Part shown: positions 1-64,000 of the stretch, piece after piece
How the letters are laid out: each line of letters opens with the position of its first letter
Position numbering within the stretch: the stretch's first letter is position 1
Assembly (NCBI GenBank): GCA_964291315.2
Contig: OZ219753.1
Location: 2,336,001-2,400,000, forward strand
Length of the DNA: 64,000 nt
Reading direction: 5' to 3'
Source of the DNA: Candidatus Poribacteria bacterium
GTDB lineage: Bacteria > Poribacteria > WGA-4E > WGA-3G
The notes under the pieces: generated by a model
Databases searched by the model: none
What the model was told of the DNA's origin: nothing
Seen by the model: the letters and a program-made list of their open reading frames with translations, nothing else
Translations under genes and position numbers: made by a program

Positions 1-471
1 TTCCCCTGGCGCTGTTTTAGATTTAGGAGCGATTGTGGGGGCCCGCGTCTGGACGGTCTCAATCGTTTTCCAAGTTGGGGTTTCTGTTTTTTGTTGATGG
101 GAAAGTGTGCCTTCTGTGATCGGTAGCTGCGCCGCTGTCTCCAATACTGGAATCGACACGCTGGACGCAGGCGGCGTGTGCTGCAATTTGGCAGCACTTT
201 GGTTAAAAGTAGGCGTGGCCCTCACAGGTGTTGAGCGGCGTGTCGGCATTGCGCGCTTGTGCCTGCTGTTTATGTGGAAACGTTGGAGATCGGTCACTAC
301 CGTCGCTTCAAAAACGAGGGGTTCTGAAGGGAGCCGCGGGCGGTACCATTGGATATACCCCAAACCTATAATTGCTAACGCGAGGCTATGCAAAATTAAC
401 GAAAGCAGAAACGCTTTCTGAGTTTTCCTGCGTTTTTGCAGGTGTACATATGAATAGGTATCCAGTAACAT
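1..471 (-). CDS. Membrane-anchored protein, 5' part only (runs off the window); TonB/TolA-like N-terminal anchor followed by a Pro/Thr-rich linker
   Basis: Manual translation from ATG at 471: MLLDTYSYVHLQKRRKTQKAFLLSLILHSLALAIIGLGY..., open to base 1. S-x-x-L-H motif in the TM helix. Not in the ORF track because its stop is outside the window. Confidence 0.7.
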   Translation of the reverse strand, partial: MLLDTYSYVHLQKRRKTQKAFLLSLILHSLALAIIGLGYIQWYRPRLPSEPLVFEATVVTDLQRFHINSRHKRAMPTRRSTPVRATPTFNQSAAKLQHTPPASSVSIPVLETAAQLPITEGTLSHQQKTETPTWKTIETVQTRAPTIAPKSKTAPGE

Positions 472-488
472 ATTATCGGCTTTCTCGG

Positions 489-3056
489 CTACAAGGTTTC
501 AGTAACCGTAGACACTGTTCCGGTATTTCCATTAATGTGCAGCATCTGTCCGTCAACGATATGCCGGGTTGCATTAGGGATGTTGGCAACAGCGGGGACA
601 CCGTATTCTCTTGCGACAACCGCCCCGTGCGACAGGATTCCGCCGCGCTCCATCACCAAACCGGCTGCGTGCAAAAAGAGCGGTGTCCACGCGGGATCTG
701 TAGATGGGCAGACGAGGATATAATCTCGGTCAGATGGGCAGGCATCTAATGGGTTTAGAAGCACCCGTGCTTTGCCGGAGGCGCTGCCTGCCGAAACGCC
801 TACGCCCCTATATCTTTCCGCTACATCGGCAGCTGTCGGTGCACCGATCTGCTCTAGGGCATCGCTGAAAATGACATCTGGCACCTCTATCTGCAGCAGA
901 AGTTCACGTTCTACCTTACGTTTGGTAATAACGTCGCTGAGATCCTTACCGGCAATCAGTTGTTGTAATTCGTCTGGCAGCAAATAAAAAATCCCACCCT
1001 CAAGTTTATAACGACAATCCAGTTCTAGCAAAGCGCGCCGAATCTGTTCATAGCCGAGCATCAAATAGAATTTTGCTGTCTCTCTGAAGGGCATATAACG
1101 TCTTGTGAAGTCGAGTTCGCTTTCAATCTGTTTTCGTAGACTGCGCTTATCCTTCACCAATTCGGCAAGTTCTACCTCCGCGGCCTCCCGTTGTTGTGTC
1201 TGTTGCTTTGTGTCCTTATCGCCGGAGCCTGACATTTTCCCATTTTCTTGCCGGAAAGATTTAACAAGCTGTTCCAGATAAGTGGTGTCTTCACGCCACC
1301 GCGGTTGTGCCAGTTCAAACTCACCAATACCACGATGCCCGTAATCTTTGAGGAAGTCGCCAAGTGCTAAGTTTCCCGCTGCGACCTGTTGCAGTTTTGC
1401 ATTGGTTTCAACAGTGAGATTGCCGGACAGACCGCCGATAAGTCTACTCACAATAGATTTTGCCGCAGTTTCACCTGCACATTTCTGGAGCGCTGCCTCT
1501 AGCCGCTGCAGCGAGAACCCGGCAAGGAGCGTGGCGGTGAGTGCTTTTGGTGCGAATGTGTCCAACGTTTTCGTGAGCCATGTGTCAAATTTCTTTATTA
1601 ATTCCGTATCCGATAAACCTGAATATGAAATATCGCGTTCGGCTTCTACCTCTGACTGAAACGTTGGGAATACTTCTGCCGTTAACACTGCATCAAAATC
1701 CGATCGGCACTGTCTCAGCCGCATCTCTGCTCTACTCATACGGACGATGTGGAGCGGTAGTTTCAGCCAAAATGCCGCGCTGATCCGTCTAATATCAGGC
1801 GCGGCTTGCGCGTACATCGCCTGCTGTGGATACTCTTTTAACGTGTTAAAATCGTGAGCAAATGGGAACCCCTCGAAGTGAAGTTCTGCCTCGCGGCCCA
1901 AATTAACGTAGATACGCCCACAGACGAGGTCCAGAATCCCGTTACCATCTACACGCCTGCTTGGATAAAACCCGAGATCTCGGTATGCCTTGCCTAAGCC
2001 CCCGGTGCCCGACATAAATTTTCTAACAATGGACCAGGTCATGGGTAGCGGAGCAGACAGCACCTCAGCGAGATTATGATGGGACCAGACGGTGCCATGG
2101 CTGTCAGCATGTTCCGCTAAACGTTGAACCTCCCCCTGACGGAGTTTCTCAACGGATTCTGGGTCTACACGCTCAACCGGAGGCAACCGCTTAGAAGAGA
2201 TTGTAGAAGACATAGTAGTAATCGGGCGCGCCTGCAACAGCAAAAATTGTCCATCCGCTAGGGCCCATTCAATATCCATAGGTTGGCCATAGTGATTTTC
2301 GACGCGTAGGCCGAGCTCCGTAAGCTGCCGCAGTTGCACATCCGTGAGACTCGGAGCGTCTTGTCGGATAGCTGCCACTTCGCTCACACCATGACGGGTT
2401 ACCATCTCTTGTTTTGTGGCGATAGTTCTTGCCAGAACAGCGCCGGTTTCTCGTGACACATGGAAGCTGTCGGGACTTATTGCACCAGACACAACTGATT
2501 CACCCAACCCCCAATTCGATTCAACAATAGAGACTTCTGAACGAAAGGGGCTCACAGTAAAGAGCACACCGGAGACATCTGCGTTGCACATCTCTTGAAT
2601 TACAACAGCCATTGCCAACGATCCCTCAGCAATATCTTGTGTTTTTCTATAGGCGACAGCCCGGTCCGACCAGAGCGATGCCCAACACGCTTTGATGATG
2701 TTTAACAGATCATCAGGAACCACATGTAGGAAGGAGTCTTGTTGTCCTGCAAAGCTGGCTTCTACCAAATCCTCAGCTGTTGCGCTGGAGCGCACTGCCA
2801 CCGTGGCGGTCTGCAACATTTGGTGTGCGCTGTGGATTTCCGCAACAAGCTCCGGAGCCAGTGTGAGTTCTCTAATGCTCCTTGTGTCTTGTTTAGGCAC
2901 GCCTTGAACGGAGGAGCGGTAAGCATCTGTGGTCACACAAAAACCTTGGGGCACCTGAAACCCGGCACATGTCAGTTTGCCGAGATTTAACCCTTTCCCA
3001 CCCACGCGTGGAAGGTCTGCTGCGTTAATTTCTGAGAAGTGCTTGATAAATTGCAT
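489..3056 (-). CDS. PEP-synthase-like phosphotransferase with rifampicin phosphotransferase architecture (ATP-grasp, substrate domain, His swivel domain)
   Basis: N-terminal GGKGLNL, VAVRSSATAED..SFAGQ and DIEWA..LLQARPIT motifs; C-terminal TDPAWTPLF..GGILSHGAVVAREYG phospho-His motif. Confidence 0.85.
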   Translation of the reverse strand: MQFIKHFSEINAADLPRVGGKGLNLGKLTCAGFQVPQGFCVTTDAYRSSVQGVPKQDTRSIRELTLAPELVAEIHSAHQMLQTATVAVRSSATAEDLVEASFAGQQDSFLHVVPDDLLNIIKACWASLWSDRAVAYRKTQDIAEGSLAMAVVIQEMCNADVSGVLFTVSPFRSEVSIVESNWGLGESVVSGAISPDSFHVSRETGAVLARTIATKQEMVTRHGVSEVAAIRQDAPSLTDVQLRQLTELGLRVENHYGQPMDIEWALADGQFLLLQARPITTMSSTISSKRLPPVERVDPESVEKLRQGEVQRLAEHADSHGTVWSHHNLAEVLSAPLPMTWSIVRKFMSGTGGLGKAYRDLGFYPSRRVDGNGILDLVCGRIYVNLGREAELHFEGFPFAHDFNTLKEYPQQAMYAQAAPDIRRISAAFWLKLPLHIVRMSRAEMRLRQCRSDFDAVLTAEVFPTFQSEVEAERDISYSGLSDTELIKKFDTWLTKTLDTFAPKALTATLLAGFSLQRLEAALQKCAGETAAKSIVSRLIGGLSGNLTVETNAKLQQVAAGNLALGDFLKDYGHRGIGEFELAQPRWREDTTYLEQLVKSFRQENGKMSGSGDKDTKQQTQQREAAEVELAELVKDKRSLRKQIESELDFTRRYMPFRETAKFYLMLGYEQIRRALLELDCRYKLEGGIFYLLPDELQQLIAGKDLSDVITKRKVERELLLQIEVPDVIFSDALEQIGAPTAADVAERYRGVGVSAGSASGKARVLLNPLDACPSDRDYILVCPSTDPAWTPLFLHAAGLVMERGGILSHGAVVAREYGVPAVANIPNATRHIVDGQMLHINGNTGTVSTVTETL

Positions 3057-3162
3057 CAGCTGAAATGGGGCTACCAGCGGTAGAAGGCAGATTTAAGCAG
3101 AGAGCCTGTTATGAAACTCGTCTCTCTACAGAATCCTGAAGTAACTAAGGATATTAGAGACA

Positions 3163-3807
3163 CTAATCGTCGTCATCATCGTCATGATCGTCGTCATCGT
3201 CATGATCGTCATCGTCGTCATGATCGTCGTCATGATCGTCATCATCGTCATGATCGTCATGATCGTCATGGTCGGCATGATCATGGTCGGCATGATCATG
3301 GTCATCATGATCGTCGGCATTGTCGGCCTGGCGGACGAAATCTGCTGGACGCTCCTGCTGATTAATCCAATCAATAAAAACTTGGATTTCGGCATCAGGG
3401 AGTCGGGGGCCCCCGGGAGGCATTCTGCCTTCAACGATTACTTCAACGATTTCACTCTCTTCAGCATGCCCTGGAATGAATGTGGGGCCGTTTTCTCCTC
3501 CAGCGAGGAAGGATTCGTACGTTCTATAATCGATACCGTCGTGGGCGGCGGCCCCATGACAGCCAGCGAAGGCGCATTTTGCTGTCAAGATAGGGAGAAC
3601 CTTATTTTCAAAGGAGAGCTTGAGCATGTCAGCAGACTGTTCAACTTCGGTAGGTAACGGAATCATGTCGGCAGGTTTTTCAGCTTCGGTAGGTAACAAA
3701 GTAGTGTTGAGACTTAAAACATCTACACCCTCGTCTGCACATCCGAGTATACAAAGCAGCAACCCGATGGTGAGTAATAAAGCGTTTCGTACTATACTGA
3801 TAGTCAT
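3163..3807 (-). CDS. c-type cytochrome lipoprotein (planctomycete cytochrome C-like domain) with His/Asp-rich tail
   Basis: Lipobox LCILGC; F..V.PIL...CAFAGCH (CX4CH); GRMPP axial Met; WI..Q terminal helix; ~50-aa H/D tail. Confidence 0.8.
   Translation of the reverse strand: MTISIVRNALLLTIGLLLCILGCADEGVDVLSLNTTLLPTEAEKPADMIPLPTEVEQSADMLKLSFENKVLPILTAKCAFAGCHGAAAHDGIDYRTYESFLAGGENGPTFIPGHAEESEIVEVIVEGRMPPGGPRLPDAEIQVFIDWINQQERPADFVRQADNADDHDDHDHADHDHADHDDHDDHDDDDDHDDDHDDDDDHDDDDDHDDDDDD
3166..3320 (-). repeat. Low-complexity GAC/GAT/CAT codon repeat encoding the His/Asp tail
   Basis: Repeated cgtcatgat/cgtcat units on the + strand. Confidence 0.9.
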
Positions 3808-3951
3808 TTGAAATCCTTTCTAAACATAGGGGGAACTTTCAAGTCAATAGTGATTTCGCGACATTGGAAATACTCCACTCACTGTTGGCCTAAAGGAAGG
3901 AGAGATAGCGCATAGAACTACGCTCTCTTCCGACTCATCTCATCGAAGAAT

Positions 3952-3980
3952 ATGATAGCAGATTTTGACGAAATAGTCAA
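3952..3980 (-). promoter_or_regulatory. sigma70-type promoter for the cytochrome c gene
   Basis: Minus strand TTGACT-17 bp-TATCAT. Confidence 0.6.
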
Positions 3981-4044
3981 GCCGCAGACCCATCACTATT
4001 TCCATATCCAACCACGAAATCGTGCTACTGTTTTTTTATCCTTC

Positions 4045-4073
4045 TTGACAAATCCGTGTGACCTGATTAAACT
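4045..4073 (+). promoter_or_regulatory. sigma70-type promoter for the GT9 gene (probably leaderless transcript)
   Basis: TTGACA (4045-4050)-17 bp-TAAACT (4068-4073); ATG at 4081. Confidence 0.65.
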
Positions 4074-4080
4074 AAAAAAG

Positions 4081-5217
4081 ATGTTTCAGAATGCAACCGA
4101 AATCCTCACTTTAATCGCCTCCACTGCTGTGCAGTGGCTTCTCTATCGGAAACGCTTGCCGCATGACTTCATCCCCAAACGTATTCTCGTTGTGAAGCTC
4201 GACCATCTCGGAGATGTCATATTAGCCACACCGGTGTTCTCCAACCTGCGTCAGGCGTATCCGAACGCCGAATTACATGCACTTGCCGGAAGATGGAGCC
4301 GCGTGGTTTTAGATAGACATCCTGATGTCGATAAGACGTTGGAATACAATTCACCCCCCTTCTGCCGGACAGGACAAGCCACGTCGCTAAGAGCGACGTT
4401 CGAATTGTATAGACAATTACGCCGCCAGAGATATGATCTGGTGGTAGAGCTTCGATCGGATTGGCGTATCCTCTGTTTCGCACTCTTACGACTCGCACCG
4501 CATCGCCTCAGCCGCGCAGCTTTACAAATTGAAAATAGGTTAGGAGGCTCTCGATTCAGTGGGATGCATGAGACAACGCGCAATCTTGACGTTCTGAGGC
4601 ATGTGGGCATTCCAACCTCAATCCAAACTGCTATTTTCTCAGTGAAACCCGAAGATGAAAAGTGGGCATCTGCTTTCTTGAGATCACACGAGATTGACAG
4701 ACAATATCCGTTGGTTGCCATACATCCGGGATCTCCCGTACCACTAAAACGTTGGGATCCTGAACGGTACGCAGAATTAGCAGACTGGCTGGTTACCCGA
4801 AGGCATGTACAGGCGCTGTTTGTCGGTGTGAAGGACGAAATTCCAATAATAAATGAGATTCAAAGTCTTATGCGCGGAGAATCAACGAATATCGCGGGCG
4901 AAACGACCTTGACGCAATTGGCATCAATCTTGCGTGCATCTCATATGTTTATCGGGAACGATAGCGGCCCGATGCATCTCGCGGCAGCGGTAGGCACACC
5001 GACGATCGGGCTCTACGGACCGGGTGATCCGAGGCGCTTTGCTCCGATCGGCGCACAGTGCCGGACGATTCAGCAGAAGGACGACTGTCCGCCTTGTGCT
5101 GGCGTTACGTGCCAATTCGGAAAAGAGGGATGCATGTCAAAAATCCGAGTTAGGGATGTTATCCAAGTGCTTGAAGATGCACGCTATCTAACATCGGAGA
5201 ATCTTGACAGAGAATAG
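4081..5217 (+). CDS. Glycosyltransferase family 9 (LPS heptosyltransferase-like)
   Basis: RILVVKLDHLGDVILATP, HPGS..KRW, FIGNDSGPMHLAAAVGTPTIGLYGP; start moved from 3952 to ATG 4081. Confidence 0.9.
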   Translation: MFQNATEILTLIASTAVQWLLYRKRLPHDFIPKRILVVKLDHLGDVILATPVFSNLRQAYPNAELHALAGRWSRVVLDRHPDVDKTLEYNSPPFCRTGQATSLRATFELYRQLRRQRYDLVVELRSDWRILCFALLRLAPHRLSRAALQIENRLGGSRFSGMHETTRNLDVLRHVGIPTSIQTAIFSVKPEDEKWASAFLRSHEIDRQYPLVAIHPGSPVPLKRWDPERYAELADWLVTRRHVQALFVGVKDEIPIINEIQSLMRGESTNIAGETTLTQLASILRASHMFIGNDSGPMHLAAAVGTPTIGLYGPGDPRRFAPIGAQCRTIQQKDDCPPCAGVTCQFGKEGCMSKIRVRDVIQVLEDARYLTSENLDRE

Positions 5218-5303
5218 GATTTTGGAGGTGCACCGCGCAAACCCGAATAAATTGATGTATAGGCTCACATTTATTAGGGCGAAAAGAGTGCTGACGAATC
5301 ACC

Positions 5304-5357
5304 TTGACATATTTTTAAAAAATAGTTATACTATTTTAAATAGCATTAAATGCTATT
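5304..5357 (+). promoter_or_regulatory. sigma70 promoter with two palindromic operator-like sites
   Basis: TTGACA (5304-5309)-17-TATACT (5327-5332); AAAATAGT-TAT-ACTATTTT over the -10 and AATAGCATT-A-AATGCTATT at 5339-5357. Confidence 0.7.
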
Positions 5358-5426
5358 GTAGGACACAAGTAGCTTGCGGCATTGGCTTGCAAGCGATATA
5401 ATGAACTTAGAGGAGGGATTTAGAAA

Positions 5427-6092
5427 ATGCAATCGAGATTAATGTGGCTTGTGCTTGCCGTGTTCGCGGTGGGCATCATAAGCATCGGCGTTATAGGTTG
5501 CGGGGGCGACAGTGAAGATGACGGCTCTGCCGAGACGCCGAACCCCGCAACTCCAAGTACTGACGAAGGCCCCGCCGTCGCTGCAAAAGAACCTATTGAC
5601 TTTGCCGCGGAGAAAGAGGCAATTCAAGAGGTCTACAGTGCCTTCTATAAAGCCTTCAACGACTTCGATATCAAAGCTGTTCAGGAGACCTTCGAAACTA
5701 GTAAAATCGTTTTTGGAACAATTTTTGCTGGAAATGAACCCGTGCCTTTGGCATCAGGTTGGAACAATGTTAAAACAAATATCGAAGGTTTATGGATCGG
5801 TATCGGCACAAAAGGCAACAAATGGGGGCAAAACGATAAGTTGACAAACTTTTGGATCCGCTATAAAGGCAGCAAAATTGAAGCGAGCGCGATAGGGTAC
5901 AACTGTTATAAAGGTGCGTACCCGGGTGAGACGCATCTCTATTTGTTGAAAGATCCTAAGGATGGCTGGCAGATTCATGAGCTGGATAGCATCACGGAGA
6001 ACAACCTTGGGATATTTGGATTTCATAAAGGTAAAGCGCGGCTAAGTGATGAAGGTAACTTCTTCACATCAGACAAAGATAAAGCCCCGTAA
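5427..6092 (+). CDS. Lipoprotein with NTF2/SnoaL-like domain
   Basis: RBS GAGGAGG; lipobox VIGC; EKEAIQEVYSAFYKAFNDFD helix and terminal GWQI strand typical of the NTF2 fold. Confidence 0.65.
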   Translation: MQSRLMWLVLAVFAVGIISIGVIGCGGDSEDDGSAETPNPATPSTDEGPAVAAKEPIDFAAEKEAIQEVYSAFYKAFNDFDIKAVQETFETSKIVFGTIFAGNEPVPLASGWNNVKTNIEGLWIGIGTKGNKWGQNDKLTNFWIRYKGSKIEASAIGYNCYKGAYPGETHLYLLKDPKDGWQIHELDSITENNLGIFGFHKGKARLSDEGNFFTSDKDKAP

Positions 6093-6125
6093 GCTCAACG
6101 CCGACCCGCGGATTTTCCGAAAGAT

Positions 6126-6175
6126 TGCCCGTTTTTGTGCAGCCTAGATAAAGAGACTGCCCGTTTTTGTGCAGC
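6126..6175 (+). repeat. 18-bp direct repeat TGCCCGTTTTTGTGCAGC (6126-6143, 6158-6175), candidate enhancer sites
   Basis: Two identical copies 32 bp apart, upstream of a -24/-12 element. Confidence 0.75.
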
Positions 6176-6224
6176 TTAATCTGTATGATGCAGGGATTCA
6201 CTGCAAATTCAACAGCTTTTGCGT

Positions 6225-6240
6225 TGGCACGGAAATTGCA
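6225..6240 (+). promoter_or_regulatory. sigma54 (RpoN) -24/-12 promoter
   Basis: TGGCAC-GGAAA-TTGCA matches the TGGCAC-N5-TTGC(A/T) consensus; ~70 bp before ATG 6310. Confidence 0.75.
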
Positions 6241-6309
6241 ACTACCCTTGCATCAACAGTTTTATGTTTTCTGTTACGATATACAAATATCCTTTGGAGG
6301 TAATAACAA

Positions 6310-7788
6310 ATGAGTGCAAAACGAACTTCCGGTGCCTTTATGACTTCTCTAGTGCTCCACGTGGTTATTGCGGTCATTGCTGGCGTTTATCTCGTCACGC
6401 AGACTGAACAGTTCAAGGACCTCGTTGGAGCCGAGGTGCTCCAACCGAAGGAGCCACCGAAGCCTAAGGTACGGAAACCCGTCGTCAAACCGGTTATTAA
6501 GCCGACTGTCCCCACACAGAATACCGTTGTTGTTGAACAGGTTCAAGTGCAACCGCGTGTAACAACTGCGTTTGTGGCTAAGTCGAATTTCCAACCACAG
6601 ACGGTTCTTGAATTTTCCAACCAGAGCGTTAATGTAGAAGCGCCAATCAACCCTAACGTTCCGAGAGTTGTGACCCCTAATGCTCCTGTACCGACAGTTG
6701 TAACCCACACCGATCTTCCGGTTTCGGATGCCCCCGGTGCATTGGCATTTTCGGCTCCTGTCGCAACTGCTCCCTCTGCTGGCCCGGCCAACATCGGTCG
6801 CGGTGTTGCAGGCGGGGCAGTACAGGTCAAAGTCGCTTTTGAACGTCCACCCGGACTCGCTATGGTTGAGAACGTCGGCGCAGCACGCGACGCGCTCGGC
6901 GATGTAGTTGAGAACATCACACTCGGTGATGTCGAAGTACCCCCGCTGCCGAGAGGCGAACCTGGGGGACGCGTTATCGGTAAAGGCCGGGACATCCGCG
7001 GCGTATTCCGTTTCACACGGATCCGTCACAGTCTTTCTGACTGGTGGGCTGATGCCTCTTCTCTCAACGCGCTGACGAAATGGCTCAACGAGCGTACCAA
7101 AATCAAAACCGACATGAACGTTGAAGGCGGGGCGCTGAAGTTCACAGATGCCAACCTCTTCAAAACGCCGTTCGTCTTTATGACAGGCCACGATCCGTCT
7201 CTTGTTCGTTCTCGTAATTTGCTGGGACGACAGTACGGTGGCGGCAAGATGGATAGTCGTCTCACCGAGACTGAAGCCGCCGGTATGCGCCGCTACCTCG
7301 TCGAAAAAGGTGGATTCCTCGTCTTTGATGACTGCGGTGTAAACGCACCTGCACAAGCGATGATCCGCCTCTTCTTGGCACAAATGCGCTACGTCATGCC
7401 CGAATACCAGATTGAGCGGATCGCTAACGATCACGAAATTTACGATAACTTCTATGAAATGGGGGGACCCCCTGTCGGATACGATATCTTCTGGTGGGGC
7501 ACACGTCCACCCAAACGGAACTATCTCGAAGGTATCTCCGTCGGTGAGAAACTCTCCGTTATCATCGTGCGTCGTGATTACATGTGCGCAATGGAATCAG
7601 TCAGTCTCCCAACCCGTAGCGTCCACTATTCAGCCGGTGTCTATCGTTTCATGACAAACGTTGTGGTGTATGCCTTGACGCACGGCAAGATTTCTGACTA
7701 TTCCGGTTATGTGCCTGAAAATACATTAGCCAAAAAGGAACTGCCGACTAGCGCGCCTGAGGCCGCGAAAGTCAGCGGTTTTGAATAG
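6310..7788 (+). CDS. DUF4159-domain protein with N-terminal membrane anchor and Pro/Val-rich linker
   Basis: TSLVLH TM helix; PFVFMTGH, E...MRRYL.EKGGFLVFDDCG, HEIY..FY and N.VVYALTH motifs of DUF4159. Confidence 0.8.
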   Translation: MSAKRTSGAFMTSLVLHVVIAVIAGVYLVTQTEQFKDLVGAEVLQPKEPPKPKVRKPVVKPVIKPTVPTQNTVVVEQVQVQPRVTTAFVAKSNFQPQTVLEFSNQSVNVEAPINPNVPRVVTPNAPVPTVVTHTDLPVSDAPGALAFSAPVATAPSAGPANIGRGVAGGAVQVKVAFERPPGLAMVENVGAARDALGDVVENITLGDVEVPPLPRGEPGGRVIGKGRDIRGVFRFTRIRHSLSDWWADASSLNALTKWLNERTKIKTDMNVEGGALKFTDANLFKTPFVFMTGHDPSLVRSRNLLGRQYGGGKMDSRLTETEAAGMRRYLVEKGGFLVFDDCGVNAPAQAMIRLFLAQMRYVMPEYQIERIANDHEIYDNFYEMGGPPVGYDIFWWGTRPPKRNYLEGISVGEKLSVIIVRRDYMCAMESVSLPTRSVHYSAGVYRFMTNVVVYALTHGKISDYSGYVPENTLAKKELPTSAPEAAKVSGFE

Positions 7789-7844
7789 AGGCACCGTTTA
7801 CAACCTAAGGCGACCTAAAATCGCAAAATAGAGAAGAATGCTTT

Positions 7845-7880
7845 GAGCCGCCAATTCAGATGGATTGGCGGCTTGACTTT
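7845..7880 (+). terminator. Stem-loop after the DUF4159 gene
   Basis: GAGCCGCCAATTC..GGATTGGCGGCTT followed by GACTTT. Confidence 0.55.
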
Positions 7881-7891
7881 GGGGGCGTTAT

Positions 7892-8434
7892 ATGAGAAGG
7901 GTTGACTTTTTCCTAATAATAGCAATTCTCAGCAGTGTGTGCTGCCACATCGGTTGTGATCGTGAAACCGAAGAAACTGCACTTATCGAGCAAAATGTGT
8001 CTGATGAAGAGGTTTTGACGCGACAAAAACTTTATGAAACCGCGGATTGGGAGACCCGATGGGAGAGGTCGAGAAAAGCACGCAAGCGATACTTTCTGCT
8101 GAAGGATAAGTACCCAGAAGCCGCTATAAACGCATATATTGAATATCGTAATTGGATGGACTACGGACACCCTTTGGCAGAAAAAGTGGGACGAATCAGC
8201 GCAGAAACGGATATATTAGGCAAGATAAATATCCCCCAAAACTTGCAGCTGCTCAATTGGGAATTACAGATAGCGAAGGATACCGGAGCCAGCAAGGAGT
8301 TTCTTGCTGAGATGGAAGAAAATATCCTTTTTTGGACTGAATTGGGTGAAGACTTAGAATCTGAGGGTCATGATCCGGCGCTTTTTGAAATTTCGTTTGA
8401 AATACAAGAAAAAACGGAGACGAAATCTGAATAG
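7892..8434 (+). CDS. Hypothetical helical lipoprotein
   Basis: Signal peptide ending in HIGC; 180 aa; no recognisable family. Confidence 0.65.
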   Translation: MRRVDFFLIIAILSSVCCHIGCDRETEETALIEQNVSDEEVLTRQKLYETADWETRWERSRKARKRYFLLKDKYPEAAINAYIEYRNWMDYGHPLAEKVGRISAETDILGKINIPQNLQLLNWELQIAKDTGASKEFLAEMEENILFWTELGEDLESEGHDPALFEISFEIQEKTETKSE

Positions 8435-8443
8435 GAGGCACTT

Positions 8444-8731
8444 ATGAAAAGATACTTTCAAAATCGTACGAGATTTTTTTTCTTGCTCTTGATACTCATT
8501 GCGTGTGTGAGCCTCTTTTATTTTGCTTCGGATGCAAAAAAGGAAAACGCTTTGGACGTTAAATCTGAACCTGCCCGCCTTAGAGCGCAGAAAAAGAAAT
8601 GCGCTTGTTGCAAGAAGATCAAAGCGTTTAGAAAAGAGTTTGAGGCACGACAAGCCCAGCGGAAACTTGAAGCCGAGAAAGTATCGCAAAGATCTGTTGG
8701 TACAAAAGACAATACCTCAAAAGAAAAATAA
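8444..8731 (+). CDS. Small basic membrane-anchored protein with a CxCC motif
   Basis: RBS AGGAGG; N-terminal TM helix; KKCACCKK; charged helix. Confidence 0.65.
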   Translation: MKRYFQNRTRFFFLLLILIACVSLFYFASDAKKENALDVKSEPARLRAQKKKCACCKKIKAFRKEFEARQAQRKLEAEKVSQRSVGTKDNTSKEK

Positions 8732-9025
8732 AAAAGTGGATAGAAAGACACTTGTAATCCGTTTGGCGGTGTCCCTCTGCTTCCTCACACATTCAGCATT
8801 GCTCTTGTCTGAGTCCCTTCCTACCTTCTTGAAGCGGTAGCCCCCGCCGTGCGGCGTAACCCACCGATAGCTTTTAAAACCCCAAATTCTGGTTCAAATT
8901 CATCGTAACCAAGCCCCTAAGAAATCCGGGTGCTCTGTGTAAACCGCGATTCAGAGAACATCTGGATTTTATGTGCCGAGTTGTGTTATCATACCTGCAC
9001 TAAACACTCCACTTGAGGTGATAAA

Positions 9026-9850
9026 TTGAAACTCGGTGTATCTACTTATTCCTATTGGCATTTCAAACCAGAACGCGTGCCGATTGAGCATGTCATTGAA
9101 GAAGCCGCACGCCTTGAACTCGACGGTGTCGAAATCTTGCATCAACAGATGGCATCTGAAGCGAATCCGTATCTGCAAAAACTGAAACGGCACGCCTTTG
9201 TCCATGGACTCGATCTCTACGCTCTCTCGATCCATCAAGGCTTTGTGTCGCCAGACGAAGCCACGCGACAAAAAAATATCAACCACACCGTCCACTGCAT
9301 TCGATTGGCACACGAACTCGGCATTCCGTCAATCCGTCTCAACTCAGGGAGATGGGGGACTATCCCGTCCTTCGATGAGTTAATGAAAACCGAGGGGCAA
9401 GAACCAACGCTCCCCGGGCACACAGAAAATGAAGCGTTTGATTGGGTGATAGCTGCGATTGAAAAGTGTCTGCCGGACGCTGAAAAATATGGCGTGGTCC
9501 TGGGGCTCGAAAACCACTGGGGATTGACTTGCACCCCGGAAGGAGTCAATCGTATCGTCTCTGCTATCGACTCGGATTGGCTAAAAGTGACAATGGATTG
9601 TGGCAATTTCCTCTCGGATCCTTACAAAAAACTGACACAGATTGCAGGTGAGGCGGTGCTGGTGCATGCCAAAACCTACTACGGCGGTGGCGAATGGTAT
9701 ACATTGGATCTCGATTATGCTAAAATTGGCTCTATTCTAAAAGAGGTGGGGTTTCACGGATACGTGTCCATCGAATTTGAGGGCAAAGCGGATGCACACC
9801 TCGGGGTCCCACAGAGCGTAAAAATGCTCCGAGACGCGCTTCCTCAATAA
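9026..9850 (+). CDS. Sugar phosphate isomerase/epimerase (xylose isomerase-like TIM barrel)
   Basis: RBS GAGGTG before TTG; DGVEIL, LENHWG, MDCGNF, HAK and SIEFEG motifs. Confidence 0.88.
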   Translation: MKLGVSTYSYWHFKPERVPIEHVIEEAARLELDGVEILHQQMASEANPYLQKLKRHAFVHGLDLYALSIHQGFVSPDEATRQKNINHTVHCIRLAHELGIPSIRLNSGRWGTIPSFDELMKTEGQEPTLPGHTENEAFDWVIAAIEKCLPDAEKYGVVLGLENHWGLTCTPEGVNRIVSAIDSDWLKVTMDCGNFLSDPYKKLTQIAGEAVLVHAKTYYGGGEWYTLDLDYAKIGSILKEVGFHGYVSIEFEGKADAHLGVPQSVKMLRDALPQ

Positions 9851-9914
9851 CCGGTGTCTTCTAGTATGGGCGAGGTTTTTGTACCTGAACGTTGACTTAC
9901 CCTTGGAGGATTTA

Positions 9915-12626
9915 ATGCACAGAAAAACTGTAATATCAATTCTAGCTTTCGCATTGCTCATGACAATAGGAGGCCGCACAACACTAGCAGAGATAGGAGA
10001 GCTGGCGGGAGCGACGAATGCTTCCCAGGTTTGGCGAGCCTTGCAACGTCTACAGACAACCGCTACTGTGCTACACACTGTTGCACACCCTGACGATGAG
10101 AACGGTGCTTTGCTAACGTGGCTCAGTCGCGGCCGAGGGGTCAGAACCGGACTATACTCAACGACACGTGGGGAAGGCGGCGCAAACCTCATAGGCCCCG
10201 AATTATTCGATGCACTCGGTATCGTCCGCACCGAAGAACATCTCGCTGCTGCCCGATACTACGGTATAGATATCTTCTTTAGCAGGGCTGTCGACTTCGG
10301 GTATTCCAAACGGCTCGACGAAACGTTGGAAAAATGGGATTACCAGATGCTGCTGGAGGATATGGTACGTCTCATCCGACGCTACCGGCCCGATGTCATC
10401 ATTTCTCGATTTCAAGGAAATCGTCAAGATGGACATGGACACCATCAAGCCTCTGGGCTTGTGACCTCAGAGGCGTTCCGCGTCGCCGGCGATCCAAATC
10501 AATTTCCAGAACACCTGACAGCAGGACTGCAGCCGTGGCAACCTAAGAAACTTTATATCACGCGTTCCAGGTGGCAACACGGTAACGCTGAACCTGATGA
10601 TACCCCACTGTTAGAGATTAACACGGGCGAATATAACGCTCTATTAGGACTCTCTTACGCTCAGGTTGCCCGTCAAGGCCTCAGTTACCAACGTTCGCAA
10701 GGGGTCGGACAGACGCGCGCGTCCAAAGGTTCCTCACTCACTCAACTGCGTTTGCTGGATACAACACTTCCCAAGCGATCGGAGACCGAACAGAGTCTTT
10801 TTGATGGCCTTGACACCACAATTATGGGAATGGCAACACTCGCCAACGCGCCTGATTTGAATGCAACATTTACGCAACTTCAGGCAAGCGTAGATGCTGC
10901 GCTGAATGATTATGATGCACGGCAACCTTGGACGGTTGTGCCTCACCTTGCAAGTGGTTTAAAAGCTGTTCGCAGCTTAATTGAAGGGGTCCAGAGCCGA
11001 GAGCTTGATGACGCTACGCGTGCGCATCTGCTTTTTCTGTTACAGAATAAAGAGCAGGAATTGATGGATGCTGCCGACGCCGCCCTCGGATGTTCCCTGG
11101 AGGTACTCGTCTACCCCCAAGGCGCGCAAGAAGGATTCTTCCGTTCACCTGAAACCTTCGCAGTTGCGGTTCCGGGACAAAAATTTTCAATCGGAATGCG
11201 GATAGTGAATCCTGCACCCGTTGTTGCTGAACTTGTTGATGCATTTCTCCGCGCCCCAGAGGGATGGATCGTGCGTCAAACCGCAACAGACGCGGCGGAG
11301 AAAAAGGGGATACCCATGCAAACAAATCAAGCGATCGCTGTCACGTTTGAAGTGGAAGTGCCACAAGATGCGTCGTACACCCAACCGTATTGGACTCGCA
11401 CGTCTGAATATCACGATGCTGTCTATACACTACAACATCCAGAGTTTAGGTACATGCCCTTTGCACCGCCCGAGGTTCAAGGGGTTATAACCTATCGTGT
11501 GGAGGGTGTGGACTTCACACTTACGCGCCCCGCACAAACGGTTTCGATCAACCGCCCTTGGGGCGAAAGACGGCGTTTGCTATCGGTGGCGCCCGCCCTC
11601 AGCCTATCTATGACCCCCCGTATCGGCATTATTCCGATAGCTGAATCCGAAGCAGTAGATCGGAAAACAACCGAATTCACTGCCACGGTGGAGGTGTTGA
11701 ACAACGTGGCAGGTGAAGCAGCAGGCACGCTTTCACTCATCGTACCAGAGGAATGGCGTATGTCTCCTGAAAGCACACCTTTCGCTTTTACCCATGAGGG
11801 AGCCAGCAAGACGTTTACTTTTCAAGTGGGCACTAAGGGTGTAGAACCCGGCAAAAATTATATAATTCAAGCAGTCGCTATCTCTGACGGTGAAGAATAC
11901 ACCACAGGTTATCAAGTTATCGATTTTCCTGATCTTGAGCCTCGACATCTCTATCGTCCGGCGACGATGACGCTACACAGTATTTCGATCGAACTTCCAA
12001 CGGAGCTGGAAGTTGGTTACATCATGGGGGTCGGTGATAGAGTGCCTGAGGCACTGCAGCAGATTGGTATCGACGTTGAGATGCTCGGTCGGGAAGAACT
12101 TCGCACCGGTGATTTGAGTCGCTACAACACGATCTTGGTGGGCATTCGGGCGTATGCCGTGCGGCGGGATCTCATTGCGTATAACGGACGACTTCTCGAC
12201 TACGTCCATAACGGAGGTAACCTTATCGTCCAATACCAGACCCCGGAATTTGACGATGCCCCGTTCGGCCCCTATCCGTATACGATGGGGCACCGACCCG
12301 AGGAAGTCTCCGAAGAAGATGCACCCGTGGGCATTCTGATCCCATCACATCTGATTTTCCAGCATCCTAACCTGATTACAGAAGCTGATTTCGATGGATG
12401 GGTTGAGGAGCGCGGTTCAAAGTTCTTAACTCAGTGGGATTTCAACTATCAGGCGCTCCTGACGTGCAACGACCACAAACAGGAGCCGCAGCGCGGCGGT
12501 CTCCTCTATACCAAATATGGAGAAGGTACCTATATCTACGCTGCTTACGCTTTTTATAGACAGCTCCCGGCAGGTGTCACAGGAGCGTACCGTCTCTTCG
12601 TTAACCTGCTTACGCTCGGCAAGTAG
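9915..12626 (+). CDS. Secreted PIG-L/LmbE family deacetylase with NEW3-like and C-terminal GATase-like domains
   Basis: AHPDDE, TRGEGG.N.IG, DFGYSK and HGHH motifs; GYIMGVGD..GIRAY..YRQLPAGV C-terminal domain; RBS GGAGG before ATG 9915. Confidence 0.88.
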   Translation: MHRKTVISILAFALLMTIGGRTTLAEIGELAGATNASQVWRALQRLQTTATVLHTVAHPDDENGALLTWLSRGRGVRTGLYSTTRGEGGANLIGPELFDALGIVRTEEHLAAARYYGIDIFFSRAVDFGYSKRLDETLEKWDYQMLLEDMVRLIRRYRPDVIISRFQGNRQDGHGHHQASGLVTSEAFRVAGDPNQFPEHLTAGLQPWQPKKLYITRSRWQHGNAEPDDTPLLEINTGEYNALLGLSYAQVARQGLSYQRSQGVGQTRASKGSSLTQLRLLDTTLPKRSETEQSLFDGLDTTIMGMATLANAPDLNATFTQLQASVDAALNDYDARQPWTVVPHLASGLKAVRSLIEGVQSRELDDATRAHLLFLLQNKEQELMDAADAALGCSLEVLVYPQGAQEGFFRSPETFAVAVPGQKFSIGMRIVNPAPVVAELVDAFLRAPEGWIVRQTATDAAEKKGIPMQTNQAIAVTFEVEVPQDASYTQPYWTRTSEYHDAVYTLQHPEFRYMPFAPPEVQGVITYRVEGVDFTLTRPAQTVSINRPWGERRRLLSVAPALSLSMTPRIGIIPIAESEAVDRKTTEFTATVEVLNNVAGEAAGTLSLIVPEEWRMSPESTPFAFTHEGASKTFTFQVGTKGVEPGKNYIIQAVAISDGEEYTTGYQVIDFPDLEPRHLYRPATMTLHSISIELPTELEVGYIMGVGDRVPEALQQIGIDVEMLGREELRTGDLSRYNTILVGIRAYAVRRDLIAYNGRLLDYVHNGGNLIVQYQTPEFDDAPFGPYPYTMGHRPEEVSEEDAPVGILIPSHLIFQHPNLITEADFDGWVEERGSKFLTQWDFNYQALLTCNDHKQEPQRGGLLYTKYGEGTYIYAAYAFYRQLPAGVTGAYRLFVNLLTLGK

Positions 12627-12635
12627 CCGCTACTC

Positions 12636-13736
12636 CTAGTCCGTCTCCCACGGTGCTACCTTCTCGACGGGTGGCGGTGCTGGGAAGCGACTCACAACAT
12701 CAATAGGGCGACCTGCATCAGACGATTCAATTATCCGTTCACACACTTCTAGCGTGTGCCGTGCTTGGGCACCGTTACAGCGCGGGTTTCGATCGGATCT
12801 AATTGCGTCTGCGAAGTCAGCGACTCCCTTGCCCCAATCTAACCCTACAAAGGATTTTGGTGGCGAAGGTTCGTCTTGCCACTGGTGCTGTGGCGTGAAT
12901 TTTTTGATGCCGCGTCCGTCGTCGTGTGCTTGTAGAGAGAAACCGCCTGTTGTACCGTGAATCTCATAAGGCGGCATCCCGGAGGCAACAGTGAAACTGT
13001 GATAAATGAGTCCGTGTGCGCCGTTTTCAAATTCAAGCACAGCAAATCCGTGATCCTTCTCATTGACCTCAAATTCAGTCCCTTTCCGCGGTCCCTGGTG
13101 TAACGTCCGTTTTGGAACAGCAAGTCGTGCAAAGCCGTGTACCGTTCTAACGGGGGCGATCATAGTTGTCATCGCTGTGAGCGGATATGGGGCGACATCG
13201 CGAAAGGGCCCCGCGTGCATCAGAAACGCATCAGCATTCGGGTGCCAGTGTTCCAAGGGACCACCGAAGTTGCCAATTACAGAGAGGATATCGCCGATCT
13301 CACCGTCCCGGACCCGTTGCCAGACGTTCTGTTGAACGTAGCCGAGGATCGCTGATGGCGCACATGCCAATTTCAAATCTAGTGCATCTGCCGTTTCGAC
13401 AAGCTCGTTTGCTTCGTCGGTTCGGATAGAGATCGGTTTCTCAGAGTAGACGTGTTTTCCGGCTTTCAAGGCCGCTAACGAAATGGGGTAGTGTGAAGTG
13501 TGAATTGTCAAATTCACGATCGTTTCCACGTTTGGATCGTTTAGAACTTCATCGAACGATTTATAAACGCGCCCTCCGTCTCTATCCGCTAATGCTGAGG
13601 CCCGCGTTTCATCTTGATCGTAGTAACCAGCCAGTTCAATGCAGTGTGGATATGCTTGGCATCGTGGTTGGTAGCCGCCTGCAGCTATCATACCACAACC
13701 GACAATCACTGTGCGGACTGGAGTTGTATTGGACAT
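12636..13736 (-). CDS. Gfo/Idh/MocA family oxidoreductase
   Basis: IVGCGMIA, AGKHVYSEKP, GPFRDVAPY. Confidence 0.9.
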   Translation of the reverse strand: MSNTTPVRTVIVGCGMIAAGGYQPRCQAYPHCIELAGYYDQDETRASALADRDGGRVYKSFDEVLNDPNVETIVNLTIHTSHYPISLAALKAGKHVYSEKPISIRTDEANELVETADALDLKLACAPSAILGYVQQNVWQRVRDGEIGDILSVIGNFGGPLEHWHPNADAFLMHAGPFRDVAPYPLTAMTTMIAPVRTVHGFARLAVPKRTLHQGPRKGTEFEVNEKDHGFAVLEFENGAHGLIYHSFTVASGMPPYEIHGTTGGFSLQAHDDGRGIKKFTPQHQWQDEPSPPKSFVGLDWGKGVADFADAIRSDRNPRCNGAQARHTLEVCERIIESSDAGRPIDVVSRFPAPPPVEKVAPWETD

Positions 13737-13980
13737 TCAATAAGCTCCTTTTTACGTATCAATGTTTTTACGTTTGTAAGATTTAAAGTCTACCAGATTA
13801 TCAGACTGGTTGCAAGCCTGGGCGTGTAAAATTTTGATACGGAATTCACGAGGTCTCCAAAATGGCCCTAACCTCCGGGCAAGGTTGCCGCGCCCATCTT
13901 GGCGTTCGGCAATCCGGGAAACCGTTAGAGACTCTAAATTCCGGTTCAGAACGAAATTCCCAATAAACCCAATTTTTCTC

Positions 13981-14010
13981 TTGACATAAAAGGCAGACAC
14001 AATGTAATAT
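13981..14010 (+). promoter_or_regulatory. Possible sigma70 promoter for the TPR-lipoprotein-Omp85 operon
   Basis: TTGACA-18-TAATAT upstream of GTG 14054. Confidence 0.45.
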
Positions 14011-14053
14011 ATAGGGTGTAACTTGGCAACCAATATTATATATAGATCTTGAG

Positions 14054-14518
14054 GTGATAAACGTGCTAAGGGGCCATCAACTCGCTTCTATCGCTATCCT
14101 TGCCTCCCTGATTCTGTCTGGATGTGCTGGATCGCGGGACAGTGACCAGGCTGAGGCTTACAACGCATTCGCGATAAGAGCTGCAGAAGCAGAACTCTGG
14201 AACGAGGCCGTGTTCCGATTGAAACAGGTTATTAATGTTGATCCAGTGAATTCTAAAGCCTATAATAACCTCGGTGTTGCTTACGAAGCCCTCGGGAACA
14301 TAGATGAGGCTGTCGCTGCTTACGAGCATGCGACGGAACTAGAACCCGATAACAAATACTATCGACTCAATTATCGGAGGTGCCGGATACATGTCCGACG
14401 GAGCGGGGCTGATGCTGATACCGCGCAATTGGCAGAAGAGGGGGCTCCACCTAAGAAAAAGGAGCAGAACTCAATATTCGAAACTCGCTTTCAAGTGAAG
14501 ACAGAGATATGCAAATAA
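14054..14518 (+). CDS. TPR lipoprotein
   Basis: Lipobox LSGC; KAYNNLGVAYEALG..EA..AY..A.EL.P TPR repeat. Confidence 0.85.
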   Translation: MINVLRGHQLASIAILASLILSGCAGSRDSDQAEAYNAFAIRAAEAELWNEAVFRLKQVINVDPVNSKAYNNLGVAYEALGNIDEAVAAYEHATELEPDNKYYRLNYRRCRIHVRRSGADADTAQLAEEGAPPKKKEQNSIFETRFQVKTEICK

Positions 14519-15222
14519 TGAATAAAATGGCGACCCTCTTTGTGATTTTAACCCTTTGCGGCTGTGGTAGTACTGTCACGCGGGTCTCTATTCCGGTGAA
14601 AGTTCAATCTGAAATTGACATCGGCCGGTATTCCAACTTTGCGGTTTTGCCGTTTATCAATGAAAAGACGGATCGCAACGAGGAAGTGCCTCCAGAGATA
14701 GGTGAGGATATCGCTGCGATACTCCGCAGAGGTTTAGCACGCCAAAAAAGTTTCAAAGTCGTCAGCACGCAGGAAACCGAGAGACTTCTTACCGGTGAAA
14801 CTATAGAGGCAGAGTGGCTGACCAATACCAAGCATCTTAGCCAACTCGGTGAGTATTTTGAGGTGAAAGGTGTTATCATCGGGAGCTTTCGGTTTTATTC
14901 AGACAGTCGTCCAAGACGCTATTATGGGGAGCGGTACTCCATACAACGGCAACGTTACGTCATGGATTATCAGGACTATATGCAGAAAACGTATCTACTT
15001 TCCCTGCGCGTCCTGATTATTGATGTCGAAACCGAGCAGATCATTTGGGATGAATCCTACCGACGAAGCACTGCGGAGGCACATACTATTGGTTCTTTTA
15101 TTTTTTCGCAGGTTGGCCCGCATGCAAATGCCATCCGCGAACTTGGCAAGCGTGCGGCATCAGAGTTTACACGGCAAATTTCCCCACACTACGAGCGCGA
15201 AGATAGATATTTGGTAAAATAA
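14509..15222 (+). CDS. Lipoprotein with CsgG/LpoB/TolB-N-like alpha-beta fold
   Basis: Lipobox LCGC; AVLPF.N, LG..FEV.GVIIG and LR.IDVET.QIIW patterns. Confidence 0.65.
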   Translation: MQIMNKMATLFVILTLCGCGSTVTRVSIPVKVQSEIDIGRYSNFAVLPFINEKTDRNEEVPPEIGEDIAAILRRGLARQKSFKVVSTQETERLLTGETIEAEWLTNTKHLSQLGEYFEVKGVIIGSFRFYSDSRPRRYYGERYSIQRQRYVMDYQDYMQKTYLLSLRVLIIDVETEQIIWDESYRRSTAEAHTIGSFIFSQVGPHANAIRELGKRAASEFTRQISPHYEREDRYLVK

Positions 15223-15234
15223 TAGGAAAAACAG

Positions 15235-18200
15235 ATGAGTGGTGAAAAAAAAGAACAAATTCAGAATCGGCAATTAGCAGCCCGCTATTTGCTATTTGTA
15301 GCTTGTTATTTGCTATTTGTTATTTCTTGCGCCTCATGGGCACAGGGATTTGGGAAGAATAAAATCACAGGCCAACGTTTCGAGTGGCACATCCATAGGA
15401 CAGAGCACTTTGATATCCACTATTATCCCAGTGCAGCCAAACTGGTGCCTATTATGGCTGCTATTGCTGAGCAGGCTTACGAACAACACAGCTCTGATTT
15501 TGAACATGAGCTGCAAGACAGAACGCCGCTTATCCTTTACAAATCCCATAAAGACTTCCAAGAAACCAACATAATCCTCCAAGAACTCCACGAAGGCATC
15601 GGGGGGTTCGCTGAGATCTTTAAACACCGTATTGTTATACCTTTCACCGGGTCTCTCGAAGCATTTCGGGAAGTGATCTTCCACGAACTAATCCATATTT
15701 TTCAGTACGACATCATCTATCAAAAACCACATGCCCGCATCTATAGCGGCGAGTTTCTCTATTCTGCACCTATCTGGTTTATAGAGGGGATGGCAGATTA
15801 TTTTGCTGAAGATAACGATGCTATCGGTGAAATGGTGATTCGTGATGCAAGTATGAATAACAATATCGTACCGCTGCCGCAGCTCCACAATTTCAATCGA
15901 TTGAGATCGCCCTTCGTTGGGTATAAGCTGGGACAATTAGCGGTCGCCTATCTCACGGAGACCTATGGACGCGAAAAAATCGCTGAGATTTTGCAAGGAT
16001 TACGACAGAGCAGGACGAAAGATATTAACCAGGTTTTTATAGAAGTACTCGGGGTGAAGCTTGAAGAATTTGATAAGGCATGGAGGCAGACAGTCCGCAA
16101 ACGTTACTGGCCCCTCATTGAGCACAGAGAATTGCCTGACCTCGTAGCGAAGAACCTTACTGAGAAATCGAAATATTCACATAATATCAAACCGGTCTGG
16201 GCTCCTAGCGGCGATATTATCGCCTACGTCACCGGGAATGAAGGGTTTTTGGAAATTGTCCTTATGTCCGCGAAAACCGGAGAACGCATCAAGCGCATCA
16301 CAAAACGATTTTTCCGGGAAAAATACGAGGAAATTCGCACAGATTTCGGGGGATTTGGCAGGAGCCTCGCTTGGGCCCCCGATGGGGATAGGATAGCATT
16401 CATCGCTAAGTATCACGATGCAAACTACCTTCTTGAAGTTAATATTTTGACAGAGGAACTGACGCAGTACTTTGAACTCAATTTTGATAACGCTACCTCT
16501 CCAGACTATGATGGTAGCGGGGAACGTATCATCTTTTCCGCTCTAAAAAGCGGACAGACAGACCTCTATACCATTGAGTTGTTGACTGGTGAAATAAAAC
16601 GTTTAACATTCGACCTTTTCAACGATACCCATCCGTCGTGGCATCCAACAACAGGTAAAATCCTCTATACCTCTGAACGGGGCGGGAAAAATAGGCTCGT
16701 CCTTATGGACCTCAATCGCGGAACGGAACTTGTCCTGACAGATAACACCTATAATGCTGTTAGCCCCACGTGGGCACCAGGCGGCGAATCGATACTTTTT
16801 TGTTCTGATGCTAAAGGCATTTACGATGTTTACGAGCTTGAAATTGTGGAGAAAACCGGCACCGAGGAAAACGCCAATTCCAGAAAAGAGAAGCCCGTTG
16901 CACAACAGGCTAGTAGTGGTGACTCCAAAACAGAACAGGTCGCATCTGCAGAAGGGCATGTGGAGCCTTTAAAGCCATCTTTAGAGCTCAAACTTACGCG
17001 GCTTACCAACATCATGACGGGTTGTTTTAATCCAAGTTTGGCTCCAGATAGAGAGCATCTGCTGTTTAGCGCATACCAGAATGGAAAATACGATATCTGC
17101 CTGATGGATATTGGCAAAACCATTAAAGAGGAAATTGAAGTTTCAGACGGACCAGAACCGTCTGCAATTTTGACAGCAGAAGGCACAGAGAATTATAGGA
17201 TTGCTAAGCGAAAGTACAACACCCGTTCCTCTTTCGCCCTAGATGCAATCTTTCCTAATTTCAGTTTTGGTGCCGACGGTATCCTGAGAAGCACGGTACA
17301 AATCATCGGTAGTGATATGCTCGGCAACCATCGCATCGGAGTTAGTGTGATGAATCAATCCAGCTATCTTGCCCCAGATTTCATCGCGCAATATGGATTC
17401 TTGACACATCGAACCGATATTGGTGCCATGATTTATAACTATCATGAATACCATATTTTGGGCGGCATTCAGAACAGACGTGGTATTTTACAGCGGATTA
17501 CAGGGCTCGGGGCGTATCTCAATTACCCGTTCGACAGGTACCATCGCCTTGATTTTGAATTCTCGATGTACTCAAAGCCGTTTTCCTTTAATTTTCAAAC
17601 GAGGGAGCCTTTGGGACCCTACGCAGACGATAGAGGCTTGCTCACCGTTGGTTCTCTCGCTTTTGTTGGAGATACCACAATGTGGCGTGAGTGGGAGCCT
17701 TATACCGGTTCGCGCTACCGACTCCAACTTGAGCAGTCACTCCCCGCCCTCGGCAGTGATCTCGCGCTAACAAACCTTATTTTTGATGGACGCCGCTACT
17801 TCGGCCTGGGAAGGCGTTCTACGATTGCAGCGCGATTGTTGCTAGGTGGCAACTTCGGCCCTGACCAATCCTACTTCTACCTCGGCGGGATTGATACAAT
17901 CCGTGGTTATGATTACGAAGCTCTGGTCGGCACACGCATCGGACTTCTCAATTTGGAACTCCGTATTCCGTTCATAGATGTACTTCACTTCGGCTGGCCT
18001 GTCCCCTGGACGCTCGGAGGGATCCGTGGAATCCTCTTTGCAGATATAGGCGGCGCATGGTCGGATTGGCAATACGGCCCAGAAAATCCGTTCAGGATCT
18101 TTGTTCGAGAAAAAAATCGACTCCGGCTTGACGATGCTAAGGCAGCAGTTGGACTCGGACTTCGGCTCCAACTTGGAGTGTTTTCAGTCGACTTCGCAGC

Positions 18201-18273
18201 GGCGCGACTCACTGATCTCGCAGGATTCGAACCCGGGGTCAAGTACCACCTCGGACTCGGACAAGCTTTTTAA
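15235..18273 (+). CDS. Omp85/BamA-family outer-membrane protein with N-terminal gluzincin peptidase and TolB-like (PD40) beta-propeller
   Basis: QGFGKNK N-terminus; HELIH plus WFIEGMADY; WAP(S/D)G repeats; LGG.DTIRGY Omp85 motif; C-terminal Phe. Confidence 0.85.
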   Translation: MSGEKKEQIQNRQLAARYLLFVACYLLFVISCASWAQGFGKNKITGQRFEWHIHRTEHFDIHYYPSAAKLVPIMAAIAEQAYEQHSSDFEHELQDRTPLILYKSHKDFQETNIILQELHEGIGGFAEIFKHRIVIPFTGSLEAFREVIFHELIHIFQYDIIYQKPHARIYSGEFLYSAPIWFIEGMADYFAEDNDAIGEMVIRDASMNNNIVPLPQLHNFNRLRSPFVGYKLGQLAVAYLTETYGREKIAEILQGLRQSRTKDINQVFIEVLGVKLEEFDKAWRQTVRKRYWPLIEHRELPDLVAKNLTEKSKYSHNIKPVWAPSGDIIAYVTGNEGFLEIVLMSAKTGERIKRITKRFFREKYEEIRTDFGGFGRSLAWAPDGDRIAFIAKYHDANYLLEVNILTEELTQYFELNFDNATSPDYDGSGERIIFSALKSGQTDLYTIELLTGEIKRLTFDLFNDTHPSWHPTTGKILYTSERGGKNRLVLMDLNRGTELVLTDNTYNAVSPTWAPGGESILFCSDAKGIYDVYELEIVEKTGTEENANSRKEKPVAQQASSGDSKTEQVASAEGHVEPLKPSLELKLTRLTNIMTGCFNPSLAPDREHLLFSAYQNGKYDICLMDIGKTIKEEIEVSDGPEPSAILTAEGTENYRIAKRKYNTRSSFALDAIFPNFSFGADGILRSTVQIIGSDMLGNHRIGVSVMNQSSYLAPDFIAQYGFLTHRTDIGAMIYNYHEYHILGGIQNRRGILQRITGLGAYLNYPFDRYHRLDFEFSMYSKPFSFNFQTREPLGPYADDRGLLTVGSLAFVGDTTMWREWEPYTGSRYRLQLEQSLPALGSDLALTNLIFDGRRYFGLGRRSTIAARLLLGGNFGPDQSYFYLGGIDTIRGYDYEALVGTRIGLLNLELRIPFIDVLHFGWPVPWTLGGIRGILFADIGGAWSDWQYGPENPFRIFVREKNRLRLDDAKAAVGLGLRLQLGVFSVDFAAARLTDLAGFEPGVKYHLGLGQAF

Positions 18274-18439
18274 CGGTTATCAATTTTCAATAAAAAAGCA
18301 GTTTTGACAGGTGAGTGCATGGATAATCAACCTATTATGGAGTCTTTCAAAGCTCAGTTTTGAACAGCAAAACAGCTACACATACACACTTAACTAACAG
18401 CCAACCACTGACAACTGACAATTCTTAAGAAGGAGAAAT

Positions 18440-21400
18440 ATGGATTCACGAACCAAACGCTTTATTCCCACTGTTATTGTCCTTGCACTTATCGGAGCGC
18501 TAGTTGCTATTTGGGTTAACCTGTACCCTGACTTCCTGTGGTTTCAGGTAGTGGACTATTGGAGCATTTACACTAAAATTCTCACGACGAAAATCGGGGT
18601 CGGTGCAGTTGTTGGGGGCTGTTATTTAGCGATTCTCCTAACCAATCTTGCCATCATCTACCGATTCACGCCAGCGCATCTCAGCCCCGCATTTATGGGA
18701 GGTGCAGACTTCACAGGCGGTGCAATAGACAATCCGGGCGCTACGCGAAATCTAATTTATGGCGGACTCGCCCTTCTTGCTGTGCTCTTTAGCACCTTGA
18801 TGGGATACGCAGCCAGTGACCGATGGGAGATCTACCTACGTTTTACCAATGCAGATGAACTCACTTTCCCCGCTGCTACATCTATTGTCGTAGACGGGAG
18901 TCTTAACTCCAATGAAGTGCCAGTGGCACAATCGGAGCTCCGAGGAAAAAATATAAGAGCGGGCGATCTTGTAAACGTCCACATTGATGGAGCAAGTCAA
19001 GAGGCACATGTTGAGGCGGTGATGGAGAATGCTATTCGATTGAGTACGCCTGTTCAAATAGAATCCGGACAAAAGGCGTTTCTCACCTCGCCTGCACGCG
19101 ATCCAATTTTCAAAAAGGATGTTTCCTACTACGTCTTCAAAATGCCGATGTGGCGATATATCTGTGGGACCCTTTTCGGCCTTTTCTTGTTGGTTACCAT
19201 TTTCTCAACCGTCATCTACTTTTTCCACGGATTAATCACCGGTGATACCAGTCAATTTCGATTCTGCCCGCCTTTCAATGTGAAGGCACATCTGTTCACG
19301 CTCGTCGGGATAACGCTCCTCTGCCGGGCATGGAACTACGAATTCGCTATGTACGACTTGTTGTACACCTCAAACAACCTCGTACGCGGCGGTGGCGGAT
19401 ACGCCGCTATACAAGCACGGCTCCCTATATTGTGGATTATGCTCTGTATTACGATTATCTGCGCACTAGTTTTTATTGTGAGTATCTTCCTCAAGCGTAA
19501 CACCTTCGCATTCGGTGCCTTCATCGTTTTTCTCATCGCTGGTTTCCTCGGACAAGCCTATCCGGTCGCTATACAAAGGTGGCAAGTTGAACCCAGAAAA
19601 CAGGTATTAGAGGCAGATTATATAGACTATAATATTAAAGCGACACTCCAAGCGTACGGTTTGGCTGACAACACCGTGACCGAAGAAGAGTACCCGCTGA
19701 CCGAACAGCTCAGCTATGAGGACATAAGGAGTCCAGAGAACGCTCCGGTCTTTAATAGCATCCGCCTCTGGGATTGGCGGCCTTTGCGCAGAACTTTCCG
19801 TCAACTCCAAGAATTAAGATCGCAGTACGACTTTAACGACGTTGACATCGATCGCTATGTCGTTGATGGCGAAATTCGACAGGTGATGCTTTCTGGACGC
19901 GAACTCAATATCAACGAACTCCCAGTTGAGATCAGGAATGATTGGTATAAGCAGACATATACATATACGCACGGATACGGTGCAGTCGTGAGTCCTGTCA
20001 ATGAAATAGATAACGGGAAGCCGAACATGTACATTCAAGGGTTACCGCCTATTGACTATAGCGAACAGTGGCAGCACCGGTTTAGCGAAACACCGGGGCC
20101 TCGTATCTACTACGGTGAACGGACAAACCGTTACATTATCGTGCACCCTAATCGCACCCCGGGGCTTGAGTTCGATTACCCACAAGAGGGACAGCAGTAT
20201 GCCGAATACGCCTATAGCGGGCAAGGCGGGGTTCAGTTAAACTCCTTCTGGCGGAAACTGGTGTACATGCTCAAATTTGACAATGAAATTAACTTCGTCT
20301 TGCCGGGTGAAATTTCGTCCACAAGCAAAATCCTCTACGATCGAAATATTAAAAAACGCGTACAGAAAATCGTTCCGTTCTTGCGATATGATGACGATCC
20401 TTACATCGTTATTCATAACGGGCGACTTGTCTGGATAATTGATGCCTATACCATTACGCATCGCTACCCGTACTCCGTTTCTATGGAAGAATTCGTCGAC
20501 GAAAGAAGACGACGGATCGCAAATACGCGGCGAAATAGTGAACCTTGGGGCAACTACATCCGAAATTCCGTTAAAGTAGTCGTTGATGCTTACGACGGAA
20601 AGGTCGATTTTTACGTTATGGAGCGAGAGCGGGACCCTATTGTAGAGTGTTACCGTAAGATCTTCCCGGGCCTTTTCAAACCCTTTGCAGAGATGCCGGA
20701 CGAACTCAAAACACATATCCGGTACCCGACCTCTATGTTCTTCATCCAAGCCCGCATCTATCAGGATTATCACATGAAGGATCCGATAACGTTTTATGCA
20801 GGCGAGGATAAGTGGGAGATCGGCAGGGAACTTTATGACAATACGGATGCACAGACACGGCAGGTTGCGACTCCACAACAGAGAAACCCGTTCGCGCCAC
20901 AACAAGTCCCTCGAAACTCCGGGGTTAATAGTCAACTCGTTAAGCCTTACTATGTTGTCATTAGGCTGCCCGGGGAAGAAAAAGCGGAATTCATGTTGAT
21001 GTTGCCTTTCACACCGCTCAATAAGCCCAATCTTACCGCATGGCTTGCCGCTCGGTGCGATCTACCGCAATACGGACAACTCCTAGTCTATCGTTTCCCG
21101 AAAGGTAAACAGGTAGCCGGCCCCATGCAAGTTGAGAACTTTATTAGTCAAGAACCCGAAATTTCGCAACAGATTAGTCTCTGGAATACACAGGGATCTC
21201 GTGTCTTACGGGGCAACTTATTGATCCTTCCGATGAATAACTCCCTACTTTACGTTGAACCTATCTATATTCAGTCCGAAGACGAAAAAACCGCTATCCC
21301 CGAATTGCGGCGAGTCGTCATCGGATATGGTAATGAGGTCGTCTGGGGCGAAAGTCTTGATGAAGCTCTCGTCAAGATGTTCGGACGCGGAACATCCGAG

Positions 21401-21607
21401 CAAACAACGACTACCGCGACAACAACGGTTGAAACCGCAACTGACCCCGGTACAAATCAAACGCCACTGAGAAGTCTCATTCAACAAGCAAGCCGCCATT
21501 TCAATCAAGCCCAAGAGGCACAACGCACTGGCGATTGGACAGGATATGGGCAGTCACTTCAACTTTTAGAGGAGACTTTGCGTCAACTTGAAAGAACTAC
21601 ACAATAA
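18440..21607 (+). CDS. UPF0182 family membrane protein
   Basis: DPIF..DVSYY.F, IRLWD, YDF.DVDIDRY, YTHGYG, PRIYYGE, NYIRNSVK, LYVEP.Y. Confidence 0.92.
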   Translation: MDSRTKRFIPTVIVLALIGALVAIWVNLYPDFLWFQVVDYWSIYTKILTTKIGVGAVVGGCYLAILLTNLAIIYRFTPAHLSPAFMGGADFTGGAIDNPGATRNLIYGGLALLAVLFSTLMGYAASDRWEIYLRFTNADELTFPAATSIVVDGSLNSNEVPVAQSELRGKNIRAGDLVNVHIDGASQEAHVEAVMENAIRLSTPVQIESGQKAFLTSPARDPIFKKDVSYYVFKMPMWRYICGTLFGLFLLVTIFSTVIYFFHGLITGDTSQFRFCPPFNVKAHLFTLVGITLLCRAWNYEFAMYDLLYTSNNLVRGGGGYAAIQARLPILWIMLCITIICALVFIVSIFLKRNTFAFGAFIVFLIAGFLGQAYPVAIQRWQVEPRKQVLEADYIDYNIKATLQAYGLADNTVTEEEYPLTEQLSYEDIRSPENAPVFNSIRLWDWRPLRRTFRQLQELRSQYDFNDVDIDRYVVDGEIRQVMLSGRELNINELPVEIRNDWYKQTYTYTHGYGAVVSPVNEIDNGKPNMYIQGLPPIDYSEQWQHRFSETPGPRIYYGERTNRYIIVHPNRTPGLEFDYPQEGQQYAEYAYSGQGGVQLNSFWRKLVYMLKFDNEINFVLPGEISSTSKILYDRNIKKRVQKIVPFLRYDDDPYIVIHNGRLVWIIDAYTITHRYPYSVSMEEFVDERRRRIANTRRNSEPWGNYIRNSVKVVVDAYDGKVDFYVMERERDPIVECYRKIFPGLFKPFAEMPDELKTHIRYPTSMFFIQARIYQDYHMKDPITFYAGEDKWEIGRELYDNTDAQTRQVATPQQRNPFAPQQVPRNSGVNSQLVKPYYVVIRLPGEEKAEFMLMLPFTPLNKPNLTAWLAARCDLPQYGQLLVYRFPKGKQVAGPMQVENFISQEPEISQQISLWNTQGSRVLRGNLLILPMNNSLLYVEPIYIQSEDEKTAIPELRRVVIGYGNEVVWGESLDEALVKMFGRGTSEQTTTTATTTVETATDPGTNQTPLRSLIQQASRHFNQAQEAQRTGDWTGYGQSLQLLEETLRQLERTTQ

Positions 21608-21703
21608 GACAACTATTGACAAGCGATTAAAACGTTTGGCTTATACAAACCAGCTCTTAACCGATGACTCACACCTAATATGCCGCTAAAGGAGGTGAAA
21701 CAA

Positions 21704-21949
21704 ATGGCTCTTGATTGGAAACCACGGCACCGAGACATAATTATTGGAAATATCCCATGGTTAGCTAGAATTACCGATAAAGCCAATGCCAAACTGCAAG
21801 GCATTATCGGTGACTATATCTACCCGTGACCACAGGATAAGTTGTTCCTGGAGGAACACAAGATAAGTGCTGAGGCGTTCGTCGAAATGGTACGGAACAA
21901 TCCGTCAGACGATGAAATGATAGCCGCTATGAAGAAATTGGATCGTTAG
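21704..21949 (+). CDS. Probable selenoprotein, DUF5069-like (81 aa, Sec at residue 42)
   Basis: RBS AAGGAGGTGA at 21689-21698. Translation MALDWKPRHRDIIIGNIPWLARITDKANAKLQGIIGDYIYP(TGA 21827-21829)PQDKLFLEEHKISAEAFVEMVRNNPSDDEMIAAMKKLDR*. The family pattern continues past the TGA. Confidence 0.8.
21841..21859 (+). promoter_or_regulatory. Bacterial SECIS-like stem-loop
   Basis: GUUGUUCC-UGGA-GGAACAC with one bulged U and G in the loop, starting 11 nt after the UGA. Confidence 0.7.
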
Positions 21950-22117
21950 GGAAAGAGTTCGCAGCCATCAGCAGTCAGTAGATCGTTGTGGAGATAGCGA
22001 TCATTTTCTCCTGCTACCTGCTCTTTATTAAAAGTGTGGGGAGCCGTTGTGTCTCATTTTTTACCACAAACCGATTCTTCTGATTGCTGATAACTAATAA
22101 CACGGAGACCTATTTCT

Positions 22118-23185
22118 TTGGAACTGACAAAGTACCGTGATCAAATTAACGAGATTGACGACCAGATTTTACATCTTCTACAGAACCGAGCAGAAATTTC
22201 CAAACAGGTCGGTGCAGTAAAAGCAGAAACAGGTGTTGCTAGCGTTTACGTTCCACATCGACACAAGCAGGTCATTGAACGCTTGAAGGTGAAAAATCAA
22301 AACCTATTCCCGGAAGGTGCGTTGGAGGCGATCTGGAGAGAAATTTTATCTGCCTCTCGTTCTTTGCAGGAACCCGAACGGGTTGCTTTTCTCGGGCCCG
22401 TGGGTAGTTTTGGACACTTAGCAGCCCTATGTCATTTCGGTGCCTCGACAGAGCTTATTCCGGTCCGTCCACAGACAGACATCTTTACTGAAGTTGAGTC
22501 TGGCAGAACCGACTATGGTGTGGTGGCTATCCAGAATTCTCTGCATGGCACTGTTCGTGATGTTCTCGAATGTTTTCAACGTACACCTTTATCGATTTGT
22601 GCAGAGGCGTTCCAGCCGATAAGACAGCACCTCTTATCAAAGTCGCCGATCACGGAAATCCGACGTATCTACTCACACCCGCAACCTTTCGCGCAGTGTA
22701 AGACCTGGCTGCAGCGGTATCTCACTAACGCTGAGCAGGTCGAGGTCGTCAGCACGTCTGAGGCAGCAGAACGGGCTGCAGCAGAACCAGCCGCTGCTGC
22801 AATTGCAAGTGAGCTTGCAAGCGAAATTTATCAGATTCCGATCATCGCAAATTCCATTATGGATGAATCTGATAACACAACCCGTTTTTTTATCATCGGA
22901 AAACACCAACCCGACTCAAGCGGGTACGATCGAACTTCGCTCTTCTGTGCCATTCCTGACAAGGTTGGGGCACTACACCAGGCCCTCGGTATATTAGAGG
23001 AAACAGGGTTGAATCTCAGTTATCTGGAATCTTTGCCATCCCGAACCAAACCTTGGGAGTACATCTTCTTTGTTGAAATGGAGGGCCATATCGCCGACGA
23101 CCGCGTCGGCGGGGCTCTTAATCGACTCGAAGCATTGTGCCGCGAAGTTAAGGTTCTCGGATCTTACCCACGCGGTACTCAGTAA
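22118..23185 (+). CDS. pheA: Chorismate mutase/prephenate dehydratase (P-protein)
   Basis: R..I..ID chorismate mutase helix; AFLGP.GSF, YSHPQ..AQC, NTTRF; ACT domain with ES.PS..WEY.FF. Confidence 0.93.
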   Translation: MELTKYRDQINEIDDQILHLLQNRAEISKQVGAVKAETGVASVYVPHRHKQVIERLKVKNQNLFPEGALEAIWREILSASRSLQEPERVAFLGPVGSFGHLAALCHFGASTELIPVRPQTDIFTEVESGRTDYGVVAIQNSLHGTVRDVLECFQRTPLSICAEAFQPIRQHLLSKSPITEIRRIYSHPQPFAQCKTWLQRYLTNAEQVEVVSTSEAAERAAAEPAAAAIASELASEIYQIPIIANSIMDESDNTTRFFIIGKHQPDSSGYDRTSLFCAIPDKVGALHQALGILEETGLNLSYLESLPSRTKPWEYIFFVEMEGHIADDRVGGALNRLEALCREVKVLGSYPRGTQ

Positions 23186-24345
23186 TGCTAACATTAACCG
23201 ATCAAATTCGGGCACAAGCACACAAATTGGGGTTCGAACGCGTTGGCATCATACCTGCAACGCACAGCGAAACGATCGCACGATACCGACAATGGTTGGA
23301 AAAAGGATATGCCGGGCAGATGCACTATCTTGAGAAGCATCTGCCCCTCAAAGCAGATGTGCGCGAACTTCTCGCAGAGGCAAAATCTGTTATTAGCCTC
23401 GCGATGAACTATTATACACTCGACCCCCCAAAGCCACTTGCAACAGATCCAGGGCGCGGCCAGATTTCCCGATATGCATGGGGCGATGACTATCATGAAC
23501 TTATCCGCCAACGGCTTTCGGAGCTTACCGAATTTATTAAACAGACAGCTGAAGGTGAATTGAAAACCCGAATCTGTGTCGATACCGCTCCGATTATCGA
23601 AAGGGAATATGCCCAAAAATCAGGTATCGGTTGGATCGGTAAGAACACCAATTTAATTCATTGGCGTTCCGGCTCGTGGTATTTTCTCTCCGAGATTCTT
23701 GTGAATTTCGCTTTGGAATCCGAGGTGTCCGCCCCGCGTGGAAGTTGCGGCACTTGCACACGCTGTATTGAAGAATGTCCAACGGGGGCGATCATCGAAC
23801 CAAATCTCTTGGATTCCCGCCTCTGCATCTCTTATCTCACAATTGAGCTCAAGGAGAGTATCCCGAAGCAGCTGCGTCCTAAAATCGGGAACTTAATTTT
23901 TGGCTGCGACATTTGTCAAGAGGTTTGTCCCTGGAATAGGAGAGCCGTCCCAACAGCCGAACCAGCATTCCACCCGCGCGACGGGAACCTCGGACCTAAA
24001 TTGCTGTCGCTGATTGGCATGACCCAGCAGGAATTTAGCAGGCGGTTTAAAGGGAGCCCGATCAAACGCGCGAAACGCCGTGGTTTTTTACGCAACGTCC
24101 TTGTTGCAATCGGTAATTGGCGGGATCGGCGTGCGCTGCCCGCACTCAAAAGCGCATTGCGGGATGACGAACCTCTCATCCGAAGCCATGCCGCATGGGC
24201 ATTGGGCAGAATCGGCTGTAAAACGGCTAAACAAATATTAAAGCGAAGATTGACTATTGAAACTGAAATAGAAGTGATTACTGAAATACGAGACGCACTT
24301 TTTGAAATAGAGCGATCAGTCAAGAAAAGCGAGAGAAGTGCCTAA
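23185..24345 (+). CDS. queG: Epoxyqueuosine reductase
   Basis: ISRYAWG.DYH, GWIGKN, CGTCTRCIEECPT, CISYLTIE, GCDICQEVCPWN, C-terminal HEAT repeat. Confidence 0.93.
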   Translation: MLTLTDQIRAQAHKLGFERVGIIPATHSETIARYRQWLEKGYAGQMHYLEKHLPLKADVRELLAEAKSVISLAMNYYTLDPPKPLATDPGRGQISRYAWGDDYHELIRQRLSELTEFIKQTAEGELKTRICVDTAPIIEREYAQKSGIGWIGKNTNLIHWRSGSWYFLSEILVNFALESEVSAPRGSCGTCTRCIEECPTGAIIEPNLLDSRLCISYLTIELKESIPKQLRPKIGNLIFGCDICQEVCPWNRRAVPTAEPAFHPRDGNLGPKLLSLIGMTQQEFSRRFKGSPIKRAKRRGFLRNVLVAIGNWRDRRALPALKSALRDDEPLIRSHAAWALGRIGCKTAKQILKRRLTIETEIEVITEIRDALFEIERSVKKSERSA

Positions 24346-24513
24346 AGCGGCAGCTATTCTATACATCTCTATACATTCACCGCTGCTGATTGTCAGCGCA
24401 CCCACCGCACCGTAATCTTGAAACAGCAAGAGGTCTGCTCTACACAGTCAAACCTTCGCTTATTTTTATGTCCACCGTGTCCACGCGTTGGGTATGACAG
24501 CCCCCTCTCCGCC

Positions 24514-25617
24514 TTATTCTGCACGGATGATGCGCCACGTTTCGGCTTCATTTGCGAAAACCAACGTCAATCTGCCTGAGGTTTGTTCGATTTTTCCGTT
24601 CGCTTTAGGGCTGTATTGTAACGTATACCGGCCGGTTACAATTGCGGTATCATCGGCAATATTTGGGTGAATGTTAATATCTGTCAACGTTATATCAATC
24701 TGATGATGGGCCTCGAAAAACCGGGCCGCCTTTGTTTTCACATCTTCATATGTGCGTCCGTTGGATAAATACATCTCTGAAAAACATGCCATCACCTGTG
24801 CTAGATCCGCCGTGTCATACCCGAGTTCATATTGATTTAAGACGCGCCGGATTATCTCCTTAACCGTGGGTTGAGTTTGCTGTTCAAGCTCTTGGGTTTC
24901 TGTCTGGACGGGACGCGGTGTCGCCGCTGCAGGTATCCCTTGTGCTATCTGCTTCAGGGTGTGCACTTCGGGTGCCGCATACCCCCAGATCTCTAGTTCC
25001 ATCACCCGTGCAACGCCCTCTACTTCATACACCGGGCGGCTGCCTGCCATGTGTTGGTAATTGCGCACCGTGTCGTTTGAGGAGACCGGAACCAGGCGTA
25101 TTTTTCTAGCAATTAAGCGTTCACGGATTGAATGCACCCGCTTACCTTTGGTGTTGTTTCGTGCCGTGTACTGCTTATCCTTCGTATCCCCCGATGGAAT
25201 GAGCCCCCATCCCGTGCCATGCCAGTACTCAATCCGATAGTCTTTCAACCCGAATTGCCGCGCTGGGTATTTCTCCGAGTCAATCGTCCACATCACAATT
25301 TTGCGAATGTCAACCGGTTTAGCAAGTGTCACGGAGATATAAGGGCGTTTATTTAGATCCGACGTGCGTAAGTGTTCTAAGCTGCTACCCCAACCGCTCC
25401 CTTCATCCCAGGTCTCAGAGGTAGTGTCGCCATCAATTATCTCTTCCGGGCGGTGGTTTGGAACAGATTGTGAAGCTTCCGCAGTTGCCCCGTTCCGGAT
25501 CGTCGCGAAATTGGTGAGAGGCAATGGCGGTTTTAAAAGGTGTTCCTGCAAAATTTGTGATTGACAACCCGTTATTGAAAACAAAAGCGTCAGACATAAA
25601 AAATAGACACGAAGCAT
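24514..25617 (-). CDS. Lipoprotein with discoidin/galactose-binding-like domain and C-terminal NTF2-like domain
   Basis: Lipobox ITGC; A.AS...IDGD...W and ELEIWG discoidin pattern; C-terminal WRII NTF2 end. Confidence 0.7.
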   Translation of the reverse strand: MLRVYFLCLTLLFSITGCQSQILQEHLLKPPLPLTNFATIRNGATAEASQSVPNHRPEEIIDGDTTSETWDEGSGWGSSLEHLRTSDLNKRPYISVTLAKPVDIRKIVMWTIDSEKYPARQFGLKDYRIEYWHGTGWGLIPSGDTKDKQYTARNNTKGKRVHSIRERLIARKIRLVPVSSNDTVRNYQHMAGSRPVYEVEGVARVMELEIWGYAAPEVHTLKQIAQGIPAAATPRPVQTETQELEQQTQPTVKEIIRRVLNQYELGYDTADLAQVMACFSEMYLSNGRTYEDVKTKAARFFEAHHQIDITLTDINIHPNIADDTAIVTGRYTLQYSPKANGKIEQTSGRLTLVFANEAETWRIIRAE

Positions 25618-25744
25618 CGTTAACCTCCTTTATCAATGCGCACCTAAATCCAAAAGTATCGCGGAGATATTATCAGCGTAGTTCCGTGATCGTTAGTAAT
25701 AACGCTGTTGGTAAGCGATTTATGTGCGTTTAATCTTATAGTGA

Positions 25745-28252
25745 CTACCTTAAGACCGCTAAGCGTCCGAGGGTTTGCGTTATCTGCTCTCCAGCGGCGG
25801 CCCGTATCTTGTAAAAATAGACCCCGTTGGCGAGTAGGACCCCATCAGCATCTCGAGCGTCCCAAAGGACCTCGTTGTAGCCTTCGTTTCCGGACACTTC
25901 GTTCAGAGCATTTACTACTCGGCCTGATGTAGCGTAGATAAGGATAGAGACCTCATCTGCATCCAGCGATAACTGATACGTAAACGTTGTTCCGCGCTTT
26001 AAGGGGTTAGGATAGTTGTGAACGTCCCAGATTCTGAAGGGAACCTCCTCCGGTGAGAAGTTCACATCGTATTTTCGAAGCGTCTGATAGTCGAAACTCG
26101 TCAACCAGGCAACTTCTGCGTTTAAGGTGCTTAGCAGCTCGGCTTCGATCGTCCGATGTGAGTATCCAAAGAGCGGGACAAACTCCTCTATCGCTTTTAT
26201 ATGGGGTTGTATAGACTTGGAAAACTCTGTAGCGCTCGTAAGTTTTGCGCGGATGGCTTCTTCTGTGCCGGGCTTGTAGCCGAGGATTATTGCATCTACC
26301 AATTTAGCGCGACTTTCAAAAAAGACCGTCCACAACGTCATTAAGTGGACAGCATCGTGCAGATCCTCGGCTGCTTCTGAGTCAAAAGGTTCTGCAATTT
26401 CGCTTGCGGCCCGTATCTCGTTTGCGGCTTGTTGTTGCGGCGCCAGAAGCGCGGTGAACCGATTCGCTGCGACTTTTGCAATCTCCAATTCGGGAACGGC
26501 TAAGGTATCCGCAACGACACGCGGTCCGATCAGGTTCCAAAATCGAGTTGCGAGTCCTGCTGAGCCGCTGCCGTAGGTACCACCGATGGTCAAAGATCCG
26601 GCGTAATCCGAGAAATAACTGGCCATGTTCCATCCATTGACCCGTAGGGCGTTCAGAATATGCGGTGCCGCTTCGCTGCCATAACGGGCTATTAACTCAT
26701 TTTTCAACAGCTGAAAATGGTCGAGCTCAATGTGCCAATTCAGGCGGGCGCTAACAAGGCGGTCAAGGTACCCGAGACCTTGTGTGGCACCTTGAACAGT
26801 AAACCCACTTAAACCAACAACATCCGGATTACTGGCAAGTTGCCGCACACCTTGCACGAAAAGATCGCTTTCCAACATCCAGAGCGGCATCACTTCTTCC
26901 ACTTCATGGGAGAGAATTATGAAGCGGTGCCCCATTTCACCGAGTGCTCTAATCTGGGGGATAGGGATGCCTGCATCGGCAACTGGTTCCCCGTCCGCCC
27001 CCCACTTCCGCGAAAAAATTGTACCTTTTGGCAGCCGGCGCGCATAAGCCCCGGCTGCGTCCTTAAGCCAGCTGCTATCGTAACCGGAGATGTAGAATTT
27101 GAAGTCCGGGCGCACCTGCCTCGCAGCGTTGATAATTGTGAAATACACCTCCCAGAGCTTTTTCTGTCCCGCTTCCGTCCTATCGCCACAATCAGGACAG
27201 TTGCATGCACGCGTCTCATGTCCCCAAGAACGCAGATGGAAACCGCCAAGCGCGGGGTAGGTACGCACAATCGCCTGAATGAGCTCCGTTACAAGTGTAT
27301 GAAACTCAAGTTTCGACCAGCAGAACGGACGGTAGAAGGTCTCGTTGCGAGACGCACCGTAAGCCACCGAGGGGCCTAAGAGCTGAGGACGTTGTTGAAT
27401 TAACGCCTCTGTCGGTTCCCCTGTCACATACATAAAGAGATAGGCATCAATCCCACGCCGTTTGAGCGCATTAAACCTATTTTGTAGCTCTGCAATCCGT
27501 TCTCGTCGCTGTGCTATTGGTTCGTCTTGCAGCCCTTCAAATGCGGGGGTGTCAATATACTTGAACGCTGTTCCGAGTCCGTCTTCAATACCGGTGCCGG
27601 TCCAGACCCCTTCGCCTCCGCTCATGTTGACACGGTGGCGCGCGAGCCAATCCGGGTCTTCTATCTCTAACACAGCGCGCACGGGATAAAACGGGCTTGA
27701 TATGTCGTCCATAAACGGGACGAACAACGCCTCCTTCTTAGCAACTGCTACCTCTGGATGCACAGGCGTTAAACCGCTTAAAGCCGTGATACAGTTTTCA
27801 ATAAAGCCGTATGCCCCATAGATAACCCCTCTGCCCGTATGCGCAGCGACAGCGATAATAATTTCGGCACCGATCGCTATCGTTTTGATACGATACCCCT
27901 CATTCCCGAGTTCGTCTCCCAATGAAAATCCTGTTTCTGACTGGAGTCCCGCGATTGTCGGATTCGACTCTGGAGTGCCTAATACAATTACAGTCGATGT
28001 CTCTGTCTGTTCCCGATTGGTACGGATGTCGAGTTGGGCCCCGGTGAATTGTTGAATGAAAGTCTGTATCTCTTCGGCTGCGAATGCTTCTTGCGGTGAT
28101 GCATTTACCCCGATTTGCAGCGTCGCCCTCGGTTCTTCGGATACCACGATCGGGATTTCGTTACTCTTTGACGGGGCAGCAAGCATCACAACACAAACCG
28201 CAACAATCAGAACGGAAACGCCTCGTTTGTGTACTGTTTTCCTTAGAGACAT
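25745..28252 (-). CDS. Secreted glycoside-hydrolase-like protein with C-terminal FlgD-Ig/CTD-like domain
   Basis: Signal peptide; FAAEE..G.EGY.I..RG.IYG.Y GH20/GH67-like N-domain; HNYPNP..WD.RD..G..LANGVYFYKI C-terminal domain. Confidence 0.7.
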   Translation of the reverse strand: MSLRKTVHKRGVSVLIVAVCVVMLAAPSKSNEIPIVVSEEPRATLQIGVNASPQEAFAAEEIQTFIQQFTGAQLDIRTNREQTETSTVIVLGTPESNPTIAGLQSETGFSLGDELGNEGYRIKTIAIGAEIIIAVAAHTGRGVIYGAYGFIENCITALSGLTPVHPEVAVAKKEALFVPFMDDISSPFYPVRAVLEIEDPDWLARHRVNMSGGEGVWTGTGIEDGLGTAFKYIDTPAFEGLQDEPIAQRRERIAELQNRFNALKRRGIDAYLFMYVTGEPTEALIQQRPQLLGPSVAYGASRNETFYRPFCWSKLEFHTLVTELIQAIVRTYPALGGFHLRSWGHETRACNCPDCGDRTEAGQKKLWEVYFTIINAARQVRPDFKFYISGYDSSWLKDAAGAYARRLPKGTIFSRKWGADGEPVADAGIPIPQIRALGEMGHRFIILSHEVEEVMPLWMLESDLFVQGVRQLASNPDVVGLSGFTVQGATQGLGYLDRLVSARLNWHIELDHFQLLKNELIARYGSEAAPHILNALRVNGWNMASYFSDYAGSLTIGGTYGSGSAGLATRFWNLIGPRVVADTLAVPELEIAKVAANRFTALLAPQQQAANEIRAASEIAEPFDSEAAEDLHDAVHLMTLWTVFFESRAKLVDAIILGYKPGTEEAIRAKLTSATEFSKSIQPHIKAIEEFVPLFGYSHRTIEAELLSTLNAEVAWLTSFDYQTLRKYDVNFSPEEVPFRIWDVHNYPNPLKRGTTFTYQLSLDADEVSILIYATSGRVVNALNEVSGNEGYNEVLWDARDADGVLLANGVYFYKIRAAAGEQITQTLGRLAVLR

Positions 28253-28279
28253 CAGCTGTTTTATCCTCGTTAGCGCGTT

Positions 28280-29017
28280 TTAATGAACATGTTTACCCTC
28301 GGATGCTTGTAAAAAGTAGATCGCGCAGAACGTCAGAGCGAAACCGATGACAAACAGGAGCTTTGCAGTACGACTCACATGAACGTTCCCGGTAGGATAA
28401 CGTCCCCGGAACCCCTCCATTACGACATGCAGAAGAGTCCCTACCGCAAATGCTGTGAGGTAGTGTATCAGCTCCGCAAAATATCCGCGGAGCAGCTGTT
28501 CCCCGAGTAGCACACCGATCACCGGCCCAACTATCAGCGGTATCAATCGCCCCAGGGCGCTGCCAAAAGCGAGGTTCCGGAGAAGCACTGCAGTGATAAA
28601 CGTCCCAACTGGCAAACGATGGATGAGTATACCAAACGCAAGCGCACCGCCAAGCGTCTTCTCTCTTGCGGCGATAACCAGATTGAGACCGTCTGCCAGC
28701 GAGTGGAGCGATAAACCGAGTACTGTTAAGTTGATGCCCCACCTCCTATCCGGGCTCACCTCAGCTTCAGCCTGCCGGTGCGATGCCAAACGTTCTGCTG
28801 CCGAAATTAGGAGGAATCCACCCCACATCACGCCGATTGAAACATATCCTACCTCGATGTAAAGATGTATCATCATAACCAAAACCACTCCAAGCACTGC
28901 TCCAGCAATCAATCCGAAGAAGTTGCCAAAGTGTTTCTGATGGGCTTGCGATACAAAAGCGATGCCTGCACCAAGCGGAACCGTCAACACGGCGATTGCA
29001 AGATAAATTGTAAGCAT
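28280..29017 (-). CDS. ZIP-family-like divalent metal transporter
   Basis: Multiple TM helices; GLSLHSLADG and ILIHRLP metal motifs; GTLLHV. Confidence 0.75.
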   Translation of the reverse strand: MLTIYLAIAVLTVPLGAGIAFVSQAHQKHFGNFFGLIAGAVLGVVLVMMIHLYIEVGYVSIGVMWGGFLLISAAERLASHRQAEAEVSPDRRWGINLTVLGLSLHSLADGLNLVIAAREKTLGGALAFGILIHRLPVGTFITAVLLRNLAFGSALGRLIPLIVGPVIGVLLGEQLLRGYFAELIHYLTAFAVGTLLHVVMEGFRGRYPTGNVHVSRTAKLLFVIGFALTFCAIYFLQASEGKHVH

Positions 29018-29297
29018 AGTATAAATATAACAGAATTTGGGTTGAAAGGCAATCTAAATTCAGCAAACCGTATTCGATCAGACGAAGCAGCCCAGAAGAC
29101 CCTGTATCGTTCGCGGGAAAATACAAAATGTTCACGTCTAGAGGGGTTTATCATTCTTTACTTTTATGCTTGCCGTGTTTGTCCATTAATGTTATATTAA
29201 GGTTATGATAAGCCGACAAAAATGCAAATTTGCTGCGAATCGGACCTCAGATAGGACTTTATCCAACTTACTTCTGGTAAAGGAGCTATAAAAATAG

Positions 29298-29741
29298 ATG
29301 AAAATGGTAGATAAAATTTTTGATATACTCATAGGGTTTATGCTCAATCGAGATTTGGAAAGAGAGATGGGAGTTTGCCGTAAATTTTTAAATGGAAGAT
29401 TCGCTGAAATTCCAGCAAAGAGTATTGACAGACTGGTCGATTTTCTGATGGGGGCCCGTTACGCTTACTACTTAGAGATGCGCCGGAATATACTCGAAGG
29501 CGGAGTGGTCGAAGTGCCCTCAAATCTCTTTGATTGGAAAGCACTTGAGCGCGCCAGTACTTATTTGCGTGTCTATATGGAAGAGTTTCACGATCGGTTC
29601 AAGAGAGATTACGAAGGAAATTTCCCCGACGAAGATTTCAAGGATTGGTTTTACCGCTTTCATGTCGAACGTCCACAACGCGAAGCAACAAAAAAATCTG
29701 TTTCTGAGGCGCTGCTTTCTGACGATTTACCAAGAGTCTAA
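29298..29741 (+). CDS. Hypothetical protein
   Basis: 147-aa ORF with upstream AAGGAG and a TTGCCG-17-TATATT promoter-like element (29170-29198). Confidence 0.65.
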   Translation: MKMVDKIFDILIGFMLNRDLEREMGVCRKFLNGRFAEIPAKSIDRLVDFLMGARYAYYLEMRRNILEGGVVEVPSNLFDWKALERASTYLRVYMEEFHDRFKRDYEGNFPDEDFKDWFYRFHVERPQREATKKSVSEALLSDDLPRV

Positions 29742-29777
29742 GACTACCGGCACCGGAGCGCCGGGTTTAGAGACAAT

Positions 29778-30518
29778 TCAGACCGGCATGTCGTCATAAG
29801 TGCGCCCGTCTAGCTCCCGTCCGGTTTTCGATTTGCGTTTGCCGCCCCACTGCTTAAAGAAAAACGCCACTTCGGCGTTTGCACACTGGTTCCGGATGTC
29901 TATCACCCATTTTTTCTTCATTTCGCGCGCCCCGGGCCCGGACTCACCTCCCACAATCACCCAATCTATGCCATCTAACTCCAGATTTGGGAGAGCACCA
30001 AGTAGAGGCTCAAGTGAGAGGAATTTAATCTGCGCATCGCTCCGACGGAGAGATTCGATTCGATGGGTTTCGCGATGGTATTCAACACTAACGCCCATCC
30101 AAATGTTCGGTGGCCACGGTAAATTTGGGCTGCATTCCAACAGCCATTGTGCCCGTTTTGTGAGAACTTGGAATTGATGCCAATGCGCCCTTTCCATCAC
30201 AGAAAAGACCTCTTGAATGTAGGCGAATTCAATTTTCTCGTGAAACAGATCGCTCATGGAGTTAACAAAGATTCGGCGCGGCTTCTTCCACTTCAGCGGT
30301 GCGTTAAGCAGCTCCGGCACCGGGCGCACCTCTTTCGTCCACCGCGGTCCTGCCGGCGTATTTTCTGCTAAGCCCTCGTAGGCCATGCCCTTGCCTGAAA
30401 ACCGTGACGCTATCCGCTCGGCATAGCAAAATCGACAGCCCTCTGATACGCGCGTACAGCCGCGCACTGGATTCCACGTGGACTCGGTCCACTCGATTTT
30501 TGAGGATTGAGATGCCAT
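29778..30518 (-). CDS. DUF5131 / phage Gp37-Gp68 family radical-SAM-like protein
   Basis: IEWT..TWNP..GC..VS.GC..CYA, FVNSMSDLFH, FLSLEPLL, WVIVGGESG, FFKQWGG. Confidence 0.92.
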   Translation of the reverse strand: MASQSSKIEWTESTWNPVRGCTRVSEGCRFCYAERIASRFSGKGMAYEGLAENTPAGPRWTKEVRPVPELLNAPLKWKKPRRIFVNSMSDLFHEKIEFAYIQEVFSVMERAHWHQFQVLTKRAQWLLECSPNLPWPPNIWMGVSVEYHRETHRIESLRRSDAQIKFLSLEPLLGALPNLELDGIDWVIVGGESGPGAREMKKKWVIDIRNQCANAEVAFFFKQWGGKRKSKTGRELDGRTYDDMPV

Positions 30519-30596
30519 TGGGATCCCTCGTTATATAGAAAGAGTTACGCGTTAACTACTCTTCTCTTAGACCATTCAACCCATAAAACAGTGAGG

Positions 30597-31673
30597 CTAG
30601 AACTCATAAAGCGCTCGCGCGTTTTCTGCCATAATTTTCCGTTTTAAAGACGGCTCAAGACTTCGAGGGAGCGCCCGCTCCGGCGAATCAAAGTCCCAAT
30701 GCGGATAGTCGGTTGCGAACATCAATTTATCATCTAAGTCGAGCTGTACAAGAAGTTGATCGAAGTAGCCCGGCTTAGGGGGTTCTTCCATCGGTTGCGT
30801 GGTAATCCAGAAATGATCGCGGACGTACTCGGAGGGCAACCGTTTCAGCTCAGGAACCTCACCACGCAGTTTTTTCCACGCCCGATCAAGCCGCCACATG
30901 AGCGGCGGCAGCCAAGCAAACCCACCTTCAATCAGAACAACCTTCAACGTTGGAAATTGTTCAAAAACCCCCTCGCAAACGAGACTGGTTACCTGTGTCT
31001 GAAACGCTTGTGTCATGCCAGCATGGTCTTCGATATAGTGTGAGGGTTTACCGACAGCGGTGATCGGTCCCACCCCGACACCCGTGAAGTGAATGCCGAT
31101 CGGCAGATTATGCTGCACCGCTGCCTCATACATCTGCCAGTACCTCCGTCGCCCCAACGGTTCCATGGTTCGAGCCAGCAGCAATATTTGCACAAATCCG
31201 GTATGCGCTGCAAGCCGATGAATCTCGGCAGTGGTGAATGCTGCATCGTCACAGGCAACGATAATTGAGGCGCGGAGTCTCGGTTCTTTTTCAAGCCACT
31301 CTGCAATTTGCCAGTCGTTCACAGCGCTTGCCCACGCCGCTGCAAACGCAAGGTTAGGCATTTCACAGACAGGGGTGAGACAGTTAAGAATACCGTATTC
31401 TATATCAAATAGATCCAAGAGCTGCTCGCGCAGAAAACCGAGGTCGGATCCGGGGCGCTGTCCAGACGGTGTCCAAGCGTCGTATCTTGCACCAAACGGA
31501 TGCGCGCGCGGCACATATGCCCCGACCCGGTCCGTTGTGCCTACCATGCCGTGATGCTTCCGCCAACGTTCGGAGAGATATGGATACAACACCGTCTCGG
31601 AGGCGAGCGTATTGTGAACGTCACAGTCAATGACACGTGGTTTCTGCTGTTCAAATATCTCCGTTTTCGACAT
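30597..31673 (-). CDS. Amidohydrolase-fold protein (amidohydrolase-related dinuclear oxygenase-like), partner B
   Basis: IDCDVH, PGSDL, LP.GIH, EGGF.W, TTQP.E, FATDYPHWDFD; start moved to ATG 31673 (GGAGG RBS). Confidence 0.85.
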   Translation of the reverse strand: MSKTEIFEQQKPRVIDCDVHNTLASETVLYPYLSERWRKHHGMVGTTDRVGAYVPRAHPFGARYDAWTPSGQRPGSDLGFLREQLLDLFDIEYGILNCLTPVCEMPNLAFAAAWASAVNDWQIAEWLEKEPRLRASIIVACDDAAFTTAEIHRLAAHTGFVQILLLARTMEPLGRRRYWQMYEAAVQHNLPIGIHFTGVGVGPITAVGKPSHYIEDHAGMTQAFQTQVTSLVCEGVFEQFPTLKVVLIEGGFAWLPPLMWRLDRAWKKLRGEVPELKRLPSEYVRDHFWITTQPMEEPPKPGYFDQLLVQLDLDDKLMFATDYPHWDFDSPERALPRSLEPSLKRKIMAENARALYEF

Positions 31674-31816
31674 TTCTTTCCTCCACTTTAAATGTAGCGC
31701 CCACAGGAGGCACACGCTGTTGGTTTCCCGTGCCACGGACTTTTAGCATAACTTGTCGAATTCCGGTGCCACTTTAGAGGCTCCAAATAATTATCAAGAT
31801 CGCATTACCCATCTCA

Positions 31817-32587
31817 TTATTTTTCAGTTTTCAGGCGTTTTATTTCTGCCAATGCCGCTGCGAGTTCTGCGGCTGCAGCGGCTGCCCTGGCATCGGCATC
31901 TGCTGCCCGTGTTTCTGCGCGTTGTCGTGCCTTTGCCTCTGCTTGTGCGCGGGCATCAGCCTCTTGTCGTGCCTTTGCCTCTGCGGCTGCCCTGGCATCG
32001 GCGTGTCTAACCCGTCTCTCCAAAGGCTCCAGCCACGCTGAACGAACAGGATCATACAAACCGAGAACCCCATCACGCTCGCCTAACTCTAAACCCAGCA
32101 CAACCGACGGCAGACGATCCCCCACAAAACCTATCTCCTCATACACACCATCAACAAGACGATACCCGAGAAAAGAAGGCGACACCTCACCATAAGGATC
32201 GTAAATGTAATACTCGCGCACCCCAAGCACCGACGCATACAGCTCACGCTTAGCAGTCAAGTCCTGCCTATACGTGCTGCGACTCGCTAACTCTAAGATA
32301 AAATCGGGCGCATGTCCCTCTTCCCAGACCCGATAGGTGCGCCGCTGCTTTTTACTCACACCGAACACAACAAACACATCCGGCGATACCGATTTCCTCG
32401 GGTTGCCCTCCTCATAATACAGCATCAGATTGCCAGAGACGTATGCATCGTTGACATCTTGGAAGTGGTGCTCCAGCATCTGAATGCAGTCGATCATAAG
32501 TTTTCTGTGTTTGTCGGTTTCTGCCATAGGTTTATCGTCCGATTCGGGATAGACGAGCGTTGGAGCGGCTTTTATTTTGCTACACAT
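31817..32587 (-). CDS. Uma2 (DUF820) family PD-(D/E)XK endonuclease, copy 1, 256 aa
   Basis: YPESD.KPMAE, SPDVFVV, PDF.LE.AS, K..Y..LGV.EY..YDP; Ala-rich coiled-coil tail. Confidence 0.9.
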   Translation of the reverse strand: MCSKIKAAPTLVYPESDDKPMAETDKHRKLMIDCIQMLEHHFQDVNDAYVSGNLMLYYEEGNPRKSVSPDVFVVFGVSKKQRRTYRVWEEGHAPDFILELASRSTYRQDLTAKRELYASVLGVREYYIYDPYGEVSPSFLGYRLVDGVYEEIGFVGDRLPSVVLGLELGERDGVLGLYDPVRSAWLEPLERRVRHADARAAAEAKARQEADARAQAEAKARQRAETRAADADARAAAAAAELAAALAEIKRLKTEK

Positions 32588-32704
32588 AGGTCTGCCTCCT
32601 GCCTCTACTATCGTAATGAACTTATAGAATAAAGTATATCAGCAAAAGCTGGATATATCAAGTGGCTGATCTCAATAATTATCAAGGTTGCGTTGGGTAT
32701 ATGA

Positions 32705-33517
32705 TTACGTGTCAGTTTTTAGGCGTTTGAGTTCAGCCAATGCGTCTGCGAGCTCTGCGTCTGCAGCGGCTGCTTGTTGTCGTGCTTCTTCTGCTTGATC
32801 TTGAGCCTCTTGTCGTGCCTTTGCCTCTGCTTGTGCGCGGGCATCAGCCTCTTGTCGTGCCTTTGCCTCTGCTTGTGCGCGGGCATCAGCCTCTTGTCGT
32901 GCCTTTGCCTCTGCGGCTGCGCGTGCATCGGCGTGTCTAACCCGTCTCTCCAAAGGCTCCAGCCACGCTGAACGAATAGGATCATACAACCCGAGAGCCC
33001 CATCACGCTCACCTAACTCTAAACCCAGCACAAGCGACGGCAGACGATCCCCCACAAAACCTATCTCCTCATACACACCATCAACAAGGCGATACCCGAG
33101 AAAAGAAGGCGACACCTCACCATAAGGATCGTAAATGTAATACTCGCGCACCCCAAGCACCGACGCATACAACTCACGCTTAGCAGTCAAGTCCTGCCGA
33201 TAGGTGCTGCGACTCGCTAACTCTAAGATAAAATCAGGCACCTGCCCCTCTTCCCAGACCCGATAGGTGCGCCGATCCTTTTTGCTGACACCGAAGACAA
33301 CAAACACATCCGGCGATACCGATTTCCTCGGGTTGCCCTCCTCATAATACAGCATCAGATTGCCAGAGACATATGCGTCGTTGACATCTTGGAAGTGGTG
33401 CTCCAGCATCTGAATGCAGTCGATCATAAGTTTTCTGTGTTTGTCGGTTTCTGCCATAGGTTTATCGTCCGATTCGGGATAGACGAGCGTTGGAGCGGCT
33501 TTTATTTTGCTACACAT
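32705..33517 (-). CDS. Uma2 family endonuclease, copy 2, 270 aa
   Basis: Near-identical to copy 1; one extra 14-aa repeat. Confidence 0.9.
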   Translation of the reverse strand: MCSKIKAAPTLVYPESDDKPMAETDKHRKLMIDCIQMLEHHFQDVNDAYVSGNLMLYYEEGNPRKSVSPDVFVVFGVSKKDRRTYRVWEEGQVPDFILELASRSTYRQDLTAKRELYASVLGVREYYIYDPYGEVSPSFLGYRLVDGVYEEIGFVGDRLPSLVLGLELGERDGALGLYDPIRSAWLEPLERRVRHADARAAAEAKARQEADARAQAEAKARQEADARAQAEAKARQEAQDQAEEARQQAAAADAELADALAELKRLKTDT

Positions 33518-33634
33518 AGGTCTGCCTCCTGCCTCTACTATCGTAATAAACTTATAGAATAAAGTATATCAGCAAAAGCTGGATATATCAAGTGGCTGAT
33601 CTCAATAATTATCAAGGTTGCGTTGGGTATATGA

Positions 33635-34489
33635 TTACGTGTCAGTTTTCAGGCGTTTGAGTTCAGCCAATGCGTCTGCGAGCTCTGCGTCTGCAGCGGC
33701 TGCTTGTTGTCGTGCTTCTTCTGCTTGATCTTGAGCCTCTTGTCGTGCCTTTGCCTCTGCTTGTGCGCGGGCATCAGCCTCTTGTCGTGCCTTTGCCTCT
33801 GCTTGTGCGCGGGCATCAGCCTCTTGTCGTGCCTTTGCCTCTGCTTGTGCGCGGGCATCAGCCTCTTGTCGTGCCTTTGCCTCTGCGGCTGCCCTGGCAT
33901 CGGCGTGTCTAACCCGTCTCTCCAAAGGCTCCAGCCACGCTGAACGAACAGGATCATACAAACCGAGAACCCCATCACGCTCACCTAACTCTAAACCCAG
34001 CACAAGCGACGGCAGACGATCCCCCACAAAACCTATCTCCTCATACACACCATCAACAAGACGATACCCGAGAAAAGAAGGCGACACCTCACCATAAAGA
34101 TCGTAAATGTAATACTCGCGCACCCCAAGCACCGACGCATACAGCTCACGCTTAGCAGTCAAGTCCTGCCGATACGTGCTGCGACTCGCCAACTCTAACA
34201 CAAAATCGGGCGAATGTCCCTCTTCCCAGACCCGATACGTCCGCCGCTGCTTTTTACTCACACCGAACACAACAAACACATCCGGCGATACCGATTTCCT
34301 CGGGTTGCCCTCCTCATAATACAGCATCAGATTGCCAGAGACGTATGCATCGTTGATATTTTCGAAGTGGTGCTTGAGCATTTGAATGCAATCCATCATG
34401 AGGTCTCTGTGTTTCTCGGTCTCTGCCATAGGTTTATCGTCCGATTCGGGATAGACGAGCGTTGGAGCGGCTTTTATTTTGCTACACAT
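33635..34489 (-). CDS. Uma2 family endonuclease, copy 3, 284 aa
   Basis: Near-identical paralog; two extra 14-aa repeats. Confidence 0.9.
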
Positions 34490-34694
34490 AGGTCTGCCTC
34501 CTGCCTCTACTATCGTAATGAACTTATAGAATAAAGTATATCAGCAAAAGCGGGCTATATCAAGTTTTTTCATGAAGAGCAAAGTGGGGATATTCGTGTT
34601 ATTATCTGCCCCTAAAATTTCAGATAGATGGAGGTTAACGTATCTTGCCTTTCTGACGCTGCGTGAAGAAAACAAAATAGGCAGCGGCTGGGGT

Positions 34695-34737
34695 AAAAAA
34701 CGTTGGGGGTGAAACATACGTTCCACCCCCAACGTTT
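34695..34737 (-). terminator. Intrinsic terminator of the lamin-tail gene
   Basis: 18-bp near-perfect stem AAACGTTGGGGGTGAAAC / GTTCCACCCCCAACGTTT with a U-tract on the minus strand. Confidence 0.8.
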
Positions 34738-34788
34738 GATACGTCAGATTCAGATATGTCTTTGTCTCTCTAGAACCGATGCGGTCTG

Positions 34789-37674
34789 CTATCTAGCAGA
34801 CGATTTCAGCTCTCCCCAACGCGTCGTGAGCTTACCCCTCGCAGAGACATCCCCACGCAGATGCGTCGTCCGTAAGGTTGTGCGCACCCCGTCCATAGAG
34901 ACATCTTCTATCTGGTAATAATACACCACGTTAGGTTTCGCAGTGGTATCTCTGTATTTATATACATGCTTCTCAGACGTCGTGCCGTGTCCCGCAATCA
35001 GACCCTCGGCGTTGATAACCGAAAACTCACCCGTCTTGCTCTCACTGCGTAGGATGTTGAACCCCGCATTGTTGAGTTCGGACTGCGTTACCCACGTAAT
35101 CTCAACGTGGCCTGTCGAGGCGTCGCGAACAGGACGGAAACTCGAGAGCGACACGGGCAGCGGGCCACCGAGCCGATAGCCGGGCGTGCCGATATCGTCA
35201 CGATGTCCGTAGTACGTCAATGAGGCATCCACAAGCTTCCGCCAAGAGGCTTTCATCAAACCAGGATCCGCATCATGCGGACCAGAACTCCCCCCTAGGG
35301 CGAAGATACCGCCATACTTGCGCACAATAGACATCCGCACATCCCCACGCTTCGGCAGCTCCCACGCACGCTTGCGCAGACCATCCGCTATCTCAACGTT
35401 GCCAGCTGTGTCTATGACCCGCAGCTGCGACTGACCGTCTTCGCTGACCTTCGCACGAAGCTCCAGATGGAAGCCCTCCGCACTTAGCAGCCGGCGACCG
35501 TTCGTCGTCAACCCGAGATCGCTACGATGCTTCTGCTGCAAATTGTATACGTAGTTCTCCGGCACATCGTTCACACCGCTCTTCGACACCAGCAGCAACG
35601 TCTGATTCGGCGGGATATACGTCTCCGCATCAAATGTGAACGACGCATCTACATACGCATCTACGTTTGTGTCCGAGTTGCGGATCTCAAACTCCCAACC
35701 CGCAAGGTTTACCGTCTCCATCATAGAACTATTGTAGAGCTCTATCCACTGCACCAAGTCCCACCGCGGTCCCGCATCATACATGATCTCGCTGATCGTC
35801 ACCGCACCCGCAAACGCGTAGTCGTCATCCGTCGACGAGGTATCTCTATCGTTAGCGATCATGCCCACTGCCATGTTCGGATACCCCGGCGTGCCAGGGG
35901 AACTCACCTTGTCAATCACTTTATCTTTGCCGCGATCGTAGCCAGCACCCATGAAACCAAACGACTGCCAGTCGTCTTTGTGGACACGATTCGCACGAGA
36001 CTTCGCCCAATACATCCCCTTCGCGTTTAAGTGCACACCGCGACCGAACGACGCACTCCGAGAAGAGAAGGTGTTCATACCACCGAAGTCGTTATCATCC
36101 ACATCTCCCGGCTTCGACCAGCCCACGAACGGCCAGAGGTACGTGTTGAACTTCTTATCTTCCATGCGCTTGAAGAAACCGTTGCCAGCGTAGTCTTTGA
36201 TGTTCGTCGGCTTGCCAACATCATCCGCATGATTCCGCGTGCGCAACAGGATCAGGAACTTGCCCGTAGCAGGCAGACTCAGATCCTTCGCAACCGCATA
36301 CTTGTGCGTCGCCCCCATGTTGACGTCCGTTCTGTCCAACAGGTTGCTAACGTTCACACCCCCAGCGAGCTTAACGCTCTTCCCAGGCTCCCGGTTATAG
36401 ACCACCAGATACTCCCCAGGCCGCATCTTGTATTTCGGCAGCACCGCAAGGCTCGTCTCCGTGAAGTTGGCATCCCCAGACTCGTTATACCCGCTACCAT
36501 CAGACTTCATCTTCCCCATCACCAAGCTCAACTTATAGTTCTCTATGCTTATAGGGGCAGCCGCCGCGTCATCGGTATTATAGAACAACTCTACCCAATC
36601 CAAGTTTGTGTTTGACGGGTCGTTGTACACCTCATTGATGATGATGCCAGTAGCCGCGATATCGGCAGGCGCCTTATCAAACCTCACTACACTTGGACCG
36701 CCAAAAGGCACGTGAACGCTGCCCGGGGAACCGATGAAGTGCTCGGTCATGTTTGCTTTGCTGAGCGACTCCTTCCAGGAGTCCAGTTTGCTGCCGTCAC
36801 CGAGGCCATCCAATTTACCATCTTTGAGCGCATACGCCTTCCCTGTGCTGTCGAGTTTGATATCCCGATACATAGAGACCAAAGGCTTCGGAGGCAGACC
36901 GACATTTGCGTTGCCATCGGTATCACCGTCTTGACCCGGCGCATCCGGGAACCAATTCCGCCCCCAACGATCGATCGTTGACATACTATCCAAAACGACA
37001 TAATACAGGGTCGACCTAGAGACTTGTCGTCCCCACCTCTCCCCCGGAGCAGGCATCTGGGTAGAATCACTATATGGCCATAGCTGGACGAGATCACCAT
37101 CTTTCAAAGGCTTATTGACGTAAGTTTCAACCCATTGGGCTGCTTCATCCGGCTCGGGGTGATCATCACCCTCAGTTCTCGCAGCGGCATTCTGCGCCCA
37201 CATTATCTCGCTGATAACTATTGCGTGCTTGAGCTCCATAAACTTGGCTTTTGTCTCGTCAGTAAGTTTATCGGCTGCTACTGTCAACTCTGCGTTTTCA
37301 TCGCTAAGCGTGAACTCTTTGCCCACGTTGAAAGCCCGGTCACTACTGGTCGCAATTTTCAGGGTAAGAAATAACCCGCCGCCTCCGCGGAATAGGTTCT
37401 GAAGCTCCTCCCACTCATTAAAGCCGCCCTGGTTCCGCTGTGTCCCTTTTACCGTGTCCACGATGCCGTGGTCTTCTATTTTGGGTTCTGTGTTAGCAGG
37501 AAGTCCTATGCCGGGTGTGAAAGTTCGTCCGGCTGTGAAAATGTAAAACCCTTTCTCCGCTTCCCATTCGTCATCAAGCGTAAGAGCGGAAACCTGGGAG
37601 GTTGCGAAGAGGCACACCAGCCCCAACCCTACAAACAGTCTCATTTTATTACATAACATTGACATTAGTCTCAT
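34789..37674 (-). CDS. Secreted multi-lamin-tail-domain surface protein with C-terminal sorting-like motif
   Basis: Signal peptide; three I(S/N)E(I/V)...(W)(V/I)E..Y...(S/T)PG lamin-tail modules; PLPVSLSSF..YYYQIEDV domain; ends in VSARGKLTTRWGELK. Confidence 0.85.
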   Translation of the reverse strand: MRLMSMLCNKMRLFVGLGLVCLFATSQVSALTLDDEWEAEKGFYIFTAGRTFTPGIGLPANTEPKIEDHGIVDTVKGTQRNQGGFNEWEELQNLFRGGGGLFLTLKIATSSDRAFNVGKEFTLSDENAELTVAADKLTDETKAKFMELKHAIVISEIMWAQNAAARTEGDDHPEPDEAAQWVETYVNKPLKDGDLVQLWPYSDSTQMPAPGERWGRQVSRSTLYYVVLDSMSTIDRWGRNWFPDAPGQDGDTDGNANVGLPPKPLVSMYRDIKLDSTGKAYALKDGKLDGLGDGSKLDSWKESLSKANMTEHFIGSPGSVHVPFGGPSVVRFDKAPADIAATGIIINEVYNDPSNTNLDWVELFYNTDDAAAAPISIENYKLSLVMGKMKSDGSGYNESGDANFTETSLAVLPKYKMRPGEYLVVYNREPGKSVKLAGGVNVSNLLDRTDVNMGATHKYAVAKDLSLPATGKFLILLRTRNHADDVGKPTNIKDYAGNGFFKRMEDKKFNTYLWPFVGWSKPGDVDDNDFGGMNTFSSRSASFGRGVHLNAKGMYWAKSRANRVHKDDWQSFGFMGAGYDRGKDKVIDKVSSPGTPGYPNMAVGMIANDRDTSSTDDDYAFAGAVTISEIMYDAGPRWDLVQWIELYNSSMMETVNLAGWEFEIRNSDTNVDAYVDASFTFDAETYIPPNQTLLLVSKSGVNDVPENYVYNLQQKHRSDLGLTTNGRRLLSAEGFHLELRAKVSEDGQSQLRVIDTAGNVEIADGLRKRAWELPKRGDVRMSIVRKYGGIFALGGSSGPHDADPGLMKASWRKLVDASLTYYGHRDDIGTPGYRLGGPLPVSLSSFRPVRDASTGHVEITWVTQSELNNAGFNILRSESKTGEFSVINAEGLIAGHGTTSEKHVYKYRDTTAKPNVVYYYQIEDVSMDGVRTTLRTTHLRGDVSARGKLTTRWGELKSSAR

Positions 37675-38182
37675 TCTCCTCTGTTGTTAAGTTAAAGATA
37701 ACGTGAGTTTCAAAAAAGATTTAGCGGAGCTCTTTTGTAGCATGGCCTGTGCGCCTATGCCTCTTCGGCGCCTCTTACACAACCTGTTAGGCCATGTGAG
37801 TGCTCTCTTTATCCAAAGATGAACTCAATAATTATCAAACTCGCGTTAAAGATAGACAATATTATAGAGATGGAACAGAGGCCACAGATCTATTCCGTCT
37901 CCATGGATCCGACTTTATGCTCAGGAACCGCCTCAGCCCCCGATATTAGTGTCGTTTTCTGTTGAAATTTTCTGATTTTCATGTGCGTTCTCGTTGCGTC
38001 TTAAACGGTCAAAGAACGTTATAATATGATACAATACTATAACGCAAAAAGTCAACAAAAAATAACAGAATATTTTGTTAGCGGCGCGATTATCACTCCT
38101 GCTATCTTCTGCACACGATGCTCCTATGCTTCGGATTAAATAAACCGGTTAGAGAACCAAAACGGTGGGCAGTTTATGAAGT

Positions 38183-39271
38183 TCACGTTAAACTATAGCA
38201 TTCCCGCGCGTTTTCAGACAAGATTTTGCGTGTCAGCGATCGCGACAATTGTGTGGGGAGAGCGGCCTCGGGCGAGTCGAAATGCCAATGCGGGTAGTCG
38301 CTTGAAAACATCAACATATCTTCTGAGTCAAGCTGCCCCAAAATCTGAAGCAGTTCCGCGGCTGTTGGCGGTGCATCAATCGGTTGAAGAGTCATGCGGA
38401 TGTGTTCTCGGATATACGCTGATGGCGGCCGCTTTAACCAAGGCGTCAGTCCACGCAAACCTCGCCACTCTTTATCGAACCGCCACATCAACGAGGGCAT
38501 CCAAGTGACACCCGTTTCTATAAGCGCGACGCGCAAGTATGGAAATGTATCAAAAACACCCTCCGACACAAGGCTCAGCACCTGCGCCTGAAATACTTGT
38601 GACATGCCAACGTACTCCTCTAAATAGGTTGAGGGCCATCCGACAGAGGTCGGCGGCAGTCCCGGGGCACCACCGTAGTGGATACCGATGACCAGATTAT
38701 GACGAGCAGCCGCGGCATAGAGAGGATGATAACGTCTATTGCCGTAAGGCACTTGTGATCGAGCAGGCAGCAGTATCTGCACAAACCCCGGATGTGCGCC
38801 TAGACGCTCAACCTCCCGGGCAGCGAGTGCGGGGTTCTGACTTGGAACAATCAGTGAACCCCGTAGGCGCGGCTCCGGGTCGAGCCAGTGTTCAATCTGC
38901 CAATCATTGACTGCGGAAGCGAGCGCTGCCGCGAGGTCTTCGTTGTGCACGCTCTGGGCACGAAACCCACAAGTGAGTATACCGGTTTCAACCGCCCAGA
39001 AATCGAGGGCGTGCTTCCGCAACAGTGCAAGGTCCGATGCCGGGCGACCTTCTAACGGCTGCCTAATCTCCGGGCGCTTTGAAGTCGCCACACCGTCCGG
39101 ATAGTCGTTCGCATCTGGCCCAGGAAACCCCGACTCCTCACAATAGTCACACCAATAATCCGGTAAATAGGGGTAGAGCATCCGAAGCGACGGAAGACGG
39201 TTATGCAGGTCACAGTCAATTATAGACATGCCGTCTTGAACGAAACCGGGTTTGGAATTCTCCGTATCCAT
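38183..39271 (-). CDS. Amidohydrolase-fold protein (amidohydrolase-related dinuclear oxygenase-like), partner A
   Basis: IDCDLH, SAVNDWQ..W, GIH.GG, EGVF..FP, TLQP.D, FSSDYPHW. Confidence 0.85.
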   Translation of the reverse strand: MDTENSKPGFVQDGMSIIDCDLHNRLPSLRMLYPYLPDYWCDYCEESGFPGPDANDYPDGVATSKRPEIRQPLEGRPASDLALLRKHALDFWAVETGILTCGFRAQSVHNEDLAAALASAVNDWQIEHWLDPEPRLRGSLIVPSQNPALAAREVERLGAHPGFVQILLPARSQVPYGNRRYHPLYAAAARHNLVIGIHYGGAPGLPPTSVGWPSTYLEEYVGMSQVFQAQVLSLVSEGVFDTFPYLRVALIETGVTWMPSLMWRFDKEWRGLRGLTPWLKRPPSAYIREHIRMTLQPIDAPPTAAELLQILGQLDSEDMLMFSSDYPHWHFDSPEAALPTQLSRSLTRKILSENARECYSLT

Positions 39272-39307
39272 ATATTTTTCCTCTTAAATTTTTTTCTCCT
39301 TAACGCT

Positions 39308-40279
39308 CTATTTTCCACCATACGTGTGCCAAAATAGAATGTGTTCGCCTTCCCACCCGTGCGCTTTTATGTAATGAACGAGTGCCGCTAACGTTTTGCC
39401 GGTGTACGTATTTTCAAGCGTGATGCCTTCGTGCTCATGCATCATCTTGACAGCGTGTCTGCTGGCTTCTGTTGGTAGGGCGTATCCTTTGCCAAAATCC
39501 TCATGCCAGAGCTCCATGCGCTGGTACCTGATAGCATCGGTGTCCGCTGCATGGATAAGGCGCAAGGTCCGTTTTACCATGCGGGAGATTGCCCACGAAT
39601 TTGTGACCGCCCAATCCGCAACTCGTACCCCCACGATGTGCGTTTGCAGCCCCGCGATTCTCGTACCGACTATCAGGCCGGCGACCGTACCACAGGTTCC
39701 CACGGGTATGAAGATAAACCGTGGCTCAGGTAAGAGCCCCTCTTCAATTTGCGATTTCAACTCTGAAACCGCTTTTACATAGCCGATAGAGCCGAGCGGC
39801 GAGGAACCGCCGGCCGCGATGAAATAGCGTTTTGCGCCGAGCCGAAGAACCGTCTTCAGCCGTTCATACCCGTAAAGTGCAAACAGAGCACTGATGTGCT
39901 GAGCCACGTGGATCCGATCTGCCTGCTCACAAATTGTACGATAGTTTGCTTCAGAATATTCGGTACGCGGCTGCTTAAAAAGCAGACATTCTACTCGAAA
40001 ACCGGACACTTTACCGTAGACAACTGTTGCCCGGACGTGGTTAGAGCCTGTTGGACCGATTGTAAAGAGTGTTTCCCTTTCATCTCCCTTCGAGTCTGCC
40101 CGTGCTGCAGCGAACAGATACTCCAGTTTTCGTACTTTGTTGCCGCCGCCTAGCGGGCCACTCAAATCGTCTCGCTTAATCCAGAGCGATTTGAGACCCA
40201 GCGCGCGTCCAAGGTTCGAAAGCCGCTGCACAGGGGTTGGAAAATTTCCGAGCGGAAGACGTGGAATTGATTTAATCAT
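39308..40279 (-). CDS. PLP enzyme, D-cysteine desulfhydrase/ACC deaminase family
   Basis: PTP..L, KRDD.SG...GGNK.RKLEY, SNH, GTCGT.AG, YTGK, FWHT; start may instead be TTG 40327. Confidence 0.88.
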   Translation of the reverse strand: MIKSIPRLPLGNFPTPVQRLSNLGRALGLKSLWIKRDDLSGPLGGGNKVRKLEYLFAAARADSKGDERETLFTIGPTGSNHVRATVVYGKVSGFRVECLLFKQPRTEYSEANYRTICEQADRIHVAQHISALFALYGYERLKTVLRLGAKRYFIAAGGSSPLGSIGYVKAVSELKSQIEEGLLPEPRFIFIPVGTCGTVAGLIVGTRIAGLQTHIVGVRVADWAVTNSWAISRMVKRTLRLIHAADTDAIRYQRMELWHEDFGKGYALPTEASRHAVKMMHEHEGITLENTYTGKTLAALVHYIKAHGWEGEHILFWHTYGGK

Positions 40280-40307
40280 TTCTTCGATGGAGACTCGCCT
40301 CTTTCTA

Positions 40308-41864
40308 TTACACAATACCGCTTTCAATTATCTGACCCGCCACGTGTCTGGCGAATGCGGCTATAGTCAACATCGGAGGCACCCCAACGGAGGTTGGAAA
40401 GAGACTCGCGTCGGCGACAAACAGACCACTCACTGCATGCGACTCCCCGGAGAGTTTGACGACGGCATCGTGTCGATTTTCACCCATCTGAAGCGTGCCT
40501 TGCGGGTGACTTGAAGCCAACGTGATGTCATTCGGCACGATGCCGCGTTGGCGGATAATCTCAAGCTCCTTCTCTGTTTTGATAGGAAGATGTTGTGTGT
40601 AGGGCATCAGAATTTCTGTTGCACCTGCAGCAAAAAGAAGCCGCGCGGCATTGATCGCCCCTTCTACAAGCACCTTTTTGTCCGAGCGTCGCAACCGGTA
40701 TGAAATACTGGGGGCGCCCTTATGATCTATTGATACGCGCCCGGTTGTTCTGTCGTGTAAAAGAACAAGCAGCGCAGCGATCTGTCGATACCGTTCCATC
40801 AATTCTCTATGGACGTTCCCAAACCCCGGCAAGCTCGCCGCAACTATCATCTCTGAACCGAAAGCCGGCATGAGCAGGTAACCACTATCCGGGTAGCGTC
40901 TTAAGTCAAGAAACTGATCGATATAGTAGCTTTGTGGAATACCGATATGTCCATCGACGGTCTCATCGAAAATACCGCCGACAAAAACAGCAGGATGCAA
41001 ATGGAGGTTCCGGCCTACTCGTCGATTCGCATTCGGGAGCCGACTTTTTAACCAGAGTTGCGGCGAATTAATCGCGCCGGCGGCTAATACGACCACCTTG
41101 CTTTGAACGTGCAATTTGCCCGAGGGCAGTTGTGCCGAGACCCCTACAGCCCTTCTCGACTTCACATGGATCTGTTCTGCTATGCAGTTGCTATAGAGTC
41201 GTGCACCCTCCGCAAGCGCCAAGGGCATGTATGTAACCGCCATGCTCTGCTTGCCTATTCTTCTTGTAGGATGCGTCTGAATCGATGTGGAAGCGGGGCA
41301 CCCAAACAGACATCTTGCACCGCACACAGTGCAGGCACCGCGGTTGTGTCTCTGCAGTCTACCACGCCATCGCATCGCTTCACATCCACGACGGATGACG
41401 TTATTTAATCCGTTCACATCTGTCTCTTCCATCTGTGTAACCCCGAGGATTTGCTCCACCGGGGCGAAGTGATGCCATAACTCTGGAACCCGCCATCTAT
41501 GGAGCACCGCTTGTGGGAGTCGAACCGCATAGCAGAGATTGTGCACGGTTGAACCGCCGACACCTCGCCCTTGGGAGATAACGATCCCGCCGTCCCGTGT
41601 AGATCGCAGCCCGTCGTCCCAGAAGAGACGGTGGAGCATCTCTGGCTCATACGCACCAAAGGTGCTCGGCTCGTTATCTTCGCCGGCTTCTAAAATGATT
41701 ACCGAGAGTCCTGCTTCCGCAAGTTCCTTTGCGACAACTGCACCGCCAGCCCCGGAACCGATAACGCACACGTCGGCAACCTCTTGCTGCTCTATCTTCT
41801 TCTTACCTAATGAAGCCCGCACAGTGTCAGTGATGCTGGAAATTCGAGATTGAGGTTTATTCAT
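40308..41864 (-). CDS. GMC family oxidoreductase
   Basis: IGSGAGG..A, G.GVGGST, LAAGAI.SP, VG.NL.LHP, HPQGT, V.DASLFPTS.GV.P. Confidence 0.9.
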   Translation of the reverse strand: MNKPQSRISSITDTVRASLGKKKIEQQEVADVCVIGSGAGGAVVAKELAEAGLSVIILEAGEDNEPSTFGAYEPEMLHRLFWDDGLRSTRDGGIVISQGRGVGGSTVHNLCYAVRLPQAVLHRWRVPELWHHFAPVEQILGVTQMEETDVNGLNNVIRRGCEAMRWRGRLQRHNRGACTVCGARCLFGCPASTSIQTHPTRRIGKQSMAVTYMPLALAEGARLYSNCIAEQIHVKSRRAVGVSAQLPSGKLHVQSKVVVLAAGAINSPQLWLKSRLPNANRRVGRNLHLHPAVFVGGIFDETVDGHIGIPQSYYIDQFLDLRRYPDSGYLLMPAFGSEMIVAASLPGFGNVHRELMERYRQIAALLVLLHDRTTGRVSIDHKGAPSISYRLRRSDKKVLVEGAINAARLLFAAGATEILMPYTQHLPIKTEKELEIIRQRGIVPNDITLASSHPQGTLQMGENRHDAVVKLSGESHAVSGLFVADASLFPTSVGVPPMLTIAAFARHVAGQIIESGIV

Positions 41865-41967
41865 AACACGCTACTATTATTTAATAGACTTCCTTTCCTT
41901 TTTATGATAGCATATTCTCCTAGATCCATCAACCTACGACATGTTGAGAGATAAAGGAGAAGATTAA

Positions 41968-42996
41968 ATGAAAAAAGTTAAAGTAGGTATTATTGGGTGT
42001 GGCGGTATTGCCGGCGGCAAACACCTCCCCGGCCATCAGAAAGTCGAAGATGTTTCCATTATCGCGGCTTGCGATATTGACGAAGCGCGCGCAAAGGCGT
42101 TCGCTAAGAAACACGACATCCCCTACGTTTTCAGCAATTACGAAGAATTGACTGAAATGGATGAACTCGATGCAGTAAGCGTCTGTACACCGAATAACTT
42201 CCACGCGGCACCAACTATTGCTGCTTTAAATGCTGGCAAACACGTTATCTGTGAAAAACCGATTGCCGCGAATGCAAGAGACGGGCAAGCGATGGTAGAT
42301 GCACAAAAAGCCAGTGGGAAAGTGCTACAGATCGGGCTACAATCTCGATTTCGCGATGCATCACGTACCTTGAGAAAACACTATGATGACGGGTTTTTTG
42401 GCGACATCTACTATGCCCGAGCAGTGGCTATGCGCCGCCGCGGGGTACCCGCCTCACCATCGTTTCTCAGCAAAGCCATCGCCGGCGGCGGGCCACTGAT
42501 TGATATCGGGGTGCACATTCTTGATGTCTTGCTTTGGATGATCGGTTGCCCGAAACCGGTCGAAGCGTTCGGGATGACAACTCAGCGGTTTGGACACAAA
42601 GAGAACGTTATCAACCCCTGGGGCAAGTGGAACCCTGAAGAATTTGAGGTAGAAGATTTTGCGATGGGGACAATCCGTTTTGAAGGCGGGTTGACGGTTA
42701 CCCTAGAGACCGCATGGGCATCCCACATTGAGAACATCGGCGGCACTTTCTTCATGGGAGACTTAGCCGGAGCCACTTATGAACCCCTGCAGATTTACAG
42801 AGACAAGAAAGATGAGATGGTAAATTATAAACCGAAACTCCTCACCGGTTTGCCAGGCGAATTTGAATCATTCCACAAAGCCGTTCGGGAAGGATTACCC
42901 TCTCCGGTACCAGCGGAAGAAGTACTAAACGTAGCAAAAATCTTCGACGCAATCTATGAATCTGCTCGGATAGGACGTTCCGTACCTATCGAATAG
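41968..42996 (+). CDS. Gfo/Idh/MocA family oxidoreductase
   Basis: GIIGCGGIA, VCTPN..H, GKHVICEKP, GGGPLIDIGVH. Confidence 0.92.
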   Translation: MKKVKVGIIGCGGIAGGKHLPGHQKVEDVSIIAACDIDEARAKAFAKKHDIPYVFSNYEELTEMDELDAVSVCTPNNFHAAPTIAALNAGKHVICEKPIAANARDGQAMVDAQKASGKVLQIGLQSRFRDASRTLRKHYDDGFFGDIYYARAVAMRRRGVPASPSFLSKAIAGGGPLIDIGVHILDVLLWMIGCPKPVEAFGMTTQRFGHKENVINPWGKWNPEEFEVEDFAMGTIRFEGGLTVTLETAWASHIENIGGTFFMGDLAGATYEPLQIYRDKKDEMVNYKPKLLTGLPGEFESFHKAVREGLPSPVPAEEVLNVAKIFDAIYESARIGRSVPIE

Positions 42997-43022
42997 CGTT
43001 GATCTCTCTCATTCAAGCGCGT

Positions 43023-43048
43023 GTAGGCGCGTTCGCAGAGCGCGCCTA
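43023..43048. repeat. REP-like palindrome / bidirectional terminator between convergent genes; related copy at 58745-58772
   Basis: GTAGGCGCGTTCGCAGAGCGCGCCTA versus ATAGGCGCGTTTTTCAAGCGCACCTTAC. Confidence 0.5.
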
Positions 43049-43450
43049 TTCTCGTGGCGGTTTCTCGTAAGTTGATCGCACAACTGTTTTGATACCGCCA
43101 CGAATGTTAAAAGTACCAACCACACCTGCCCTTCGGGGGCGACACGCCTCTACAAAATCCTCAAGCACCTTGTTGACTACATGTTCGTGAAAAATGCCGA
43201 TATCCCGGTAGAAGAGAAAATACTCCTTCAACGATTTCAGTTCGACACAGTCCCGGTGTGGCACATAGGTGATGCAGAGGGTCGCAAAATCCGGCAGTCC
43301 CGTTTTCGGACATACCGCAGTAAATTCTAAGTTGGTAATCTCGATTGTATAATCTCGGTCACTGTACTGATTTTCCCATGTCTCTATTGGCGGTGTTTTC
43401 AGCTGACGAATATGGGTTTGTAAGTGATCATAGTCGGTTGCTTGTTTCAT
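43046..43450 (-). CDS. queF: NADPH-dependent preQ0 reductase (unimodular)
   Basis: EFT.VCPKTGLPDFA, VELKSLK.Y, HE, RGGI. Confidence 0.92.
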   Translation of the reverse strand: MKQATDYDHLQTHIRQLKTPPIETWENQYSDRDYTIEITNLEFTAVCPKTGLPDFATLCITYVPHRDCVELKSLKEYFLFYRDIGIFHEHVVNKVLEDFVEACRPRRAGVVGTFNIRGGIKTVVRSTYEKPPRE

Positions 43451-43490
43451 TCTTCACGTTCCCCCCCCCGTTTTTCTTCTGAATACTCGG

Positions 43491-44387
43491 CTAAACAGCG
43501 GTATGGTCGGGCGGCACCTTGGCGAGGACGAAGCGATCTTTCTTAGCATAGTCTTTGCGGAATTCATACACGGCATAGGCGGTTTCGGCATCCATGAGGG
43601 CGCGAACAGACTCGGCCTGTGTATCACCGATCTCAAAGAGTAGTTTTCCGTTGGGTGCCAGATGTTCCGGTGCTTCCACAATTAATCGGCGAATCACAGC
43701 TAGACCATCGTCGCCTGCAAAAAGAGCAACCTCGGGTTCATAGTCCCGGACATCTGGGCTCAGGTTGACTCGTTCCACGTTCTTAATATACGGTGGGTTA
43801 CAGACGATCCAATCAAATTGTCGCTCCTCAGGACTGTCTAGCATCCGTATCGGTTCAAACAGGTCCCCGGCCATGAACGTAATCTGTTCAGTACATGCAT
43901 GTGTCTCGGCATTCTGCCTTGCAACTGTGAGGGCGGGTTCAGATATATCGGTGGCAACGACAGTCCACTCTGGTCGTTGTACTGCAAGCCCGGTAGCGAC
44001 AGCGCCACTCCCGGTGCCAAGTTCAAGCAATCGCTGCGGTGTACTCGCTTTTGTTGCTAGCACCGTTTCGACGAGCTGTTCAGTTTCCGGCCTAGGAATG
44101 AGGACCCGTTCATCAACGTAGAAGTCTAGGGACAGAAATTCTTTTCGGTGTGTCAGATAACTAACAGGGGTGTGCTCAATCCGTTTTTTAATCAGTTCTC
44201 GAAATGAGTTGAGATGTTCTTGGAGGACCGGCATTTCAAAATGGAGATAGAGTTGCAGCCGCGTTTTGCTTAACAGATGACCGAGCAGCACTTCAGCGTC
44301 CAACCTCGGGTTTGGAATCCCGTGCTGTTTGAAATATTCAGAGGTCCAGTCGAGCAAATCCAAGACACGCCATATCTTCTTAGACAT
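43491..44387 (-). CDS. prmC: Release factor glutamine methyltransferase
   Basis: VLIPRPETE, LGTGSG, NPPY, EP..AL..G.DGL; follows prfA. Confidence 0.95.
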   Translation of the reverse strand: MSKKIWRVLDLLDWTSEYFKQHGIPNPRLDAEVLLGHLLSKTRLQLYLHFEMPVLQEHLNSFRELIKKRIEHTPVSYLTHRKEFLSLDFYVDERVLIPRPETEQLVETVLATKASTPQRLLELGTGSGAVATGLAVQRPEWTVVATDISEPALTVARQNAETHACTEQITFMAGDLFEPIRMLDSPEERQFDWIVCNPPYIKNVERVNLSPDVRDYEPEVALFAGDDGLAVIRRLIVEAPEHLAPNGKLLFEIGDTQAESVRALMDAETAYAVYEFRKDYAKKDRFVLAKVPPDHTAV

Positions 44388-44415
44388 GATTTAATATTTC
44401 CTTAGTGGGCGTGTA

Positions 44416-45483
44416 TCAAGTCTCGTCCAGTTTCTCTGTGTGATCGGCAGTTGTCAACTGATCGATAAATACCTGTAAGTCCCCATCTAGGACCGAGTCT
44501 AATTGATAGGAACTGAATTGGATTCGGTGGTCTGTGATGCGGGATTGCGGGAAATTGTAGGTGCGGATCTTCTCGCTCCTGTCTCCACTTCCGACCATTG
44601 ATCGACGTGTTTCGGCTCTTTCACTGTTAAGTTCAGCCTGTTTTTGATCGTGGAGGCGGGCCCGGAGAATCTTCATCGCCTTGGATCGATTCTTGTGCTG
44701 AGATTTTTCATCTTGACACGTTACAACCAGCCCTGTTGGAATGTGTGTAATGCGGATCGCTGAATCGGTTGTGTTAACGCTCTGCCCGCCTGGCCCCGAG
44801 GAGCGATACGTGTCAATCCGCAATTCAGTTGCTTCATCGATGGCTAGGTCAAGTTTTTCTGCTTCGGGCAGCACGGCTACCGTTGCGGCTGAAGTGTGAA
44901 TGCGCCCGCTGGTTTCCGTGGCTGGAATCCGCTGCACCCGATGAATGCCGCCCTCATATTTCAGTTGACTGTATGCGCCTGCCCCCTCGATTGAGAAGAT
45001 GATCTCTTTGAATCCTTTTAGCCCAGTCGCATTTGCGTTAAGAATTTCGAGTTTCCAATGTCGCCGCTCCGCGTATCGGGTGTACATCCGGAATAGCTCC
45101 GCGGCGAAAAGACTCGCCTCTTCGCCGCCGGTCCCCGCTCGAATCTCGATGAGAACGTTTTTTTCATCGTTCGGGTCTTTCGGAATTAGCAGCAGCTTCA
45201 GCGCCGCCGTTAACTCTTCCTTTTGCACCGTGAGCGTTTCCAATTCTTCTTCTGCTAAGGCAACTACTTCTGCATCCGTTTCCGATTCTATCATAAGCAG
45301 CGTCTCTTTGAGTGCCGATTCTAAATGTCGGTACTCCTGATACGCAGATACAATAGGCGAAAGTTCAGCGTGTGTTTTCGATAATTCTATGAGTCGTTGT
45401 TGATTTGAAATTTGCACCGGATCGCCGAGCGCCCTTTCAACTTCGACATATTTAGTTTCGATATCTCTGAGTTTTTCAAACAT
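44416..45483 (-). CDS. prfA: Peptide chain release factor 1
   Basis: EIRAGTGG.EA, P-x-T (PAT) specificity motif, GGQ. Confidence 0.97.
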   Translation of the reverse strand: MFEKLRDIETKYVEVERALGDPVQISNQQRLIELSKTHAELSPIVSAYQEYRHLESALKETLLMIESETDAEVVALAEEELETLTVQKEELTAALKLLLIPKDPNDEKNVLIEIRAGTGGEEASLFAAELFRMYTRYAERRHWKLEILNANATGLKGFKEIIFSIEGAGAYSQLKYEGGIHRVQRIPATETSGRIHTSAATVAVLPEAEKLDLAIDEATELRIDTYRSSGPGGQSVNTTDSAIRITHIPTGLVVTCQDEKSQHKNRSKAMKILRARLHDQKQAELNSERAETRRSMVGSGDRSEKIRTYNFPQSRITDHRIQFSSYQLDSVLDGDLQVFIDQLTTADHTEKLDET

Positions 45484-45600
45484 TTTTTAACACCGTTTAT
45501 AGGCCGCAGTCTGCTATTCGCTGTTGAAAATAAAAGACGTTATCTTTATTTCGTAGAGACCACCTTGTGCCTGTTGTTCGGTTCTTGTTAGGCAATGTTT

Positions 45601-45816
45601 CTACGTTTTGTCTTCGCTAAGTCCATAGCGTCGACGGAAACTTTCAACGCGCCCGGCAGTGTCAATAAAACGTGCCTGCTGCCCGGTGTAGAACGGATGA
45701 CACTTCCCACAAATATCAACTCGCATCGTCGGTTGAATCGCGAGTGTTTCATGGGTCGCGCCACAGACGCATGTGATAACGCATTCTACCATTTCGGGGT
45801 GAATTTCGAGTTTCAT
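45601..45816 (-). CDS. rpmE: 50S ribosomal protein L31 (Zn-binding form)
   Basis: MK..IHP, C.CG, DIC..CHPFYTG, GRVE.F. Confidence 0.96.
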
Positions 45817-45943
45817 GGTTTCCTTAGTTTCCTTTCTTTAATTTTTGGCTATCGGAATTACGGGTCCGTTATTCCGTTAGAACGTTTTCAATATTCTTGT
45901 GTGTATGCTTTTCAAGATGCCCGCGGGACATGTGGGAGCACAC

Positions 45944-47272
45944 TTACCGTTTCATACGCACACTGTTTCTGGCAGATGCCCCGCTGTAGTCAGCGTTATC
46001 GACCATCCGTTCGAGAAACTTTTCGTTCGTAGTATTTTTACCGAGTTGTTCAACGAGCATTTCCAACGCCTCCGCGCTATCCATCTGGCTTGTGAACCTC
46101 CGCAGCACCCAAACCTTATTAAGCACTCCAGGAGCTAACAGGAGTTCTTCGCGTCGTGTTTTGGATTTTTCAAGGTTAATGGATGGAAAAATTCGGCGAT
46201 CCAGCAAGGAACGTTCAAGATGTATCTCCATGTTAGCCGTTCCTTTGAATTCTTCGTAGATCGCCTCGTCTCCACGGCTCTCAGTACCTACGAGAACTGA
46301 TGCTATAATTGTAAGGCTGCCGCCCTCTTCAAATTTACGGGCTGCACCGCAGAATTGGCGTGGTTTCACAAGTCCCATCGCATCTAATCCGCCCGTTAAC
46401 GTTTTACCGCTCGGGGGCGCTGTCAAATTGTAGGCCCGTGCAAGCCGCGTCAGACTGTCTAAGAGGATGATAACATCTTTTCCGTACTCAGCCCACCGTT
46501 TCGCTTTCTCAACTGCCATTTCAGCAACCTGGATGTGTCGTTCTGGGTACTCATCGAACGTTGAACTAATGACTTCTCCTTTGACAGAGCGCGCCACATC
46601 TGTGACCTCTTCTGGGCGTTCGTCAATCAGGAGAAAGATCAGCGAGACCTCAGGATGATTGGCTTCAATGCCAGCAGCAATATTCTTCAAAAGTGTAGTT
46701 TTGCCGCTGTATGGCGGGGCAACGATTAGGCCACGTTGTCCTTTGCCGATAGGTGCCATCAAATCCACCATACGCGTCGCGAATTCCGAGGCGTTGTGCT
46801 CTAGCTTCAGTTGTTGGTGTGGATAGATAGGCGTGAGATTATCGAAGAGGATTTTCCGTTTCGCGGCTTCCGGTTTTTCCCCGTTGACCTTCTCGATCTG
46901 TAACATGGCGAAGTAGCGTTCCGCTTTGTTTTCCGTCTTTTTGGGTGGACGGATCACACCTTCAACGACATGCCCCGTCTGCAAATCAAACCTTCGAATT
47001 TGCGATGAAGATACGTAGATGTCTTCACTGCTTTGCAGATAATTGGAACGCGGTGAGCGGAGGAAACCGTAGTGTTGATCTCTGTCGTCTAATATTTCTA
47101 GAACGCCCCCACCATAAAATTGGGTATCGCCCTCAGATTTTGCCTCTATGATTTCGTTAATCAATTCCTCTTTCCGAAACCCGGTGTGTTCGCCTATCCC
47201 GAGTGTCAGCGCAAAGTCTTTGAGTTCCGAGAACTCCATTTCTTGGAGCTTGCCAAGGTCCAAGCTCTCCAT
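45944..47272 (-). CDS. rho: Transcription termination factor Rho
   Basis: YGFLR, DIYVS.SQIRRF, GKGQRGLIVAPP..GKT, LIDERPEEVTD, EEFKGT.N. Confidence 0.97.
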   Translation of the reverse strand: MESLDLGKLQEMEFSELKDFALTLGIGEHTGFRKEELINEIIEAKSEGDTQFYGGGVLEILDDRDQHYGFLRSPRSNYLQSSEDIYVSSSQIRRFDLQTGHVVEGVIRPPKKTENKAERYFAMLQIEKVNGEKPEAAKRKILFDNLTPIYPHQQLKLEHNASEFATRMVDLMAPIGKGQRGLIVAPPYSGKTTLLKNIAAGIEANHPEVSLIFLLIDERPEEVTDVARSVKGEVISSTFDEYPERHIQVAEMAVEKAKRWAEYGKDVIILLDSLTRLARAYNLTAPPSGKTLTGGLDAMGLVKPRQFCGAARKFEEGGSLTIIASVLVGTESRGDEAIYEEFKGTANMEIHLERSLLDRRIFPSINLEKSKTRREELLLAPGVLNKVWVLRRFTSQMDSAEALEMLVEQLGKNTTNEKFLERMVDNADYSGASARNSVRMKR

Positions 47273-47985
47273 AATTTCTTATACTCCTCATTGTCCCCAG
47301 TTCCAAAATAGTCAGTGCACCGTGGTGTTTATCTGACCTCCCGCTGTCTCTTTTATTCCCAGCTATACCCATAGTATTTGCAAAATCTGATTGCAATTTC
47401 AGAACTATAGCTGATGTGGAATACGAAAGAAGAGGTTAAAAATGGAATTAGGGTAATCCTATAGAATAATTGACTGAAATTGATTTCTATCGCTTTCGGC
47501 ATACGATTGAAAACCGCATTTACCGGGTTCCCTAAGCTCACTATCGTTAGTAATTAGTAAGGTCGTCTAGGGGTTAATGCACGAAAACCGGGGGTTCCTA
47601 TAAAGCAGGTAAGCTAACATTTCTTAGGTTAACACACGAGAAATTATCATTGACGTACGCAACGCGGCACATTCAGAATATGCAAGGTATCGTAGGTATT
47701 GATGGAGTAGGTGCAGTGTTGCCCGCGGAAATGCCGTCTGTATGGCTGCTGCGCGACGCATGCGAATCGGCGGTTTCTACCTAAAGTTAAAGATGCCTCT
47801 TTTGGGTTTTTCATACTCGGAAAACAGATCGAAGCCGGTGTTTTATCTCATGTATAACAACCGTGACCTTATTTTTCCTCAAAGCACGCTTTTCTCAGCA
47901 GCTTGCGCTGTTTTGTGAGGTAAAGCCTATGAATAGAATTCTTAAAGCGTGCTTCCCGTTAGGAAGTTAAGAACCTTAATTGTTA

Positions 47986-48014
47986 ATTATACCTAATTAA
48001 CTTAAAAACGTCAA
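47986..48014 (-). promoter_or_regulatory. sigma70 promoter of the rho operon (implies a ~700-nt leader)
   Basis: Minus strand TTGACG-17-TATAAT. Confidence 0.7.
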
Positions 48015-48082
48015 GTTTTTTTCAAAAAACGTTTTTCTCAACGATTTATGTATCCGCACGGTTGAAAAACTGAGCATTTAAC

Positions 48083-50065
48083 TTATTCATCGCCTCGGTT
48101 TTTCAATGTTTCAAGCCGATGCCGGACGTTCTGGTTATTCTGGTTGTTTGTCAGATAACTTTGCCAAAGGGCAATTGCATCGTCATCATATCCTTGTGAA
48201 ACATAGTAATCGCCGAGGGCTATCAGCGCGATGTCAGATATGGGGTTTTTCTCAATTGATGTTTTAAATTCAGCAACCGCAGTTTCTGTATCGCCAGCGA
48301 GAAGAGCCAATTCACCTCTACCGTAAGGTATCAGATCATGTCCAGGGTATTCTGTTTCCAATGCCACAATCATTTTTTCTGCTTCTTCTGCTTTATTTAG
48401 ATGATGGGTTGCGCGTGCAGCGAGAATAGTTGCATAGACTATCTGATTACGGAGTTTTCGCTTCTCGGTGTCGTTCTCTGATTTGCCAAGTAGTCGTTTT
48501 GCTGTGCGAGCCGCAGCTCTATATTTCGCGCGGGATTGGACGTAGTTGCCGTACTTATAAGTGAGATCCCCGAGCGTTTTTGAACCGATATAGGAGTCGC
48601 CCTTCTGATCGACCAGGTCCTGAAATATTGCGGCAGCCTTCCGGTCCTTCAATCGATAGTGAAGTACTTCTGCAAGACTTTGCAGCGCATCCATATTCTG
48701 CGGGTTCGCCGCCACTGACCGTTCAAGAGCTTCACGTTCCTTTTCAGGCTGCTCCAGCTTCTTGTGCACTAATGCAATGAGCCAGTAAATCTCGGAATCC
48801 CTGCTGCGCACCAGCCCAACAACAGAATTATATGTTTCCAATGCCTGCTCATAGGATTCAGAAGTGTAGTGGTTGCGTCCCGTATCAATAACCGCTTGAA
48901 TGACGGTGCCATCTCGGCGGGTCGCTTGTTTGAGTACCTCTTTTGCCCGTTGATGCATCCCGACTTTTCGATAGCAAATTGAGAGGCGGAGGTAAGCGTA
49001 CGGGTCGATTTTTGCTTTTGCAGCTTCGGCGCGTGCGATTGCATCGAAGTATAACGCCCCGGCATCACGGTAGTTTTCATCGCCGTAGAAGAAACTCGCG
49101 ATTGTAAGCTCAGCGTCATAGTAGCTGCCTTGCTCGTCCCCTGAGATTCCGCCTTGACCCCCGAAGTTCCGCATAACTTCTGACGCGCTGATACCGAAAC
49201 CCGAGTCCGCAATTTCAGGATCGCTCCCCATCGCCCGGCTTCTCTCCACGCCGCCGCGCGGCCGGTCTCGTTGACGTGTCGCCTCCAGCTGTGCCAAAGC
49301 TCTACCGTGTTGGGTTGACAGCGGATCATCTGGTTCGGGTATGCTGGCATTGAGTGCAGTTAGTTCCTGCTTGGCTTTCGCGATTTCTTCTTCGGTACCT
49401 TCTATCTTTCCATATCTCTTAACGAGCGATTGGTAGGTACGCTTCGCTTGTTCCTCGTCTTTAAGATGTTCTTTCTGGATTTGCCCTTTACGAACGATGG
49501 CTAACGCGGCACGTTCACTGCGCGGGTTGCGATTCGCGAAATTATCATAAATCTCTATCGCTTGCTCAAAATTCTGTGCATCCTCGAAGCTTTTTGCTAA
49601 CATCAGCTGGGCATTGTGGCTTAATTCCAGATGCGGGAAGCTGTTAACAATCATATCAAATTGGGTTTGGGCACTCTTATAATCTTTTTCGCGATAGTAG
49701 TGCATGCCGAGTTCATAGTATGCCTCAGCTGCTTCGTCACTTTTCGGGGCAGCAGCAATGACAGCCTCATAGCTTTTGATACCTGCTGCCGATTGGTTGA
49801 GATGCTCAATCAACAACGCCGCCATGGCGAGCTGTGCTTTCAGAGCTATTGGCGTACCGGGTTTAGTATCTACAATATTTTGATAAGCCTCAAGCGCACC
49901 CCGGTAATCTTTCTTTACCGCAAGTTCTTCCGCTGAGCGCAGGCCACCGCCAGCGACACATCCGATGTGCGCAACTGCTACCAAAGTAACGACAATTAGG
50001 GCGCAATACTTCATACTTTTAACAGCACGTTTTCGGAAATTGGCAAGATATACCAAGAATTTCAC
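48083..50065 (-). CDS. TPR-repeat (BamD/YbgF-like) lipoprotein
   Basis: AAGGAG RBS; HIGC lipobox; many TPR helices. Confidence 0.85.
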   Translation of the reverse strand: MKFLVYLANFRKRAVKSMKYCALIVVTLVAVAHIGCVAGGGLRSAEELAVKKDYRGALEAYQNIVDTKPGTPIALKAQLAMAALLIEHLNQSAAGIKSYEAVIAAAPKSDEAAEAYYELGMHYYREKDYKSAQTQFDMIVNSFPHLELSHNAQLMLAKSFEDAQNFEQAIEIYDNFANRNPRSERAALAIVRKGQIQKEHLKDEEQAKRTYQSLVKRYGKIEGTEEEIAKAKQELTALNASIPEPDDPLSTQHGRALAQLEATRQRDRPRGGVERSRAMGSDPEIADSGFGISASEVMRNFGGQGGISGDEQGSYYDAELTIASFFYGDENYRDAGALYFDAIARAEAAKAKIDPYAYLRLSICYRKVGMHQRAKEVLKQATRRDGTVIQAVIDTGRNHYTSESYEQALETYNSVVGLVRSRDSEIYWLIALVHKKLEQPEKEREALERSVAANPQNMDALQSLAEVLHYRLKDRKAAAIFQDLVDQKGDSYIGSKTLGDLTYKYGNYVQSRAKYRAAARTAKRLLGKSENDTEKRKLRNQIVYATILAARATHHLNKAEEAEKMIVALETEYPGHDLIPYGRGELALLAGDTETAVAEFKTSIEKNPISDIALIALGDYYVSQGYDDDAIALWQSYLTNNQNNQNVRHRLETLKNRGDE

Positions 50066-50162
50066 GATCTTTCTCCTTATTTTCTTGCTGACTTAACTTG
50101 AACCACCGACGAACATCAGCATCTCAAATACTTTACAGTAACCCAATTTAGAGGCACACACA

Positions 50163-50912
50163 TTAATTCTCTTGACGACTAAACACACGGAAAAGCTTCT
50201 TTATCGGATCGTAGAACTCGTCGACGACGCGCTCTTTAAGCGGGATGATAGCGTTATCGGTAATCGTGATATGCTCCGGACATACCTTTGTACAGCATTT
50301 CGTGATATTACAGTACCCGATACCGTCTGAATCCTTCAATTCTTCCAACCGATTTTCAGTATCAATCGGGTGCATCTCTAAGGAAGCCGCGTAGACGAAA
50401 AACCGCGGTCCGATAAATTCGTCATGAAGGTCATGTTCCCGGAGAACGTGGCAGACATCTTGGCAAAGGAAACACTCAATACACTTCCGAAACTCTTGGA
50501 CATGGTCGATGTCGCCCTGCTCCATCCGCCATGTGCCATCTTCGGCATCCGGGGGCCGCGGCGTAAACGGCTTCATTTTCTTTTTAACTTCAAAGTTCCA
50601 TGATACGTCAGTAACCAGGTCTTTGATGAGCGGGAATGCCCGCATCGGCTCGACTGTAACAGGTTCGTCAAGTGGTAAATCATTGAGACGAGCCATACAC
50701 ATCAATTTCGGCTGCCCGTTGATCTCAGCCGAGCATGACCCACATTTTCCCGCCTTGCAATTCCAGCGCACTGCCAGGTCATTCGCTTGCTCGGCTTGGA
50801 TACGGTGCACAGCGTCTAAGACCACCATACCTTCGGAGACCTCAGTATCGTAATCGACAAATTGAGCACCGTCCGAATTGCCTCGCCAGATTCTAAAAGT
50901 CGCTCTCGCCAT
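50163..50912 (-). CDS. sdhB: Succinate dehydrogenase/fumarate reductase Fe-S subunit (Sdh1 type)
   Basis: CKAGKCGSC..C, CIECFLCQDVC, CNITKCCTKVCP. Confidence 0.93.
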   Translation of the reverse strand: MARATFRIWRGNSDGAQFVDYDTEVSEGMVVLDAVHRIQAEQANDLAVRWNCKAGKCGSCSAEINGQPKLMCMARLNDLPLDEPVTVEPMRAFPLIKDLVTDVSWNFEVKKKMKPFTPRPPDAEDGTWRMEQGDIDHVQEFRKCIECFLCQDVCHVLREHDLHDEFIGPRFFVYAASLEMHPIDTENRLEELKDSDGIGYCNITKCCTKVCPEHITITDNAIIPLKERVVDEFYDPIKKLFRVFSRQEN

Positions 50913-50990
50913 TTTGTGTTCCCTTTTCCGTTTAAGTGATGCCCATGTTTTTTATCAGTAGACAGCCTGTTTTAGATGCCCCCGGATCTG

Positions 50991-52823
50991 TTAACCTATT
51001 TCGTCTATGATTTCCTGCTGATCCGCCCGGAGTTTATCAACCGGATGCCGTCCGACCTGCATTGTACCATCGTCTGCTTTCTTGATAAGGGTGTTGTATT
51101 TCCCCGCGCCCGGCTCTTCTTTCTCAGGATAATCATCCCGTGAATGCGCACCGATGCTTGCCCTGCGCTCTAATGCCGCGAGTACAATTGCTTCAGAGAC
51201 CGTCAGGAGACAGTCAAGATCTAGTGCTGTATGCCATCCTGCATTGTACTCACGGTTGCCAATAGTGTGAACGTTCACTGCCTGTTCCCGTAAGCTCTGA
51301 ATCTCTTGCAGGGCTTGTGTGAGACTTTCTTGACTTCGAGCGATGCCTACAAGATCCTGCATTTTTTCTTGGAGTTGTGCCTGGATGTCATAGGGTCCCA
51401 TGTCTGCCCCGTGACTATTATCAGCAGGGTTCTCAAACGGTCTTAGTGTGTGGGCGGCGATTTCATCAATCTCTGATTCATTGAGTGGACTTGCCTCATT
51501 CTCCATCGCAAATTGTGCTGCATATTCCCCTGCGCGCTTACCGAAAACCAGGAGATCAGAGAGTGAATTGCCTCCAAGTCTGTTCGCGCCGTGTAGACCT
51601 GCCGCACACTCGCCGGCAGCAAAGAGCCCGGGAACCGCTGTCATCTGTGAGTCGGCATCGACACGAATACCGCCCATGATATAGTGCGTCGTTGGACCCA
51701 CCTCCATAGGCTGTTGTGTAATGTCGATATCAGCGAGTTCTTTGAATTGATGGTACATACTCGGCAGTTTTCTACGGATATGTTCAGCAGCGTTCGGGAT
51801 TTTTTCTTTAATCCATGCTATATCCAAGAATACGCCGCCGTGTGGACTGCCACGGCCCTCCTGCACTTCTCGGACGATACACCGGGCAACATGGTCGCGT
51901 GTCAGAAGCTCCGGCGGACGCCGCGCCTCCCGGTCGCCTTGCGTATACCGCCACCCTTCCTCTGGATTATCTGCCGTTTGGCTCACATAGAGGTCCGGAA
52001 TGTCGTCGAACATGAATCGGCTGCCTTGGTTGTTCGTGAGAATACCGCCTTCACCGCGGACCCCTTCTGTTACCAAAATACCTCGGACACTGGGGGGCCA
52101 CACCATACCGGTAGGGTGGAATTGGACGAACTCCATGTCTATGAGTTCTGCACCAGCATGATATGCCAGGGAGTGTCCATCGCCTGTATATTCCCAACTA
52201 TTGCTTGTGATTTTATACGCTTTTCCAACACCGCCGGTTGCTAAAACAACGGCTTTCGCAGCAAAGACCTTGAATCGCCCCTTTTCACGCTCATAGCCAA
52301 AGGCACCCGAGATCTTACCCCCGGTTTTCAGAAGCGAAACGATGGTATTCTCCATGTGCACTTCAATGCCCTGGTGGATACCGTAATCTTGTAAGGCGCG
52401 AATCATTTCCAGTCCAGTCCGATCACCGACGTGTGCAAGGCGCGGGTATTGATGTCCACCGAAGTTCCTTTGGAGGATACTGCCCTCTTGTGTCCGGTCG
52501 AAAAGTGCACCCCATGCTTCGAGCTCCCGCACCCGATCCGGTGATTCTTGGGCATGGAGCTCCGCCATTCGGGCATTAGAGAGATACTGGCCACCACGCA
52601 TAGTGTCAGCAAAGTGGACCCGCCAGCTGTCTCTTTCATCGACATTCGCTAGAGCCGCAGCAACACCGCCCTCCGCCATGACGGTGTGCGCCTTACCGAG
52701 TAAAGATTTACATACGAGTCCGACCCTGAGATCTCCCGTGGCAGCTTCTATAGCAGCGCGAAGTCCAGCTCCTCCCGCCCCGATTATTAGAATGTCATAC
52801 TCGTGAGTTTCGTAGGATGTCAC
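50991..52823 (-). CDS. sdhA: Succinate dehydrogenase/fumarate reductase flavoprotein
   Basis: GAGGAG, AHTVMAEGG (FAD His), QFHPTG, TEGVRGEGG, HY.MGG, HGANRLGGNSL. Confidence 0.95.
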   Translation of the reverse strand: MTSYETHEYDILIIGAGGAGLRAAIEAATGDLRVGLVCKSLLGKAHTVMAEGGVAAALANVDERDSWRVHFADTMRGGQYLSNARMAELHAQESPDRVRELEAWGALFDRTQEGSILQRNFGGHQYPRLAHVGDRTGLEMIRALQDYGIHQGIEVHMENTIVSLLKTGGKISGAFGYEREKGRFKVFAAKAVVLATGGVGKAYKITSNSWEYTGDGHSLAYHAGAELIDMEFVQFHPTGMVWPPSVRGILVTEGVRGEGGILTNNQGSRFMFDDIPDLYVSQTADNPEEGWRYTQGDREARRPPELLTRDHVARCIVREVQEGRGSPHGGVFLDIAWIKEKIPNAAEHIRRKLPSMYHQFKELADIDITQQPMEVGPTTHYIMGGIRVDADSQMTAVPGLFAAGECAAGLHGANRLGGNSLSDLLVFGKRAGEYAAQFAMENEASPLNESEIDEIAAHTLRPFENPADNSHGADMGPYDIQAQLQEKMQDLVGIARSQESLTQALQEIQSLREQAVNVHTIGNREYNAGWHTALDLDCLLTVSEAIVLAALERRASIGAHSRDDYPEKEEPGAGKYNTLIKKADDGTMQVGRHPVDKLRADQQEIIDEIG

Positions 52824-52844
52824 GCTAAAAATTCCTCTCTATCG

Positions 52845-53663
52845 TTAAAATGTGATCCAATCCTGACCTAAGGCAGGTGCTATAAAACGGACATATACGT
52901 CGGAAAAACCGACCCAACAAAGACTCAGCCACGCCCAAAGCATGTGGCGGCGGTTTAAACAGCTGACACAATCATACACTTGCCGGCGGATCGGGGCTTT
53001 GGAGAGCAGATCGACAACCCCGCCAACCAAGTGACGTAAAGAGTGACAGCCCAGGGTGTAACCGCCTAAAAGGACAACATTACCTGCCAAAACGATAGTG
53101 CCAACCCCAATGCCGAAGGTTTTTCCACCATTTCCATCGTCAAACCAGAGCGCTTTCCACACATCGTAAGCAAGGATACCCAGAACGATGATCGCAACAT
53201 AAAGAAAATATCGGTGGATGTTCTGTACAATTAGCGGAAAAGCGTGCTCACCTCGGTAACCTTTACGCGGTTCTGACACCGTGCAAGAGGGGGGATCCGC
53301 CCAAAACGCTTTATAATACGCACCACGATAGTAGTAGCATGTAAAACGAAATCCGAGCGGGGCCCATAAGATGAGAACAGCAGGGGTAATAAAACCGGGT
53401 ATCCAGGCCGGCATCATACCGAACCAACTGTGCTCAACGCTGCCCACCACCTCTTCTGTACCAAAAAGCAGCGGTGAGTAGAAAGGCGATAGGTAGGGTC
53501 CATAAAAAAAGTAATTCCCTTCAAAAACCCTGATAGTTGCATACACAATAAATGCACCCAAGCCGATAAATACGGCTAGCGGTTGCAACCACCAGGTATC
53601 TCGGCGCTGGGTTTGGAAAGCGCGACGTTCCGTCAACGTGAGTTCTGGGTGGTTCATAGACAA
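52845..53663 (-). CDS. Single membrane anchor of mycobacterial Sdh1-type succinate dehydrogenase
   Basis: Y.SPFYSP, GFRFTCYYYR.AYY, QN.HRYF, GCHSLRH and LN.RH motifs; directly upstream of sdhA. Confidence 0.8.
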   Translation of the reverse strand: MSMNHPELTLTERRAFQTQRRDTWWLQPLAVFIGLGAFIVYATIRVFEGNYFFYGPYLSPFYSPLLFGTEEVVGSVEHSWFGMMPAWIPGFITPAVLILWAPLGFRFTCYYYRGAYYKAFWADPPSCTVSEPRKGYRGEHAFPLIVQNIHRYFLYVAIIVLGILAYDVWKALWFDDGNGGKTFGIGVGTIVLAGNVVLLGGYTLGCHSLRHLVGGVVDLLSKAPIRRQVYDCVSCLNRRHMLWAWLSLCWVGFSDVYVRFIAPALGQDWITF

Positions 53664-54123
53664 TTTCCTTATCTTAATCTTACACCTTAAAAAACAGAAT
53701 TAGCAATGAGTCTGAAGATCTTTATAACAAAGGCGTTTGGTCATGCTGTAATATTTTTCTCTAATTTTATAGGACACAAAACCTTGCAACACCGACTAGT
53801 CAAAACCGGAACTATATGAGTTGTGAAGTTTCCGGTGTGAACAGTTTGGTCTTTTTATTCGATCTCGGTTCGGGGCGGCTGCTTGTATTGCCAGCCGAGC
53901 GTTTTAAATTTTTACGCCTCTGACGATGATTGAATAATCGTGGAGTGCTTGAACAGATTTGCATTCGGTAGCAAATTCTTCTATCAGGCGATAACCTGCT
54001 TCGCAAGACCCGATCTATCCGTGTGTCCGGCTTCTCTTTTCTCTGGATTTCCGCAATGCCACTAAGTGGCCAACCACTGTTGCCTCAATAATGACGTAAT
54101 AAATTTCCGCTTGATTGTATTAT

Positions 54124-54152
54124 ATTGTATCATACAATGTTGTCTTTGTCAA
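54124..54152 (-). promoter_or_regulatory. sigma70 promoter with overlapping palindromic operator, facing the sdh operon
   Basis: Minus strand TTGACA-17-TACAAT with extended TG; ATTGTAT-C-ATACAAT palindrome at 54124-54138. Confidence 0.65.
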
Positions 54153-54186
54153 ATTAACAGGGCAGTCGAAAACACAAGTGAACCTT

Positions 54187-54927
54187 TTAACGCACCAACG
54201 TGTGACTCAACGGTTCCCAACCGAGCAGACGTTTTGCCTTCGAGAGATTAATTTCTTTTTGTTCATGGTCGCCAGCAATGAAAAAGGCGTTAAAACCTTT
54301 ATGTTCAACCGAAATAGCAGCGAGATACGCACGCGCCAAATCTTCTTCATCTGTCCACCAGATGTGTACTGAGGGGTCTTTCGGCTGATCATAACGCTCA
54401 AGCCACTGTCGGCGTGTAGAGGGCCCTGTAATCCGCAGCGCAATCAAGGACATACCGTGTTCACGTGCAAAGTATTCACAGACTTGTTCCCCAAACCCCT
54501 TAGTGAGTCCATAGACACCCGGGTTATCACGCGGGACAACATCTTCATACGGGAAATTGTTGCGTGTGCGTTCATGCACAGTGAAAGTACTTGTATAGAC
54601 TGCCTGCCGGATGCCCAGCTCTTTCGCGGCGTGTAGCACGATATGCAACCCCTTTGCGTTCACTTCATAATTTGCAAGAATAGCGTTGAAATCTGCCACG
54701 GAGGATCGATCGCTTGTCGGACGCAGCATCACCATATAGACGAACGTATCCATCCCCTCCAATGCTCTCTGAACGATACTTGGATCGGTAACAGATCCTT
54801 GGATGTATTCTACCGAGTCGTCTTTAGGTGGCGAGAGATCCAGTACTCGAAAATTGTGAAGATGTTTCATATAAGGAAGAGTCATCGTTCCAACGTGCCC
54901 TGCCCCGCCTACAAGTAAAACATTCAT
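54187..54927 (-). CDS. NAD-dependent epimerase/dehydratase (uronate dehydrogenase-like)
   Basis: GGAGHVG, YGLTK.FGE, L...K..LGW.P. Confidence 0.85.
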   Translation of the reverse strand: MNVLLVGGAGHVGTMTLPYMKHLHNFRVLDLSPPKDDSVEYIQGSVTDPSIVQRALEGMDTFVYMVMLRPTSDRSSVADFNAILANYEVNAKGLHIVLHAAKELGIRQAVYTSTFTVHERTRNNFPYEDVVPRDNPGVYGLTKGFGEQVCEYFAREHGMSLIALRITGPSTRRQWLERYDQPKDPSVHIWWTDEEDLARAYLAAISVEHKGFNAFFIAGDHEQKEINLSKAKRLLGWEPLSHTLVR

Positions 54928-55024
54928 TGTTGCATAGTCTCCTATCTTACCGATGTGGCGTGTGTTATCATATTGAACGTGAACACCATTTCAAACCGCC
55001 CCTACAGAACCTACAGACTATTTT

Positions 55025-55888
55025 TTATGCCTCTTGATACGTATACGCGTGGTGCTGAATGCACAAATCGAAATTGTCTTTTGGATCCCACGTGGGCATA
55101 GCTGGTGGCACTTTGTAAGCAAACTGCTCTGTGTCCGAAGGGTACGGATTCGTGCGCCGTTCATGAAGGGCGCGTTGATAGAGTTTACAGCGCTGCGTCA
55201 GGAACTCCGGCTGCCACCACTTATATGTTTCATTCCATCGCGGGGTGCGTTGATCGAAATAGATAACCCGGCGAAGTGTATCGCTTGTGTTAATTTTACT
55301 ACCGTGTAGCACCTTGGTATGATGAAGCAGAATGTCACCCGGTTCAACCGCCGCCGGCACTGCGTCCTCACGTTCAAAATTGACTTCACCCTTATCAATG
55401 ACCTCTTGAGCCTCTTCAATATCCCAAAGATGACTTTTAGGAATTACCCAAACACACCCATTATCAACAGTGGATGGATCTATGTAAATATCGATATTGA
55501 AAATCGGATGATTCTCACGGATCGCCTTGCCATCTCTATGCCATCGCACAGAGGAACCCTTCCTCGGTAGTTTGAAGACCAAAGATTCATAGCACGGTAT
55601 AAAATCCGGACCCACTATCCGATAGAGCAGGTCCCCGATGAAGGGATGTGCTAACAGCCTTAGCGAAAATTTGTTCGGATGGGCATGCAAATAGGTCAAA
55701 TAGTAAGGAACCCCTTCCGGGCCACGGTTGCACCACTTATTTGCCGGCCCACCCGCCAAAATCTCATCAATTAGACGCTGACTTTCTTGCTGTATAACGG
55801 CAAGCTCATCAGGTTGGATGACACGTTTCAAGATAAGATAGCCGTTTTCGTTAAAAAATTGAATTTCGTTGTCCGTAATTTTCTGCAT
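55025..55888 (-). CDS. Phytanoyl-CoA dioxygenase (PhyH) family 2OG-Fe(II) oxygenase
   Basis: F.ENGY, WHRD, NGC..VIP.SH, PGD...H...HGS..N.S..R; start moved to ATG 55888. Confidence 0.9.
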   Translation of the reverse strand: MQKITDNEIQFFNENGYLILKRVIQPDELAVIQQESQRLIDEILAGGPANKWCNRGPEGVPYYLTYLHAHPNKFSLRLLAHPFIGDLLYRIVGPDFIPCYESLVFKLPRKGSSVRWHRDGKAIRENHPIFNIDIYIDPSTVDNGCVWVIPKSHLWDIEEAQEVIDKGEVNFEREDAVPAAVEPGDILLHHTKVLHGSKINTSDTLRRVIYFDQRTPRWNETYKWWQPEFLTQRCKLYQRALHERRTNPYPSDTEQFAYKVPPAMPTWDPKDNFDLCIQHHAYTYQEA

Positions 55889-55917
55889 AAATATTTTCCT
55901 ACTTCTTCCCCAGCGGG

Positions 55918-56748
55918 TCAATCGGTTGAAATTTTGCCAGTAGCAATCGCGGCATGCCACGCTGAAACCAATTCTTTGACAGATTGATAACGCAACGTTT
56001 TATCTGTGTTTGTCGCCTTTCTAGCCACTTGCCACATAGTCTCATTTCCTTTCCAAGCCTCTCGCGAATCGCTGTTGTTAGCAAGCAGCACAAATGCTGT
56101 CCGTCCTAATGTGAAAACGTTTGTTCTTTCGTCAATCCGTTCACCTTTCTGAAACTCCTCTGGTGCCATAAAACGACTTGAGCCGTACAAGCGGCCTCGG
56201 TCATTCACAAAAGGTGCCGGATGGTAGTGGTCAAAATCGTACAGATGTATCTGTTTTTTCTCGAAATCATAAAGAATACAGCCGTCGTAGAAATCTTCAG
56301 CAATGAAACCTCTTTCTTCAATGAGGAGATGAACGTCGTAGATGACGTTAATTGCAGTGATGATCTCAGCCGCTGGCAATGCACAAAACCTATCACGCGG
56401 ATGGACTTCCCCATCCCTCAGTTTTCTTTCAGGACGCAACCCCTCGCCGGCTACCCAGTTGTAGACGAGTGTGAATCCACCGGGGTTCGTAAAGACATTA
56501 TGCAATTGAGGTAGCGCCTCGTGTTGGACAGCAGAGTGGAAACGGACAGCTTGCTTGAGCCACATGATGGTTTGCGGCGTGTTACCGTGTTTGACAAACC
56601 AATGTTGGCTATTCACCATCGTCCGGAAGGATTGACATCTTGAGTCGTGCTCCGGAAACTGAAATATGACTTTGCCCACATGCTTTAGGTAGTTTTCAAT
56701 ATCTGTATCAATTTCTGTGATATCCAGAAGCGGGTGCTCAATCGGCAT
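55918..56748 (-). CDS. Ser/Thr protein kinase-like protein
   Basis: FVK, DFYDGC catalytic-loop variant, DFD, GS.RFMAPEE, DERT.VF.LG. Confidence 0.8.
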   Translation of the reverse strand: MPIEHPLLDITEIDTDIENYLKHVGKVIFQFPEHDSRCQSFRTMVNSQHWFVKHGNTPQTIMWLKQAVRFHSAVQHEALPQLHNVFTNPGGFTLVYNWVAGEGLRPERKLRDGEVHPRDRFCALPAAEIITAINVIYDVHLLIEERGFIAEDFYDGCILYDFEKKQIHLYDFDHYHPAPFVNDRGRLYGSSRFMAPEEFQKGERIDERTNVFTLGRTAFVLLANNSDSREAWKGNETMWQVARKATNTDKTLRYQSVKELVSAWHAAIATGKISTD

Positions 56749-56982
56749 TCATTTATTCCTTACGCGTTAGCAAGACTACTTCAATATATACCGTGTTCTA
56801 AATCAGTAGACAGATGGTACGGGGACCCCTTCGAAGATGGCTGCACTTGCGCTAAAATATCTACTTGCAAGCTTTGATTAAAATAGTATATCATATATGT
56901 ATCAAAAATTTAACCTTTTTTCAAGGGAATCCCAAAATTATCTTTATATGAACGGTGTGCTGTAGAAAATATAGGAAATCTT

Positions 56983-57501
56983 TTGATGCGACATAACCTC
57001 TTCGTTCCGAACAAAATGCCTTATGCCAAGGGGAAAAACCGCCCGGACGTATCTTGTATTCTGTGTGCAATTGTCGAAAAAAGTGAAAAAGTCCAACGGC
57101 TTGAGGTACATCGAACTGACCGCTTTACAATTTCACTCAATCTCTACCCTTACAGTCCAGGGCACGTTTTAATTTTCCCGAATCGGCATATTGTTGATGT
57201 CCGGGAATTGCGTCAGGAGGAGGTACAAGAACTTCACACACTCCAATGCCTCTGTCTTGAGGTCTTGACATGTGCCTATCAGCCGCGCGGTTACAATGTC
57301 GGTTATAATATGGGCGATGCCTCCGGGGCCAGCATATCGCACTTGCACGTACATATCGTTCCTCGATATCCGCGCGAATTAGGATTTATGGACGTTATAA
57401 GCGGTGCACGTATTATCATAGAAGATCCGAATGCAACGCAGCAGAAACTCGTAGAGATATTTCAGAAACTGAAAACTACTCAAGAAAGGAAAACAGAATG
57501 A
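56983..57501 (+). CDS. HIT family nucleotide hydrolase
   Basis: [24 protein letters not shown]. Confidence 0.92.
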
Positions 57502-58712
57502 GCAATCTCGCTTATGATCTCTTGGCCGAGAAACTCGAAAAGCAAGGAATTCAGATTGAGGCAGTCAAAGCCCAGCTCAAGCAGCAGCAGATTGAGACTC
57601 CCTCATGGGGCTACGGTAATTCCGGCACCCGGTTCGGTGTGTTTGAACAACCCGGTGCAGCCCGGAACGCCGCTGAACGTTTAGAGGATGCTGCTACCGT
57701 CCACCGCTTCACCGGCATCGCTCCGACCGTTGCCCTCCATATTCCATGGGATAAAACAGACGACTGGGGCGCACTGAAGCAGTACGCCGCCGAAGTCGGG
57801 ATCGCTATCGGGGCGATTAATCCAAACGTCTTCCAAGATCAAGTATATAAACTCGGAAGCGTCTGCAACCCGGACGCAGCTATTCGGGGACTCGCAATCG
57901 ACCACATGCTTGAGTGTGTTGACATCATGCAGAAAACAGGCTCTGATTTGCTGAGTCTGTGGTTCGCAGACGGCACGAACTTCCCAGGCCAATCAAACTT
58001 CAGGCAGCGCAAACGCTGGATGGAGAACGCTTTAACCCAAGTCTACGATGCACTTTCAGACACCCATCGGATGCTCATCGAATATAAATTTTTCGAACCC
58101 GCATTCTACCACACTGATCTTGCCGACTGGGGAACTGCCTACCTCATGGCCACAAAACTCGGTAAGAAAGCACAAGTACTCGTCGACCTGGGACACCATC
58201 CACAAGGAACGAATATTGAATTCATTGTCGCTTATCTGATCGACGAGGGCAAACTAGGTGGATTTCACTTCAATTGCCGGAAATATGCCGACGACGATCT
58301 TACCGTGGGATCCATTAACCCGCAGGAGCTGTTCCTGATTTATACCGAACTTGTTGCCGCAGAACTCGACCCTGAGACGGAGACTGACATTGCCTATATG
58401 ATTGACCAGAGCCACAACCTGAAACCGAAGGTCGAAGCAAGTATCCAATCAGTCTGCAATTTGCAAAAGGCGTACGCCAAAGCGTTACTCGTTGACCGGA
58501 AAGCGCTTGCAGTTGCACAAGATACCGCTGACTTAGTTGAGGCAGAGTCAATCCTCCAACGCGCTTATGAGACAGATGTCGCCCCCCTACTAGAGCAGGT
58601 GCGCTTGGAAATCGGGCGCGACCCACAACCCTTGGCAGCTTACAGGAAAAGCGGTTATTACGAAAAAATTAGGGACGCTCGCATCGGGGGCGAAAGCCAC
58701 GGATGGGCGTAG
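57498..58712 (+). CDS. rhaI: L-rhamnose isomerase (RhaI type)
   Basis: [51 protein letters not shown]. Confidence 0.9.
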
Positions 58713-58793
58713 ACATTACTCAAAATTAGTGAATAATTTTACCTATAGGCGCGTTTTTCAAGCGCACCTTACTTATGGAAACTTGAAAAAAAT

Positions 58794-59738
58794 ATGACGC
58801 AAATTAAAGTCGGTATTATCGGTTCAGGCGGTATGGCGCGGCACCACCTCACCCGATTTGCTGCGATGGAAACAGCCGAAGTCATCGCAATCGCTTCCAG
58901 AAATAGACAGACGGGAGCTCAACTTGCTACAGAACACAAAACAGCCTTTATGCCGGAATGGTTACCTCTCGTTGAACGTGACAACATAGATGCGATCGTT
59001 ATCTGCACACATAACGACAGCCACGGCGAGATGGCCGTCGCGGCATTGCAAGCCGATAAACACGTCTTCATAGAATATCCGCTCGCCAGTGATGTCAGTC
59101 AAGGAGAATTAGCATTGAGGCTTGCTAGAGAACGCGGGCTTGTTCTGCGGGTCTCCCATCCAGAAGCAGTCTCCAATACCCACAAGGCGCTTAAGCAGAA
59201 AATAGGCGAACTCGGCAATCTGCTACTCACCTCTTTTGTGCGCCTCACGCCCGGGCGCGGGGCCCGTCCCGAAATTCTCTTCAACCTACAAGTGTCTGGA
59301 ACACCCGCACACTTCTTTATCTACCATATCTATCCAATTGTCGATTTATTTGGCGGTGCGGCCTCTGTTAAAAAGAGGGCTGCCTACGAAGGCTTGAGAG
59401 AGAATGGACAGTACGATCGATGTGTTAACACGCTCACCGTCGAGTTCAAACGTGGGGGTATTGGACAGTGGACCTGGGCCGGCGGTGTCGCTATTAACAG
59501 TGCCGAACAGCATGAGCGATACGTCCTCACCGAGGGCACAATCAGCGACGCAGGCGGGGAATGGCGCTGCACAACACCGTCCGGTGTCACACCGATCTCG
59601 ATATCGGATGCCCCACAGCCAACGCTTCAAGAGTTGTGGTTCTCCGAGATTCAGGCGGCTGACCAGCAACCCCCGAATTTAGACGATGCTGCTGTTGCTT
59701 TGGAGGCAATTCGCATCAGTCTCGCGTCCGGAGAATGA
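58794..59738 (+). CDS. Gfo/Idh/MocA family oxidoreductase (EYP variant)
   Basis: GIIGSGGMA, KHVFIEYP. Confidence 0.85.
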   Translation: MTQIKVGIIGSGGMARHHLTRFAAMETAEVIAIASRNRQTGAQLATEHKTAFMPEWLPLVERDNIDAIVICTHNDSHGEMAVAALQADKHVFIEYPLASDVSQGELALRLARERGLVLRVSHPEAVSNTHKALKQKIGELGNLLLTSFVRLTPGRGARPEILFNLQVSGTPAHFFIYHIYPIVDLFGGAASVKKRAAYEGLRENGQYDRCVNTLTVEFKRGGIGQWTWAGGVAINSAEQHERYVLTEGTISDAGGEWRCTTPSGVTPISISDAPQPTLQELWFSEIQAADQQPPNLDDAAVALEAIRISLASGE

Positions 59739-59828
59739 ATTGTCAGATAAGCACCGTTTTCTGTCTACACCATTATACCCAACGAACACCGTTCTACCAC
59801 ATTTTTATTCGTAAGTAAATTCGCGCGA

Positions 59829-60605
59829 TTATACCAACGTCCGTTGAAACCACTCGACCGATTTGGCAATGACGGCTTGCTCCCATGCAACAGCATTGAA
59901 GGTGTGATCTGCTTCATCGATGATTTCGAGTTGTGTGGGGGCATTGCGTTCGTGCATCAATTCATAATACCGTTTCCCGTGGGATACCGGCACCACATCG
60001 TCCCCGCTGCCGTGGATCACAAGAAGCGCACCCGTGAACGCCTGAATGGTAGCAGAGGGCGATAGTTTAGGAAGTTCCTCGTAGAATGCTTTGCCGACGA
60101 TGTTTGGGTTTAAAAGCGCTATCTCCTCCGGCGTGGGAGCGTTTTTGGCCCGCTCCAAAATTTCATTTTTCCGATCTGGCGGATCGTCCGAGAGTGGTGC
60201 CCACATTACTGTTGACTTCACGCGGGCATCTTGCCCGGAAACAAACGCTGCGACGCATCCGCCCATGCTCAATCCTAAAATCCCAATGCGCCCAGCGTCT
60301 ACGCCCGGCATAGCAGTAAGCACATCTATTGCCTTGATAGCATCCGAAACCTCGCCACCGATAGTCATCTCTGAAAAATCGCCTTCACTGTCCCCTGATC
60401 CGCGAAAATCAAACCGAAGCACATAAAAACCGGTAGCGGCAAGCTCCCGTGCTGTCTTAACGAATATCCTGTGCGGCTCAACCTTCGTGCCAGTGAAGCC
60501 GTGGAAAAAAGCGACCGCTGGACACGAACCCTCACAACCCGCTGGTGAATGCAGCATCCCATTTATCTGTTCGTCCCGATTGTAAAAGACTATAGGCCTT
60601 TCCAT
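59829..60605 (-). CDS. Alpha/beta hydrolase
   Basis: HGFTG, FDFRG.G.S.G, GLSMGG, HG..D..VP, ADH.F. Confidence 0.92.
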   Translation of the reverse strand: MERPIVFYNRDEQINGMLHSPAGCEGSCPAVAFFHGFTGTKVEPHRIFVKTARELAATGFYVLRFDFRGSGDSEGDFSEMTIGGEVSDAIKAIDVLTAMPGVDAGRIGILGLSMGGCVAAFVSGQDARVKSTVMWAPLSDDPPDRKNEILERAKNAPTPEEIALLNPNIVGKAFYEELPKLSPSATIQAFTGALLVIHGSGDDVVPVSHGKRYYELMHERNAPTQLEIIDEADHTFNAVAWEQAVIAKSVEWFQRTLV

Positions 60606-60620
60606 TTTATCTCCTTTTAC

Positions 60621-60649
60621 TTGACATTAAAACATATTTGTGATAAACT
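60621..60649 (+). promoter_or_regulatory. sigma70 promoter for comF
   Basis: TTGACA-17-TAAACT with extended -10 TG. Confidence 0.65.
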
Positions 60650-60674
60650 TATTATATAATAACTTTTTATTCTC

Positions 60675-61466
60675 ATGTGGTGGAATCTTGTGGAATCAAG
60701 GTCGATCAAGTCACAAGTGTCTCATGTACTGCAGAACATATTTGGAACCGCGGTAGTTTTCCTCTATCCTACACAATGCCGCGTCTGTTGTCAAAAATTT
60801 CTTGAAGGCATCCCTTCAGCTTATATCTGTGCTGACTGCTGGCGCGATGATATTCAATTCCTCGAACCCCCTTGGTGCGATATATGCGGCACGCCAAATC
60901 CACATATTAAAGGGCTCTGTGATGAATGCGCTATCTCGCCGCCCCGCTACGGAAAATTAAGATCTATTGCATTTTATCAGGACACGGTTCGACGCGCAAT
61001 ACATCTCTTCAAATTTGAGCAGAAAAAGGTATTAGCGCCGCATCTCGTTCGACTGATAAACACGCATCTCCCAACTGATTGTTGTTTCGCAGACTACGAC
61101 TTTATTCTGCCTGTCCCGATTCATAAAAAACGGTTACGGGAACGCGGTTTCAATCAGGCTGAAATCCTTGCAAAAGGCATTTCACAAGCGAAACGTGTCC
61201 CGCTTTGCACAGACACCCTAGTGCGACATCAGCATACGGTTGCACAGAGCAGCCTAGGGTGGGAAGACCGCCAACGCAATATCGCCGGGGTTTTTAGCGT
61301 CTCGGACCCGAAAAAAAAGATACCCAACAAGCGCCTTCTCATCGTCGACGATGTTTTCACAACGGGTGCCACTGTTCATGAGGCGGTTAACGAATTGTGG
61401 AAAGTCAATCCTGCAGAGGTCGATGTACTCACCCTGGCGCGCACTTCAAACACAGCATCGTTGTGA
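60675..61466 (+). CDS. comF: ComF family protein (double zinc ribbon plus PRTase)
   Basis: CxxC pairs, PVP.H..R..ERGFNQ, VDDV.TTGAT. Confidence 0.9.
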   Translation: MWWNLVESRSIKSQVSHVLQNIFGTAVVFLYPTQCRVCCQKFLEGIPSAYICADCWRDDIQFLEPPWCDICGTPNPHIKGLCDECAISPPRYGKLRSIAFYQDTVRRAIHLFKFEQKKVLAPHLVRLINTHLPTDCCFADYDFILPVPIHKKRLRERGFNQAEILAKGISQAKRVPLCTDTLVRHQHTVAQSSLGWEDRQRNIAGVFSVSDPKKKIPNKRLLIVDDVFTTGATVHEAVNELWKVNPAEVDVLTLARTSNTASL

Positions 61467-61829
61467 CATCCGTTGACCGACATTGGAATCGGCATGCGGA
61501 GCTCACCGAAAAATCATGAACCCTTTTTCATCTTTATTACGTTTTAATTATTTATATAAATATGCCCACGCTGCGGCGAGTAAGTCAGTTGCTAGATCCG
61601 TCTTTATTGGGCAACAAATTGGATACCTCTGAAAGAGCTTTGAAAACTACCTTACCGATCTGTTCAGCGAAGACCACATGTTTATGACTTCTCTTCAAAT
61701 GTCACACGATTAGAGTTTAGAGTGCTTCTATAGTGGCGACGTAAAGCCTACTATGGCGCACAACTGCTACGCTTGAACGTGTTAACTGTAGGCACTGACA
61801 TAGTTAAACTGATAGTGGAGGTTACACCT

Positions 61830-64000
61830 TTGCACTTAAATAGCATCAAAATTCGTGGTTTCAAGAGTTTCGCAGAAGAAGTTGAATTAATACTCGAACC
61901 CGGCATTACTGCTATTGTCGGCCCTAACGGTTGCGGGAAAAGCAACGTGTCCGATGCAATTCGCTGGGTACTTGGGGAACAGAGCGCTCGTTCCCTTCGG
62001 TGTGCTTCTATGCGCGACTTACTTTTTAACGGCGGGGCTAATTTCGTACCGGCGCAGGGGACAGAGGTAACGCTCCGCTTCTCAAATGGTTCGAGAAACC
62101 TGGACACCTCGGCCCAGACTGCGCCTGCTAAACTCGCCTTCGGATCGCCAGAGATTGAGGTTTCTCGGCGCCTCACACGCGACGGGGAAAGTCGCTACCT
62201 CATCAATCAAAATCTGTGTCGCCTCCGCGATATCACTGAACTCTTTATGGATACCGGCATCGGAGTCGACGCCTACTCCGTCATGGAGCAGAGCAAAATT
62301 GATATGATTCTCAATGTGCGTCCCGAAGATCGCAGATTTCTATTTGATGAGGTCGCCGGTATTACAAAATATAAACATCGAAAAAAAACTGCTCTCCGGA
62401 AACTTGAGCAGACCGATCAGAACCTCGTCCGCATCAACGATGTAATTCAGGAGTTGCAACGAGAAACTGAATCACTTAAAGAACAAGCGGAACAGGCGCG
62501 GCACTATAACGCCCAACAAGATCAGCTAAAACGGTTTGAATTAGAACTTGCTCATAGAGAATATGACAAACTCCGCACTGATTACTTGCAGCTGCAAAGC
62601 GAGCTGGATGAAATTTTAAATGCCTCCACGGATGCTTCTGAACAACTCAAAGCCGCCGAAGAACGTATCGAGAATGCCACACATCGACAGTCCGAATTAG
62701 ATGCAACCATACGGACAGGACAGACAGCGCTTCGCGAGATCGAAACGAAGATTGAGCAGGTTGAACGTCAGATAGTCCTACATAAGGAAAGACAACTCAA
62801 CATACAGCAGCAACGTCAACGCGCCATTCAAGCGCTTGAAGCTTTAAAGGCGCAACACACGAGTACTCTCGCCCAACAAAAACAGCGCACACAAGAACAT
62901 CAGAAGCTTGAAGCGTCCTTCAAGATAGAAGAGAGTCGCTTGACAGCGCGGCAACAGCTTCTAACACAGCTCACCGAACGTATCGATGTTTCCAAGAAAT
63001 CTGTTCGGGATGCTCAGACCGTTTTAACCCAAACCACAACCGAATTGACAGAACGCGAGCGAAAACGCTTGGCGATCGAGCATGAGTTGACGAGTCGCGA
63101 GGGCAATCTCAATCGTCTCAAAGAAAACAGAGAGACGTTGGCAGCCGAACTTAACACCGCTACTGAGACCCATGCGGCGGTACAGCGGGCTGAAACACAA
63201 TTAAAGGCAGATCTCATTCAGTTTGAAGCCGAAAGGAGTCAGGTAGAGGTTGAACTCGGGAAAAATCAGGACGCACTTCGTAAAATTGAGGCGGAAATCA
63301 GCGGGCTACAGAATACACTCGGTAGGAGTACCTCTCGATTGAGATCTCTACAAGAGTTACAAGCAGCCTATGAAGGATATTACCTCGGGGTTCGGGCGAT
63401 AATGCAAGCGAAAAGCCATTATCCGGCCCAATTCCGAGGCGTGTGTGGTGTTGTTGCTGAACTGCTTTCTATGGATGGCGAGTATGAGGGTGCCATAGAG
63501 GTGGCGCTCGGGAGCACTATCCAGAATGTCGTTACCGAAACCGCGGAGGATGCCGAGAACGGCATCGCTTTCCTTAGAAAGCATCGGGCCGGTCGAGTGA
63601 CATTTCTCCCGCTTGATATTTTACGTAAACGCAGATTTAATGATGATGTGTTGCTAAAGCAGACAGGGGTTATTGGCATCGCCCAAGAATTAGTGAATTA
63701 CGACCGCAAATATGAGATCGCCGTGCAGCATCTGCTCGGAAACACGCTTGTTGTTGAAGATTTGGATGCCGCAATCGCACTCACTCGTCGATTCCATCCA
63801 AACGCAAGGCTTGTAACCTTAGAGGGCGAGCTTATTAATACCTCGGGCGCTATTACCGGGGGCCAGACAAATCAACAGAAAAGTGGTCTACTCAGCCGCG
63901 CCCGTGAACTTGATGACCTTGAAGACAAGATCGGACAATTGACCCAGAGCAACAATCAGAAAGATCAGAAACGTAAAGCCTATGCAGCAACGATAGCGAA
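61830..64000 (+). CDS. smc: Chromosome segregation protein SMC (5' part, runs off the window)
   Basis: Manual translation from TTG 61830 (GGAGG RBS): MHLNSIKIRGFKSF..IVGPNGCGKSNVSDAIRWVLGEQS; coiled coil; hinge GRVTFLPL. Absent from the ORF track. Confidence 0.95.
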   Translation, partial: MHLNSIKIRGFKSFAEEVELILEPGITAIVGPNGCGKSNVSDAIRWVLGEQSARSLRCASMRDLLFNGGANFVPAQGTEVTLRFSNGSRNLDTSAQTAPAKLAFGSPEIEVSRRLTRDGESRYLINQNLCRLRDITELFMDTGIGVDAYSVMEQSKIDMILNVRPEDRRFLFDEVAGITKYKHRKKTALRKLEQTDQNLVRINDVIQELQRETESLKEQAEQARHYNAQQDQLKRFELELAHREYDKLRTDYLQLQSELDEILNASTDASEQLKAAEERIENATHRQSELDATIRTGQTALREIETKIEQVERQIVLHKERQLNIQQQRQRAIQALEALKAQHTSTLAQQKQRTQEHQKLEASFKIEESRLTARQQLLTQLTERIDVSKKSVRDAQTVLTQTTTELTERERKRLAIEHELTSREGNLNRLKENRETLAAELNTATETHAAVQRAETQLKADLIQFEAERSQVEVELGKNQDALRKIEAEISGLQNTLGRSTSRLRSLQELQAAYEGYYLGVRAIMQAKSHYPAQFRGVCGVVAELLSMDGEYEGAIEVALGSTIQNVVTETAEDAENGIAFLRKHRAGRVTFLPLDILRKRRFNDDVLLKQTGVIGIAQELVNYDRKYEIAVQHLLGNTLVVEDLDAAIALTRRFHPNARLVTLEGELINTSGAITGGQTNQQKSGLLSRARELDDLEDKIGQLTQSNNQKDQKRKAYAATIA

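Follow-up and report, generated by a model that had tools for sequence, protein, structure and literature searches.

The locus examined here raises the question of whether an in-frame TGA, at codon 42 of a small gene, ends the reading frame or specifies selenocysteine (Sec). The gene lies in a window of 64,000 nucleotides, the whole stretch of DNA that was analysed (contig OZ219753.1, positions 2,336,001 to 2,400,000), from a Candidatus Poribacteria MAG of 4.40 Mb in 4 contigs. An earlier note on this DNA had proposed a hidden selenoprotein related to DUF5069. On re-reading the window, the ribosome-binding site, the ATG, the 41 codons, the TGA, the 39 further codons and the TAG were all found at the coordinates given there. 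The gene and its immediate signals are as follows.

21689-21698, + strand: Shine-Dalgarno sequence AAGGAGGTGA, 5 nt upstream of the start codon
21704-21949, + strand: coding sequence of an 81-aa DUF5069 short-form protein, proposed as a selenoprotein, with ATG at 21704 and the TAG at 21947-21949 included
21827-21829, + strand: UGA codon 42, putatively Sec, in the motif Y-x-Y-P-U-P-x-D, at a column occupied by Cys in homologues
21981-22002, + strand: terminator-like hairpin with a T-rich run behind it, 32 nt past the stop, a consensus match only

Translation through the TGA gives a product of 81 aa, in which U42 lies within YIYPUPQD, 39 sense codons separate the TGA from the TAG and there are zero Cys residues. 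A GGAGG-type site precedes the ATG in nearly all of 50 orthologous loci. Under table 11 the only ORF listed here is one of 49 aa (21680-21829), so a gene caller would truncate the gene; the expectation that standard callers would miss the protein is thereby borne out. The segment 21500-22250 contains two terminator-like sites where shuffles give 0.7 ± 0.7, which weakly suggests that the transcript of the gene may terminate at its own hairpin, 21981-22002.

The read-through protein belongs to a recognizable family. The DUF5069 pattern that the earlier note had described is real: the protein matches Pfam DUF5069 (PF16798) at E = 1.9e-12 and 47.9 bits, above the gathering cut-off of 27, and a six-frame search of the genome scores the gene at 44.3 bits for the same domain. 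The alignment places residues 7-78 on profile positions 4-75 of 133, and the C-terminal half of the full-length domain is absent. Relatives commonly have DUF5069 forms of 80-95 aa, which argues that the 81-aa protein represents a short-form subfamily and not a truncation. A scan of the read-through protein against NCBIfam returned nothing at E ≤ 1, so the gene is neither GOS_B (NF041374) nor GOS_C (NF045500). When a natural Cys orthologue was used to search a protein atlas, DUF5069 clusters alone were retrieved, with scores of 0.84-0.87.

Homologues place a cysteine at the position of the TGA. Querying 1.84 billion representative proteins with a profile built from 16 Sec orthologues gave 486 relatives at E ≤ 1e-3, of which 44 reached E ≤ 1e-10. 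Many of these matches are shortened gene calls that stop exactly at ...YIYP, and a few are C-terminal fragments. Among 62 distant homologues, the rows of a 77-row alignment that remain after the Poribacteria Sec orthologues and their close Cys orthologues are set aside, 54 have Cys at column 42, in the motif Y-x-Y-P-C-P-x-D, where it is often the sole Cys of the protein; the other eight lack Cys at that column. The same Sec-orthologue profile matches PDB 3omd, a Leptospirillum rubarum protein of unknown function, at E = 6e-16, and the Y-N-C-P-L-D of that protein aligns with the Y-P-U-P-Q-D of the window's protein, with Cys there and Sec here. The TGA thus occupies the Cys position of the 'YPCP.D' signature, as had been proposed. 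True Cys orthologues also exist, at 62-70% identity, one of them annotated as a hypothetical protein of Candidatus Poribacteria bacterium. In one Poribacteria family (8 genomes, 5 genera) TGC or TGT replaces the TGA, and three other families outside the window's order carry TGA.

Within the order, the TGA is conserved. A six-frame search with the read-through protein covered 61 genomes, namely the window's own and 60 relatives, which together span 8 genera and 4 families within a single order. Of these, 60 yielded an orthologue containing exactly one TGA, at 66-99% identity over the whole 81 aa, and the sole genome lacking one is an assembly of 81% completeness. All 50 loci that were extracted have U at column 42, and the protein remains conserved beyond it (FLEE..., NPSD[DE][DE]MI). 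The TGA is likewise present in 80/80 loci from named Poribacteria MAG records, a set that overlaps in part with the 50. Phylum-wide, orthologues reach E ≤ 1e-15 in 168 of 176 genomes. Since kin are not independent, these large counts reflect few lineages, with three Sec clades in all. Relatives therefore keep TGA, and not the TGC or TGT that had been named as a sign of mutation or sequencing error. The sequence past the TGA also proved to be under purifying selection, the other point raised beforehand: median dN/dS (Nei-Gojobori) is 0.039 over codons 2-41 and 0.081 over codons 43-79, from 406 within-genus pairs that are not mutually independent. A ratio near 0.08 downstream indicates that codons beyond the TGA are translated and under constraint.

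A short hairpin follows the TGA within the coding sequence.

21841-21859, + strand: candidate SECIS hairpin, inside codons 47-52 (L-F-L-E-E-H)
21841-21848, + strand: 5' arm GTTGTTCC, beginning 11 nt after the TGA
21849-21852, + strand: loop UGGA, 19 nt after the UGA
21853-21859, + strand: 3' arm GGAACAC, as read from the window
21844-21848 with 21853-21857, + strand: conserved core stem of 5 bp, GUUCC paired with GGAAC
21841-21843 with 21858-21859, + strand: window-specific stem extension, as read from the window, with pairs U21843-A21858 and G21841-C21859 and U21842 bulged

The significance of this hairpin comes from comparison with relatives and not from single-sequence folding. Taken singly, positions 21824-21880 fold at -11.9 kcal/mol (z = -0.05), 89 of 200 shuffles fold as well or better, and the minimum-energy fold of the window favours a competing CAGGA/UCCUG pairing. 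Across the 50 loci, codons 48-51 (F-L-E-E) are frozen, with TTC, CTG and GAG each in 50/50 and GAA in 49/50, and every other degenerate codon varies synonymously; the synonymous difference rate (pS) is 0.03 at codons 48-51 against about 0.46 elsewhere. RNAalifold predicts exactly the 5-bp stem GUUCC-UGGA-GGAAC. The Cys forms vary at the same codons (TTC CTC GAG CGA; TTT CTC GAA CGC; TGG CTT CAA AAA), and their fourth residue is K, R or Q instead of E, which indicates that the frozen bases reflect a constraint on the RNA and not on the protein.

Compensatory change was scored over a 7-bp helix. In 48 distinct Poribacteria rows, 90.8% of cells are paired, compared to 27-69% in slid controls, and three pairs show changes on both sides, involving 10 cells. 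In 81 distinct TGA-form rows, a set that takes in two non-Poribacteria clades, 90.3% of cells are paired (slid controls, 27-66%) and three pairs again changed on both sides; here 63 cells are so changed, where shuffles give 24.7 ± 3.2 and slid controls no more than 12. None of 500 shuffles reached the covariation score in either set, so the hairpin that had first been picked out in one sequence is also seen to covary. At pair 24-37 the 81 rows have GC in 65, CG in 14, AU in 1 and GU in 1, with none unpaired; at pair 23-38 they have UA in 34, AU in 17, GC in 8, GU in 8 and other combinations in 14. The UGGA loop is invariant (81/81). Defined as a UGGA loop 15-25 nt past the codon on a stem of at least five consecutive pairs, the hairpin is present in 94/94 TGA-form loci and in 0/47 Cys-form loci. 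The UGA-to-loop distance is 19 nt, or 22 nt in a genus with one extra codon.

In the SECIS of E. coli fdhF, the hairpin follows the UGA with 11-nt spacing and has a bulged U and a loop G; it is longer than the DUF5069 hairpin. The earlier note had likened the present element to it. The likeness stands in part: a hairpin does begin 11 nt after the TGA and its loop G is invariant, but the bulged U and 11-nt spacer, which the window's sequence could form, are confined to it and its closest kin, the corresponding GTTG...CAC arrangement being found in 5 of the 48 distinct rows, and most rows have an unbulged stem of 6-7 bp. We judged the fit to a SECIS against published constraint ranges for bacterial elements. 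The bSECIS model, in the available part of PMC13188914, allows a loop of 3-9 nt, an upper stem of 4-16 bp, G[G/U] early in the loop and a UGA-to-loop distance of 16-37 nt. By that part of the source, the present hairpin is in range throughout, with a 4-nt loop, G at position 2 followed by G, a stem of 5-7 bp and a distance of 19 or 22 nt. Its loop and top four pairs are invariant across three clades, an unusual uniformity for a bacterial SECIS.

These results bear on whether the UGA could be a true stop, giving a 41-aa peptide and perhaps a second downstream product, with the hairpin serving mRNA stability or attenuation. Gene callers do output proteins ending ...YIYP and fragments beginning MFLEE..., as such an arrangement would have it, but the two halves match a single Pfam domain and a single solved fold, and the second half has neither a start codon nor a ribosome-binding site in the window, codon 47 being TTG (Leu). 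The reading frame is kept across the TGA in every locus, despite a 3-nt insertion in one genus, and the hairpin is lost exactly where the codon is Cys. We therefore regard a true stop as very unlikely.

The genome encodes the machinery that decoding of UGA as Sec would need. The searches recovered selA (588.9 bits), selB (328.8 bits; cut-off 242), the tRNA-Sec gene selC (78.1 bits), which immediately adjoins selB, and selD (357.3 bits), each above its curated cut-off. All four being present, a lack of Sec machinery, which had been put forward as a ground for refutation, does not apply. The selD gene, of Sec type, itself contains one in-frame TGA and carries a similar element, GCUCC-AGG-GGAGC, with its loop 17 nt downstream of that UGA. 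The Poribacteria family with the Cys form retains machinery as well: selB is found in 8/8 genomes at E ≤ 1e-40, in 7 of them above the cut-off, and selA in 7/8. We considered the Cys form as a consequence of losing Sec decoding and rejected this, since selB and selA persist in that family.

A further reading has the UGA decoded as Trp, Gly or Cys, through an altered code or near-cognate reading. As this would predict, some full-length 81-aa entries in public sets show W where Sec is expected. These entries come from contigs of 530-900 bases, however, and are best explained as miscalls arising from a choice of the TGA=Trp table. Several orthologues terminate their own frame with TGA, which makes TGA an ordinary stop in these organisms too, and the table 11 ORFs of neighbouring genes are intact. 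Homologues show Cys at the column, and not Trp or Gly; the genome retains selA, selB, selC and selD; and the hairpin matches the SelB-type SECIS model as described in the part of PMC13188914 available. Decoding as another residue is, on this evidence, most improbable. A pseudogene, nonsense mutation or assembly error in a normally Cys-coding DUF5069 gene, for which one could cite the table 11 ORF stopping at 21829 and the Cys-coding orthologues of one Poribacteria family, is scarcely credible when the identical TGA stands in 50/50 and 80/80 loci from independent assemblies and in 41 of the best 80 of 540 metagenome relatives, when dN/dS downstream is about 0.08, and when the hairpin accompanies TGA in 94/94 loci and never a Cys codon.

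Together, conservation of the TGA, the Sec/Cys pair, the SECIS, selection and the sel genes support the 81-aa Sec protein that the earlier note had inferred. From these sequence comparisons, we consider the gene very probably a Sec-decoded selenoprotein that uses this SECIS. In the decoding that we propose, SelB-GTP-Sec-tRNA(Sec) would bind the hairpin, in which the loop GG and the top C-G pairs do not vary, and Sec would be delivered to a ribosome paused at UGA-42. Translation would then proceed through the hairpin, which itself codes F-L-E-E, and on through 39 further codons. The product would be an 81-aa, four-helix, short-form DUF5069 protein with Sec42 capping the N-terminus of helix 2.

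The structural part of this proposal comes from modeling. AlphaFold2, run with the 77-row alignment, gave a mean pLDDT of 87.5 and a pTM of 0.73, with four predicted helices at residues 20-32, 43-51, 56-65 and 69-80. Because predicted helix 2 spans residues 43-51, U42 would be its N-cap. A Foldseek comparison of the model with PDB 3omd gave E = 5e-4, a TM score (query) of 0.86 and an rmsd of 1.0 Å over 74 columns. Beyond 3omd, the next match in the PDB fold search was at E = 3, and the search gave no link to thioredoxin, rhodanese or another redox fold. As modeled, the fold of the short DUF5069 protein is unlike thioredoxin. Residues R8, R22, D25, K26 and D45 are nearly invariant among orthologues. 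The same genome encodes four further DUF5069 domains, three of them within one 440-aa frame, and all four read Y-x-Y-G-x-x-S-x-x-D, without Cys. Together with the 8 of 62 distant homologues that lack Cys, these domains indicate that the DUF5069 fold does not always depend on a thiol or selenol.

What the protein does is approached here by inference. No member of DUF5069 has an assigned function, and in the present short form Sec replaces Cys. Because the protein is without any Cys, any selenium chemistry must be intermolecular. A nucleophile at a helix N-terminus, the near-invariant R8, R22, D25, K26 and D45 and the lack of Cys would fit a single-Sec centre that attacks an external thiol or substrate. 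The likeliest role would be nucleophilic: a selenenylsulfide would form with a thiol on a substrate or partner and be recycled by a system of the glutaredoxin or thioredoxin-reductase type. We therefore suggest, tentatively and with somewhat less than even confidence, that this is a thiol/selenol redox or sulfur/selenium-transfer protein; the redox activity that the earlier note had given as probable would belong to this proposal.

The family appears to be new among selenoproteins. The earlier note knew of no established selenoprotein family of this name, and our searches of the literature and of a table of 119 families are in line with that. A search of about 8.4 million full texts returned no mention of DUF5069 or PF16798. 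The one paper retrieved there for Poribacteria together with selenoproteins is, by its listing, about hydrogenases. Table 1 of PMC13188914 (May 2026), which gives 119 families and subfamilies with domain identifiers, has no entry for DUF5069 or PF16798, and DUF5069 is not among the new families in the available part of the deep-Sep paper. The prokaryotic families listed in PMC13188914 rest on the same kinds of evidence as the present one, namely a Sec/Cys pair, TGA orthologues, a SECIS and Sec machinery. Most of them have a thioredoxin-like fold or a UxxC/CxxU motif, whereas the DUF5069 protein has neither and no second Cys. The GOS_A hypothetical protein is likewise a selenoprotein family of marine metagenomes that has no named domain, for which the available part of PMC2398784 (Zhang and Gladyshev 2008) describes 2 Sec and 155 Cys members; a 2022 review lists GOS_A without a conserved domain. 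GOS_A is probably a different family, because a DUF5069 member would be expected to show pfam16798. On sequence grounds, the locus would then represent a new selenoprotein family within a known kind of decoding system.

Such an assignment would have several consequences. DUF5069, structurally solved but without an assigned role, would gain a first clue to its function, and the residue of the Y-P-C-P-x-D motif would be marked as important enough for selection to keep a Sec codon and an RNA signal. For roughly 160 Poribacteria genomes, and for many contigs from metagenomes, the annotation of one gene would be corrected; at present that gene is either divided into a stub of 41 residues plus a fragment or given Trp in place of Sec. 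Being uniform and short, the hairpin could be a convenient model of SelB recognition in these uncultured bacteria. As the Poribacteria are prominent sponge symbionts, a conserved selenoprotein would bear on their redox biology and selenium demand.

The TGA form extends beyond the Poribacteria. A metagenome scan with a profile of non-Poribacteria Cys short forms found 540 relatives among 599 candidate stretches. Of the best 80 of these 540, 41 have TGA at the column and 39 have TGC or TGT. The 41 TGA loci, again among the best 80, comprise 7 of Poribacteria type and 16 and 18 in two other clades, both uncultured and known from metagenomes. The 16-locus clade has the motif [DE]FRPR[SG]R...YP-U-[GPS]AD[KR][KR]FLE[EG]LG and the 18-locus clade [EDK]FKPRARG...[YF]P-U-[GA]AD[QEA]RFL[ED][EG]. 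In a quick tree of 97 rows and 71 columns, computed with the Sec and FLEE columns removed and with many forks unresolved, all 51 Sec rows fall in one 61-row clade (SH-aLRT 92). That clade divides into three subclades, with Cys rows standing at the base of each or close to it, and the minimum number of Sec/Cys state changes on the tree is 3, against 32.6 in shuffles. The tree alone would favour three gains of Sec; the identical hairpin would favour one Sec origin followed by Cys replacements.

The neighbourhood of the gene is stable within the Poribacteria. The flanking genes in the window are as follows.

18440-21607: UPF0182 membrane protein gene, upstream neighbour
22118-23185: pheA (chorismate mutase, prephenate dehydratase and ACT), downstream neighbour

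Beyond pheA, the window has queG. The DUF5069 gene is immediately followed by pheA at 46/50 loci of the order and at 10/11 loci of other families, Cys forms included, and this adjacency persists down to 42% PheA identity. UPF0182 lies upstream in 44/50 loci of the order and in 0/11 loci of other families. No common partner emerged when a universal neighbour was sought across the clades, pheA adjacency being confined to loci of Poribacteria type. With no neighbour conserved across all clades, the functional reading given above is an inference. A more far-reaching idea is that the protein defines a new single-Sec redox or S/Se-transfer class on a four-helix fold unrelated to thioredoxin, tied in Poribacteria to aromatic amino-acid synthesis as a redox switch or reductant of the P-protein pathway, with a Sec form and SECIS that arose once and reached three or more uncultured marine lineages. 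It draws on the position of the gene just before pheA in 56 of 61 loci and, in one family, just after a glutaredoxin-thioredoxin-reductase fusion; we think it unlikely as a whole and offer it as speculation.

In the other clades, the genes beside the locus encode HDOD, solute-binding, PF03602 methyltransferase, APH kinase and NAD-binding oxidoreductase proteins and, at 12 loci, an unnamed protein of 350-420 aa without a Pfam match. A crude genome-wide SECIS-style scan of the window's genome gave 13 candidates, of which at least one, at a junction between two genes, is false. In one family, a fusion of glutaredoxin with a pyridine-nucleotide-disulfide reductase lies directly upstream of the gene on the same strand in 5/5 loci, a hint of a redox association.

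The in-frame TGA of the DUF5069 selenoprotein gene has left its mark on public protein sets. These sets include full-length copies that carry Trp at the Sec position, all of them on very short contigs, and also stubs ending in ...YIYP or fragments starting with MFLEE (database proteins P0152–P0159, P0161, P0163, P0164 and P0166). The stubs and fragments are annotation artefacts caused by this codon, as are, most probably, the Trp versions. TGA also has a second role in one family of relatives, f2, where orthologues L055 and L057–L063 end in a Lys/Ser/Arg-rich tail of 12–17 residues (e.g. KPSKKRKSKSRKS). Most of these tailed orthologues stop at TGA, and TGA is therefore both Sec and stop within one gene.

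Besides the gene under study, the genome that holds the window encodes four DUF5069 domains, all of which lack Cys and have Y-x-Y-G-x-x-S-x-x-D in place of the Cys motif:

C1:171073–172323, minus strand, three tandem DUF5069 domains in a single 440-aa frame (L022–L024)
C4:1741028–1741375, the fourth extra DUF5069 domain (L025)

Further frames interrupted by TGA are found elsewhere in this genome. The selD gene, outside the window, is a selenoprotein gene in its own right, with a short hairpin, GCUCC-AGG-GGAGC, and a UGA-to-loop distance of 17 nt. In three AhpC/TSA-Redoxin genes the redox position is occupied by an in-frame TGA (W-U-G-C, W-U-P-F-C and T-U-G-I-C), and 21 nt 3' of it there is a hairpin with a G[G/U] loop; the three genes probably represent Sec versions of Prx-like families that are already known. 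Two candidate frames carry a SECIS-like hairpin. One is a WD40/PSCyt1 protein with GMT-U-QAC, a metal-binding-like motif, at its C-terminus, and the other, of 722 aa with C-U-GSGK, is without a Pfam match.

C4:721841–722893, selD, in-frame TGA, motif KCAG-U-ASKL (L009)
C1:366602–367747, AhpC/TSA-Redoxin gene, in-frame TGA (L248)
C4:2252917–2254065, AhpC/TSA-Redoxin gene, in-frame TGA (L249)
C4:1108533–1109180, AhpC/TSA-Redoxin gene, in-frame TGA (L250)
C3:361658–363277, candidate TGA-interrupted frame (L251)
C3:253118–255283, candidate TGA-interrupted frame (L252)

Upstream of the DUF5069 selenoprotein gene, in one Poribacteria family, a 408-aa fusion of glutaredoxin and a thioredoxin-reductase-like protein lies on the same strand and stops ~25 nt 5' of it:

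L072–L076, about 250–1476 in each oriented locus, the fusion
L187:2753–3976, the fusion

Cys-form and Sec-form genes alike are directly preceded, on the same strand, by a 340–420-aa protein in 12 metagenome loci from two clades (L168–L172, L218–L220, L223, L229, L235 and L244). A Pfam search of this protein from these loci gave no match; judged by eye, it contains kinase-like D-x-x-x-x-N and D-F/W motifs.

Within the window, a 1012-aa ORF (15235–18273) has an unusual architecture, combining Peptidase_MA_2 and PD40 beta-propeller repeats with an Omp85 barrel at the C-terminus.

Follow-up and report, generated by a model that had tools for sequence, protein, structure and literature searches.

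Pneumococcal BOX elements and enterobacterial BIME/REP arrays are modular intergenic repeats, and the target duplication given in ISfinder for insertion sequences of the IS982 family is 3-9 bp long. The closest described counterparts of the element reported here occur in the Cardinium endosymbiont of Oedothorax gibbosus, where MITECca01 and MITECca02 are derived from ISCca4, a member of the IS982 family (PMC9769881). These MITEs are short and non-coding, carry inverted repeats like those of their IS982-family parent, keep a small amount of subterminal sequence beside the left repeat, have spread in a lineage-specific manner, and are accompanied by intermediates that retain the 3' end of the transposase. 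The family described here is alike in all of these respects, with a 328-bp copy in the congener G069 as the intermediate. The Cardinium MITE measures about 240 bp and sits alongside intact parents, whereas the copies here measure 104-292 bp (median, 171 bp), are accompanied by transposase fragments only, and have an interior made up of a variable number of REP-like hairpin modules. The hosts also differ, being a Poribacteria metagenome-assembled genome (sponge symbiont) in our case and a Bacteroidota endosymbiont in theirs. In the literature searched, judged by title and the start of the abstract, we found no papers linking Poribacteria with MITEs. Elements of this kind are well known, and the MITE family here is a new instance.

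Like BOX elements and BIME/REP arrays, a complete copy consists of one end, a variable set of hairpin modules, and a second end, and is strictly intergenic; unlike them, it has inverted-repeat ends in common with a transposase-bearing insertion sequence, and it shows target duplications and empty sites. Integron attC and Xer dif sites resemble the motif studied here in that they too are short, recur at gene borders, and keep one orientation, but the motif has dozens of dispersed copies, each in a two-ended element with a target duplication. An attC array is not what we found, since copies occur genome-wide and no integrase was present among the nine neighboring proteins scanned. Nor does the motif occur once per replicon close to the terminus, as dif does, given 38 exact cores in the genome. 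The initial annotation had already noted that the motif fits neither consensus. Sequence comparison indicates that the motif is very probably the end of a non-coding MITE derived from an IS982-family insertion sequence.

The motif and the Uma2 array

The window, by which we mean the whole 64-kb stretch of DNA analyzed, belongs to the genome designated G000, whose contigs, four in all, are numbered in the style C1 to C4. An exact search of the window for AATAATTATCAA returned four matches, all on the plus strand, at 31786, 32674, 33604, and 37827 (sites 1 to 4), in agreement with the initial annotation. No further match appeared in the window at one mismatch, and shuffled sequence gave a mean of 0.31 matches, with 0/100 shuffles reaching four. 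The tail following the motif is GATCGCATTA once, GGTTGCGTTG twice, and ACTCGCGTTA once, and CTCAATAATTATCAA is read at sites 2, 3, and 4, in line with the identity noted initially for three of the sites. The conserved stretch around the motif extends over about 50 bp, compared with the 22 bp first described. The reported positions relative to genes were likewise accurate: sites 1 to 3 lie 9-20 bp past the stops of three minus-strand Uma2 genes, and site 4, placed earlier at about 150 bp, is 153 bp upstream of the start codon (ATG at 37674) of a gene for a lamin-tail-domain protein. We refer to the element end that carries the motif as the IRL-type end and to the opposite end as the IRR-type end.

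The three tandem Uma2 genes (PF05685; minus strand, 31817-32587, 32705-33517, and 33635-34489) encode proteins of 256, 270, and 284 aa. A 930-bp Uma2 unit is present in 3 repeats in the window and in 6 at C4:1330291-1335794, and a fragment of the IRL-type end makes up unit positions 1-30. The nhmmer matches place such 30-bp fragments on the plus strand at site 3 (33595..33624; model positions 22-50), where the fragment starts the unit, and at site 2 (32665..32694), in the next tandem unit according to the unit mapping. Sites 2 and 3 hold the motif because 30 bp of the end was duplicated inside this tandem unit; they would represent no insertions of their own, the end having been carried along as the Uma2 unit was duplicated.

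Triplication of the gene, which had been offered as a possible source of all three copies, accounts for sites 2 and 3. Site 1 is a truncated MITE copy beside the last Uma2 gene. At the end of the array, site 1 retains the terminal 32 bp of an IRL-type end (31777..31808, plus strand; nhmmer E 1.1e-4), and its interior at 31716-31736 shows a weak likeness to a MITE hairpin module (short BLAST, E 0.035).

A family of two-ended intergenic elements

The exact 12-mer core has 38 copies in the genome, and the IRL-type end of about 50 bp has 61 matches (nhmmer, E<1e-3) on 3/4 contigs, with none on contig C2 at that threshold. None of the 61 lies within a called open reading frame (ORF), while ORFs cover 82-88% of the contigs. 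The IRL-type and IRR-type ends are inverted repeats of each other, with the terminal ~14 bp common to both, and of 71 IRL-type ends (E<=0.01), 31 are paired with a same-strand IRR-type end at a distance of 55-256 bp. The resulting 31 complete elements are non-coding, with a length of 104-292 bp and a median of 171 bp. A complete copy is laid out as an IRR-type end, one to three short hairpin modules, and an IRL-type end, with a short target duplication on both sides. Counting 6-mers in the interior hairpin modules was too unspecific to be informative. The elements are short, lack a transposase gene, have terminal inverted repeats, and occur in many dispersed copies, all of which are properties of MITEs, whose length is typically below 300 bp. 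The target duplications, the empty sites, and the ends that match an autonomous insertion sequence, described below, are MITE properties too. As we define it, the family has two end types and at least 61 copies, plus a second subfamily.

Site 4 is a complete copy of 148 bp on the plus strand (37700..37847), with paired ends that align to the ends of the congener IS982-like element. Its IRR-type end occupies 37700-37741, hairpin modules fill the middle, and the IRL-type end with the motif occupies 37794-37847; it contains no ORF of >=60 aa. The target-site duplication AAAGAT abuts it on the left (37694..37699) and on the right (37848..37853). Similarity to the repeat family spans exactly 37698/37699-37848, and contigs of other copies diverge just past 37848 in public sequencing runs (4 contigs in run X2 and 7 in X3). 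No Rfam match was found in 31500-38300 at E<=1. Site 4 is an intact insertion upstream of the lamin-tail-domain gene (34789..37674, minus strand; called at 961 aa), which belongs to a multi-copy family of ~3-kb genes.

Beyond site 4, perfect direct repeats of 5-7 bp abut 10/31 complete elements, compared with 16/930 (1.7%) in controls that matched one element's left flank to another's right flank. The remaining 21/31 have no perfect duplication of >=5 bp, and in 16 the chosen boundary shows no duplication at all; these counts are to be read with an element boundary that is ambiguous by 1-2 bp and a duplication length that varies from 5 to 7 bp.

Sites without the element were found as well. 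For the copy at C4:334145-334326 in G000, 9/9 aligned congener loci are empty, with 182 bp missing and one AAAAT kept. A site paralogous to the copy at C4:1847161-1847287 has no element and a single ATCTAT; this test (L090) matched a multi-copy gene family, in which the only readable empty sites were paralogous ones. A locus paralogous to the site-4 copy also has no element and carries a single related hexamer at that place. For C4:1281321-1281465, the flanking genes are conserved in congeners, but the intergenic spacer differs there.

The public runs, three from a single study (X1 to X3), were examined as contigs. These show the element at site 4 in a second sample too, and no precise excision joint appears in the contigs of the three runs. 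A joint of 37716 to 38018, present in a single contig of X1 and a single contig of X3, does not match the element borders and could derive from a different copy or organism.

A probable parent insertion sequence in congeners

Since G000 has transposase fragments only, we infer the parent from congeners. One of these, G049, carries an intact IS982-family element of ~1.02 kb (L075, 2158-3179) with a single ORF (2254-3150) and with terminal inverted repeats. The IRL-type end, which bears the motif, aligns to the left end of this element, and the IRR-type end to the right. The 298-aa transposase matches PF13612 (E 6.2e-63) and the NF033520 model "IS982 family transposase" at 247.5 bits (cutoff, 130). 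No perfect target duplication surrounds this intact element, while MITE copies show 5-7 bp; the short, variable duplication of the MITE agrees with the range for IS982-family elements given above. In G069, a 328-bp internal-deletion derivative still has the transposase 3' end between the matching ends. Compared with an IS982-family insertion sequence, the element in the window has no transposase and about 1/7 the length, and is a derivative rather than a member of the family.

The two ends differ in their distribution. The IRL-type pattern matched 38 times in G000 and in none of 60 congeners (up to 3 mismatches), and the IRR-type end is found in 33/60 congeners, at 1-12 copies each, several of them at contig ends. 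A whole-element BLAST search in 30 relatives recovered only the hairpin part, in 3 genomes.

By analogy with the family, an IS982-family DDE transposase acting in trans would bind the two ends and then cut and paste the element, and a lineage-specific burst of such events would have produced the copies. The assembly of G000 holds no intact IS982-family transposase, with six fragments only, all scoring <=51 bits against the cutoff of 130; the copies are therefore probably immobile relics of that burst. The motif had been put forward as a recombination or target site for an in-trans mobilization system. One half of this proposal survives, in that the ends match an IS982-family insertion sequence and the element is non-autonomous, needing an enzyme in trans; the other half does not, as the motif is an element end and no target site.

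Competing explanations and the amidohydrolase slot

One alternative is that the motif is primarily regulatory and marks an intergenic regulon, acting as a promoter element or as a box, on the ATAATTAT palindrome, for a Fur-like or another dimeric transcription factor. All 61 copies are indeed intergenic, the core includes a GATAAT hexamer as well as an 8-bp palindrome, and a scan pairs GATAAT with flanking hexamers at two sites (9/12 matches). Moreover, IS982-family elements reportedly create fusion and outward promoters (PMC9330008). We nevertheless consider a primarily regulatory role highly improbable. If the motif were a regulon site, at least some of the 60 congeners should have kept it; none has a match, and orthologous sites in relatives are empty. 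Conservation covers about 50 bp and a second end, far beyond the size of a binding site. Distance and orientation to neighboring genes vary, the gene pointing away in 41/61 and 33/61 cases on the two sides, and both neighbors read toward the element in 5/61. Promoter-like matches in the region (10) are not above those in shuffles (6.2 +/- 2.5). The strong promoter-like sites of the Uma2 genes adjoin the motif but fall outside it: TTGATA-17-TATACT, a consensus match only, lies on the minus strand at 32633..32661 for Uma2 copy 1 and again at 33563-33591 and 34535-34563. Among specific candidates, sigma-70, ECF, and Bacteroidetes-type promoters gave no good hexamer pair at fixed spacing in the 50-bp consensus by eye, with the scan again not above shuffles. 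Readings of the core as IHF-like or Fur-like misfit in spacing or half-sites and were dropped given the two-ended structure.

An equally slim chance attaches to the idea that the IRL-type end and Uma2 travel together, either by one-ended transposition or through action of the Uma2 nuclease on the end. If true, this would tie an IS982-derived end to the spread of the Uma2 nuclease family. The end does lie within about 10-25 bp of the stop in 4/6 loci of this Uma2 subfamily (the window array, the array at C4:1330 kb, C4:511 kb, and C4:415.8 kb), but a complete element is beside only 1 of those 4, and the subfamily loci at C4:1509 kb and C4:2432 kb have no end nearby. The same is true of more distantly related Uma2 genes at C1:60058, C4:2998707, C4:1466409, C1:132949, and C4:805679; overall, 6 of the 10 Uma2 matches listed, which do not include the three genes of the window, have no end nearby. 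Uma2 itself lies outside the element terminus, and no second end in the right orientation was seen by eye past the Uma2 promoter (34490-34790). One ancestral insertion with later duplication of the gene accounts for the pattern, so that the link to Uma2 spread suspected earlier comes down to one ancestral junction copied with the gene.

The original proposal was that the motif delimits gene cassettes moved by a site-specific system between two neighboring amidohydrolase genes. Amidohydrolase A (PF04909; 30597..31736, minus strand) was found in 40/40 congeners searched, at 87-90% identity, and amidohydrolase B (PF04909; 38183..39271, minus strand) forms the other border of a variable slot. The block of three Uma2 genes and the lamin-tail-domain gene is missing from this slot in 17/17 congener loci, and the slot elsewhere carries toxin-antitoxin and restriction-modification genes; both observations, like the four same-orientation copies at gene borders, are what cassette exchange would lead one to expect. 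The two amidohydrolases are not natural neighbors, however. In all 17 congener loci they are separated by 3.0-12.5 kb of variable content, and the single-motif empty site sought between adjacent genes has no counterpart there. The genome-wide search turned up 61 intergenic copies beside unrelated genes, the flanking genes falling into 94 protein clusters, and such diverse contexts are at odds with modules bounded by the motif. With the motif part of a two-ended element of ~150 bp that has target duplications and empty sites, sites 2 and 3 within a tandem-duplication unit, and no recombinase among the nine neighboring proteins scanned, the cassette proposal is largely refuted and its probability close to negligible.

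Because the motif is in all likelihood a MITE end, the block would reflect ordinary transposon insertions and gene duplication rather than cassette borders. This removes a false lead, in that the block constitutes no new cassette-exchange system. In this genome and in its congeners, the MITE family accounts for many contig breaks and for many conserved stretches between genes, and insertions directly upstream of genes, such as that of the lamin-tail-domain protein, could alter their expression.

Distribution of the repeat

The window has exactly four occurrences of the 12-mer AATAATTATCAA, each on the plus strand (31786, 32674, 33604 and 37827; sites 1 to 4), against 0.31 expected from shuffles; the source genome (4.40 Mb in four contigs, C1 to C4; the window is C4:2336001-2400000) has 38. 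The initial annotation had placed four copies here in a single orientation, and the window sequence bears this out, as it does the tails and the shared CTCAATAATTATCAA. As an observation the repeat is real; the proposed length of ~22 bp is too short, as genome copies have ~50 bp in common.

Searched with a profile of the motif-bearing end, derived from 21 copies, this genome yields 113 matches at E<=10, of which 61 reach E<1e-3. None of these 61 ends lies within an ORF by a simple longest-ORF gene call, which covers 82-88% of each contig. The neighboring gene reads away from the element at 41/61 ends on the inner side and at 33/61 on the terminal side, and both neighbors point towards it at 5/61; the motif-bearing end has no fixed orientation relative to neighboring genes, and the flanking proteins form 94 clusters. 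Identical sequence flanks three variant ends (C3:38174, C3:222477 and C4:490306) on the terminal side; these ends sit within ~440-620-bp repeats adjoining ORFs of 125-146 aa and may be part of a larger repeated unit. Two stretches at contig ends are duplicated, each as a single BLAST match of at least 85% identity: 18.5 kb (C1:631873-650350 and C4:3243132-3261609) and 13.2 kb (C2:1-13224 and C3:1-13225). Assembly overlaps or large repeats are the probable explanation, and two MITE matches (C1:645997 and C4:3247433) are counted twice as a result.

A two-ended element derived from IS982

In many copies, the motif-bearing end is followed inward by short hairpin modules and then by a second conserved end, whose first ~14 bases repeat the motif-bearing terminus in inverted orientation. 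This second end lies on the same strand, 55-256 bp away, for 31 of 71 motif-bearing ends (E<=0.01), giving 31 complete elements of 104-292 bp (median, 171 bp). Ten of the 31 are flanked by perfect direct repeats of 5-7 bp, which the remaining 21 lack; among control pairs, made by setting each element's left flank against the right flanks of other elements, 16/930 (1.7%) have repeats of at least 5 bp. The outermost bases of an element resemble the duplication, which leaves its borders ambiguous by one or two bases.

Between one and three REP-like hairpin modules make up the interior (37742-37793 in the window copy); their stems vary in sequence, a change on one side being matched on the other. 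These modules may constitute a repeat family of their own, embedded within the MITE: in three of 30 relatives, they were the only part of the element with a BLAST match. A second subfamily has the same terminal bases and different subterminal sequence (for example, C4:459888-460070, or 589-771 of fetched locus L070; further copies at C4:1871584, 2075032, 2458129, 2575613, 3088985 and 239044). One of its copies lies 86 bp upstream of a gene for a 588-aa DNA methylase (PF01555), itself within a repeated ~3-kb unit.

The second end is present in 33 of 60 congeners, in 1-12 copies each, often at contig ends. The congener G049 has a ~1.02-kb element (L075, 2158-3179) that opens at its left with a motif-type end, continues with a TATAAT-like box and an ORF of 298 aa, and closes at its right with the other end type; the ORF matches PF13612 (E 6.2e-63) and NF033520, "IS982 family transposase" (247.5 bits; cut-off, 130). 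Both ends of the window's element align with both ends of this one. A 328-bp copy in another congener, G069, still has the transposase gene's 3' end enclosed by these two ends and is an intermediate deletion form. The source genome holds IS982-type transposase fragments only (tblastn pieces of 15-140 aa; six matches to the NCBIfam IS982 model, all <=51 bits). The motif belongs to the end of an ordinary MITE derived from IS982. The literature searched yielded nothing on MITEs in Poribacteria. In a Cardinium endosymbiont, IS982-derived MITEs have been reported with lineage-specific spread and ends resembling those of the parental ISCca4 (PMC9769881); those are about 240 bp long, whereas the elements here range from 104 to 292 bp (median, 171 bp).

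Empty sites show that the element inserted. At C4:334145-334326, congener flanks match on both sides with 182 bp missing in 9/9 loci aligned, each with a single AAAAT where the source genome has AAAAT-element-AAAAT. For the copy at C4:1847161-1847287, 127 bp are missing at several congener sites and at a paralogous site in the source genome, which has one ATCTAT. At a further copy, C4:1281321-1281465, congeners conserve the genes on either side and have a different spacer between them. As a 33-letter pattern with <=3 mismatches, the motif-bearing end has 38 matches in the source genome and none in the 60 congeners searched from a genus with more genomes; a reversed-pattern control gave 0. Judged by sequence against those 60, the end appears to represent a lineage-specific burst.

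Origins of the four window copies

Site 4 is a complete 148-bp MITE copy (37700-37847) with AAAGAT on both sides. Similarity to the repeat family spans exactly 37698/37699 to 37848, and likeness to paralogs of the adjacent lamin-tail-domain (LTD) gene ends at 37688-37700. At the paralogous locus C4:2457333-2457440, the flanks are joined without the element at a single related hexamer. Public-run contigs that match to 37848 and then diverge (four in X2, seven in X3) mark the same border, and one 739-base contig spans the element, so that site 4 is occupied in a second sample.

Sites 2 and 3 each occupy positions 1-30 of a 930-bp unit comprising an end fragment, a Uma2 gene and its promoter-like region. 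Lying inside a tandemly repeated unit, these two of the four copies were therefore made by gene duplication, not insertion. The window has three repeats of the unit and C4:1330291-1335794 has six, the first of which adjoins a complete element; the unit is also single-copy at four other loci, and the end is retained at two of them (C4:415.8 kb and C4:511 kb). Site 1 (31777-31808) is the same end/Uma2 junction at the array's end, where the element interior leaves weak traces only. The strong Uma2 promoter-like sites (TTGATA-17-TATACT) lie beside the motif, outside it.

The slot between the amidohydrolases

Every gene of the block is on the minus strand: amidohydrolase A (30597-31736), three Uma2 genes (31817-32587, 256 aa; 32705-33517, 270 aa; 33635-34489, 284 aa), the gene for a 961-aa LTD protein (34789-37674) and amidohydrolase B (38183-39271). 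The Uma2 lengths (31817-34489) rise in increments of 14 residues, and the 930-bp unit has internal self-matches offset by 42 nt in its tail region. The LTD gene belongs to a ~3-kb family (34689-37685 in the window) found at about eight other places in the genome, several copies at >=85% DNA identity; several members have a MITE copy upstream, and the element is also present at a diverged paralogous locus (C4:851316-851814).

Orthologs of both amidohydrolases are present in 40/40 congeners searched. Their expected adjacency is not seen: in all 17 congener loci fetched (L029-L045) they lie 3.0-12.5 kb apart, and tblastn detected no Uma2 or LTD homolog between them in these 17. A scan of 31 of the 84 ORFs found a beta-lactamase-family gene in most loci sampled, along with variable genes for toxin-antitoxin parts (BrnT, PIN), a D12 methylase with an EcoRI-like nuclease, nuclease-fold proteins of HSDR_N-like type, Kelch proteins and DUF5916 proteins. 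Also present are fusions of about 970-986 aa that combine an ECF sigma factor with BNR/Sortilin repeats. Given these differing contents, and with no Uma2 or LTD there, the slot is a variable region whose content in the source genome is genome-specific. The motif is no marker of how that content arrived, and the proposed system of motif-bounded cassettes is unsupported, the motif being a MITE end with two copies due to Uma2 duplication.

The site-4 element lies upstream of the LTD gene, 25 bp from its called start. IS982-family elements are cited as providing fusion and outward promoters (PMC9330008); by analogy with such reports, and given its position, this copy could affect expression of the LTD gene.
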